DNA from: Eledone cirrhosa
Taxonomy: Eukaryota
NCBI GenBank assembly: GCA_964016885.1
Contig: OZ024753.1
Coordinates: forward strand, 42,966,001 to 43,030,000
DNA length: 64,000 nucleotides
Direction of reading: 5' to 3'
Every line of letters begins with the position of its first letter. Position 1 is the first letter of the stretch. The position numbers and the translations under genes were made by a program. Below are positions 1 to 64,000 of the stretch, in pieces. The notes under the pieces were generated by a model that made no database searches, was not told where the DNA came from, and was given only the letters and a program-made list of their open reading frames with translations.

Positions 1-284
1 ACATTCTGTCAAAATGATTTCCTTAACTACACCACCTTGCCTCTGAACGTGTATGTGTGTATTTTTGAATGTATGTGTATGTGTGGTGTGTTTGCACATG
101 TACCGTATACATCTGCTGTTCTATGCCGCACAAAACATGCAAGTAAAAGCTGCACACTACCTCTGTATGAATTACTTGAGGAACTAATCAACTCGTGCAT
201 TCTGTGCAGCAATAGAAAACATTAAATGCAATTATTTCTACCTTTAAATGTTTCCAGATGTCTCTGGTGAACTAACGAACTCTT

Positions 285-600
285 TACACACACATATGAG
301 TGCACACACACATACACACATCCGTGCACACGCATACACATCCACACAAACACACACATGCGTGCACACGCACACACAACCACACACATATGCGCACACG
401 CACACATCCATACAAACATACACATGCACACATCCATACAAACATACACATGCACACACATCCACACACATCTATACAAACACACTATGCACACACTAAC
501 ACATCTACACAAGCACACACATGCGCACGCACACATGCACACACACACATCCACACACATATGCGCGCACACACACACACATTCACCCCACCCCCCCCTC
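285..600. repeat. Degenerate (CA)n/(CACAT) microsatellite
   Basis: Direct reading of the sequence. Confidence 0.9.
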
Positions 601-1278
601 CTCCTGCAATCAATGTGTTCTAAGCTGTACAGTCAATTACTGATCTACATAATTCTTTTTCTGACTAAATAACAGATTTCTATACACCTAACGCCATAAT
701 CTACAACTCAGTCAACAAATCTAGCTTTCTGGTGACATTTTCACATTAACAGCAATGTACAATTTAACCCTTTAAACCCTTTCCTGGCCCTAGACCCTAT
801 CTCTAAACCCTATCTCTAAACCCTAGACTCTATTTCAAATAAAGGACGCTGTCTAGGATTTTTCAAATAATTTTGAAAATAATTTAAAACGATTTGAAGG
901 GATTTAGTAATAAATTAGGTTGATGCAAAATGAACGACTGTTTTTATCAATTCTATATTTATTCTACAGTACGACTCCAAACTACTATAAAAACATGTTT
1001 AAATGGCCATTCTGGAGCATAATTGCTGTCTACTTAGTAACTGTTTCCCATTTGCTTGGCAAATAACAACGGTTGTTAATTAAAATAATTAATAATAAAA
1101 CCAGTCGTTCATTTTGTATCATCCCAATAAGTAACATTTTTCACATGGCAGGAGACCCAAAAGAGGTAAGCTCGGTTGATCTGGTTTGGGGATCAATCCA
1201 GCTGGATCCTTTAAATTACTATCGCAGTGTCACTCCCCCACCCCTACATACACATGCCACGCATGCTAGCATACCCCC

Positions 1279-3143
1279 CCTGGGCACACAGGCCAGCACA
1301 CCCCTGGGCACACAGGCCAGCACACCCCTGGGCACACAGACCAGCACACCCCTGGGCACACAAGCCAGCACACCCCTGGGCACACAAGCCAGCACACCCC
1401 TGGGCACACAGGCCAGCACACCCCTGGGCACACAGGCCAGCACACCCCTGGGCACACAGACCAGCACACCCCTGGGCACACAGACCAGCACACCCCTGGG
1501 CACACAAGCCAGCACACCCCTGAGCACACGACCCAGCACACAAGCCAGCACACCCCTGGGCACACGACCCAGCACACCCCTGGGCACACAGACCAGCACA
1601 CCCCTGGGCACACAACCCAGCACAATCCTGGGCACACAGACCAGCACACCCCTGGGCACAGGCCAGCACACCCCTGGGCACACAGACCAGCACACCCCTG
1701 GGCACACAACCCAGCACAATCCTGGGCACACAGACCAGCACACCCCTGGGCACAGGCCAGTACACCCCTGGGCACACAGACCAGCACACCCCTGGGCACA
1801 GGCCAGCACACCCCTGGGCACAGGCCAGCACACCCCTGGGCACACAAGCCAGCACACCCCTGGGCACACAACCCAGCACAACCCTGGGCACACAGGCCAG
1901 CACACCCCTGGGCACACAGACCAGCACACCCCTGGGCACAGGCCAGCACACCCCTGGGCACACAGACCAGCACACCCCTGGGCGCACAGACCAGCACACC
2001 CCTGGGCACACAGGCCAGCACACCCCTGGGCACACAAGCCAGCACACCCCTGGGCACAGGCCAGCACACCCCTGGGCACACAAGCCAGCACACCCCTGGG
2101 CACACAGACCAGCACACCCCTGGGCACACAGACCAGCACACCCCTGGGCACAGGCCAGCACACCCCTGGGCACACAAGCCAGCACACCCCTGGGCACACA
2201 AGCCAGCACACCCCTGGGCACACAAGCCAGCACACCCCTGGGCACAGGCCAGCACACCCCTGGGCACACAGGCCAGCACACCCCTGGGCACACAGACCAG
2301 CACACCCCTGGGCACAGGCCAGCACACCCCTGGGCACACAGGCCAGCACACCCCTGGGCACAGGCCAGCACACCCCTGGGCACACAAGCCAGCACACCCC
2401 TGGGCACACAGACCAGCACACCCCTGGGCATAGGCCAGCACACCCTTGGGCACACAAGCCAGCACACCCCTGGGCACACAGGCCAGCACACCCCTGGGCA
2501 CACAGATCAGCACACCCCTGGGCACACAGGCCAGCACACCCCTGGGCACACAAGCCAGCACACCCCTGGGCACACAGATCAGCACACCCCTGGGCACAGG
2601 CCAGCACACCCCTGGGCACACAAGCCAGCACACCCCTGGGCACACAACCCAGCACACCCCTGGGCACAGGCCAGCACACCCCTGGACACACAAGCCAGCA
2701 CACCCTGGGCACACAGATCAGCACACCCCTGGGCACAGGCCAGCACACCCCTGGGCACAGGCCAGCACACCCCTGGGCACACAAGCCAGCACACCCCTGG
2801 GCACACAGGCCAGCACACCCCTGGGCACACAGATCAGCACCCCTGGGCACATAGGCCAGCACACCCCTGGGCACACAGGCCAGCACACCCCTGGGCACAC
2901 AAGCCAGCACACCCCCTGGGCACACAGATCAGCACACCCCTTGGCACACAGGCCAGCACACCCCTGGGCACACAACCCAGCACACCCCTGGGCACACAAG
3001 CCAGCACACCCCTGGGCACAGGCCAGCACACCCCTGGACACACAAGCCAGCACACCCCTGGGCACACAGATCAGCACACCCCTGGGCACAGAGATCAGCA
3101 CACCCCCTGGGCACACAGAAGCCAGCACACCCCTGGGCACACA
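1279..3143. repeat. GC-rich minisatellite, 24/22-bp units (TGGGCACA[CA]GGCCAGCACACCCC)
   Basis: About 80 tandem units. The 2-nt indels between units produce frame-switching pseudo-ORFs on both strands. Confidence 0.97.
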
Positions 3144-3299
3144 AGCTATTGTATGACAGTAAATATCAATGGAAACTATGTAAACATGTGGTTGTAGTTT
3201 AGTAAAAATCCTTTTCTGTGTTCTGTTTCTCGTTCAATGGAATGACACTCCTCGTCAGTACAGAAGCCATTGTGTTTAACTCTACCACAACATCAACAT

Positions 3300-3333
<34 letters not shown>

Positions 3334-4271
3334 ACACCATCAGCAACAACATCAACAACATACAACAACAACAACATCAACAACAACACTTCGTTATCTT
3401 CAGCATTGTTACTCCTTTAGTTTAGCCAATGAAGCTACACTTCTTCCTTTATTATCATCATCATCATTCATTATCATCATCATCATTAGTATTATTATTA
3501 CTATTATTATTATTATTATTATTATTATTGTTATTATTACTATTGTTGTTATTATTATTAGATTCATTTTTATAATATTAAAAATATTATTATTGTTGTA
3601 TTTGTTTCATTAGTGTTGTTGTTGTTACTATTGTTCTTATTTTCGTTGTGGTTACTGTTATTGTTGTTATTTTTGTTCTTGTTGTTTATTTTTGTTTTGT
3701 TTTTGTTTTAATTTTTTTTTAAATTTTATTTATTTTTCTAAGATAATTAGGTTCGGGGAAAAAATGTAAAAGCAACCCACAGCTCTAATAGAGAATGGAA
3801 AATCCATTAAAATGTTTCTTTTTGCTAATTAGTTTTCTTTGAAATACCGCTTCTTCTTTTCATTTTTACTTCGTGAAACTACAGTTTTCATATTTCTTCC
3901 AAATTTAATAGATTTTTTGCTAATTTCTCATGCTTTTCTGTGACTGCCAATTCCAACACACTCTCATTTGCAATTCCAATCACATGATCATTTCCTCTAC
4001 ACTCTTGCCAAATGCTCATCAAAGTCATATCCGTTTTGTTCTCCTCATTGAGTGTGTTTTAAATCGAGATAGAATCATCTACAAGTTAGTGTATGCTCCA
4101 AACTCGTTGATCGACTTTCATATTTCTAATTCTTATATTAATTTCCATGTGTGTTTCAATTAATTTTGAAAATAATCAAGAATTTGTAGGGATTCGGTAA
4201 AATAATCAAAAATTTGTTGGGATTTGGTAAAATAACTGTTCTCATTCAACTGGTGGTTGAGATATTTTCCC

Positions 4272-4499
4272 TTATCCCTTTAGCATTTAAACCGCCATAA
4301 CCGGCCAGAATTCTCTCACCTCTTTCTGTTCAAACTGGCCATAACTAGCCTCTCATACTGATGTTAAGGTATTGTTCACAAAATAAATAATATCAAAATC
4401 TCATAGATTCGATATTATGTGAGATAATTATGTGAGATAAAGTCTTTACTGTGAAAATACAATAGTAAATACAGAGTAATGTAAATGCTAAAAGGTTAA
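4272..4499 (+). mobile_element. TTAA-flanked (piggyBac-like) MITE, ~220 bp
   Basis: TIR CCCTTTAGCATTTA...TAAATGCTAAAAGG-TTAA. Body matches the copies at 13275, 15852, 17070, 28919 and 58920. Confidence 0.8.
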
Positions 4500-4823
4500 G
4501 AAACTTTTCTTACATAATATTATAGATGGATGGTTGAAATTTAGATACACTTTAAAATAAACAGTTATTGTCATAGAACCAAAAGTGGTGTCTGGAGGTT
4601 TGTTATCTAAATGGTTAAGTAATTAACATGAAAGGTAGTTAGTATTAATTGGTAGAAATTTGGATACCATGTTTCACGGCATGTGGTTATGGCCCTTTAA
4701 GTTCTGATTTCAAATCCTGCTGAGGTTAGCTTTTCCTTTCATCCAATACACTATATATATGAAGGTGTGTGGGAGCAGATGTTTCTCTCTCTCCCTCTCT
4801 CTCTCCCTCGCTCTCTCCCTCTC

Positions 4824-4860
<37 letters not shown>

Positions 4861-4968
4861 ATATATATTTATATAATGGTTGACTGAATATGAATGTGTT
4901 TTTTTTTCTTCTGTTTCTTCCTCTTCTCACTCCTAATCTTTCTATCTTACCTTTTATTCCAAATTCTA

Positions 4969-5004
4969 TCTTCTGATGAAGGACTAATGTCCAAAACGTT
5001 AAGA
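4969..5004 (+). ncRNA. Decayed minimal type I hammerhead ribozyme (same family as 36675)
   Basis: TCTT-CTGATGA-A-GGAC-taat-GTCC-aAAAC-GTT-AAGA, with G12 mutated to A. The downstream ~80 nt resembles the revcomp of 36590-36675. Confidence 0.65.
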
Positions 5005-5100
5005 ATCTTCTGTTATTTCAAGCGTTAAACTAATATATTTCTTTAATGTACTGTGTTGTTTGGTTTCTTATTTCTCTTTACTTTTTAAGCCACACACACT

Positions 5101-5157
<57 letters not shown>

Positions 5158-5505
5158 TGTATTATTATAGTTGACATTATTTAAGTGTAGCTAACAGTTA
5201 CAGTGAAGGGTTACTTAAGGAGATAATCAATTGTTGGCCGACTGAAACCTATAAGTTAACAGATGATTCTGAGCATACAACATCCGAGCCTAGAATAGGT
5301 ATTGGTAGGTATTTAGTAGAAATATCCATAAGACAAATGATAGGTGATGGACATTGTAGGATTGTTACTAATCATCATCATCATCATTTGTCCCATTGTT
5401 TTCCGTGCTAGTATGGGTTGGACTATGTCAATACGAGTGGGTATATTTTTAACTGTGCTCGGATTTTTCTCTGTGTGTGTGTGTATGTATGTACATGTAT
5501 TTATA

Positions 5506-5849
5506 TCATCATCATCATCATCATTTTACGTCCGCTTTTCCCTGCTTGCAAGGGTGGGACGGGAACTGATGCTGGCTTGATTTCTACAGCTGGATGCCCT
5601 TCCTAACACCAACCTCCTTTACAGTGAGTGCTGGGTGCTTTTTTTTGCCGTGGCACCTCCACAACCACTTTGCAGTGGATATGATAGGGACCCCAGTCCC
5701 TATCATCTCATTTCTACAGCTGAGTAAACTGGAGCAATGTGAAATAAAGTGTCTTGCTCAAGGAAACAACACATCACTCGGTCTGAGGATTGAACTCACA
5801 ACCTTTCGATTGCAAGCCCAATGCTCTAACCACTAAGCCATGTGCCTCC
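5506..5849 (-). mobile_element. tRNA-derived CORE-like SINE with RTE-type 3' tail (family A)
   Basis: Head with A box (TGGCTTAGTGG) and B box (GTTCAATCC), a MIR-core-like segment (CCTTGAGCAAGACACTT...CAGTTTACTCAGCTGTAGAAATG), and a tail shared with the RTE LINE plus (ATG)n. Confidence 0.88.
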
Positions 5850-6278
5850 ATATACATATATATATTCATATACATATATATATTATATTCATATACATAT
5901 ATATATTATATTTATATATATATATACATATATATATTCATTAACGAAGCAGTGTGTGTGTGTGTGCTTATGTATGTATGTGTATTCACAACTTGTTTGG
6001 CTTCCATATATATAGGGAGTTATTCCACAAGAAAAGTACAGTGTAGCGGTAACCTCCAGCATCATTCGTGTCTCTGATGGAAACTCCTACGATTCATTAT
6101 ACATTCACATTTCTCTTCTATAGCAGTACAAGGCCACAAAATCCCGAAATATCTAAGTTCCGATGTACATTGTCATTACAGTCACTGTTCCATGAGATAT
6201 TCCCCAATGGAAAACTCTGTTTCTTCTGTATTAAATAAAGAATATATACTTAGATTTCTGGGAAAAAATATGTGTGTA

Positions 6279-6343
<65 letters not shown>

Positions 6344-6344
6344 A

Positions 6345-6418
<74 letters not shown>

Positions 6419-7625
6419 AAATATATATATATATGTATTATATATATATATACAGAGAGAAAGAAAGAAATGACAACACAAATATATATATATATGCATA
6501 TATATATATATAGCTGTGGGGGGGTTATCTTTGGGATAGGAAATCAGTAATTTGTAGCAATGGTAGCTGTGTATTATATAGTGCAATGCAATGCAGTACA
6601 ATGTAGTGCAGTGCATTTTAGTGCAGTAAACAGAAATATAAGAACGAGCGGATCTAAATTGGCTGAGGTAATTTTGGTTTTGGTCATGATAATAGATGAT
6701 AATTAAGAATGATAATAAAAGAAGTTGTGTGCCGTTGGCTAAAATAACAATAAACAGTTGTAAGTATTTGCTTATTAGGCAAAAGAAAAAAATAACAAAC
6801 GATTTAGTAAAGTCAATATTATTGATCACAGTGTTGGTTTATCAACGAAATTAAATACTATTTTCAATTAAGTATCTGGAGGCAACCAGTTAGTTCCAAC
6901 ACAATCGATTATGATGAACAAATATTGTTTTTTTCTTTTCCAACTGTCTTCCTTTCAAATATTTCTCGGTTATTTTAAATGATTTTTCTATCCTTGTTTG
7001 ATAATACACACCGACACATTATATAAAGTACCAGTAATGCACTGAATAATTGCTGGCCTTGTGCCAAAATACTGATTTTTTTTTTGGAGTGTTTGGTGGG
7101 TACAAGCTAGTCAGACTAAAATAAGTCAGTTTTACTCATATATATTGCTTCTCTAAGTTGATAATTTAATATATCTTATCCTTTCATTGAGATGTCTACG
7201 CATTAGAGACAGATAACTCTTTAAACACATATATAATATAGTATAATATATATATATATTATATATTATATTATATTATATATATATATATATGTAAAAT
7301 ACAATATCATTTGTAAATCATAGGCAGTGTCTTTTATTATATAAATGGTAATGAAAGGGTTAACAATTTCGTATTTGTCAGTCTATGGTGTAGAACATTA
7401 TTACAGTGTTATCATACCACACACCAAACGCCCCCATTTAATACATTATCAGAAAACCAATTCCCAAAGTTTCTTTTTATGTTCTTTTAAGTTCTTCAAT
7501 AGTTTCCATCAGATTTAATTGACAATTAATAAGATTCTTTTCACTTATTTTGTTCACATTAAACTCTGTGAAACATCATTTTTTGGTTCTTTTTGAAATA
7601 GTTTCCTTCTGTTGAATAACATATA

Positions 7626-7659
<34 letters not shown>

Positions 7660-7728
7660 CCCATGCTAGCGTGGAAAATGGACGTTAAACGATGATATAT
7701 ATATATATTTATATATATATATATATAT

Positions 7729-7922
7729 GGCTAGAATCAGCTTGAAACAAGTTAGACCATTACTCAAGAGGATACTTGATATTTGGGGTAGTAAAGTATG
7801 GCTATATTCTGTAGTGTTGGAACCCAACGGCTGAGCTCTTGCCGTTTCAAGAGTCAGTTCTAGTATATAGGAACTAGTTGTCGAAATAACTAGAGCTGAG
7901 TCGTTGGGTCCCGACTCTTCAT
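7729..7922 (-). mobile_element. Diverged copy of the (TA)n-embedded hairpin/half-hammerhead element (family H1)
   Basis: Imperfect arms GGAACCCAACGGCTGAGCTCTTGCCGTTTC / GAAATAACTAGAGCTGAGTCGTTGGGTCC. Leader resembles the H1 tail. (TA)n on both sides. Confidence 0.65.
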
Positions 7923-7961
7923 AATATATATATATATATATATATATATGACTCTTTTTCT

Positions 7962-8009
<48 letters not shown>

Positions 8010-8011
<2 letters not shown>

Positions 8012-8369
8012 TGCAGTGTCAATGTGTGTGAACAACCCAGCATGAATGCATTGAGAGAGAAACTGTGTCTGAGAGGGATAGAATGTAGTGTACGGGAGAG
8101 GAGACTGAGGTGGTATGGACATGTGATGCGCATGGAGGATGACCGATGGGTGAAGAAGTGCCAGGAAATGCCAGTTGAAGGAAGACGTGGTAGCGGAAGA
8201 CCACGAAAAACATGGGCGGAGGTGGTGAGAACAGACCTCAGATTGCTGAAGCTCACGGTGGAGATGACGAGGGACCGTGACGAGTGGAGAGATGCTGTGG
8301 TGAATAAGACCCATCCCACCCTTGCAAGCAGGGAAGAGCGGGCGTAAAATGATTATGATGATGATGATG
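8010..8369 (+). mobile_element. RTE-clade LINE 3' fragment
   Basis: ORF with RRLRWYGHVMRM...GRPRKTW...DRDEWR and an (ATG)n tail. Near identical to 17465-17824. Confidence 0.92.
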
Positions 8370-8397
8370 ATATACATATATATATACATATATATAT

Positions 8398-8540
8398 AAA
8401 GAAAAAAAGATGAAATCGAAAATGCAACTGGAGTCTTATTTTTAAAAAAATATATATATTTATTTGGTTCCTTTACCAGTTTCGCAGTTCTTCTGCTTTT
8501 CAAAAGTAGAGTTGAGATGGAGGGTCTGTGGTTTTTCTCA

Positions 8541-8541
<1 letters not shown>
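8398..8541 (-). mobile_element. ~145-bp microsatellite-embedded element with U3-A8 variant hammerhead (8471-8506)
   Basis: Near-identical copy at 32677-32820. Minus strand reads CTT-TTGAAAA-GCAG-aagaa-CTGC-GAAAC-TGGT-A-AAG. Confidence 0.75.
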
Positions 8542-8613
<72 letters not shown>

Positions 8614-8616
<3 letters not shown>

Positions 8617-8776
8617 TGTTTCATTCATGAGAAATGATCAGGGAGCTCTCTGATGATTTCTCACGAATAAAACAGTTCTAGTCCTATAGAAGGTCTTCTA
8701 TATTAAAACTTTTATACTCTACTATGTATTGAGTACTTATTTACTGTGGTTACCTCCGATTCAACCCGGAATAACT
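8614..8776 (+). mobile_element. Decayed copy of mirrored-hammerhead element family H2
   Basis: Partial inverted arm plus CTGATGATTTCTCACGAATaAAACAGTTCTAGTCCTATAGAA, then a tail nearly identical to 48421-48499. Confidence 0.75.
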
Positions 8777-8817
8777 TATATATATATATATATATATATG
8801 TACACACATACACACAC

Positions 8818-8848
<31 letters not shown>

Positions 8849-9328
8849 TATCTCTCTCTCTCTCTCTCTCTCGAGAGAGAGAGAGAGAGAGAGAGATACA
8901 GAGAGGGTAAGAAATACATTGAAATTGATAGAGCTTTAAAGAGACAGAGGTTACGAAAGTATTACAATATTTATGAAACTCTAAATTGAGTTAAGTTTAT
9001 TGAAATTTACCTTCATTCTTCTTCACTATCTACTTAATAAGAACTTTACTTTACCAAGTATAAATATATCTACTTACCTCACCCCCTCTCTCTCTCTCTC
9101 TCTCTTTCTCTTTCTCTCTCTCTCTCTTTCTCTTGCTATTTTTCCTTTGGGAGTGAGTTGAAATTGCATTTCATGTAGGAAGGTGCTGCTCCAATACGTA
9201 CCTCACCATGATGGATTAAACAAATTAGAGCAGAGTAAAGTACATGATGAAAGGTTGTATTCCAAATAGACAGCTATGCTCTCTCTTGTAATCAAAACCG
9301 TTGCAGTACGTTGCATATCCAATCTCTC

Positions 9329-9397
9329 ATATATTCCATCTGATGAAAACGTACTGAAACACCATTGTACCTTTGAAATATGTATAATAAAATATAT
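9329..9397 (+). ncRNA. Type I hammerhead ribozyme, paralogue of 10038
   Basis: ATATATTccAT-CTGATGA-AAAcGTAC...GTACcTTT-GAAATATGTAT-A-ATaaAATATAT. Stem II co-varies with the 10038 copy. Confidence 0.65.
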
Positions 9398-9587
9398 ATT
9401 TTGGTTATGAGAATATTTTTCATTTATTAATATTTTTAATAATATTATAAATACTCCAGAAAAGTTTTTCCAGTTGAGTGCTTCTAATCTATTGTAAAAT
9501 TGTATTCGTTGAATAATCAACGAACCATATAAACTTTGGTTATATATATATATATATAACCAAAGTTGGTTATATATATATATATAT

Positions 9588-9932
9588 GGAGGCACATGGC
9601 TTAGTGGTTAGAGCATTGGCCTTGCAATCGAAAGGTTGTGAGTTCAATTCTCAGACCGGGATGTGTTGTTTCCTTGAGCAAGATACTTTATTTCACGTTG
9701 CTCCAGTTTACTCAGCTGTAGAAATGAGATGATAGGGACTGGGGTCCCTATCATTCCACTGCAAAGAGGTCGTGGAGGTGCCACAGCAAAAAAGCACCCA
9801 GCACTCACTGTAAATGAGGTTGGTGTTAGGAAGGGCATCCAGCTGTAGAAATCAAGCCAGAATCAGTTCCCGTCCCACCCTTGCAAGCAGGGAAAAGCGG
9901 ACATAAAATGAAATGATGATGATGATGATGAT
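9588..9932 (+). mobile_element. Full-length SINE family A
   Basis: tRNA head, CORE-like domain, RTE tail and (ATG)n. Inverted relative to the copies at 5506, 40069 and 61250. Confidence 0.9.
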
Positions 9933-10037
9933 ATATATTTAAAGGTTAAACAAGTTTCAATGAATAAATCAAAGAATTAGTTTTACCATGACTGGATCTT
10001 AACCATCTACTATGTCAGGGTATGTCATGCATCATCT

Positions 10038-10104
10038 TATTTTATCTGATGAGGACGTACTGTTGAACTTAACTCAGTACCTCTGAAATATGTATAATAA
10101 AATA
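10038..10104 (+). ncRNA. Type I hammerhead ribozyme with intact core
   Basis: Stem I TATTTTAT/ATAAAATA (8 bp), CTGATGA, stem II GGAcGTACTG/CAGTACcTCT, GAAA, near-palindromic stem III ATATGTAT, cleavage triplet AUA at 10094-10096. Confidence 0.78.
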
Positions 10105-10879
10105 TACTTGATCACAAGAAGTTCTATTTTTGTTAATATTTTGAATTAATATATATATATTTATATATAACCCATGCAAGCATGGAAAGATGGATGCTAA
10201 ACGACGATGATGATGATGATGATTATATATATATATATATATATAAAAACCCATGCTAATGATGATGATGATATATACTTTTTATCACTTCAGTGTTCAA
10301 TGTCAATATTAACTGGGTTTAAAGGAGTAATGAAAGTTTAGCGGCTACGGTAGGACACCGAATACTACAAAAGATTTGAGAAAGTAAAGATTGTCTGTGA
10401 AATTCGATAAATCTGTGACAGTAGTTACATGGAATAATGGCTTCTCAAAGGCCTTGAATTCTATGAATATAAAAGATAAAAAGAACTTAATACTTTAAAT
10501 AACTCATGTTAAAAATACCTTTGCCAAGGGGCATTTTGTATCAAAATGTTAAGTTTTATATATATTTATTAAGTGAAACACAGGGAGCCAAGTTTGGTGT
10601 CTGTCACACACATACACACAGAGGCACACACAGATACATAGGCACACACAGGCACACACAGATACATAGGCACATATATACACATATACACACTTTAACG
10701 ACGGGATAGAAAGAAATTAAACCACAAATTACTAGACTAGTGCGTTGGCAAACTGTGTTGAAAGATAGAAAAGAACTGATGTAGTAGAAGTTTTATTTGA
10801 TGTTATTGAAGTAATAGAAAAACCAGGAACAATGGAGGTGTGTGGTTCGATGGCTAGAGCATGCAACATTTTCTGGGCA

Positions 10880-11715
10880 GTCACATAGGATGTGGGTCAC
10901 ATAGGATGTAACACATCATAAGGTGGGTCACATAGGATGTGGTTTATCATAAGGTGGGTCACATAGGATGTAACACATCATAAGGTGGGTCACATAGGAT
11001 GTGGCTTATCATAAGGTGGGTCGCATAGGATGTGGCTTATCATAAGGTGGGTCACATAGGATGTGGCTTATCATAAGGTGGGTCACATAGGATGTGGCTT
11101 ATCATAAGGTGGGTCACATAGGATGTGGCTTATCATAAGGTGGGCCACATAGGATGTGGCTTATCATAAGGTGGGCCACATAGGATGTGGCTTATCATAA
11201 GGTGGGTCGCATAGGATGTGGCTTATCATAAGGTGGGTCACATAGGATGTGGCTTATCATAAGGTGGGTCACATAGGATGTGGCTTATCATAAGGTGGGC
11301 CACATAGGATGTGGCTTATCATAAGGTGGGCCACATAGGATGTGGCTTATCATAAGGTGGGTCGCATAGGATGTGGCTTATCATAAGGTGGGTCACATAG
11401 GATGTGGCTTATCATAAGGTGGGCCACATGGGATGTGGCTTATCATAAGGTGGGTCGCATAGGATGTGGCTTATCATAAGGTGGGTCACATAGGATGTGG
11501 CTTATCATAAGGTGGGCCACATAGGATGTGGCTTATCATAAGGTGGGTCGCATAGGATGTGGCTTATCATAAGGTGGGTCACATAGGATGTGGCTTATCA
11601 TAAGGTGGGTCACATAGGATGTGGCTTATCATAAGGTGGGTCACATAGGATGTGGCTTATCATAAGGTGGGTCACATAGGATGTGACACATCATAAGGTG
11701 GGTGACATAGGATTT
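10880..11715. repeat. 31-bp minisatellite (CATAAGGTGGGTCACATAGGATGTGGCTTAT), ~26 copies
   Basis: Direct tandem reading. Starts just after a SINE-head-like remnant at ~10834 and ends ~150 nt before the exon acceptor. Confidence 0.96.
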
Positions 11716-11864
11716 GGTTCTTAATAAGGGTTAATCTGTTTATATTTATCTAAAACAGTGTATTTTGTTAGTAACAAGAGAGCTAAAGTCTTTACTAAAT
11801 GCAATATTTTGTATCCGTTATTTTCTTGTTTATTTAATTTTTTTAATCTTTTATTTATTTTCAG

Positions 11865-11984
11865 CGCAAATGTGACCAGTACTGGCCTGATGAAGGAACA
11901 CAAGTTTCATCAGGAATTTCAATTGAATGTCTTAATATAGATAAATTACCTGATTTTACGATACGCACATTCCTTTTGCAAATG
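11865..11984 (+). CDS. Receptor-type protein tyrosine phosphatase, D1 exon (RKCDQYWPDEGTQVSSGISIECLNIDKLPDFTIRTFLLQM)
   Basis: Polypyrimidine tract plus ttttcag acceptor at 11864 and gtaagt donor at 11985. 120 nt, phase 0-0, with the KCxQYWP PTP motif and FTIRTF. Upstream exons lie outside the window. Confidence 0.93.
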
Positions 11985-12304
11985 GTAAGTCTAGCTTTCA
12001 TTACTAATAAACTTGACCCTCAATTTCATTGTCTAGCCTAGGACTTCTCAAACTGTCTTGCAACACCCCTAAGGCAGTGGTTCCACAATTTGTTTTACTC
12101 ACAGCACACTTTAGTAACTATATTTTGGCACACTTTGTTGCTAAACTTGAAGATTTATTCAAAAGAAATATTTATATATCTATCAACAGAGCAGAAAAAC
12201 AAGATCTTCAAGCATTTCTACACAAACCAGTGCATTATTCTACTGTGGTACATAGCGGTTAAAATGTAGTTTTGCTAACCTACAAGACAGGAGAGTTTAT
12301 AAAA

Positions 12305-12790
12305 CATGAATCTATAAAATATATACATAAATTAGTACTTTATATATACATGAATCTATAAAATATATACATAAATTAGTACTTTATATATACACGAATC
12401 TATAAAATATATACATAAATTAGTACTTTATATATACACGAATCTATAAAATATATACATAAATTAGTACTTTATATATACACGAATCTATAAAATATAT
12501 ACATAAATTAGTACTTTATATATACATGAATCTATAAAATATATACATAAATTAGTACTTTATATATACATGAATCTATAAAATATATACATAAATTAGT
12601 ACTTTATATATACACGAATCTATAAAATATATACATAAATTAGTACTTTATATATACACGAATCTATAAAATATATACATAAATTAGTACTTTATATATA
12701 CACAAATCTATAAAATATATAGATAAATTAGTACTTTATATATACACGAATCTATAAAATATATACATAATTTTGAACTTTATATTTACA
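12305..12790. repeat. 44-bp AT-rich minisatellite, ~11 copies
   Basis: Unit CAYGAATCTATAAAATATATACATAAATTAGTACTTTATATATA. Confidence 0.95.
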
Positions 12791-12934
12791 CAAATTCATA
12801 CTTTATCAACCCCAAAATGATGAAAAGCAAAGTAAAATTAAGCAGGATATAAATTCAGAGAGTTTGAACAATGCTAGTATTTTATCCTACATTTTAATAA
12901 CTCAGCCACAATATGGAGGATTAAAGAATCGGTT

Positions 12935-13220
12935 ATGATGACGAGTGTTCCAGTTGATCCATTCTACAGAACAGCTTGCTCATGAAATTAACATGTAAGT
13001 GGCTGAGCATTTCACAGATGCATATATCCATAAGATAGTTCTCAGGGAGATTCAGCATGACACAGAATGTGACAAGGCTGGCCATTTGAATTACAGGTAC
13101 AACTAATTTTTACCAGCTAAGTGAACTGGAGCTATGTGAAATAAAGTGTCTTGCTTAAGGCCACAATGCGCTACCAGGAATTGAACTCACAACCTTAAGA
13201 TTATAAACCAAATACCCTAA
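12935..13220 (-). mobile_element. Older CORE-like SINE with a different tail
   Basis: CAGCTAAGTGAACTGGAGCTATGTGAAATAAAGTGTCTTGCTTAAGG and GAATTGAACTC (B box revcomp). Confidence 0.7.
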
Positions 13221-13274
13221 AGAATATATATTAACTAATTACAGGGTTAAAGAATATCACAGTGGTGTTGCCTT

Positions 13275-13491
13275 TTAACCCTTTAGCATTTAAACTGGTC
13301 AGATCCGGCCAGAATTTTTCACCTCTTTCTATTCAAACCAGTTGTAACTGGCCACTCAAAATAAATAATATCAAAATAAATAATATCAAAATCTCATAGA
13401 TTCGATATTATGTGAGATAATTATCGACGTAAAGCCTTTACTACGAAAATACAATAGTATATAAAGAGTAATATGGATGCTAAAGGGTTAA
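13275..13491 (+). mobile_element. TTAA-flanked piggyBac-like MITE
   Basis: TTAA-CCCTTTAGCAT...ATGCTAAAGGG-TTAA with intact TIRs and TSD. Confidence 0.88.
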
Positions 13492-14089
13492 AATATATCC
13501 CATTATGAGAAAACGGCATGTGTTTAACTATAGAAAGCTACTTGATATTTCTTGTTTTCTCAAATCAGGGTTATTTTTATACTTTAAGAAGAAAAGGTGT
13601 CTTTCACATCACATTGCTGCCCCCCCCCCCCCCCCTCTAATGTATCAGGTGTGGGGTCTAGGTCGAGGAAGGGGATGACAGATAGAAAGGTTCATTCACT
13701 GGTTAATGGTAAATATGATCATTATCAGACCTCTAAGGGTTTGATTTTGTCTTGAGGGTCTCGTAAAGACTGTTGTCTTCTCTAAATGATGTGAAATGAT
13801 TCAACAATTAGCCATTTTGAATAGTCAATACATTTAATCGATTATAATATGAATTGTGCCGCAAGGCTTTCTAGCATGGTTCTACAGACATCTAGCGCCT
13901 TTGTCAGAACTGAAGATGACAGACTGGTTAAATAAATGTTAATATATTATCGAATCTAGCTCTATTGCTATGTATTTACAACTATTTTGAAGTATTTTTA
14001 CTTTATCTGTATTCGGATCAGAGAAGTGTTCTATTGAATATGTAATCTTGACACATATTAAATCTGTATATATAATTTATACATACTGA

Positions 14090-14560
14090 CATACATATAT
14101 ACTATGTATATACATGCACACATACATAGACATATTCATACATACACACATATTCATACATACACACATATACATATATACTATGTATATACATGCACAA
14201 ATACATAGACATATTCATACATACACACATATTCATACATACACACATATACATATATACTATGTATATACATGCACACATACATAGACACATTCATACA
14301 TACACACATATTCATACGTACACACATATACATATATACTATGTATATACATGCATTCATACATACACCCATATTCATACATACACACATATACATATAT
14401 ACTATGTATATACATGCACAAATACATAGACATATTCATACATACACATATTCATACATACACACATATACATATATACTATGTATATACATGCACACAT
14501 ACATAGACACATTCATACATACACACATATACATATATATACATATGTATAGCATACATT
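14090..14560. repeat. Compound CA/TA minisatellite
   Basis: Repeated ACTATGTATATACATGCAC...CATATTCATACATACACA units. Confidence 0.85.
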
Positions 14561-14939
14561 CCTACATAGACACAGCTACACACATACATACTATGTGTAT
14601 ACATATATACACACACATATGCCCATAAACATTCACACACACTCACACACTCACATATATATATATATATATATATCATCATCATCATCATCATTTTACG
14701 TCCGCTTTTCCCTGCTTGCAATATATATATATATATATAGGTACAGCATACATGCATACATAAACACAGATGCACAGATACAAATATATGTAGAGACATA
14801 GATACACACACACATATATATATACACCTCTCAAAGGCAATGACACACGACCGTGACTTCTGGCGTCACGCAGTAATACAGAGTACCCGACCTCCCATGG
14901 GTACAAGCTGAAGCATATAGACAATATGCCCCCACACCC

Positions 14940-15213
14940 CCCACTGCAAGGTGGTCGTGGAGGTGCCACGGCAAAGCACCCAGCCCACACTGTAAAGTGG
15001 ACGTGTAGGCACCACGGAAAGAAAGCACCCAGGACTCACTGTAAATGAGGTTGGTGTTAGGAAGGGCATCCAGCTGTAGAAATCAAGCCAGAATCAGTTC
15101 CTGTATGAGCCAGGCATGGTCAGCCGACCAGACACTGCCCACAACAGGACAACCCATCTAACCCATGCTAGTGTGGAAGAACGGACGTAAAACGGTGATG
15201 ATGATGATGATGA
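14940..15213 (+). mobile_element. SINE fragment with RTE-type tail (family A variant)
   Basis: GGTGTTAGGAAGGGCATCCAGCTGTAGAAA ... GGACGTAAAACGGTGATGATG. Confidence 0.75.
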
Positions 15214-15851
15214 TTTATAGACACACATAGGTACTGCATACATACATAGACACACACATATATATAAGTGTAAAGACATCAACACACACACACACATATA
15301 TATATATATTTATAGACACACATAGGTACTGCATACATACATAGACACACATATATATAAGTGTAAAGACATCAACACACACACATATATATATATATTT
15401 ATAGACACACATAGGTACTGCATACATACATAGACACACACACATATATAAGTGTAAAGACATCAATACACACACATGAATTATTCTGAATTGTGATGAT
15501 CTTAAAAGAATGTAAATATTATTCTAAATTATACTCAAATGTCAAAAATAGTTGTCATACTAAATACCCAAGTGCAGTGGTTCCTTTCATTTCCCCTACC
15601 CCCAAATCCTAAATATTTAAAAGTACTCCTCCCTCTTTGCTATTATTCCCCCCTCCCAGAATGTTATACAGTGAAAATAGAGATATGTTTATACATAGGG
15701 AAGAATATATACTCACTAGTGTATGTATATCGTGTTTATATGACAGTACTTGATATGTTTATACTCATAGAAGAGTAGATACTCAACATTGTGTATATTG
15801 TGTTATATTGTCCATCAAACATAACCTAGTCAATTGACTTTATCAGCCCCT

Positions 15852-16150
15852 TTAACCCTTTACCATTTACATTACTCTATATATACTATTGTGTTTTCAT
15901 GGTAAAGGCTTTACCTCACATAATATCTCACATAACATTTACATTACTCTAAATATACTATTGTATTTTCATGGTAAAGGCTTTACCTCACATAATATCT
16001 CACATAATATCGAATCTATGAGATTTTGAAAGTATTTATTTTGAGAACAATATCTTAACACCAATTTGAGTGACCAGTTCCAGCCAGTTTCAACAGAAAG
16101 AGGTAGAGAATTCTGGCCAGTTTTGGTCAGTTTGAACATTAAAGGGTTAA
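15852..16150 (-). mobile_element. TTAA MITE with internal duplication
   Basis: TTAACCCTTTA...TAAAGGGTTAA, with a ~70-bp internal tandem duplication. Confidence 0.82.
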
Positions 16151-16249
16151 ATATGTACAAATATGAAGAATCATTATTCTAAATTCTACTGGGATAAATA
16201 TTGCTAGAAATATAATCATACAAATTTTAACATGTTTCTATATTGATGC

Positions 16250-16390
16250 ATAGAGTTAAGGCCCTTGCCATTCTGAGTTCAAATCCCACCGAGGTTAACT
16301 TTGCCTTTCATCCTTATGGGGTTGATAAAATAAAGTACCAGTAATGCACTGGGTAATTGCTGGCCTTGTGCCAAAAGTAGAAACAATTAT
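16250..16390 (+). mobile_element. SINE family B, 5'-truncated
   Basis: GTTCAAATCCC B box, TTTGCCTTTCATCCTTAYGGGGTYGATAAAATAAAGTACCAG and the GCCTTGTGCCAAAAGTAGAAACAATT tail. Confidence 0.85.
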
Positions 16391-16880
16391 ATATAAGACA
16401 GCGAATTGCAGAACCATCAGAACATTGGATAGAATACTTTGTGATATTAGTTCTGGCTCTCTGTTCTCTAACTTCCAATCTCACCATGGTCAACTTTACC
16501 TTTCATCCATTCAAGGTCGATAAAAACAAAGTACCAGTCAAGTACTGGGGTCGATTCTTTCTCTATATTTCTTTCTCACTCCTCTGGAAGAAATCTGCTG
16601 TATTCAGAGCTGGAGAGGAAATGGGTTCTACCAGGTTTTAAAATGCCTGGGAAACACTGTATGTCAATACAGTGCCCCTGAGATTCACTCAGGGGTTATG
16701 ACACCATTCATGTATTATATAACTTCAATATGACTTGATATTTGTTTCACAGAAACAAATCCCATACAGTTTATATCGTATTGATCTAAATTCTGTTATA
16801 TTTAACTTATGTTATATCTTGAAAATATATCACAACTATACTGTATCTGGTTAAATAATTGTTTCTTTTGTATTCTTCAG

Positions 16881-17029
16881 AATGGCATATCGAAAATCGT
16901 CAAACAATTCCACTACACAACCTGGCCCGATCATGGCGTGCCGAAATTTGGTAATTCACTAATATTATTCCGGCAGAAAATACGTGCGTTTGACCGGCTC
17001 GACAATGGACCTGTTATTGTTCATTGCAG
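16881..17029 (+). CDS. RPTP D1 exon with WPD loop (NGISKIVKQFHYTTWPDHGVPKFGNSLILFRQKIRAFDRLDNGPVIVHC-S)
   Basis: ttcttcag acceptor and gtaaaa donor. 149 nt, phase 0-2. Contains QFHYTTWPDHGVP and GPVIVHC. Confidence 0.96.
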
Positions 17030-17069
17030 GTAAAATATTATCTAATTACATTTTCAAATCTTTCCTGTG

Positions 17070-17277
17070 TTTGCATTACTCTATATTTACTATTGTATTT
17101 TGACGGCAAACACTTTATTTCACATATTTATCTCACATAATATCGAATCTACGAGATTTTGATATTATGTATTTTGAGAACAATACCTTAACATAAGTAT
17201 GAGCAGCCAGTTACGACCAGTTTGAACAGAAAGAGGTAAGAGAATTCTGGTCGGACACAGCCAATTTAAATGCTAAA
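17070..17277 (-). mobile_element. Truncated TTAA MITE just downstream of the WPD exon
   Basis: Body matches the 13275 copy. The right TIR stops at AAATGCTAAA next to an RTE insertion. Confidence 0.78.
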
Positions 17278-17304
17278 CCTCACCATATTTAGAAATCTTT
17301 TTAC

Positions 17305-17824
17305 GCCCATACTTGACGAAGAAGGGTTTCTCCCTGCGTACGAAAGGCCGGTTGTATGATGCCTGTGTGAGGAGCGCGATGCTGCATGGTAGTGAGACAT
17401 GGGCAGCTACCGCAGAAGATATGCGACGGCTGGAGAGAAATGAGGCAAGCATGCTCCGTTGGATGTGCAGTGTAAATGTGCGTGAACGACCCAGCATAAA
17501 TGTGTTGAGAGAGAAACTGTGTCTGAGAGGGATAGAATGTAGTGTACGGGAGAGGAGACTGAGGTGGTATGGACATGTGATGCGCATGGAGGATGACCGA
17601 TGGGTGAAGAAGTGCCAGAAAATGCCAGTTGAAGGAAGACGTGGTAGAGGTAGACCACGAAAAACATGGGCGGAGGTGGTGAGAACAGACCTCAGATCAT
17701 TGAAGCTCACGGTGGAGATGACGAGGGACCGTGACGAGTGGAGAGATGCTGTGCTGAATAAGACCCGTCCCACCCTTGCAAGCAGGGAAGAGCGGACGTA
17801 AAATGATGATGATGATGATGATGA
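17305..17824 (+). mobile_element. RTE-clade LINE 3' fragment (5'-truncated, ORF uninterrupted)
   Basis: KGRLYDACVRSAMLHGSETW...MLRWMC...LRWYGHV...GRPRKTW followed by an (ATG)n tail. Confidence 0.93.
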
Positions 17825-18194
17825 CTTGTAACATATTATGTGGGTTTCCAAATTATTTCTGCATTTAAAATATTTACAAATGTCCCCTAAAATGCTATCT
17901 ATTTTAGACTAGAGTTGTTTTTCAACCTCTCTACAGTAAATCATGTCTCCTATATTAATATTTATAGCCATAATGTTTCCTCTTGCACTAAAGTAGCAGC
18001 TGATCGACATAAAAATCAGGATGTGATTAATTTGAGATGAGTTAATCTGTAAACTCTTTGCTCATAACTGTTCTTAAGTAACTCAGACTTAATATATTTG
18101 TTGATTTCTCAGTTTCTCTGAAATAAACCAGATTGCTATAAATTCAATTATCCTTCACCATAAATACAAGGAATTAAACATTTTTACTACTGCA

Positions 18195-18294
<100 letters not shown>

Positions 18295-18494
18295 CCATTG
18301 GGTTTACATATTTTTCTATCCACTGTCCATCAGTCTCCATTTATACATATATATATATATATTGACCTATATATATGCACATACACATAAGTATATTTAT
18401 ATATGCATATATGCACATTATATATATATATATATATATACATCATATATATGTGTATATATATATATATATATGTGCATGTTATTGAACAATA

Positions 18495-19990
18495 GGAAGG
18501 CTCTTTAGCATCTGATTATTTTTTGCCGCATCAAATACATTTACTGCACTGATACGTGATATTCTTCCTGCAGTCGGCTGTGATCTTGTTAGCCACACAG
18601 CAAAAGACCTTCACCCTCTCATGGACTGCTTATCAACAGCGTATGATGAAGTCGGCTGTGATCTTGTTAGCCACACAGCAAAAGACCTTCACCTTCTCAT
18701 GGACTGCTTATCAACAGCGTATGATGAAGTCGGCTGTGATCTTGTTAGCCACGCAGCAAAAGACCTTCACCTTTTCATGGACTGCTTATCAACAGCGTAT
18801 GATGAAGTCGGCTGTGATCTAGTTAGCCACACAGCAAAAGACCTTCACCTTCTCATGGACTGCTTATCAACAGTGTATGATGAAGTCGGCTGTGATCTTG
18901 TTAGCCACACAGCAAAAGACCTTCACCCTCTCATGGACTGCTTATCAACAGCGTATGATGAAGTCGGCTGTGATCTTGTTAGCCACACAGCAAAAGACCT
19001 TCACCCTCTCATGGACTGCTTATCAACAGCGTATGATGAAGTCGGCTGTGATCTTGTTAGCCACACAGCAAAAGACCTTCACCTTCTCATGGACTGCTTA
19101 TCAACAGCGTATGATGAAGTCGGCTGTGATCTTGTTAGCCACACAGCAAAAGACCTTCACCTTCTCATGGACTGCTTATCAACAGCGTATGATGAAGTCG
19201 GCTGTGATCTTGTTAGCCACACAGCAAAAGATCTTCACCTTCTCATGGACTGCTTATCAACAGTGTATGATGAAGTCGGCTGTGATCTTGTTAGCCACAC
19301 AGCAAAAGACCTTCACCCTCTCATGGACTGCTTATCAACAGCGTATGATGAAGTCGGCTGTGATCTTGTTAGCCACACAGCAAAAGACCTTCACCCTCTC
19401 ATGGACTGCTTATCAACAGCGTATGATGAAGTCGGCTGTGATCTTGTTAGCCACACAGCAAAAGACCTTCACCTTCTCATGGACTGCTTATCAACAGCGT
19501 ATGATGAAGTCGGCTGTGATCTTGTTAGCCACACAGCAAAAGACCTTCACCTTCTCATGGACTGCTTATCAACAGCGTATGATGAAGTCGGCTGTGATCT
19601 TGTTAGCCACACAGCAAAAGACCTTCACCTTCTCATGGACTGCTTATCAACAGCGTATGATGAAGTCGGCTGTGATCTTGTTAGCCACACAGCAAAAGAC
19701 CTTCACCTTCTCATGGACTGCTTATCAACAGCGTATGATGAGTTTGGGCTGACAATCAGCCTGAAAAAGACAGTTGTGGTTTAACAGCATGCACCCAAAA
19801 AGCCTCACATTCTACCATCCATTTCTGTCATAGGGGGGAAAATATTGAAGGCTGTGGTTAACTGCATCTACCTGGGTAACTACTCACTCCGGAATCAACA
19901 CCTTTGATGAAGAAGTTGGCTACCAGGTGTCTAAAGCTTCCGACGTTATTTGACTATGAAGAATAGTTTAAGAAGTTTGGCATAAAATCT
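18495..19990 (+). mobile_element. Decayed RTE/BovB-like reverse transcriptase fragment with an internal 78-bp x15 tandem array (18573-19742)
   Basis: GRLFS..LIRDILPAVGCDLVSHT..DL..LMD.LSTA.DEFGLTISLKKTVV..YLG..DEEV...SKAS aligns by eye with RTE RT (LLFADDCAL...FGLTISLKKT). Confidence 0.82.
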
Positions 19991-20141
19991 CTTGGAATAG
20001 ACAAAACCCTGGATATACAAAACCCTGGATATTAGCTTCTGGAGATGGAAAGAAATGGAAAGCAATGAAGACTGTGTCCCTGTCTTCATCTTTTCCATGT
20101 TTTCTATGTCCCTTATATATTCCACATTTGATTCTTTTTAC

Positions 20142-20171
<30 letters not shown>

Positions 20172-20172
<1 letters not shown>

Positions 20173-20361
20173 GGAACAAGTATGACCCCGATGGCAGAGC
20201 TCAAGCCGTTTTGAAGGCTATTTCCGTCCAGAAATAGCCATCGAAACGGCTTGAGCTCTGCCATCGGGGTCATACTTTTTCCTATTACCCACTCTACTAC
20301 CCTAAGTATTGAGTACTCTGGTGCGTTATGGTCCATCTGGTTCCTTACCACAACTCCTTCG

Positions 20362-20363
<2 letters not shown>
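20172..20363 (+). mobile_element. (TA)n-embedded hairpin/half-hammerhead element H1
   Basis: ~53-bp inverted arms (20172-20224 / 20231-20283) plus an 80-nt tail. Homologous to 43140, 45194 and 46096. Confidence 0.85.
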
Positions 20364-20417
<54 letters not shown>

Positions 20418-20544
20418 CGTGTGTATGTGTATTTATCTATCTAACTATATATATATGAATTATTATTATATATGTTTGTGTATATATTTATACATATGTA
20501 TATATACATACATATATTAATATACACATATATGTATGTGTATG

Positions 20545-20601
<57 letters not shown>

Positions 20602-21328
20602 GGTTAGATAGATAGATATACATAGACACATACACACACACACATATATATGGTTAGATAGATAGATATACATAGACACATACACACACACACACATATA
20701 TATATATGTATGGATGTATAAACTCTAGACTATAAATCTTGGCAACCATTTGAGATGTTATACATTTGTGGGTCTATTTTTCGAAGTTTATGATACACCC
20801 CCACCTTACTTTGATACAATAGACTTATCAATAAATATTGCAATGGTTTTTAATTGACATTCATTTATTGCAATCTGGCTTTGAACCTTCATTTTTCATT
20901 TGCTTCCGAAGTAAACCTATATAACGAGACTGACAGAACGAGAATCTATAGTATTTATCTGTGTGTGTATGTGTAGATGTGTAAGTCTGTGTGTGTTGTA
21001 GATGTACGTGCGTGTGTGTAGATGTGTAAGTCTGTGTGTGTGTGTGTGTAGATGTGTAAGTCTGTGTGTGTAGATGTGTTTTTTTGTTGTCTTGCTTTTG
21101 TAGCTAAAATAAGGTGGTGAATCGGTAACTTTGTTAGGGCATCAATTTAGAATTCCTCATTGGGCTTTGAGTTCAAATCCTTGTCAAAATCAACTTTGCT
21201 CTTTTTAATCATTACAAATATATATATCATCATCATCATCGTTAAACATCCATTTCCACACTAGCATGGGTTGGAGAGGTTTCTCCTACTTGAGGCAAGA
21301 TTGGTCAGGTGACTGTGTCTCGCTCATA

Positions 21329-21383
<55 letters not shown>

Positions 21384-21567
21384 ATATTTATTAAAATAAC
21401 AGATTAAAGTTTAAGCAAAGAATCGCTGCTTTCACCCTTAACGGGATTTTCTGAAACTCTCTATGGTTCTTATATATTTGATATATATTTATCCTTATCG
21501 AGTCCTCTTTGGATTTTAGTCTTCACATTTATTATTATTACTATATATATACATACATATATATATG

Positions 21568-21653
<86 letters not shown>

Positions 21654-21815
21654 CCACACTGTAAATGTAGTTGGTGTTAGGAAGGACAATATACAGTCTG
21701 GCCAACTGGCCAGATTTGTCTCATGATGTGGGTGACCTGTCTAACCTATGTAAGCATGGGAAATGGACGTTAAACGATGATGATCATGACAATGATTATA
21801 TATATGTATATATAT

Positions 21816-22002
21816 GAATTATTTCCGTAGAAAGGGTAAAGGAAAGGAGAGTGCTCTATGTAAGCTACAGAGCTAGTTAGTTATGTAATAAACAACATAA
21901 GACAATTACCCATTTACCAAAGGTTTCACGAAGACAGACGTCTGTGTTCAGCTCGTCTGTCTTCGTGAAACCTTTGGTAAATGGAATAATTGTCTTATGT
22001 TG
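21816..22002 (-). mobile_element. Hairpin/half-hammerhead element H3
   Basis: ~48-bp arms (21893-21940 / 21954-22002) containing GAAACC...GGGT-A, with a ~77-nt tail ending at (TA)n. Confidence 0.65.
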
Positions 22003-22294
22003 GGAAAAGCGGACGTAAAATGATGATGATGATATGAGAGATTTGGCTGTTAGATTTACATGATATATATTGTTTGGGGTAAGGGGGTAATTATTTCTTC
22101 TCTTTTTATTTTTCTATATATTACTTTATTATATGCTTTTCTTTTATTGTTATTTAAGTGGCAGGAACTATTTTCCTCAAAGTGTTACCTGCTTCATTTT
22201 GTAGAAGACTTTTTACAGTAGATATTGGTGAAAATTAAATCATTGTAATACTCCTTCAATGAATGAAAATATAATTAGTTTATATATATATATT

Positions 22295-22325
<31 letters not shown>

Positions 22326-22487
22326 ACATATGTATTTATATATCATCATTGTTTTTACGTTCACTTTTCCACACACACACATATATGTATATGTGTATAT
22401 ATGTATATAATGTATATATTTGTATATGTGTATATATGTATAAATATATATACATATATATATATATGTATATATATATATGTATAT

Positions 22488-22830
22488 ATCATCATCATCA
22501 TTTTACGTCCGCTTTTCCCTGCTTGCAAGGGTGTATATATATATGGTATATATATACATATATATATGTATATATATGTATATATCATCATCATCATTTT
22601 ACGTCCGCTTTTCCCTGCTTGCAAGGGTGTATATATATATGGTATATATATACATATATATATGTATATATATGTATATATCATCATCATCATTTTACGT
22701 CCGCTTTTCCCTGCTTGCAAGGGTGTATATATATATGGTATATATATACATATATATATGTATATATATGTATATATCATCATCATCATTTTACGTCCGC
22801 TTTTCCCTGCTTGCAAGGGTGTATATATAT
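22488..22830. repeat. 96-bp x4 tandem repeat built from the SINE/RTE 3' tail plus (TA)n
   Basis: Each unit contains CATCATTTTACGTCCGCTTTTCCCTGCTTGCAAGGGTG. Confidence 0.9.
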
Positions 22831-22857
22831 ATGGTATATATATATATATAAATATAT

Positions 22858-22940
<83 letters not shown>

Positions 22941-23254
22941 TGTTTGTGCATCTATTTCATTATATATCTCTGTACTTAGAGTTACGTGATCTAACTAGAA
23001 CGTTGATCAATTCTACCATCTCGAAATAACTCAATTATTTAAGACTGCCATAACATATTCCTGTGACATTTTAGGCAGCCATTCCACTCTGTCTTTATCT
23101 CTTCCTAACATGGAAGAAATAACAGAAATCGGTGGCGAATATTTCCCAAAACAATTTCAAGGAGAAAAATATTAACTTGATATTGTTTATTGTTTTGATT
23201 TTGCGTTTCTTTCTTTTTTCTTATTCTCTGTCCTGTCCTGTTGTTGTTGCTGTT

Positions 23255-23290
<36 letters not shown>

Positions 23291-23305
23291 GTATGTATGT
23301 ATGTA

Positions 23306-23490
23306 TAATGTGTGACGAAATCATCAGTGGAGGTGGGTGTTCCAAAAGTACAGTAGCCAGAGTAAGAACTGGATGGAGAAAGTTCAGGGAGCTACTATCA
23401 CCGTTAGCTATAAAAGGTTTTTTTCTTAAAATGAAGAGCAGATTGTATGATGCATGTATACAAACAGCAATGTTACATGGCAGTGAGACC
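23306..23490 (+). mobile_element. RTE LINE internal fragment
   Basis: GGGC..ARVRTGWRKFRELL.PL..KGF..K.RLYDAC..AMLHGSET overlaps the 17305 fragment at the protein level. Confidence 0.85.
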
Positions 23491-23494
23491 TTAT

Positions 23495-23930
23495 GTCTCA
23501 CATCTCACAACATACAGCTCACATCTTATATTTTACATTTTATATCTCACAGCTCTCGTCTTACATCACACTTCTTACATCTCATGCCTCACATCTTACA
23601 TTTCACATCTCGCAGCTCATGTCTCGCATCACACATCTCTCATCTCTCATCTAACATCTCACATCTAACATCTAACATCTTACATCACACTTCTCTCATC
23701 TAACATCTTACATCACACATCTAACATCTCTCATCAAACATCTCTCATCAAACATCTCTCATCTAACATCTCTCATCTAACATCTCTCATCTAACATCTC
23801 TCATCTAACATCTCTCATCTAACATCTCTCATCTAACATCTCTCATCTAACATCTCTCATCATACATCTCACATCTCACATAACATATCTCACATCACAC
23901 ATCACACATCACACATCTCTCATCTCACAC
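23495..23930. repeat. (CATCTCTCATCTAA)n-type simple repeat
   Basis: Direct reading of the sequence. Confidence 0.88.
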
Positions 23931-24007
23931 TACTTGCTTTCATTACCGAATGAAGTTCCAGCACACAATAAAGAGATTAAATAAAACTACGTTAGTTGAT
24001 TAACCTA

Positions 24008-24049
<42 letters not shown>

Positions 24050-24463
24050 ACTCTCTCTCTCTCTCCGTATATCTCTCTCTCTATCCTTCCATCCCTTTAG
24101 CTCTCTATCTCTCTAGCCCTCTATCTCACACCTTGTTAAAACTCTACCTGCCATTGGCACTAACTAAGCCAATCAATAAATTCTCACTGATAATCTTTCT
24201 TTTCTTCACTCTTATCGTTTTGCCATCGTCTTCAATTCCTCTCGACCTTACACCAAACACTAAGACCTCCATCCTGAACTAACTGATGTATATTGGGGGA
24301 AACAGCTGTTCTTCACTCATTCCTATTGGCTTGTTAATAGGTTTACGTTTAAGATATACATCATATATATACACATGTGTATACATATATACACACATGC
24401 ATATATATATATACACACATGCATATATATGTACATACATATATAATGTGTGTGTGGGTGTGC

Positions 24464-24502
<39 letters not shown>

Positions 24503-25200
24503 AACAAACAAATGTATGTACTTATGTACTTACATAAATGTATATAGATACATATATACATATGTATCTACATACATACCTATATACTTACCTATATACA
24601 TATATATAGTGAGTATTATTTTGTACAGTGCTGATAACATCAATATGACAAGTTAGAGCGCAAACCCAATTTCTTAGAAAACAGGTGAGTTGAAAAGAGA
24701 AAAGAGAAAAAATAATGGGAAAGAAGGAAAAATGTTATTAGCTGAAAGACATTTTGTTTGAAGTGTTGAGAACAATGTTAGTAAAATATGTTATTAGTTA
24801 GTATAGCTTCATTGCAGTCTTTTGCTATGTTAGATAAGAATTACATCTGTGTAAGTTGACAATGACAACTATATGCACCCACCACACACACCAACACACA
24901 CCTGCACTAACACACACTCACACCTTTTCACTAGCAACTGAAAATCAGTTTGACACAAGGGTCCTTTGTGATGGAAATTTTGTAGCCAGAGGGCCTCATG
25001 AAATCCTATTCTGTTCCAGCTTATTCTTCCAGTCTCCTTATATTAACAGAGAAAGTACTGGTCCTTATCAGAGTGAGAAATTAAAATCACTGATTAGTTG
25101 ATTAGTAATTATATTTGTAGGTTGGACCTCTACCACACACACACACACACACACACACACCCTAAAATATTCCTGACCTGAGCCTGGCTTAGAAGCCATT

Positions 25201-25865
25201 TTTGGCAGTATCGGTAGAGAGTCGGACGCCATGCTTTGCAGCACAGTTAGGTTGCTTTATAGTCTGAGTTCAAATCCCGCCGAGGTTGACTTTGCCTTTC
25301 ATCCTTACGGGGTCGATAAAATAAAGTACCAGTAATGTACTGGGTAATTGCTGGCCTTGTGCCAAAAGTAGAAACAATTATTGTTATTATTATTATTATT
25401 ATTATTATTGATTGGTAATCAGTAGATCATTGGACAACATCCTTTGCAGGATATTTTTATGTTCTGAGTTCAAATCCTGCCGACGTTGACTTTGCCTTTC
25501 ATCCTTACGGGGTCGATAAAATAAAGTACCAGTAATACACTGGGATAATTGCTGGCCTTGTGCCTAAAATAGAAACAATTATTATTATTATTTGAAACTT
25601 CCTTTGAATGTTGCTTCTTTCCCACATCATTCCAAGTGTCAAGCTGACATCTAAGGCAAAATAATTGTTTCTACTTTTGGCACAAGGCCAGCAATTACCC
25701 AATGCATTACTTTGCCTTTCGACCTTACGGGGTCGATAAAATTTATCGACCCCGTAAGGACGAAAGGCAAAGTTGACCTCGACGGGATTTGAACTCAGAT
25801 CGTATAGGGACGTAACTATGCAGGAAAGCATGGCATCCGACCCTCTACCAACACTGCCAATTCAC
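25201..25865. mobile_element. Cluster of three SINE B copies (+,+,-)
   Basis: 25201-25408 (+), ~25410-25590 (+) and 25662-25865 (-, with an internal fold-back at 25709-25773). Confidence 0.85.
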
Positions 25866-26427
25866 CTGAGGTAAAATAATACACACATTTTACAATCAAT
25901 TGCCTTACAAATGATGCCACAGGGGTAGAAATAAACAACAGTAAATGTCTTTGCAAGACTGATAATGCTGCCCTTCTCAGGAGAGGGACAGTGCTAGGAA
26001 ATCAAATGAAAGAACAAATGAACCATTCTCCATGAAAACCTATTAAGGTTTGTTCCATTCCATTCCATTCCATTCAATTAATGGAACTAAGCAATTATAT
26101 TAATGGAAATTTTATAGTGTTTTAATTAATTCTTAAATAGACAATTAAAAATTTCTGTTAACGATTATAAAATTAATATCTGTTATTGATTTCATTGTAA
26201 GAATTGACTGATTCAGTAGAAAAGGAATCAAGGTTGTTGAACATTCTGTCTGGAAAGCTAGAGATCTTTTTATACTTAAGTTTAGTAATATAACTCAGGT
26301 ACAAAGAGATTATCTTTACATAGTCATGTATGGCTTCAAATGTTCTTCTTCTTAACTTATTGAATATAGAATTATGTTCTGTAGAGCTCACCTATATCTT
26401 ATACTGATTGGATATATATATATAGTG

Positions 26428-26643
26428 AAGGCGTGTGGCTGAGTGATTAGAGAATTGGATTCGCAATCGTAAGGTTGTGAGTTCGATTGCTGGACCAGGC
26501 GATGCGTTATGTCCTTCAGCAAGACACTTTATTTCACGTTGCTCCTTCTACCTGGAGTTGCGACCGATAGATAGTATTAGCAATTGGAAAGACCAACGGA
26601 AACATTGTTCCCTCGGTCCGATTTGACGAAAGTCGATCGTTCC
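26428..26643 (+). mobile_element. tRNA/CORE-like SINE with alternative tail
   Basis: A/B boxes and CCTTCAGCAAGACACTTTATTTCAC. Tail shared with 35340-35495. Confidence 0.75.
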
Positions 26644-26652
26644 TTTTTTATA

Positions 26653-26720
<68 letters not shown>

Positions 26721-26947
26721 TGTGTGTGTATGATATATATAAATATATGTGTGTCTGTGTATGATATATATATATATATATCATCATCATCACCATTCCA
26801 CGTCCATTTCCCATGTTAACATGAGTTAAATGTGTTGTGCCATTGTGTGAGACAGATCAGATCAGGTGACCATATCTTGCTCATACAGAACTGTTTCTAG
26901 CTTGGCTTCTATGGCTGAATGTCCTCCCTAATGCCTATAACATTACA

Positions 26948-26986
<39 letters not shown>

Positions 26987-27986
26987 AGAGAGAGAGAGAG
27001 AGAGAAAGACAGATAGATATACATAAGTAGACATATATAACCAACATAATTTTTACATCCATTTTTCAGGTAGATTCACCATAACCTATTGATTGACAAT
27101 GCTGACCCTTTGCCCTTTAAATTAGGGATAATGCACGTCTTTGTCAGCTGGGTGGACTGGAGAAACAGGAAATAAAATATCTTGCTCAAGGGCACAATGC
27201 ATCATGGGAATCAAGCTCACAACATTAGGATAGTGAGCAGTAAACACGAACCACTAAATCTCACAGTTTTACAAAGCTAAGAACTCCATTCACTTTAGAT
27301 ATGTTGAATGGCGTATACTTATTTGATGGCTTTTGTTTATCCCATAATATTTCTCAAATGGCTAACGTCTGATTTAATTCTCATTTCTCTGATTATTCAT
27401 TACCTTATAATTACTGACCCAACAAAACCTTTCAGATGCCTCGGTGAGGAAATATAACTGTACTGGCAGAAAATTTTCCCCCCGAGTAATGACATAATAT
27501 TATACTACATTAAATACCTCATATGTCAAATACAAACTTCTAATAAAACATCGTCGTTGTAAGAAGCAGTCAGAGAATTTTATGCTATCCTTTATGTTAT
27601 CCTTTATGTTTGATGCTTCAATATCAAAGAATTGCTATGAGTTTTCAGATTTTTCCTTGATTCTATAATTCTGTGATTTTAGACATAGGCTAAGATCACA
27701 GTACATTTGAATATAGAATTGTCACCTTCTGCTGAATGTCTATATCTGAAGAAATAAAAAATAGAAAGAAAAGAGCTGCTTTCCTTAGTCGAGAGCAAGT
27801 ATTAAAAAGTTATGCAATCCATTCACAGAATCTCATCAGTTGTTATTGATTCGAGTGATAACTTTCTAAAGCATTGTTATTAATTTTCAATAATTACATG
27901 GAGAATAGAAATTGTGACTCAAATTAAAAAGCTTGTCGCTATTTGATGTGTTTAATAGAGCCAACCATATATATATATATAAATAT

Positions 27987-28017
<31 letters not shown>

Positions 28018-28059
28018 AATATGTATGTGTGTATATATATATATATATGTATGTGTGTG

Positions 28060-28090
<31 letters not shown>

Positions 28091-28104
28091 AGATATATAT
28101 ATAT

Positions 28105-28166
<62 letters not shown>

Positions 28167-28171
28167 ATATG

Positions 28172-28205
<34 letters not shown>

Positions 28206-28234
28206 ATCGCTGTAGACAGAGGGATAGTGCCATG

Positions 28235-28265
<31 letters not shown>

Positions 28266-28372
28266 ATATATAATATATATATGTATATAATCGCTGTAGA
28301 CAAAAAGATAGAGACAAGCATATATATATATGTATATATATATAATCGCTGTAGACAGAGGGATAGAACAAA

Positions 28373-28419
<47 letters not shown>

Positions 28420-28552
28420 CACTGTAGAGAGAGGGAGAGAGAGAGAGAGAGAGAAATATGGTAATAAGTAGGGAAAGAAGGAACATTATTCTCTAAACAC
28501 TTGAAGTAAAATATCTGAATATTAATGTTTGTGAATATACTATAGGTACAGA

Positions 28553-28730
28553 CATAGCTGTGTGGTTAAATAGTTCAATGTGGAACCATGTGGTTCTCGG
28601 TTCAGTCCCATTGCGTGGAAGGGGTGGGGAGAGGGAGGCGGGGGGGCACTTTGGGCAAATGTATTCTACTATAACCTTAGCTTGGCCAATGCCTTGTGAG
28701 CGGAATTTGGTAGATGGAAACTGCAGAAGC
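28553..28730 (+). mobile_element. tRNA-derived SINE (family C)
   Basis: GCTGTGTGGTTA...GGTTCAGTCCC...TTGGGCAAATG...GCCTTGTGAGCGGAATTTGGTAGATGGAAACTG. Confidence 0.7.
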
Positions 28731-28918
28731 ATGTCATTTTATCCTCATCATCATCATCACCACCGCCACTGCCGCTACCACCACCACCACCACCACCACT
28801 CTCCTCATCCTCATCATCAATCTGTTTCTCCATGCTTTCAGAGGTTTGATAGATCTTTTCCAACACAATCTCCTTCAATCTGTTGCATTCCTTTGTGATC
28901 TCTGTGACTTTCAGTGAT

Positions 28919-29134
28919 TTAACCCGTCAGTGTTTACATTACTCTATATATACTAGTGTATTTTCGCAGTAAAGACTTTATCTCACATAATATTAAATCT
29001 ATGAGATTCTGATATTATTTATTTTGAGAACAATACCTTAACATCAGTAGAAATGGCCAGTTACAGCTATTTTGAACAGAAAGAGGTAAGACAATTCTGG
29101 CCAGATACAGCCGGTTTGAATGCCAATGGGTTAA
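28919..29134 (-). mobile_element. TTAA MITE
   Basis: TTAACCC...GGGTTAA ends, body matches the family. Confidence 0.82.
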
Positions 29135-29409
29135 GCTGGTAAAATGTGGTAGAAATATATAAAGGGCAAAGGATAACAAACAAAACAAAGTAATGTTTTA
29201 CCCAGTATATTTCAACATGATATTTCAGGGCTGTAACCCTCTTTTTCAAATGTGAAACGAAAACAGTTCAAAACAAAACAAATTATCAATGTGTCTGAAA
29301 TATGCATGAAACTGTTATACTAACCAATCTGCTTCGTACTTTTCTAATCTATTTTTTATTTGTGGCTTTATAACATATCTCACAATACCTTATATTAACT
29401 ATACTAATT

Positions 29410-29860
29410 TATAAGTACTCTGGGTTGAAGTGATAGAGTAAATAGTCTTTTAAAGGCAGTGCCCCAGCATGGCCACAGTCTAGTGAAATAAAATTAATAA
29501 GATAAGTATCAGACTTGAAAACATAAGTACTAGAGTTGATATGATAAAATAAATAATCTTTTAAAGGCAGTGCCCCAGCATGGCCAAAGTCTAAAGAAAT
29601 ATTGAAAACAGAAGTACTAGAGTTGATATGATAAAATAAATAATTTCTTAAATGCAGTGCCCCAGTATGGCCACAGTCTAACGTAATATTGAAAACATAA
29701 ATACAAGAGTTGATATGACAGACTAAATAATCTTTTAATGGCAGTGCCCCAGCATGGCCACAGTCTAATGAAATATTGAAAACATATGTACTAGAGTTAA
29801 TATGATGAAATAAATAATCTCTTAAAGGTAGTGCCCCAGCATGGCCTCAGTCTAATAACA
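29410..29860. repeat. ~85-110-bp x5 degenerate tandem repeat from an interspersed repeat (GGCAGTGCCCCAGCATGGCCACAGTCT)
   Basis: The core also occurs singly, reverse-complemented, at ~37485 and ~54560. Confidence 0.8.
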
Positions 29861-30440
29861 AACCAATAAAAGAATAATGATATTCAGCCAACATATTAAT
29901 GTTACTGATAATTTAAAAAGGAAAGTTCAATGGTTTTTAGCTGACTCAGGCACTTAGAAAGAGAGCAATTGTAAATCAATAGTGATTGAAAATATGACCC
30001 ATTTCTTTGTATATAATTAAAGCTTTTACAGACATTTTCATTGTTAAATAAAATAATGACAGAGGAGTTTCCTTTGAATTACAAGGATTTCAGTTAGCAG
30101 AGAGATATTTTCATATGGAAATGCAAAACAAGATTTTATCAACGGCAAACACAAGATACGTTAATGTGATGCTGAAATGGTTTCATTAGACTACCTATAA
30201 GAAAATTCTGATTCAGATACATTAAGAATTTATAGAGGTGTTCAAAAATATATCTACATTATCTCTAGCATATCTCAAACTGAAAATTCATTGAATATTA
30301 CTTAAAACACAGATGGTATCAATATATTTATATTATCTCTAATCTCTATCTAATATATAATATCCGCTGTGCTGGTTGGTTGTTGATTAGTTGGTTGGTC
30401 TGGTGTCAGATGTCATGTCTGACAATACATACATACATAT

Positions 30441-30492
<52 letters not shown>

Positions 30493-30548
30493 GGAAAAAA
30501 TGAAACAAAATTTCATTTCCCACTCTTAGTACGGCTGTTACTTAAATA

Positions 30549-31033
30549 TAAGTATGTACACGTACATACATATATGTATACAGACATACAGTAGTATGTA
30601 TATATATATATATATATATATACATGTACACATATATATATGTACGTATGGATTCACTGAACATTTATTATAATGCTCGGCGTGTTTGTAAACCCGGCCG
30701 ATTAACCCACTCGATATGCAAATTGGGCTACTCAGCCGTTAATATGCATAAGGTAAGTATATACGTTCAACAATCTGGCAGGAAGGTTGATGTTGCTGAC
30801 GATAGCTAATAAGCTTGAAACTAGTACAGCGTTCCTTTGTCAGTGTTGAACAAACGAGCAACGATGGTTGCTGGACACTATGGCTTAATACTGGATGTTT
30901 GTTTACAAACACACCGAGCATTATAATAAATGTTCGGTGAATCCATACGTACATATATATGTGTGTGCATGTATGTATATATATATACATACTACTGTAC
31001 GTCTGTATACATATATGTATGTATGTGTACATA

Positions 31034-31037
<4 letters not shown>
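30549..31037 (+). mobile_element. Hammerhead-bearing element with ~140-bp inverted terminal duplication
   Basis: Arms 30549-30693 / 30901-31037, hammerhead at 30790-30832. A second copy without the inversion lies at 33996-34342 (-). Confidence 0.8.
30790..30832 (+). ncRNA. Minimal type I hammerhead ribozyme
   Basis: ATGTTG-CTGACGA-T-AGCT-aata-AGCT-T-GAA-ACTAGT-A-CAGCGT. Palindromic stem III, GUA site, U-U at 10.1/11.1. Confidence 0.75.
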
Positions 31038-31079
<42 letters not shown>

Positions 31080-31080
<1 letters not shown>

Positions 31081-31300
31081 TCATCATCATCATCATCATC
31101 AACGTTTAACGTCCGTGTTCCACGCTTGCATGGGTTTGGACGGGGGTTTTCCCACTTGAGGCAAGAGTGATTGTCTTGCTCGCATAGGACTGTCTGGCGG
31201 GTTTTCTACAGCTGGATGCCCTTCCTAACACCAACCACATTTACAGTGTGGGGCTGGGAGGTTTTTACCGTGTTGCCTACACGGCCACATTACAGCGTGG
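31080..31300 (-). mobile_element. RTE-tail non-autonomous element/SINE variant
   Basis: Homologous to 41108-41295 (+) and 45426-45630 (+), with an (ATG)n tail. Confidence 0.75.
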
Positions 31301-32640
31301 ACTGATATATATATATATATATGCACACACAGCACACATACAGAGAAAGAGAGAATTAAAAGTTGAAGAATAAGCATGGAAAATAGGTAATGGTAATGCC
31401 GGGAGCTGGGGCGCTTACCAATAAAACAGCTCATTGGTGGCCAACTAAACCTATAGAAATTTGAATTGTTAATTTAACTATTTTTTTTTTAAAGTTTAAG
31501 TTGCAGTAATATAAAATAGCGAAGGTGGTGAATTGGCGGAGTCTTTAGAATATCAAATAGATGGCTTTGCAGTATTTGTTTTGAATCTGCTTTCTGAGTT
31601 CAAATTCCATCAAGGTCAACCTTACCTTTCATCCATTCAAAGTCTATAAAAAAAAGTACCAGTCAAGTACTGGGGTCAATTCTTCCTCTATATTTCTTTT
31701 TCTCTTCCAATCTATCATACTTTATATCCTTCTCTGGAAGAAATCTGCTGTATTCTAACCTGGAAACAAGATGGGCTTCACCAGGTTTTAAAAATGCCCT
31801 AGATATGATGTATATGTCAATACAGGGCCCCTATGACTCCCTCGGGAGTTACAGGTAGAAAGAAAGTTAGAAGAGAAAGAATACAACACAGTAATTGTTA
31901 TGGAGCTATGAACCTTGTTCTCCTCCGTATGTAAGATGATATTCTAGCAACTGTAGCAACATCGGCGACTATCGAATAACATAATCAATGGTGAGAACAT
32001 ACAACTATGAGATATTTCTGTGTATTATTATAACATTATTTCTCTGCAACAAACGGTTTGAATGTTTTGTTGATGCCTTGCATGTACTTTGATGTAAATC
32101 CAAGTACATTCTTTATAGGAAATAACTTATTATTATTTCTTTACAGGGGGCATTAATATCTTATGTACAATAAATACTGAAGAAAGAAAAAAAAACATTT
32201 TCGATTCAATACATTTGAGAATTTTAGAAATTTCAATTATCTTCCCCGACCCTTAAATAATATGGCTATAAAAAAAAAAGACATGGAAATTTATGAGTTG
32301 AAAATAAACTGAAATCTCGTCATACAATGTAACACCTAAACGTTTATATCCAGAGGAGAAAAAATAATTCAAGAGAAAAATTTTATATGTTCTTTAAATC
32401 TAAACATTGTTTAGGATATAAAAAAAACATATTGTGACATATTTCTTTGGTTATGAACTTATATTATGTCAACATAGACACTTTCTGTCTTACGTTTGAT
32501 CGTAAATAACCTTTAGTTCATGTTTAGTAGTTCTAAGGAGATAATGGCTTAGAATTTTGTATTTGTATAAATATGGTAACATTGTATGTCATGAATTTAA
32601 CACTTGGTTCAGAAAATATTCCTCTCTACTTTATATATAT

Positions 32641-32676
<36 letters not shown>

Positions 32677-32680
<4 letters not shown>

Positions 32681-32820
32681 AAAAAAAGATGAAATCGAAA
32701 ATGCAACTGGAGTCTTATTTTTAAAAAAATATATATATTTATTTGGTTCCTTTACCGGTTTCGCAGTTCTTCTGCTTTTCAAAAGTTGAGTTGAGATGGA
32801 GGGTCTGTGGTTTTTCTCAT
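32677..32820 (-). mobile_element. Second copy of the U3-A8 hammerhead element (ribozyme 32750-32785)
   Basis: CTT-TTGAAAA-GCAG-aagaa-CTGC-GAA-ACCGGT-A-AAG, flanked by (TA)n on both sides. Confidence 0.78.
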
Positions 32821-32881
32821 ATATATATATATATACATATACACGCACATATATATATATATATATATACACACGCACATG

Positions 32882-32914
<33 letters not shown>

Positions 32915-33000
32915 ACACACACATATATATATACACACATATACACATATATATACATATATATACACACACACACATACATACACACACACACACACAT

Positions 33001-33061
<61 letters not shown>

Positions 33062-33349
33062 TATAGACACACACACAAGGTTGTCAAATAACTTCAATGA
33101 AAAATGCAGAAAATTGCTGAAAAAAAAAAAGCATGAATTTACAATAGATTATTTTTCCTAGATTTTAGATACTTTCGAGTAAGTTTGTATTTTACCACAT
33201 TCATTGCTGTATTATATACATTTCTATTAACAGAGATTTAAATCTAAAAATCATGGATGCATTTTTTACATGAGAGCTAGCTTGGTGCATATGCCATTGC
33301 GGACATTGTATATATGTTTAACAGAAAAATGTAATTACTTCAGTATAAT

Positions 33350-33418
<69 letters not shown>

Positions 33419-33439
33419 ATATATATATATATATATTTG

Positions 33440-33470
<31 letters not shown>

Positions 33471-33491
33471 ATATATATATATATATATTTG

Positions 33492-33522
<31 letters not shown>

Positions 33523-33593
33523 ATATATATATATATATTTGTATATATATATATATATTTGTATATATATATATATTTGTATATATATATTTG

Positions 33594-33625
<32 letters not shown>

Positions 33626-33990
33626 TGTATATATATATATTTGTATATATATATATATATTTGTATATATATATATATATATTTGTATATATATATATAT
33701 ATATTTGTATATATATATATATATATTTGTATATATATATATATATATTTGTATATATATATATATATATTTGTATATATATATATATATTTGTATATAT
33801 ATATATATATATTTGTATATATATATATATATATATATTTGTATATATATATATATTTGTATATATATATTTGTATATATATATTTGTATATATATATAT
33901 TTGTATATATATATATTTGTATATATATATATATTTGTATATATATATTTGTATATATATATATATATATTTGTATATATATATATATAT
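33350..33990. repeat. (TA)nTTTG compound microsatellite
   Basis: Direct reading of the sequence. Confidence 0.95.
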
Positions 33991-34207
33991 GAATATAAGT
34001 ATGTATACGTACATACATATATGTATTCAGACGTACAGTAGTATGTATATATATATATATACATACATGCACACATATATATATGTACGTATGGATTCAC
34101 CGAACATTTATTATAATGCTCGGTGTGTTTGTAAACAAACATCCCGAATTAAGCCGTACAGTGTCTAACAACCATCGTTGCTCATTTGTTCAACTCTGAC
34201 AAAGGAA

Positions 34208-34248
34208 CGCTGTACTAGTTTCAAGCTTATTAGCTATCATCAGCAACG
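34208..34248 (-). ncRNA. Minimal type I hammerhead ribozyme (copy of 30790)
   Basis: Minus strand CGTTG-CTGATGA-T-AGCT-aata-AGCT-T-GAA-ACTAGT-A-CAGCG. Confidence 0.75.
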
Positions 34249-34659
34249 CATACCTTCCTGCCAGATGATTGAACGTCTGAAAGTATATACTTTCCTTATG
34301 CATATTAACGGCTGAGCAGCCTAATGTGCATTTCAAGTGAGTTTGTTCCCTAGATTTCTTTGGTTGTATTAGTGTGGAATTTGAAGCAATTAAAACCTCT
34401 GCAACAGTAGAAAAATATTTAAACCTTATCCTGTCATCATTCAATGATAAAGACTGTAATCGATATCATAGAATATAAACTCTGTGATACAATACTTCAT
34501 ACTTCATCTTACAAATGCATCTTCTACACATTCGGAAATGAATACTTGGGGAATTATGTTATTTAGCTAACGGTTCTTGGTAATCTGGAGAAACAAAGCA
34601 ACGGTTTCAATTTCACTTGGTGAACGAAAACTAGTAAAACTTTGTCTACCATTGCTGTG

Positions 34660-35165
34660 TCTATCATCATCACCATCATCATCATCATCATCATCATCGC
34701 TATCAACATCACCACCGCCGCCACCACTATCAATGCCATCATCACCACCACTATCAACACCATCATCATCATCATCACCACCACCACCACCACCACCACC
34801 ACTATCAACACCATGATCATCATCATCACCGCCACCACCACTATCGACACCATCATCAACACCATCATCATCACCACTGCCACCACCACCACTATCAACA
34901 CCATCATCATCATCATCATCACCACCACCGCCACCACCACTATCAACACCATCATCACCACCACTATCAACACCATCATCATCATCACCACCGCCACCAC
35001 CACTATCAACACCATCATCACCACCACTATCGACACCATCATCATCATCACCACCGCCGCCACCACCACCACTATCAACACCATCATCATCATCACCACC
35101 GCCACCACCACTATCAACACCATCATCATCATCACCACCACCACTATCAACATCATCATCATCAT
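34660..35165. repeat. (CAT)/(CAC) compound trinucleotide repeat
   Basis: Direct reading of the sequence. Confidence 0.95.
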
Positions 35166-35261
35166 AAAATAAAGAAAGAGATCTGGGTAAAACCTGACCT
35201 TTTATTCTCTCCATGAAATTAATAAAGAGTGCATTTCTTAGAAACTAAGTCTTGAGTTTAT

Positions 35262-35327
35262 GTTTCAGCTGATGATTTCTTTCAAATGAAACAGTTCTAG
35301 TTCTGTAGAAACCATATCTTTATTAAA
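35262..35327 (+). ncRNA. Decayed H2-family hammerhead
   Basis: GTTTCag-CTGATGA-TTTCTTTCAAAT-GAA-ACAG-ttctagtt-CTGT-A-GAAAC. Confidence 0.55.
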
Positions 35328-35512
35328 TTCGATATTAAATTCCCAGACTGGGTGATGTGTTATGTCCTTGAGCAAGATACTTTATTTCACGTTGCTCCTT
35401 CTACCTGGAGTTGCAACCGATGGATAGTACTAGCAATTGGAAAGACCAATGGAAACATTGTTTCCCCGGTCCGATTTGACGAAAGTCGATCGTTCTTTTT
35501 ATATATATATTA

Positions 35513-35615
<103 letters not shown>

Positions 35616-35641
35616 TATATATATATAAAATTATATATATA

Positions 35642-35687
<46 letters not shown>

Positions 35688-36059
35688 TATATATATATTA
35701 AATTATATATATATATATATATATTAAATTATATATATATATATATATATTAAATTATATATATATATATATATATTAAATTATATATATATATATATAT
35801 TAAATTATATATATATATATATATATTAAATTATATATATATATATATATATATTAAATTATATATATATATATATATATTAAATTATATATATATATAA
35901 ATATTGTGTTTGAATTCTACTCATTAACTACACAACCATGCTTATAAATTTATATTTAGCTCTCATGATGCTCTTCAATTTTTAACAATTATATTTAAGC
36001 CCCATTCATTTCTAAACCTTTCTTTCATACAATGTCTCACATTGAAATTCTTTAGTAAA

Positions 36060-36097
<38 letters not shown>

Positions 36098-36674
36098 TCG
36101 CAGTGGTGTTCTTTTTCTTCTCATATATAATCACCCTTTCCTCTATTTATTAATCACGGTTTAATTTTAACAACCATTTATTTTTAAACCACTGCATATC
36201 TTTTTAATCAACGTTAATTTCATTTGAGAAAAATCTGCTGACATACATCAGAAGCCACCCCAACTTCGCCCTCACTCCACCCTGGCTCCACCCCACCCGC
36301 ACCCCCACCATCTTTCTCAAACATACTTAATAGAAACTATTGTTTATTTCCCCAACTATGCATTCATTGGATTCTATCTATTGAGTTAACAAATAATCAT
36401 ATTGTATAATCACTTTCTAAAGATAATTAAACCTTCTCGTTTCCTCAGTTTAATTGCTTTTCCATTCCTATCCCTTGTGCCTTATTAATTACATCGATAT
36501 TGCTACACACAAACACACACACATATATCACACTTATATATATATATATATCACACTTATATATATCACACTTATATATATATGTTTGTAAAAGGTAAAC
36601 AGAAATAACAACACAATCGGTACAATATATGGAAGGGATATATTAGGTTAACGCTTGATATAGCAGGAAGAGGG

Positions 36675-36710
36675 TCTTGACGTTTCGGACGCTAGTCCTT
36701 CATCAGAAGA
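36675..36710 (-). ncRNA. Minimal type I hammerhead ribozyme (Penelope-type, extra A after A9)
   Basis: Minus strand TCTT-CTGATGA-A-GGAC-tagc-GTCC-GAA-ACGT-C-AAGA. Palindromic ACGU stem III, GUC site. Confidence 0.82.
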
Positions 36711-37141
36711 AAGAATGAGAAATAAGATAGATTGAGAGGACTGGCGGGTTGGAATTGGAAAAAAATGTCTTCAGATAAAAATAACAGGTCCATTCATGTT
36801 GACATCTCTTGCAAAACTGTTGGTGCTGGCGTTTTGTGTATGATTTATTTTTTAGAAAAGTGGATGATGGAACGCTTCTACCTGAAATGGAAAAAGAATA
36901 TAAATCATCATCACTGTTTAATGTCTTATTACATATAGATGTATATATACATGTGTGTATGTGTGAATATCTGGGTTTCTGTCTGTGTGTGTGTGTGTGT
37001 GCCTCTGTGTATATGTGCATATGTGTGTTGCTATGTCTTCATGCAAGGTCATGGAACATTGTTGATCTGATTCCAATTATAGTCTTTTGTGTTGTTGTTT
37101 TTTTTAAAATCTACCATGAATGTCAAGTTTAATATAAAAAT

Positions 37142-37193
37142 GGCTTCTACAAGACTAGAACCGTTTCATTCAAAAGAAATCACCAGGAAAGCC
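37142..37193 (-). ncRNA. Decayed H2-family hammerhead
   Basis: Minus strand GGCTTTC-CTGgTGA-TTTC-tttt-GAAT-GAAACGG-ttctagtc-TTGT-A-GAAGCC. Confidence 0.55.
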
Positions 37194-37206
37194 CTGATTG
37201 AACCTG

Positions 37207-37279
<73 letters not shown>

Positions 37280-37383
37280 TATATATGATCGTGGTTTAAT
37301 GTACATTTTCCACACTTACATGGGTTAGATGGGTTGTCACGTTAGGAGGCAAGTCAGGTCCAGAAACGTCTTGCTCATATGGA

Positions 37384-37426
<43 letters not shown>

Positions 37427-37673
37427 TTCCATTATATATATATATATATATATACTCTTTTACCTGTTCCAGCCATCCGGCTGAGGCCATGCTGGGGCAC
37501 CGCCCTTGATATATATATATATAAATCATCATCATCAGTTTATGTTAGGCTTCCATGCTGGTAATTTGCAGTAAAGACTTTAATTTTAAACATAGTGCAG
37601 TTGTAGTGTTGTTTTCTGTGTTTTTCAAGAACGTTTTTATGTGGTTTAATGTGGTACAGGACGTTAAAAAATT

Positions 37674-37708
<35 letters not shown>

Positions 37709-37761
37709 ATTTTTCTTCTTATTCTTCTTCCAAATGTAATACAAATAATATTGTCTTTCAG

Positions 37762-37897
37762 TGCCGGGGTTGGACGTACTGGAACATATATTGCCATTGA
37801 TGCTCAGCTAGAGCAAGCTCGAGAAGAAGGGATTGTTGATGTTCATAATTTTGTGCAGCTTATGAGACGGCAGAGAGTAAACATGGTGCAGACATTG
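37762..37897 (+). CDS. RPTP D1 exon completing the P-loop ((S)AGVGRTGTYIAIDAQLEQAREEGIVDVHNFVQLMRRQRVNMVQTL)
   Basis: tctttcag acceptor and gtatgt donor. 136 nt, phase 2-0. Joins the previous exon to give HCSAGVGRTG and ends in RxQRxxMVQT. Confidence 0.96.
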
Positions 37898-37931
37898 GTA
37901 TGTATAAACCTTCTCCATTATTGACAATATC

Positions 37932-38753
37932 GGGTGGTGGATTGGCAGTATCGGTAGAGCGTCGGACACCATGTTAGGGTGGTGGATTGGCAGTATCGGT
38001 AGAGCGTCGGACACCATGTTAGGGTGGTGGATTGGCAGTATCGGTAGAGGGTCGGACACCATGTTAGGGTGGTGGATTGGCAGTATCGGTAGAGGGTCGG
38101 ACACCATGTTAGGGTGGTGGATTGGCAGTATTGGTAGAGGGTCGGACACCATGTTAGGGCGATGGACTGGCAGTATCGGTAGAGTGTCGGACACCATGTT
38201 AGGGCGATGGATTGGCAGTATCAGTAGAGGGTCGGACACCATGTTAGGGCGATGGATTGGCAGTATTGGTAGAGGGTCGGACACCATGTTAGGGCGATGG
38301 ATTGGCAGTATCGGTAGAGTGTCGGACACCATGTTAGGGCGATGGATTGGCAGTATCGGTAGAGGGTCGGACACCATGTTAGGGCGATGGATTGGCAGTA
38401 TCAGTAGAGGGTCGGACACCATGTTAGGGCGATGGATTGGCAGTATCAGTAGGGGGTCGGACGCCATGTTAGGGTGGTGGATTGGCAGTATTGGTAGAGG
38501 GTCGGACACCATGTTAGGGCGATGGATTGGCAGTATCGGTAGAGGGTCGGACACCATGTTAGGGCGATGGATTGGCAGTATCGGTAGAGGGTCGGACACC
38601 ATGCTTTGCAGCAAAGAGTTACGGCCCTTTATGGTCTGAGTTCAAATCCCGCCGAGGTTAACTTTGCCTTTTATCCTTACGGGGTCGATAAAATAAAGTA
38701 CCAGTAATGCACTGGGTAATTGCTGGCCTTGTGCCAAAAGTAGAAACAATTAT
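37932..38753 (+). mobile_element. SINE B whose 45-bp 5' head is tandemly amplified x15 (37932-38603)
   Basis: Unit GGTGGATTGGCAGTATCGGTAGAGGGTCGGACACCATGTTAGGGY. The last unit runs into a complete SINE B body. Confidence 0.92.
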
Positions 38754-39061
38754 TTTGTGTTAAATTTCAGGAAATATTTACCAATTCCAGCTTTATATTT
38801 GTATCTCTTACAGCACCAATTTCTCTACTATTATTCATGTGATAAGCCCCTTGTGTTAGCTCTGCCTTTCATCCTTACGGGGTTGGTAAAATAAAATAAT
38901 CTACTGATTGATAAAGAAATGTACTGGGGTTGATTTAATCCACTTCCCCCACCCTTTAAATAGCTAAAAGTAAGAATAATTTTTCATGTGATAGTTATGT
39001 CTGTTCAAGGCTGGTACTACCATTTAAGCCAATGAGACATCTGAAGCTAATAAAATAATAT

Positions 39062-39715
39062 GTGTGCGTAGTGTGTTGTGTAGTGTAGTGGGTTGTGTAG
39101 TGGGTTGTGTAGTGTAGTGAGTTGTGTAGTGTGTTGTGTAGTGGGTTGTGTAGTGGGTTGTGTAGTGTGTTGTGTAGTGGGTTGTGTAGTGGGTTGTGTA
39201 GTGGGTTGTGTAGTGTGTAGTGTAGTGTGTTGAGTAGTGGGTTGTGTAGTGGGTTGTGTAGTGGGTTGTGTAGTGGGTTGTGTAGTGTGTAGTGTAGTGT
39301 GTTGAGTAGTGGGTTGTGTAGTGTGTTGTGTAGTGAGTTGTGTAGTGTGTTGTGTAGTGTGTTGTGTAGTGGGTTGTGTAGTGGGTTGTGTAGTGGGTTG
39401 TGTAGTGGGTTGTGTAGTGTGTAGTGTAGTGTGTTGAGTAGTGGGTTGTGTAGTGTGTTGTGTAGTGAGTTGTGTAGTGTGTTGTGTAGTGTGTTGTATA
39501 GTGGGTTGTGTAGTGGGTTGTGTAGTGGGTTGTGTAGTGCGTTGTGTTGTGTAGTGCGTTGTGTTGTGTAGTGTGTGGTGTTGTGTAGTGTGTGGTGTTG
39601 TGTAGCGGGTTGTGTTGTGTAGTGTGTGGTGTGGTGTAGCGGGTTGTGTTGTGTAGTGTGTTGTGTTGTGTTGTGTAGCGGGTTGTGTAGTGTGTTGTGT
39701 AGTCTTTCTGTAGTG
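39062..39715. repeat. 12-bp minisatellite (TGTAGTGGGTTG)n
   Basis: Direct reading of the sequence. Confidence 0.95.
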
Positions 39716-39952
39716 TGTACAATTCAAGGCAAGGTAAGAAGAGTAAGTTATCGGGAACTGAGAGGGAGAAGCTGGAATATGATATCATACAATAAATGAG
39801 ATAAAACTTATTTACAAATGGTATTGTTTGTTTAAGTGAAGGTAGAGGTGTAGAAAGATGAGTGTGAGAGTTAATGTATCTTTATATATATATATACACA
39901 CACTAACACATGTATATATATAATAACACATATGTATATATATATATGTATG

Positions 39953-39984
<32 letters not shown>

Positions 39985-40068
39985 AACACATGTATATATA
40001 TAATAACACATATGTATATATATATGTATGTATATACATATATATATGTGTATATATATATATATATA

Positions 40069-40409
40069 TCATCATCATCATCATCATTTTACGTCCACTT
40101 TTCCCTGCTTGCAAGGGTGGGACGGGAACTGGTTCTGGCTTGATTTCTACAGCTGGATGCCCTTCCTAACACCAACCTCATTTACAGTGAGTGCTGGGTG
40201 CTTTTTTGCCGTGGCACCTCCACGACCACTTTGCAGTGGAATGATAGGGACCCCAGTCCCTATCATCTCATTTCTACAGCTGAGTAAACTGGAGCAATGT
40301 GAAATAAAGTGTCTTGCTCAAGGAGACAACACATCACCCGGTCTGAGAATTGAACTCATAACCTTTCGATTGCAAGGCCAATGCTCTAACCACTAAGCCA
40401 TGTGCCTTC
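40069..40409 (-). mobile_element. Full-length SINE family A
   Basis: Highly similar to 5506-5849. Confidence 0.9.
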
Positions 40410-41463
40410 ATGTATATATATATATATATGTATATGTGTATATATATATATACATATGTATACATATATGTGTGTATATATATATATATATATACACCAT
40501 ACATGCGTGATGGTGTGGTGGTCGGGGAGGTCGGGGGTGTTAAATTTGTGTCTGGTGACGTGAACTGATGTGATGCTGTGCGCAAAAGATTATAAGAGAA
40601 GTGAGCTAACAATGTCACTGTAGAATCCTTTCTTAAGCTATACCACAACAAACTGCAGCTGCATCAGTGCAGCAGCAGCAGAAATACTTTCAGGCTAAGA
40701 ATCTCTATTGATAAATCTACCAGTTCGTTGTGTTTCTTCTTTAGTTATCATTTTGATCCGAAGCACCACATGAAGAAGCTTACAGTATCAGTTAAGCTAT
40801 GATTCCCCTTGTTTCACCCGAGGCTTAACTTCCACTGTTCTCTTCTAGCATATCGTGAACACTTTTCTAGTCTTCCTTGTGAGCTTTCACTCTTTGGAAA
40901 ACCTCTAGCGTGTTCATTTCCAAATATGTAACACACACACGCATACATATGTATATATATAACATATATGTATATATATAACATGCATATATATATATAT
41001 ATATATATATGTATTTCTCTGTAAAGTTATGTTGGTACCACAACATCCAGTCCAAACTAAAGAGGTTGTGTGGTTGTCATGACAAAAAAAAAAAACACAC
41101 AGCCCAAGCTGTAATGTGGTCGTGTAGGTAACACGGTAAAAAGCTCCCAGTCCACACTGTAAATGTGGTTGGTGTTAGGAAGGGCATCCAGCCGTAGAAA
41201 ACCTGCCAGATAGTCCTATATGAGTGGGACAATTCCCGTCTAACCCATGCTAGCGTGGAAGATAGACGTTAAACGATGATGATGATGATGATGATATGCA
41301 TATATATATAAAGTGTTAAAAAACTAGGAGGTTACATCCTTAGTAAGTAGAGCACTCAGTGTGGAGCACGAGTTCAGTATAATGTTAGTTCCACAACAAA
41401 TCATGAACCATACTCGAGGACGTGTCTTTCACCAAACACATATCGTTTGCTAATTTGTTATGT

Positions 41464-41547
<84 letters not shown>

Positions 41548-41813
41548 GCTAACTTCAACAGGATTTGAACTCAGATCATCCTCCCAATCCCCCAGGCCTG
41601 ACTGAACTAAATAATGAACAAATGCCTAAAGACATTTGACTGATATAAGATGAATTGTAACTGAAAATAATTAAAAATAAAATAAAATAATATATAAGGT
41701 GCCTAGTGGAGGAAACGAGGTGAAAAACTTGTTGGTGAACTGAGTTTCAAAGAGTTAATTTTTTTGTATGTTAGAGGGATTAAATAAATCATTCTAACTA
41801 ACTATTAAAAGGA

Positions 41814-42001
41814 TAATTGTTTCTACTTTTGGCACGAGGCCAGCAATTACCCAGAACATTACTGGTTCTTTATTGTATCGACTCCGTAAGGATGAAAAGT
41901 AAAGTTAACCTTGGCGCGATTTGAACTCAGAATGGCAAGGGGCGTAACTCTATGCGCCAAAGCATAGTGTCCAACCCTCTACAGATACTGCCAATCCACC
42001 A
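41814..42001 (-). mobile_element. SINE family B
   Basis: Full head-to-tail match to the 47841 copy in reverse. Confidence 0.85.
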
Positions 42002-42086
42002 TGTATTGCTACATGAGGGAAGAACTGTCAGGTCAAGCTATCAGGGCTAGTTACTTAAACAGCTACATTAGTTTGAAAATAATTTG

Positions 42087-42117
<31 letters not shown>

Positions 42118-42370
42118 CACACACACACACACAGGCACACACACACACACACAGGCACACATGTCCAGGCACACAAACAAATATACAGACATATATACAT
42201 ATATACTCATACATACACATATGTATTGATGGGAGCGGGTGTAAATATAAATATACTTAAAATGTTCAAACAATACATGTACTCAATACATGTAGGATTT
42301 ATTTTCTGAAGAAAAAAAAAATGCAGTGACTTGGAAGTTTCATTTATTGCCTTTTTTAACTGTGTGTGTG

Positions 42371-42423
<53 letters not shown>

Positions 42424-43090
42424 CCTTCCATACACATGCACAAGTGTGTATCATGACTCATGCACTGTTCATTTTCCTGAATTTTGTATATTACCCTATG
42501 TACTATACATACACTTTTTGATGAGTTGTAGTGCACCTGAGCACTGTATACAATATTTCATTATTATTATTTATTACATATATATATATATATGTGTGTG
42601 TGTGTATATATATATATGTGTGTGTGTATATATATATATATATAACAAAGGAATTTTTCCTATATATATATATATCATTATCATCATCATCATTACCATC
42701 ATTATTATTGACCATTTTCTATGATTACATGGATTAGATGGCTGTTGTGTACTGAGGTTGGACTGGTCAGGTGACGACATCCTGTTCATACATTTTGTTT
42801 TGGCACAGTCTCTTGGGCTGAATGCCCTTCCTAACACCAAACCCTTGACAGCATGTAGTGTGAGCATTTTATCATAACTGGGAGCATGTAGTGGAAGCAT
42901 GTTATCCAGCACTAACACCTTACTGATGCCAACATGGAAAACTGGACATTGAACCCTGATGATAATGATATATATAATCATCATCATCATTTTATGTCTG
43001 CTTTTCCCTGCTTGCAAGGGTGGGACGGGTCCTATTCAGCACAGCATCTCTCCATATATATATATATATATATATGTTTATATATATATA

Positions 43091-43139
<49 letters not shown>

Positions 43140-43141
<2 letters not shown>

Positions 43142-43328
43142 CGAAGGAAATGTGGTAAGGAACCAGGTGGACCATAACGCACCAAAGTACTCAATACATA
43201 GGGTAGTAGAGTGGGTAATCGGAACCAGTAAGACCCCGACGGCTGAGCTCAAGCCGTTTCGACGGCCAATTCTGGACAGAATTAGCCGTCGAAACGGCTT
43301 GAGCTCAGCCGTCGGGGTCTTACTGGTT

Positions 43329-43330
<2 letters not shown>
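43140..43330 (-). mobile_element. Hairpin/half-hammerhead element H1
   Basis: 53-bp arms 43221-43273 / 43278-43330 with one mismatch, (TA)n on both sides. Confidence 0.88.
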
Positions 43331-43370
<40 letters not shown>

Positions 43371-43824
43371 TATATATATATATATGTTTATATATATATA
43401 TATGTTTATATATATATATATGTTTATATATATATATATGTTTATATATATATATGTTTACATATATATATATTTACATATATATATACATTGCTAGTAG
43501 GGAAACGGGTAATTAAATGATGATGATATGTGTGTGTGTGAGCGAGAGAGGAACCGTTGCTTTTCTTGCAGGCTGTTCTGTACTAAAATGAATGAATGTA
43601 TCTTTATGTAACAGTGACTGTATGGTGGAATGGTACAGTTATCGATTTGTTGTTGTGTGAATGTGTGTGTGTGTGAATGTGTGTGTGTGTGAATGTGTGT
43701 GCATGTGTGTGTGTGTGTGAATAAGTATGGTAGCTTAATTCTGATATTTTATCCAAAAAAATGTAGACATATTTATTTAATTCCTTCAGTCTTGCACATA
43801 TGTATGTATATACCATATTATATA

Positions 43825-43874
<50 letters not shown>

Positions 43875-43936
43875 TCGCGTATTTATTTATATGCACGTAG
43901 AAACCAATAGATGCACACAACGACATCACACAAGTG

Positions 43937-43976
<40 letters not shown>

Positions 43977-44083
43977 TGCAAACAAACATACATACAAGTG
44001 TATGTATTGGTGCAGAATTGTAAATGCTGACACACACACACACACATATATACACATACACACACACACAAATATATATATAT

Positions 44084-44132
<49 letters not shown>

Positions 44133-44675
44133 CACACATATATATATATATACTCACACATACATATATACACACACATACATATATACACACACACATA
44201 TACCCATATATATATATATATATATACACATACATACACACACACATATATATATATACATATGTATACAGAAAACAAAAGTTCCTACTAAGAACCAACT
44301 ATACATTTACACAGCATTCATTACGTATGACAGAGGGGAGGGGGACGGAACTTTGATGTATTTCGGGGAAAGTTATTCTTGTCATTTTCTTTGACATAAA
44401 TCCGACATTCTTTTTTTTTTTTTAATTTATTTCTTCTTTTATTCTGTTATACGTTTTGCTTCTTGAGTTAATAGCTTAGCGTCGAGTCACAGCGATGCTG
44501 CCTCTCTCCATTAAATACCAATATCGAAGGAACTAAACAAAAACTGAAAAAAAATATATATAAACAAAGAAAACAGGAAAATATTTCAACTAAAATTTCA
44601 GTTTTACAAAATTTAAAGAAACAATATTGTATTAAAATAAATAATTTTTATTATTATTATTATTATTATTATTAA

Positions 44676-44721
<46 letters not shown>

Positions 44722-45161
44722 TATTGTAAGTTGTCTTAAAAAGGATTAAACCTAATTTGACATGTATGGAAGGAAAATAGAGAATGGAGAAGAGAAGAAA
44801 GCAAAAATTGGAAATAAAAGTAATTTAAATAAAGAAGAAAGGATGTGGTGGTAGGAATGAATGAATTAATGGATGAATGAATCAATAAATGAAACGTAAA
44901 AAGAAAGAAATACATGAAGAATGAATGAGAAAGTATAGAAGAAAGCTGAAGAAAATCTAGCTGGCGTCTATTGTTTGGGTGGGGTGGGAATATGTTACAC
45001 AGCTAACCCACTCAGTCGGAGATAATACCCTTTTGAGATTGAAACTATTAAGAATTATAATGAACTTATTACAAAGATTTTGATGTTTGTTTTTTGTTAA
45101 TATGGTAAGAGAGATCTTGATTGGTGGTCGGGCGAGTGAACCAAATGGCAGAAGCTCATTA

Positions 45162-45193
<32 letters not shown>

Positions 45194-45195
<2 letters not shown>

Positions 45196-45389
45196 CAAAG
45201 GAAATGTGGTAAAGATGGACCATAACGCACCAAAGTACTCAATACTTAGGGTAGTAGAGTGGGTAATAGGAACGAGTAGGACCCCGACGGCTGAGCTCAA
45301 GCCGTTTCGACGGCTAATTCTGCACTAAATTTAGTCCAGAATTAGCCGTCGAAACGGCTTGAGCTCAGCCGTCGGGGTCCTACTCGTTC
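45194..45389 (-). mobile_element. Hairpin/half-hammerhead element H1
   Basis: Perfect ~53-bp arms from 45270 to 45389 with a palindromic loop ACTAAATTTAGT, (TA)n flanks. Confidence 0.88.
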
Positions 45390-45421
<32 letters not shown>

Positions 45422-45640
45422 ATATATGTGGCCGTGTAGGTAACACGGTAAAAACCTCCCAGTTCCACACTGTAAATGTGGTTGGTGTTAGGAAGGGCAT
45501 CCAGCCGTAGAATACCCGCCAGACAGTCCTATGCGAGCAAGACAACCACTCTTGCCTCAAGTGGGAAAACCCCCGTCAAAACCCATGCAAGCGTGGAATA
45601 TGGACGTTAAACGATGATGATGGTGATGATATATATATAT

Positions 45641-45673
<33 letters not shown>

Positions 45674-45817
45674 CTTGATTGGCGGTCGGGCGAGTGAACC
45701 AAATGGCAGAAGCTCATTATACACTGTTCACTTTCCTGACATTTGTACATTATTTTATGTACTATACATACACCTTTGATGAGTTATAGTGCACCTCAGC
45801 ACTGTACACAATAATTT

Positions 45818-45852
<35 letters not shown>

Positions 45853-46002
45853 GTAGAGAGAGAGCTTGATTGACTGAAGAAAACTGATATATATATATAC
45901 ATACATATATATACATATATATACATATACAAACATATATACAAGAAGAAAGCAAGAACGGGGGAAGTTTTCCTCATCAGTTGTCTACTGGGGGTCTTGG
46001 AT

Positions 46003-46047
<45 letters not shown>

Positions 46048-46095
46048 ATGTTGATGATGAAATATATATATTTATGTGTGTATATATATATATAT

Positions 46096-46261
46096 AACGA
46101 AGGTGGTGTGGTAAGGAACGAGATGGACCATAACACACCAGAGTACTCAATGCTTAGGGTAGTAGAGTGGGTAATAGGAAAATGTAGTAGGAAAATGTTC
46201 TGAGTCCAGAAATAGCCGTCGAAACGGCTTGAGCTCTGCCGTCGGGGTTAAACATTTTCCT
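46096..46261 (-). mobile_element. H1 element with one arm mostly deleted
   Basis: Tail intact. The remnant AGGAAAATGTT mirrors AACATTTTCCT. Confidence 0.8.
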
Positions 46262-46277
46262 AAATATATATATATAT

Positions 46278-46354
46278 TACAGGCTGTTAAAAAATGTAGA
46301 CACACTTCAACAGTATTCTAATAAAAGTATGTATACATTTTTTAGGTACACCCT

Positions 46355-46357
<3 letters not shown>
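46278..46357. mobile_element. 80-bp Tc1/mariner-like MITE
   Basis: TA-CAGGCTGT..AAAAAATGTAGACACACT / AGTATGTATACATTTTTT..ACACCCTG-TA. Confidence 0.65.
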
Positions 46358-46387
<30 letters not shown>

Positions 46388-46472
46388 AATGACATTTCTA
46401 CAAAAGGGTATGTCTTCTATTTTCAAAGAAAACGGTGAGCTACTTGCTACTACTATTGAAATAAAGCAAACT

Positions 46473-46529
<57 letters not shown>

Positions 46530-47056
46530 GAGTGCGTTTAAAATAGATTTCACTGATTACTGACATTAATCTGTAGAGAACAATATTGCTTATGAATGTG
46601 TGTTCTTTTTCAATCTGAGTCTGCTCACAAAGAGTTGAATACCGAATCCAGTAGAGAATGTGGCAAATAGTAAAATAGTGTGTGTATGTATGTATGTATA
46701 TATATATATATACATATGTATATATATATATGTATATATATACCCGTCTAAACCCATGCTAGCGTGGAAGATAGACGTTAAACGATGATGATGATGATGA
46801 TGATGATGTATGTGTATATGTGTATATGTATATAAATATATATGTATTTATATATGTGTGAATATGTTTTATATATATATATATATATGTAGAGGGAGAG
46901 AGAGATTGATGTACATATGTATGTATATATATATATGTATTTATATGTGTGTATATATATATCAGCATCATCATCTTCATACATAAATGTATATATATAT
47001 ATATATGTATGAGTATGTAGGCATTCTTTGATTTCTTTTACATATACATGTATGTA

Positions 47057-47087
<31 letters not shown>

Positions 47088-47629
47088 GTATATTTGTATT
47101 AGATTTTCATGTTTAATTGAGGAACAGGTGTAATTAACAAAGAATAGACTTGTCTATGTATATATTGTCTATACAGAAAAAACTATGATAAAGATTTACT
47201 GCTTGTTTGTGGATTATTTTTGGGGGAAATCCAATTTCAGAACAGGTGTATTCATCTGCAGAACAGTTAACTACTAAGAGAGAAGACAATATAGGTAAAA
47301 CTAGCTTAGAAATTAGAGTATATAGATAATGATTGAAGCATATATATCAAAGAAGAAGGTTCAGTGAATACAAATTGATTTTTACAATTAATTACATTTC
47401 TGGGTACAGCCTTCCTCACTCTCGACTAAATAAACAGTAAATAGTGTTTTGTTAAGTGTATAGTAATTCCACTTTAGTAGATACTACTCTACTCTACTCT
47501 ACAACTATTGCTCACAATGTTAATAAACTTTCAGTTGAGACAGACAGATATTTAGACCCCCACCTACCTACCTTCTCCTCAGGCATACCTATATAGACCA
47601 TAGACATATCCACATACATATATACACAC

Positions 47630-47685
<56 letters not shown>

Positions 47686-47840
47686 AATAAATCATGGCGT
47701 TCTGAAGGTATTTAAGACATTTTTATTCATCTTACATGTCTCTGTATATATTTTCTCTATGGTTCTTATATATTTGATATATATTTATCCTTATCGAGCC
47801 CTTTTGGGATTTTAGTCTTCAAATTTATTATTATTACTAT

Positions 47841-48023
47841 GGATGGGCAGTATCGGTAGAGGGTCGGACGCCATGCTTTCCAGCATAGAGTTACGTCCCT
47901 TTACGGGCTGAGTTCAAATCCCGCCGAGGTTGACTTTGCTTTCATCCTTACGGGGTCGATAAAATAAAGTACCAGTAATGCACTGGGTAATTGCTGGCCT
48001 TGTGCCTAATGTAGAAACAATTA
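47841..48023 (+). mobile_element. SINE family B
   Basis: tRNA-like head, B box GTTCAAATCC, conserved central domain and AT-rich tail. Confidence 0.88.
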
Positions 48024-48136
48024 CTATATATATATATATATATACACATACATGACAATGCAAAATAAACGGTAGATTTTGGAATACATTGAAGGTAACA
48101 AAGAAGTTAGAGTGTTACCTGTTATCTTATTTACCT

Positions 48137-48176
48137 GTCTTAATATTTTGGGTCTAAAATTCCTTCATCAGAAGAC
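48137..48176 (-). ncRNA. Decayed minimal hammerhead
   Basis: Minus strand GTCTT-CTGATGA-AGG...CC-cAAAA-TATT-AAGAC. Looks like CpG-type decay of CGAAACGT. Confidence 0.45.
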
Positions 48177-48262
48177 GATAATAAGAAACTGGTTCGAACT
48201 TCATGTTTTTATTGTTATCGGCTTGCCATTTTTCTAAGTGTGTTTTTCTCGTGTCATCATCA

Positions 48263-48306
<44 letters not shown>

Positions 48307-48308
<2 letters not shown>

Positions 48309-48498
48309 TGAGATTCTACAGGACTAGAACTGTTTCATTCTTTAGAAATCATCAGGAATCTCAGGTGATTCCTGATGATTTCTAAAGAATGAAACAGTTC
48401 TAGTCCTGTAGAATCTCATCTATATTAAAACTTTTATACTCTGCAATGTATTGAGTACCTTACTTACTGTGGTTACCTCCGATTCAACCCGGAATAAC

Positions 48499-48499
<1 letters not shown>
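48307..48499 (+). mobile_element. H2 element: perfect 54-bp inverted repeat, each arm a complete hammerhead ribozyme, plus an 80-nt tail
   Basis: Arms 48307-48360 / 48367-48420. Arm sequence GATTC-CTGATGA-TTTC-taaa-GAAT-GAA-ACAG-ttctagtc-CTGT-A-GAATC. (TA)n flanks. Confidence 0.85.
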
Positions 48500-48532
<33 letters not shown>

Positions 48533-49473
48533 TTTTGAATAGGTACACTGTATCCTTGCATGTTATAAAAAGTGACTAAAAGGTTAATGTCAGCTATAAA
48601 AGATTGCCTCAGAATGTCCTGTCCAACCCATGCCAGCTTGGAAATGTCAACGAAAAAACAAGCAAGCATGAAGGAAAGAACAATATGAGAAAGGGACAGA
48701 GAGATAAAGAGAGACCGTGAGAGAGAGATATAGAGACCTAGATATATATATATATAAAGACTGAGAGATAGAGAGAGTGCATATATTGAGCTAGAACGAC
48801 TTAATCCATATGTGTGTATTATAAAATGAAGGGGGAGGGATCAGTAGCACAAAAAACCAAAAGAAAGAAACAAACAAGAAGCCAGTCTTTGTGCTTAAAT
48901 ATATCATTGGATACTAGAATGAAAGTAACGAAATAAAACTGTGTAGATTTATCAAAATAAAACAAAATAAAACTAAAAACCAGCAAATAAATATAGAAAA
49001 GCAATAAGTAAACAAGATATAAATGTAAGAGGGGAAAGAAAATCGGTTTGATATAGCAACACAATAAATAAACTAATTCAAGATGGCGCGGGGGCATTGT
49101 TCAAACGACATGAAAGCCAAATTCCAACTGAAAATGGATAAATGGATATATGAAGAAGAACTGATGCTAATATAACAACACGGAATGCTAGGCTATACTA
49201 GTTTCTAAATAATACGGGTTAAGATATCGATTTTTGTTTTTGATTTGCATAATTTAAATACCTGTTTGGTGTTGGTGTTTTTTTGGTTTTTTTTGGTATA
49301 TTTTATGTTTTATATATTTAATTTTGTCTGTCCTCCATGAAAAAGATATTATTTAAAGAATGGAACAAGAAGTTCCATGCTGTGAAGTAATTTCCTTATC
49401 AAAGTAATTTTAATACAAATATAATAATACTTCTTTTTACTCCTCCTCCACCTCCTCTTTATTATTACTAATG

Positions 49474-49972
49474 TGAAGGTGTGTGGCCTAGAGGTTAGGG
49501 GGGTTCAAGTTTAAGAGTTAAAGATTGTGTGTTCAACTTCCAGTGGCATGTTTTTGTCTTTCAGCAAAACACTTTATTTCACATTGCTCACACTGTAAAT
49601 GTGGATGGCATTAGGAAGGGCATCCAATCATCAGAAACCAAGCTAGAAACTGTTCTGTATGAACAAGACCTCACACTGTAAATGTGGATGGCATTAGGAA
49701 GGGCATCCAATCATCAGAAACCAAGCTAGAAACTGTTCTGTATGAACAAGACCTCACACTGTAAATGTGGATGGCATTAGGAAGGGCATCCAATCATCAG
49801 AAACCAAGCTAGAAACTGTTCTGTATGAACAAGACCTCACACTGTAAATGTGGATGGCATTAGGAAGGGCATCCAATCATCAGAAACCAAGCTAGAAACT
49901 GTTCTGTATGAACAAGACATTGTCATCTCATCTGACTTGTCTTGTCTAACCCATGCTAGCATAGAAAATGGA
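49474..49972 (+). mobile_element. Old SINE with an internal 83-bp x4 tandem duplication (49587-49918)
   Basis: tRNA head and CORE remnant, four identical units containing GGAAGGGCATCC, then an RTE-type tail. Confidence 0.82.
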
Positions 49973-50159
49973 GTGACACACTTCATTTCATGTTGTTGCA
50001 ATACATTCTGCTGAAAATGTGTACCAGTAATAGCTGGGGGGGGGGGGGGGGACTGGCATCATGTCCAGGAGTCAGTCTTGTTCTCTCACTCGCTTCATGC
50101 CACAGAAACTGGAATAAACACCGGCATGATGATCCGCCAGGCTCGAGACAGACTTTAGA

Positions 50160-50870
50160 CTGCTACTACTACTACTACCATCACTACTACTACCATCACT
50201 ACTACTACCACCATCACTATTGCTACTTCCACCACTACCACCACTATCATCACTACTCCTACCACCATCATTACCACCACTATCACCATCACTACCACTA
50301 CTACCATCACTACTACTACCACCACTATCACTATTACTACTACTATTACCATCACTACCACCACTACTACTACCACCACTATTACTACTACTACCATCAC
50401 TACCACCAATACTACTACCACCACTATCACCACCACTATCATTACTACTATTACTACTACTACTACTATTACTATTACCACCACAATCACTATTAATACT
50501 ACTACTACCATCACCACTACCACTACCACCACTATCACTATTACTACTACTACCATCACTACCACCACTATCACTACTACTATTACTACTACTACTACTA
50601 CCACCACAATCACTATTAATACTACTACTACCATCACTACCACCACTACTACTACCATCACTACCACCACTACTACTACCACCACTATCACTACCACTAT
50701 CACTACTACTATTACTACTACTACTATTACCACCACAATCACTATTAATACTACTACTACTACCATCACCACCACCACTAATACTACCACCACTATCACC
50801 ACCACTATCACTACTACTACCACCACCACAATCACTATTAATACTACTACTACTACCACCACCATCACCA
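50160..50870. repeat. (CTA)/(CCA) compound trinucleotide repeat
   Basis: Direct reading of the sequence. Confidence 0.95.
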
Positions 50871-51382
50871 TTTGAACTCAGAACCTAGAGAGTCATAACA
50901 AGCAGCACAAATTGTTTTTCCCCAGCAACAAAGTAAAACTTCAGCCAATCCATTATACATTAATGAAATAAAATAAAAAAAATAATAACTTTTCTTTTTC
51001 TTTCTCCTACATAAAATATTGTCCAAGATTTTATGACTGGAATTATTCCTTCATCAATGATCGGAAGATTTCCTGTAGTTTGTTGAAGTTTACCCCCAAA
51101 TTTATATTATCTATGTCTGGTTCACCTGACAATTAAGCAATCTCAGATGGTGCTTTCTGCTTGAACACACAAAACAGTTTTAAAATTGGTCACACATGAG
51201 ATGGATGTCCAAACACTCAGTCAAGTTGTGCTGAAAAATTTACATATGTTCTGTGTAAAAAAAAAATTTATACAGAATTTTGAAATATTCTGTTTGTTTT
51301 TTTTTGTTTTTTTTTTATGAATTCGAAAATGTCTTTAAAATATTTAAATTTAAGTTTTGATTGGTTGATCTATAAAGTATTC

Positions 51383-51723
51383 AGTAATAGTAGTTGTTGT
51401 AGTTGTAGTTGTTGTAGTAGTAGTTGTAGTTGTTGTTGTTGTAGTTGTAGTAGTTGTTGTAGTTGTTGTAGTTTTAGTAGTAGTAGTAGTAGTTTTTGTA
51501 GTTGTAGTTGTAGTCGTTGTAGTTTTAGTAGTAGTAGTTTTAGTAGTAGTAGTTGTTGTAGTTTTAGTAGTAGTAGTAGTAGTTTTTGTAGTTGTTGTAG
51601 TTTTAGTAGTTTTAGTAGTAGTAGTAGTAGTTTTAGTAGTTGTTGTAGTAGTTGTAGTTTTAGTAGTTGTAGTTGTTGTAGTTTTAGTAGTAGTAGTTTT
51701 AGTAGTTGTAGTAGTAGTAGTAG
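51383..51723. repeat. (TAG)/(TTG) compound trinucleotide repeat
   Basis: Direct reading of the sequence. Confidence 0.95.
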
Positions 51724-51759
51724 CTCTAGAATATGAGACAGTTTATAAGCGAGATGCAG

Positions 51760-51790
<31 letters not shown>

Positions 51791-52101
51791 ATCTGGAGGA
51801 CCCGTAGGTCATGACAAGGACATGACAGCCTCCCTAGTGTTGTCACCAGCCATCCAGGTCATCCAGCCATAGGAAACTAGCCAAAGAAAGGGTTGCGAGG
51901 ACCCCTTCAGTCCTGCCAAAGACATGGCAACCTCTCCAGTGCACTTGTTAGAATGGGAGACAGTACATAAACAAAATGCAACCCACCCCCACCAGTGGGG
52001 TGGAGAGGGGGTGGCAGCAGTAGCCCCTCTCTGGTACTGACTTGGTCTTTGTAGACCTGTCCAACCCTTGCTGGCAGGGAAAGCAGATGTTAAATATTAA
52101 A

Positions 52102-53637
52102 TAATGATGATGATGATGATGATTGTTATCATAATAATGACAGTGATGATAGTGATGAGGGTGAGGGTGATAATGACGATGAAGATGATAGTGATGATGA
52201 TGATGATGAGGATAATGATGATAATGAAGATGACAATGATGATGATGGTGACAATGACAGCAATGACGAAGATGATAATGAAGTTAATGATGATGATGGT
52301 GACAATGATGATGATAATGATGAAGATGACAATGATGATGATGACGATGATGGTGACAATGACAATGATGATGAAGACGATGATGATGATGATGATGATG
52401 ATGATGAAGATGATGGGCATAATGGCGATGAGGATGATGACGAAGATGATGATGATGACAGCAGCGATGATGAAGATGGTGACAATGACAGCGATGATGA
52501 TGATGGTGACAATGACAGCGATGATGATGATGGTGACAATGACAGCGATGATGATGATGGTGACAATGACAGCGATGATGATGATGGTGACAATGACAGC
52601 GATGATGAAGATGATGATGATGACAGCGATGATGAAGATGGTGACAATGACAGCGATGATGACGATGGTGACAGTGACAGCGATGATGATGATGGTGACA
52701 GTGACAGCGATGATGAAGATGATGATGATGACAGCGATGATGAAGATGGTGACAATGACAGCGATGATGATGATGGTGACAATGACAGCGATGATGATGA
52801 TGGTGACAATGACAGCGATGATGAAGATGGTGACAATGACAGCGATGATGATGATGGTGACAATGACAGCGATGATGATGATGGTGACAATGACAGCGAT
52901 GATGAAGATGATGATGATGACAGCGATGATGAAGATGGTGACAATGACAGCGATGATGAAGATGGTGACAATGACAGCGATGATGATGATGGTGACAATG
53001 ACAGCGATGATGACGATGGTGACAATGAAAGCAATGATGAAGATGGTGACAATGACAGCGATGATGATGATGGTGACAGTGACAGCGATGATGAAGATGG
53101 TGACAATGACAGCGATGATGAAGATGGTGACAATGACAGCGATGATGACGATGGTGACAATGAAAGCAATGATGAAGATGATGATGATGACAGCGATGAT
53201 GAAGATGGTGACAATGACAGCGATGATGAAGATGGTGACAATGACAGCGATGATGACGATGGTGACAATGAAAGCAATGATGAAGATGATGATGATGACA
53301 GCGATGATGAAGATGGTGACAGTGACAGCGATGATGAAGATGGTGACAATGACAGCGATGATGATGATGGTGACAATGACAGCGATGATGATGATGGTGA
53401 CAATGACAGCGATGATGATGATGGTGACAGTGACAGCGATGATGAAGATGATGATGATGACAGCGATGATGAAGATGGTGACAATGACAGCGATGATGAT
53501 GATGGTGACAATGACAGCGATGATGACGATGGTGACAGTGACAGCGATGATGATGATGATGATGATGAAGATGGTGACAATGACAGCGATGATGACGATG
53601 GTGACAATGAAAGCAATGATGAAGACGATGATGATGC
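52102..53637. repeat. (GAT)n-derived 27-bp minisatellite (GATGATGATGATGGTGACAATGACAGC)
   Basis: Grows out of the (ATG)n tail of an RTE-tail element ending at ~52095. Confidence 0.93.
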
Positions 53638-54675
53638 TATTAACACATAGTTTACTATGTGTTTCAATAGTTTCCTAAGTGCTGCTGTTTATTCTTTACA
53701 AAGACATTAATCATTCTTAGTTTATTCAACACCTAACCTTACTTTTAATAAATCATTCATTTTACTTGATCCCGATTCTATTCAAATCGACTAAGCTGTA
53801 ATATAATAGTAGATGGACTATGAAAGAAGATATTATTAACTATCCATCAAAATGGCTTTCACTGTGGCATGTTCAGCTTTTAGAAATTAATACTAATAAT
53901 AATTGTAATAATAATTGTAATAATAATAATAGTAATAATGATTTCTTTATTGGCCACGAGGGCTGACATCAAGAAAAACATTACAGATGGAACAGGACGG
54001 TACGATGTGGGTTTTGTGCATGTAAAAAATAATAATAGTAATAATGATTTCTTTATTAACCACAAGGGTTTACATAAAGTAGACATTAAGGACAGTACAG
54101 GACAATACAGGATGGTACAAATCGGCATTTCTGCGTGTAAAAAAAAAAAACAGAGGATGTAACAAAAAAATAATAATGAAAAATTCCCCAATTCGGAGGA
54201 GACTTCCGAGGGACATTCGTGGAGAAAGCCCATTAAAAAGCCACAGTGACCCTGACCACCAGGGCAAGTGTCCTCTCCCAGTTTTCCACCTTTAATTTAC
54301 AGACACATACTCAGAGTAGGTTCATTCACTCGGGCCATTCTTGTCTCTCTCACCCATCTTTCAATAATAATAATAATAATAATCTTTTCTTTATTAACCA
54401 CAAGGGTTTACACAAAGTAAAACATTAAGGATAGTAATAGTAATAGTTGCTGTAGTAGTAGTAGTAATAACAGGACAAAGCAAATCATTTTTAAATGTCT
54501 GATGTGTGTGGTGTTCTTTTATTAATCTTTTCTTTTTACTACTTTCAGTCGTTAGACTTTGGCCACGCTGGGGCAGCCCCTTAAAAAATGTATTTTAGTT
54601 GATTGTATTGACCCTGTTTTGTTGGTCTCTATCTTTGTTGAACCAAATTCTTGATTGTTTTCAAAATGATTTGTA

Positions 54676-55337
54676 AAGACTGTCTTTTATTAGAAATATG
54701 GTAATGAAAGGGTTTAAGACATAGACAGTGTCTTTCATTAGAAATATGGTAATGAAAAGGTTAATGACATAGACAGTGTCTTTTATTAGAAATATGGTAA
54801 TGAAAGGGTTAAAGACATAGGTAGTGTCTTACATTAGAAATATGGTAATGAAAGGCTTAATGACATAGACAGTGTCTTACATTAGAAATATGGTAATGAA
54901 AGGGTTAATGACATAGACAGGGTTTTTCATTAGAAATATGGTAATGAAAGGGTTAAAGACATAGACAGTGTCTTTCATTAGAAATATGTTAATGAAAGGG
55001 TTAAAGACAGTATCTTTCATTAGAAATATGGTAATGAAAGAGTTAATGACATAGACAGTGTCTTTCATTAGAAATATGGTAATGAAAGGATTAATGACAT
55101 AGACAGTGTCTTTCATTAGAAATATGGTAATGAAAGGGTTAAAGACATAGACAGTGTCTTTCATTAGAAATATGGTAATGAAAGGGTTAAAGACATAGAC
55201 AGTGTCTTTTATTAGAAATATGGTAATGAAAGGGTTAATGACATAGACAGTGTCTTACATTAGAAATATGGTAATGAAAGGGTTAATGACATAGACAGGG
55301 TTTTTCATTAGAAATATGGTAATGAAAGGGTTAAAGA
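54676..55337. repeat. 48-bp x~14 minisatellite containing a TTAA-CCCTTT transposon-end motif
   Basis: Unit AGACAGTGTCTTTCATTAGAAATATGGTAATGAAAGGGTTAAAGACAT. Confidence 0.93.
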
Positions 55338-55734
55338 AAGAATTTGGAAAGCTAATTTCAGATTCTATATTATTTCGATTATTTCCATTGTTGTTTTATC
55401 ATTTTTTTGTGGTGTTTTATTTTTGTTTTCTGGTGTTTTATAATGCTAGATATTGTTTTCGTTTTGTTAGACTCCGTCTTCATCTGATGTAAGGGATTTG
55501 GTAAAATTTGCTCTTCCATCTAAAACCTATATTTTCTTGGTTTGATAATTATAATCTCATAAATAAAATAGAATGAAATTAAATATAAATTAAATTACAT
55601 TTATAAACACACACCTGAAGAATTGCATTTATAAGCACACACCTGAAAAATTGCATTTATAAACACACACCTGAAAAAATTTGTTTTAAAATATGTTCAA
55701 GAATATTTATGGTTACCAACTGAACGAACAAGAT

Positions 55735-56135
55735 AGTAGCAGTGGAGATGGTGGTAGTGGTGGTGGCGGTGTTAGTGGAGGTGTTAGTGGAGGTTGTGGT
55801 GGTGTTAGTAGTGGTAGTGGTGTTAGTGGAGGTTGTGGTGGTGGTGTTAGTGATAGTGGCGTTAGTGGTGGTGGTGGTGGTGGTGTTAGTGGAGGTTGTG
55901 GTGGTGTTAGTAGTAGTAGTGGTGGTGGTGGTGGTGGTATTTCCAAGGAGGGAAGGTCAGTTGGTGAGGTGGTGGAGTTTCCAGGAAGGAAGGTCAATTG
56001 GAGAGGTAGTGGTGGTGGTATTTCCAAGGAGGGAAGGTCAGTTGGAAAGGTGGTGGAAGTATTTCCAAGGTAGGAAGGTCAGTTGGAAAGGTGGTGGTAT
56101 TTCTAAGGAGGGAGGGTCAGCTGGAGAGGTGGTTT
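55735..56135. repeat. (GGT)-rich repeat plus short GGAAGGTCAGTTGG tandem units
   Basis: Direct reading of the sequence. Confidence 0.85.
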
Positions 56136-57172
56136 GCTCCTCAATAACAATGGCAGTAGCACTTTGTTTATAAAATTAACTCACTAATGATAACTGCAGT
56201 CATAATTATTACATTAACGATAACGATGTTGCAGTAATTATTATATTTATTTAGTACGATCATTATCATCATCATCATCATCATCACCACCATTATCATC
56301 ACCATCATCATCACCATTATTATATTTATTTAGTACGATCATTATCATCATCATCATCATCATCATCACCACCTTATCATCATTATCATCTCCATCATTA
56401 TCATCATCATCATCACCACCTTATCATCATCATCATCACCATCATTATCATCATCATCATCACCACCTTATCATCATCATCATCACCATCACCACCATCA
56501 TCACCATCACCATCATCGTCGTTGTTGTTGTTGTTATATTGGAAGGGGTGAAGTGGATGGTGGAGATTTGTGTAGTTACTTTATTTGCCATTATCTGCTG
56601 TTGTTATTGTTGCTGCTGTTGTTGTTGTTGTTGCTATATATGATTAGTACGCCCCTCCCCCCACCTCTCCCATAACAAGCACTGTTACTATTTTCCCCCA
56701 TTTAACAATAATAAGGAAAATAGTAACAGTTCTTGCTATAAAAATGGTTACAGGGAAATAGTAATGATGATGATGATGATGATACCAACGACGACAACAA
56801 CAATAACAAAAATGGTAGTAATGATGACAACAACAGTAATAATAACAGCAATAACAAAAACAGTAATAATAGGAAAGGTGATGATGATGATAACAACAAC
56901 AATAACAATAACAGCAAGAACAAATATAAAAATAATAATTACAATGGTTTCTAAATTAGGCACAAAACCTTAATTTTCTGTGAGGGGAAAAGTCTGTTAT
57001 ATTAACCCCAGTATTCTACTGGTACCGTATTCTATGGATCTTTGAAGTATGAAAGGTAAAGTTGACCTCACTGGGGTGTAAACTCAGAACCTAAAGAGCA
57101 GGAACAAATACGGCAAAACATTTTGTACGACACTTTAATGATTCTGCCAAACAACCATCTTCAAATGACAAC

Positions 57173-57697
57173 AATTGTTTCTACTTTAGGCACAAGGCCA
57201 GCAATTACCCCAGTGTATTACTGGTACTTTATTTTATCGACCCCCCCGTAAGGATGAAAGGCAAAGTTAACCTCGGCGGGATTTGAACTCAGACCATAAA
57301 GGGCCGTAACTCTTTGCTGCAAAGCATGGCGTGCGACCCTCAACTGATACTGCCAATCCACCATCTTCAAATAATTGTTTCTATGTTAGGCACAAGGCCA
57401 GCAATTATCCCAGTGTATTACTGGTACTTTATTTTATTGACCCCGTAAGGATGAAAGGCTAAGTTAACCTCGGCGGGATTTGAACTCAGAATGGCAAGGG
57501 CCGTAACTCTATGCGCCAAAGCATGGCGTCCGACTCTCTACCAATACTGCCAATCCACCATCTTCAAATAATAATAATAATTGTTTCTACTTTTGACACA
57601 AGGCCAGCAATTACCCAAGTGTATTACTGGTACTTTATTTTATTGACCCCGTAAGGATGAAAGGCAAAGTTAACCTCGGTGGGATTTGAACTGAGAA
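57173..57697 (-). mobile_element. Three head-to-tail SINE B copies
   Basis: 57173-57363, 57372-57560 and 57578-57697. An older related copy precedes them at ~56945-57160. Confidence 0.88.
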
Positions 57698-58754
57698 TGT
57701 GACCAAGGTTAGCTATAATAACATTAATGATAATAATAATAAGGCTGATGATAACAACACCAACAACAATAATAATGCTGATAATAACAATAATAATAAT
57801 AATAATGCTGAAAACAACAACAACAACAATCAAGTAAAAAGATGTTTTGAAGGTCTAACAAGGAATAAGATTAAACTGAGCATGACATGTGTGTGGGTAT
57901 GTGGTGTGTGTATGGTGTGTGTGTGGGGGTATGTGGTGTGTGTGTGGGTATGTATGTGTGGGTATGTGGTGTGTGTGTATGGTGTGTGTGTGTGATGTGT
58001 GTATGGTGTGTGTATGGTGTGTGTGTGTGTGTATGGTGTGTGTGTGGGTATGTGGTGTGTGTGTATGTTTTTGTGTTTTATGTGTATATATGCATGCATG
58101 TCTGCATGTGCATTTTATGTATATATATATATGTGTGTGTATGTGTGTTTCTGTATTATGTATGTGTATATATATATATATGTGTGTGTGTATGTGAGTT
58201 TTATTGTGTATAAAAGTATGTGTACACACGTGTGTGAAAGTGTGTAGAAACAGCTGTAATAAAATGTATATATATATATATGTGTGTATATATATAGATG
58301 TGCGTGTGTGTGTGTGTGTATATATATGTGTGTATATATGTGTATGTGTAAACATGAGTGTGTAGAAGTAGCTGTAATAAAATGCTACTCCCAATAAATG
58401 TATGTCTTGAGTATACTTTGTTTTTATATTTCCCTCCTCCTTCTCTTCTCCCCCCCCCCATCCCCCTCCTCCTCCTCTTTATAGATTTTATTTCGTTTTT
58501 GTTTTTTTTTTCATCTATTATTCTTATTTGTCTGTTTTTCTATTTAATGGCATACCAATAAATTTTCAAAATGGAGGACAATTTAGATTTATTTCTTTCT
58601 CTCGCCATTTCACTTGTCTGTTTTTGGCTTATTTTTGTTTGTCTTTACTTTATTTTGTTGGGTTTTTTTTCTATCCAACACTGAAAAAAAAACCAAAAAA
58701 AAACCAACAACACAAACAAACTAATCCCCCCCTCTCTTCTTCATTTCTTTACAG

Positions 58755-58904
58755 GAGCAATATGTGTATGTATATGATGTGCTACTAGAGGCATTGTTAT
58801 GTGGGGATACAACAATATGCTGTGATTCATTTCCATCCTTTTATGCTAGTCTGTGCGAGTTCGATCCTAGCATAGGAAAAAGTAAACTGGAGGAACAATT
58901 TGAG
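58755..58904 (+). CDS. RPTP exon: end of D1 Q-loop and D1-D2 linker (EQYVYVYDVLLEALLCGDTTICCDSFPSFYASLCEFDPSIGKSKLEEQFE)
   Basis: tttctttacag acceptor and gtaaga donor. 150 nt, phase 0-0. EQY..Y..LLEA..CGDT and LEEQF are typical of tandem-domain RPTPs. Confidence 0.93.
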
Positions 58905-58919
58905 GTAAGATATAAATCT

Positions 58920-59151
58920 TTAACCCTTTAACATTTATATTACTCTATATTTACTATTGTATTTTTGTGGTAAAGGCTTTATTTTACATAATTTTCTCAC
59001 ATTATATAATTATCGAATCTACGAGATTTTGACATTTATTTTGAGAAGTGTACCTTAACATTGGTATGAGGGGCCGGTTACGACTGGTTTGAACAGAAAA
59101 AGGGGAAAGAATTCTGGCTGGATATGGCCGATTTAAATGCTAAAGGGTTAA
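58920..59151 (-). mobile_element. TTAA MITE starting 16 nt into the intron after the last exon
   Basis: TTAACCCTTTAACATTTA...TAAATGCTAAAGGGTTAA. Confidence 0.88.
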
Positions 59152-59163
59152 AATAATCTATAT

Positions 59164-59301
59164 CAGGGTTTCCCAAACCTTTTTCAAACGTGGAACACTA
59201 AAGTTTAATATTGTTATATGGTTGTAATATAAATATATTCCTTTACCTTTTTTCATTGAACCTCTGGCACTCTTTTATGGAACCCACTTTGGGAGCCACT
59301 G
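59164..59301. mobile_element. hAT-like MITE
   Basis: CAGGGTTTCCCAAA ... TTTGGGAGCCACTG ends with imperfect 8-bp flanks ATCTATAT/ATCATTAT. Confidence 0.6.
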
Positions 59302-59448
59302 ATCATTATAAATCTTTAAAGTAATCAATATATTTTCATCATGTTTTCTTCATGAAAAGTGGAACTAAAAATGTTGATTTTATAACACGTAAAGTATAAA
59401 ATTAGAATTTGGTTTTGCCCTCTAACATAGCAGATATGTAAATGCATT

Positions 59449-59640
59449 CATCATCATCATTTTACGTCCACTTTTCCCTGCTTGCAAGGGTGGGACGGGT
59501 CCTATTCAGCACAGCATCTCTCCACATGTCACGGTCCTTCGTCATCTCTTCTGTTAGCTTCAGCGATCTGAGGTCTGCTCTCACCACCCCTGTCCATGTT
59601 TTTTGTGGTCTGCCTCTACTGCATCTTCCTTCTACTTCGT
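59449..59640 (-). mobile_element. RTE LINE 3' fragment
   Basis: Reverse complement of the last ~190 nt of the 17305 fragment, more diverged. Confidence 0.85.
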
Positions 59641-60944
59641 GAGTTGTATATCAAATGATAATAACATTAGATTCATTTGCAAGAACGAATGTTGCAAGTC
59701 ATTCTATCTGACACTCTAACAACTTTATCACTTCAACCACCTCAAAAATGTTGCAAACCTGACACTATAACAACTTTACCACTTCACCACCTCAGAAATG
59801 AAAACAAAAAGAAGTCTGTTAACTCGGATTAAATATTATGCAGATGCTTATTAACTCTTAATGAGACCGCATTAACGAGACATTCATAAAAAGTATTTTA
59901 AAAAATACTAAGACTGCATCACATTAAAAGTCTTTACACAATGGTTGTGCCCTAACATGGCCTCAGTTGGTTGGAACACGTAACAGAATAATACACTATC
60001 ACAACAAATGTTACAACAATCTGTCTATTAGTAAGGATACTACTATAAATATTTGAATTGACAATTCCATTTTCAGCTAAATAATGGATGACTAAATAAT
60101 GGATATTTAGAGTTAATTTAATAAAGAAATGTTGTCACTCTACAACTAATTAAGTGTGACATTATTTGAAGACAAAATAAATATAGAAAAGGAAACTGGT
60201 CATAATAAAATACACCCTGTACACTCTGTAAAGTGGTAGTGTTGGTGTCATGATAAAATACACTCAGTACACTCTGTAAAGTGGTAGTGTTGGTGTCATG
60301 ATAAAATACACCCAGTACACTCTGTACATGATAAAAATGCACCCAGTACACTCTGTAAACTAATTGTGTTGGTGCTATGATAATCGGAGACCAACTAAAC
60401 CTACATAGGTGAGAGTTGTAACAACATCAACATGATAAGACTGGGGCCCCTATCATTAAACTTCTAAGAAACCATCTGTCAGATACAACCTTATAAAGGG
60501 CCAGTTAAACTTGCATTTGTGAGCTGTAACAACAACAACAACATAATAGGACTGTGGCCCCTATTATTATAATGCCCTAGAAACTTCCTATGTAATACAA
60601 CCTCATAGAAGGCCAGTAAAACCTACATAGGTGTGAGCTGTAAATTTAATTTCATTTTCATTTTCTGAAACCATATACCAGCTGCTAGCTTCGTGTCTAC
60701 GCATCATTTTAATAATGTTTTAAAAGTATAATTATGTTGAAAATGCCAGTCCTAAAATTGGTTTAAAGTCATAGCTATGCAATAAACAATGTTTTGTTTA
60801 AATGTTTAATGTCCTGTACCACATGAAACCACATTATTGAGACATTCTTGCTAAGTACAAAACAATACAATTAGACCACATTAAATATTAAAATCTTTAC
60901 TTTAATACTACAAATTTTAACAACAACTTGTGTACTAGTAAAGG

Positions 60945-61096
60945 ATGAACTGTGGTTGCTTATTCTATTAACTGTATCCATTCACTGCAGACTTATTATA
61001 TTTAACTGTGCAGCAGAGAAATTCCCATAATGCACTGTAATATATTAAGTCTGCAGTGAATAGACACAGTTAAGAGACTATGCAATCACAGTTCAT
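60945..61096. mobile_element. Imperfect palindromic (MITE-like) element
   Basis: ~58-bp arms ATGAACTGTG...TTCACTGCAGACTTA / TAAGTCTGCAGTGAA...CACAGTTCAT. Confidence 0.6.
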
Positions 61097-61249
61097 TTCT
61101 TATAAGTTCAGTGGTAATGCTTTTTACACTATAAACATTTGAATTAACAAACCTGTTTTTTAGATAAATGATTGCTGGGTGTTTTATTTAATAAGTGACA
61201 GTGGTTGCCTATGTCACCATTTACTCCAGTGTCCATTGACTGGTCATAC

Positions 61250-61519
61250 ATCATCATCATCATCATTTTACATCCGCTTTTCCCTGCTTGCAAGGGTGGG
61301 ACGGGAACTGATTCTGGCTTGATTTCTACAGCTGGATGCCCTTCCTAACACCAACCTCATTTACAGTGAGTGCTGGGTGCTTTTTTGCCGTGGCACCTGC
61401 ACGACCACTTTACAGTGGAATGATAGGGACCCCAGTCCCTATCATCTCATTTCTACAGCTGAGTAAACTGGAGCAATGTGAAATAAAGTGTCTTGCTCGA
61501 GGAAACAACACATCACCCT
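61250..61519 (-). mobile_element. SINE family A lacking the head
   Basis: Matches 40069-40340. A second, older CORE-like SINE follows at ~61560-61790. Confidence 0.85.
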
Positions 61520-62132
61520 AAAATAGTCTAAAGACTGTCTTTAGTCCAGATACTTATGAGGCTGGTGCTTATCTTGATTTTCGTGGCATTAAGCGACTGA
61601 GAGTACAAGACTCCTCACTGGACAGGACATCCATCCATCACAGGGTTAAACCCTCAGCTATTACTGGTACTCATTTTCAGCTGAGTACACTGGAACAATG
61701 TGAAATGAAGTGTTTTGCTCAAGGAAACAACACTCAACCCAATCCAGGAATTGAACCTATTACAGTATTATCATAAGTCCAACACCCTTACTACTACTGG
61801 CGATGATGATGATGATTGTTCTCACAGATTATTTAATCTTTGATCAAGAAAGGACATAATTAATAATAATAATAATTGTTTCTACTTTAGGCACAAGGCC
61901 AGCAATTACCCCAGTGTATTACTGGTACTTTATTTTATCGACCCCTGTAAGGATGAAAGGCAAAGTTAACCCCAATAATAATAATAATAATATATGTGTG
62001 TGTATGTGTTCTTTCTTGAACATGACAGACCTTGTTGTCTCTTGAGGTCACTGGTTGTGACTTGGTGATAACTCATATCAACATAAAGCAAGATAAATGA
62101 AATAATAATGATAATAATGATAATAATAATAA

Positions 62133-62320
62133 TAATTGTTTCTACTTTTGGCACAAGGCCAGCAATTACCCAATACATTACTGGTACTTTATTTTATCGA
62201 CCCCGTAAGGATGAAAGGCAAAGTTAACCTCGGCGGGATTTGAACTCAGACCGTAAAGGGACGTCACTATGCTGGAAAGCATGGCGTCCGACTCTCTACT
62301 GATACTGCCAATCCACCGCC
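62133..62320 (-). mobile_element. SINE family B (a partial copy also at 61873-61972)
   Basis: Full match to the family consensus. Confidence 0.87.
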
Positions 62321-62709
62321 CTTACAATAGTAATAACTCATATGAAAATAAAGCAAGATAAATGAAAGTACATCACAAGTCTAAACACCTAAAGATGCAT
62401 GTGTGAGTATGTATGTTCTTTCTTGAAGATGGCGGACCTTGTTGTCTCTTGAGGTCACTGGTTGTGACTTGGTGATAACTCATATCAACATAAAGCAAGA
62501 TAAATGCAGCTGTAATAATAATAATAATAAAAGACTGCCCTGTTGGGCACTGCATGTATCTTCAGGAAAGTTCTGTCTGTCTAAGGTTACTTGTCGAGAC
62601 TCAACAAACGACAGCAGATACAGTAATCATTATATTTACTGTAACAAACCATCAATAATAATAGTGTTGATGATTGCAGTGATATATAAATATATGGATA
62701 CCTACCTGA

Positions 62710-62724
62710 ATATCTATCTATGTA

Positions 62725-62771
<47 letters not shown>

Positions 62772-62802
62772 CATATATATATATATATATGATATATAGT
62801 AC

Positions 62803-62889
<87 letters not shown>

Positions 62890-63218
62890 CATATATATAT
62901 ATATGTACTATATATATATATATATATTGTATATGTACTATATATATATATATATAGTACATATATATATATATGATATATACATATATATATATATAGT
63001 ACATATATATATAAATGATATATACATATATATATAGTACATATATATATATATGATATATACATATACATATATATATATATATGATATATACATATAC
63101 AGATATATATATATGTGATATATACATATATATATAGTACATATATATATATGTGATATATACATATACACACACACATATATATATATACATATATATA
63201 TATGTACTATATATATAT

Positions 63219-63317
<99 letters not shown>

Positions 63318-63557
63318 AATAAATAGTTACATCTATTAGAAAAGTATATGAGTTTATTAGAAAATAAACAATTAAGCACAGGAAATGTCTGTTTTATATA
63401 TATTGATGTCAGCATATAAATGTATAAACATATATAGCATATATACATATAAACATATATATATATATATATGTGTGTGTAAGTATCTATATATAAACAT
63501 ATATAAATGCATACAAAACATACATTTAAACATATATAGCATATATACATATAAAGA

Positions 63558-63589
<32 letters not shown>

Positions 63590-63622
63590 CATATATATAT
63601 ATACATATAAATATACATATAC

Positions 63623-63671
<49 letters not shown>

Positions 63672-63885
63672 TACATATATATATATATACATATATATAT
63701 ATAGACATATATAAATGCATACAAAACATACATTTAAACATACATACACTTAATATAGATTTGCTAGTGAAGACAAACACACACACACACACACATACAT
63801 ACATACATACATATATATGTATACAGATATTAATATTCATACATCTATATACACACACACACACACAGACACACACACACACAAG
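62710..63885. repeat. Long compound (TA)/(CA) microsatellite region
   Basis: Direct reading of the sequence. Confidence 0.92.
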
Positions 63886-64000
63886 CACTGCCACCACCAA
63901 GCCCCACCCCACCCCACGCTATATATAATATATATAATTAAATGTAACGGCATTATTGATTGTCCAACTACTACAACTGTAATTATTTTAGTGCCTGAAA

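Follow-up and report, generated by a model that had tools for sequence, protein, structure and literature searches.

The locus and the geometry of the palindrome

The palindrome lies in a 64-kb stretch of DNA (the window), in which a receptor-type tyrosine phosphatase gene is represented by four plus-strand exons (11862–12029, 16866–17027, 37745–37897 and 58755–58907). One of them has 98% identity to an Octopus bimaculoides protein, which identifies the host as an octopus. The last two of these flank a plus-strand intron at approximately 37898–58754, and within it an insertion of about 190–200 bp occupies positions 48307–48499. Both ends of the insertion adjoin (TA)n, with one run at 48269–48306 on the left and another at 48500–48530 on the right, and a target-site duplication is unreadable inside (TA)n. 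The left run is the presumed insertion target; (TA)n is tabulated as the target for 26 of 27 Hydra-clade families of Penelope-like elements (PLEs) (Craig et al. 2021, PMC8557442).

The initial annotation had described perfect 54-bp arms around a 6-nt loop, and this was borne out: the segments 48302–48360 and 48367–48425 match as reverse complements, without a single mismatch, over 59 bp (54 bp counted from 48307, the remainder being shared with the TA run), and a 6-nt loop lies between them at 48361–48366. Five shuffles of 30 kb gave chance arms of at most 8–10 bp. The left arm (48302–48360, minus strand) is inverted and tail-less and holds a complete minus-strand type I hammerhead with its core from 48355. 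The right arm holds the forward type I hammerhead (48367–48415, plus strand), identified from a descriptor, folding and read variants, followed by a short stretch (48416–48425) up to the first 3' end, which is also the limit of the inverted arm. Comparison of the arms leaves a tail of 74 nt (48426–48499) on one side only; it falls outside the palindrome, and the two ends of the element are thus not inverted repeats of each other. The tail contains a hairpin motif, RCTC...TWGAGYAC (48438–48458).

The hammerhead motif

In the forward arm, stem I pairs 48367–48371 with 48411–48415 (5 bp on the plus strand, 8 bp on the minus strand) and the core consists of 48372–48378 and 48391–48394. A U·U apposition at 48379/48390 sits below a 3-bp stem II (48380–48382/48387–48389), and stem III (48394–48397/48406–48409; 4 bp) is closed by an 8-nt loop containing a 4-nt palindrome. 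The GUA triplet ends at 48410, so that cleavage is predicted after A48410 on the plus strand and after 48317 on the minus strand. The claim that each arm carries a full hammerhead holds: the helices described are found in both, including the 8-bp stem I on the minus strand, and both have the conserved core (CUGANGA, GAAA and UH) around three helices. A relaxed type I descriptor gave seven matches in the window, both arms among them, against a total of four in 30 shuffled windows; the matches at 10046 and 36448 are doubtful by eye. Rfam gave no significant hammerhead (Hammerhead_3 scored 13.2 bits against a cut-off of 48.5), and with the window, the element and one arm it returned only sub-threshold matches of the microRNA-hairpin type. 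A type III hammerhead at the centre of the palindrome was considered and rejected by eye, as no UH precedes the centre.

The U·U at positions 10.1/11.1 had been flagged as non-canonical. The canonical G10.1–C11.1 pair is indeed absent, with U·U in all four copies of this family (H2) in the window, but the apposition is no oddity: it is common in Hydra-clade PLEs, occurring in 14 of the 26 Hydra hammerhead rows tabulated by Craig et al. (2021, PMC8557442), and the axolotl hammerhead HHR_Amex2, which has the same U·U, is reported to cleave (Cervera and de la Pena 2020, PMC7229834).

Folding places a single arm in the hammerhead fold with a predicted probability of 5e-5, and the stem III segment pairs far better as a dimer than alone (−12.8 versus −1.4 kcal/mol). 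Lünse et al. reportedly described dimeric PLE hammerheads. A rare single-arm hammerhead fold together with a stronger stem III dimer fits both the axolotl U·U motif that cleaves (PMC7229834) and the reported dimeric action of PLE hammerheads (Cervera 2014), which are described as weak in vitro (Cervera 2014; Frangieh et al. 2024, PMC11167929).

Copies and conservation of family H2

The forward arm plus tail was matched against four of 23 sequencing runs. Two runs from the host species gave 10,500 and 360 matching contigs, 6,819 RAD reads matched, and a second organism contributed 5,779 contigs; none of these figures is a copy number. If the density of four H2 copies per 64 kb were general, a genome would hold tens of thousands.

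Among 40 of the 54 variant rows, only one of the 41 positions of 48369–48413 outside loop II varies (G12, in 7.6% of RAD reads), against 15 of 23 positions in 48414–48436. All four loop II positions vary (18–49% in the same rows). Read matching is biased towards conserved reads, but the contrast between core and flank is taken within the same reads, so the expectation that the core should be better conserved than its flanks is upheld at the level of the family. These data support the H2 motif being a hammerhead under constraint at family level.

Covariation in stem I is weaker than the initial annotation had it. The copies that it cited at 8614, 35262 and 37142 exist, but none of the three passes the descriptor and all are decayed. 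Of the four H2 copies in the window, two are clear palindromes. The second of these (8614–8776, plus strand) has no junction loop and a different junction; its arms differ at 4 of 33 positions, the left one is cut by a (GA)n run, and both cores are mutated, the one by G12>A and the other by G8>C. The copy at 35262–35327 (plus strand) is older, with an intact core and no tail, and its GTTTC lies two bases off the stem I register. Just upstream, 35240–35268 resembles a decayed inverted arm together with a loose end common in the reads, so this GTTTC perhaps does not belong to stem I. The remaining copy (37128–37197, minus strand), also older, has neither inverted arm nor tail; it carries A6>G and can pair in stem I only with one base bulged out. 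When the four window copies are compared, neither stem II nor stem III has a change on both sides of the helix. In the reads both A48368>C and T48414>G are seen, although not linked per molecule.

Probable relationship to Penelope-like elements

We consider the element likely to be the ∼135-nt terminal part, hammerhead and tail, from the 3' side of a Hydra-type PLE or of a non-coding derivative of one. It would have been inserted into (TA)n, and its inverted copy, which has no tail, was probably made at insertion; we put the probability of this reading at about 0.85. It shares with Hydra-clade PLEs a 3' type I hammerhead with the U·U, a short stem II and a similar stem III with GUA (the same combination of stem III and GUA is found in 3 of the 26 Hydra rows of Craig et al. 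2021, PMC8557442), as well as the (TA)n target and an inverted 5'-truncated copy that gives two opposite hammerheads. Craig et al. (2021, PMC8557442) describe exactly such a pair of opposite hammerheads, arising from an attached inverted copy, in Penelope-13_HM, and list a Hydra-clade element, Hydra-1_Obim, in Octopus. The tail motif gave seven matches in the window, all of them in H2 and two other families, H1 and H4 (100 shuffles: mean 0.38, maximum 3). Compared by eye with six Hydra consensus ends, it is present in two (Hydra-2_Amil and Hydra-2_Ajap), while the consensus end of Hydra-1_Obim lacks it and has a different hammerhead. The tail hairpin is a candidate signal for reverse transcriptase. 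As judged from its sequence, the element resembles a Hydra-type PLE end, and we do not claim its assignment to a named family.

The differences from Hydra-clade PLEs are the lack of an open reading frame, the small insertion (∼190 bp), a tail of 74 nt where 30–40 bp is published for PLEs and a loop III of 8 nt compared with 1–3 nt in the Hydra-clade table (Craig et al. 2021, PMC8557442). A listing of open reading frames and a short-motif scan found no reverse transcriptase (RT) or GIY-YIG coding sequence in or beside any copy, and the element can therefore only be a stub or a derivative that is not autonomous. The sequence upstream of nine hammerhead-like motifs was also translated and contained no convincing remnant of a PLE protein. 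The inverted pLTRs of endonuclease-bearing Penelope elements are likewise head to head, with a junction palindrome and a one-sided tail, but as described by Arkhipova et al. (2013, PMC3846280) they are ∼200 bp, flank an open reading frame and often have a readable duplication, whereas here it is the bare ribozyme that is inverted. Animal non-LTR retrozymes (PMC7229834; bioRxiv 10.64898/2026.07.22.740005) resemble H2 in being non-coding, high-copy and equipped with a type I hammerhead. They differ in that the 48307 locus is inverted rather than tandem.

Other families and the mirror layout

The mirror layout is common to four families (H1–H4) in this one 64-kb window, two of which carry only half a ribozyme; half-ribozyme palindromes are as common in the window as full-ribozyme ones. 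The H1 palindromes (20170–20364, plus strand; 43139–43333, 45194–45391 and 46097–46264, minus strand) have (TA)n flanks and an 80-nt tail. They contain only the 3' half of the hammerhead (GAAA, stem III with a palindromic loop, and GUC) and turn in stem II; the copy at 46097–46264 is asymmetric. H4 (∼21815–22002, minus strand) is a 49-bp palindrome that also has the 3' half of the hammerhead and turns in stem II, with a tail motif similar by eye to the 3' end of Hydra-2_Ajap. H3 (30543–31040, plus strand; ∼34086–34350, minus strand) has an intact-looking hammerhead with U·U and GUA that resembles the Hydra-2_Ajap row; its first copy is asymmetric, with a short inverted 3' piece at the 5' end. 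The arms of H1 differ at 1–3 of ∼55 positions within copies and at 2–10 between copies, and the two ranges overlap in one pair (2 of 55 between copies, 1–3 within), a point that counts against our reading.

These comparisons bear on the possibility that the master copy already consists of the palindrome together with its tail, as a fixed non-autonomous element or a MITE or fold-back DNA element copied whole. Such an element would account for the nearly identical turning point of three H1 copies and two H2 copies, and for the recurrence in reads of a fold-back at 48369 (ten contigs of one run and five of another organism). However, the junction letters differ between the H2 palindromes at 48307 and 8614, the copies at 46097–46264 and 30543–31040 are asymmetric, at least 11 different strand-switch joints occur in the reads and the element lacks the mutually inverted ends of a fold-back transposon. 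We regard copying of the whole palindrome as improbable. The shared layout in three other families, taken with the differing junctions, makes it likely instead that the mirror half is built at insertion.

Junctions in the reads

Of 36 joints, 15 were examined, and 11 of these 15 contain a strand switch. In nine of them an inverted hammerhead ending at 48368–48389 is joined to the tail alone, starting at 48433–48449; one other is the symmetric fold-back at 48369 and one is an internal strand switch. The tail-only joints resemble the twin priming of L1. A head-to-tail joint from 48435 to 48367, corresponding to a unit of ∼78 nt, is represented by 78 reads from 16 starts and by four contigs; there is no tandem array at the 48307 locus, this joint being present elsewhere in the family. 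Some H2 copies end near 48416–48425 in (AT)n, and there is a loose end at 48432; loose ends in the reads continue into (TA)n or (CA)n. The loop of the 48307 copy is rare: the RAD depth is ∼4,600 over the core but ∼105 at 48361–48365, and what most often lies upstream is a different sequence. The loop is therefore specific to the junction of this copy. The loop II letters are alike in both arms of this copy and nearly alike in both arms of the copy at 8614.

A perfect palindrome can also be a fold-back artefact of sequencing or assembly. The arms are 100% identical and the exact junction of the 48307 locus is absent among the 15 joints listed, as an artefact would have it. Against this, the sibling palindromes carry mismatches specific to one arm, the inverted arm ends at the point of the element where it also ends in related layouts, with unique sequence to either side, and fold-back joints are found in three runs, raw reads included. 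An artefact is thus very improbable indeed.

We envisage that a PLE protein supplied in trans nicks (TA)n and starts reverse transcription at two sites ∼75 nt apart, one at the end of the tail and the other ∼10–20 nt after stem I. The forward part would come from priming at the end of the tail, and the inverted arm from priming shortly after stem I. For the step that unites them, we see about an even chance that two cDNAs are joined head to head; a single cDNA folded back on itself is a weaker but serious contender, which explains the symmetric copies equally well, and some other route to the mirror half is rather unlikely. There are published parallels. Inverted 5'-truncated copies and one-sided tails are described in PLEs (Craig et al. 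2021, PMC8557442), and for head-to-head inverted pLTRs with junction palindromes self-priming was proposed (Arkhipova et al. 2013, PMC3846280). The element PAc (Poseidon of Anolis) is reported to have two start sites that bound the tail, with both strands extended (Frangieh et al. 2024, PMC11167929), and an AT-rich target; the likeness to H2 lies in an arrangement that is shown in vitro for PAc and deduced here, and PAc belongs to another clade, with a hammerhead that overlaps the start of the open reading frame. Frangieh et al. (2024, PMC11167929) also show that the PAc hammerhead depends on the protein and that insertion in vitro does not require the hammerhead. The H2 hammerhead is likely to have worked in the parent RNA, probably either dimerized head to tail or assisted by protein, and in the 48307 copy the predicted hairpin would keep it silent as a by-product.

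Predicted silencing by the hairpin

The initial annotation had proposed that the long hairpin silences cleavage, and as a prediction this is supported: in folding calculations the hairpin beats the ribozyme fold by ∼81 kcal/mol, and the antisense arm is transcribed first, so the hairpin would form during transcription and suppress the ribozyme fold. The further proposal, that the hairpin exists to protect the host pre-mRNA, found no support. In its stronger form, selection would keep the hairpin either because it silences a ribozyme in the pre-mRNA or because it supplies double-stranded RNA to ADAR or Dicer. The element does lie in a plus-strand intron with its forward arm in sense, complete masking during transcription is predicted, the arms at 48307 are identical and, according to a preprint, retrozymes are depleted from frog introns. 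Yet the half-ribozyme palindromes of H1 and H4 share the layout and have nothing to silence, and an intact-looking sense hammerhead at 30796 persists in an intron of the same phosphatase gene, not covered by its inverted partner. In addition, the older copy at 8614 has decayed in both arms, and the ribozyme itself would seldom fold from a single arm and belongs to a class described as weak in vitro. Maintenance of the hairpin by selection therefore has little to commend it, and silencing is likely to be a consequence of the layout rather than evidence of selection.

Novelty and significance

The architecture is already published: head-to-head inverted copies are a known PLE insertion pattern. 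Possible novelties are the connection to Hydra-type elements by way of the tail hairpin, the length of the tail (∼75 nt) and the range of junctions. The small tandem unit was dismissed as a novelty, since the ∼78-nt head-to-tail units fall in the 51–972 bp range reported for retrozymes (bioRxiv 10.64898/2026.07.22.740005). Motifs of the H2 family were absent from a full-text literature search and had no matches in the supplement of Craig et al. (2021, PMC8557442), and none of the papers listed in a search on hammerheads, ribozymes and octopus deals with such a family by title or abstract. The word 'ribozyme' is absent from the main text of a paper on O. vulgaris repeats (PMC13282606), and the family was not found in the available text of PMC8969392 or of bioRxiv 10.64898/2026.07.22.740005, the supplements of which may list similar units. 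Pattern scans for the family gave no matches in viral contigs and none in metagenomes; a 19-mer had four metagenome matches, none with a hammerhead core upstream, and these were treated as chance.

A wider reading, which we hold tentatively and with more doubt than confidence, is that octopus genomes contain very-high-copy, ribozyme-sized, non-coding Hydra-type parasites in which a shared tail hairpin is the docking signal for RT and the junctions record twin priming from two start sites on one RNA. If so, the way in which PLEs build inverted insertions could be read directly from a census of junctions, which would also tell whether the turn is determined by the hammerhead helices (stem I in H2, stem II in H1 and H4). 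How tandem and inverted PLE insertions form, and what the hammerhead contributes, are stated to be open questions by Craig et al. (2021, PMC8557442). Being so small and so numerous, with a pair of defined 3' ends and with junctions that fall at ribozyme helices, the present insertions would lend themselves to such questions, and the tail hairpin, which they have in common with Hydra elements of coral and sea cucumber, is a testable candidate cis-signal. Such hairpins could possibly also feed the octopus editing machinery.

Other features of the window

Minimal hammerhead-like motifs with an extra base after A9 occur at 4973 (plus strand), 36706 (minus) and 48171 (minus). That at 36706 passes the descriptor; the other two look decayed, and 48171 lies ∼130 bp from the H2 element. 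Further CTGATGA motifs are at 9340 and 10046 (plus) and 45980 (minus); the first two have downstream sequence in common and may belong to another repeat family. One more CTGATGA, with an inverted partner, lies inside the coding sequence of the exon at 11862–12029 and is put down to chance. Reading frames at 17277–17801 and 7952–8347 resemble what we take to be the C-terminal end of an RTE-type LINE. A SINE-like repeat is present at 25463–25799 and 47860–48030, the former comprising two inverted copies with a 65-bp inner palindrome. Imperfect palindromes (∼80%) at 60945–61096 and 46261–46375 have the look of MITEs, and the second is flanked by TA.
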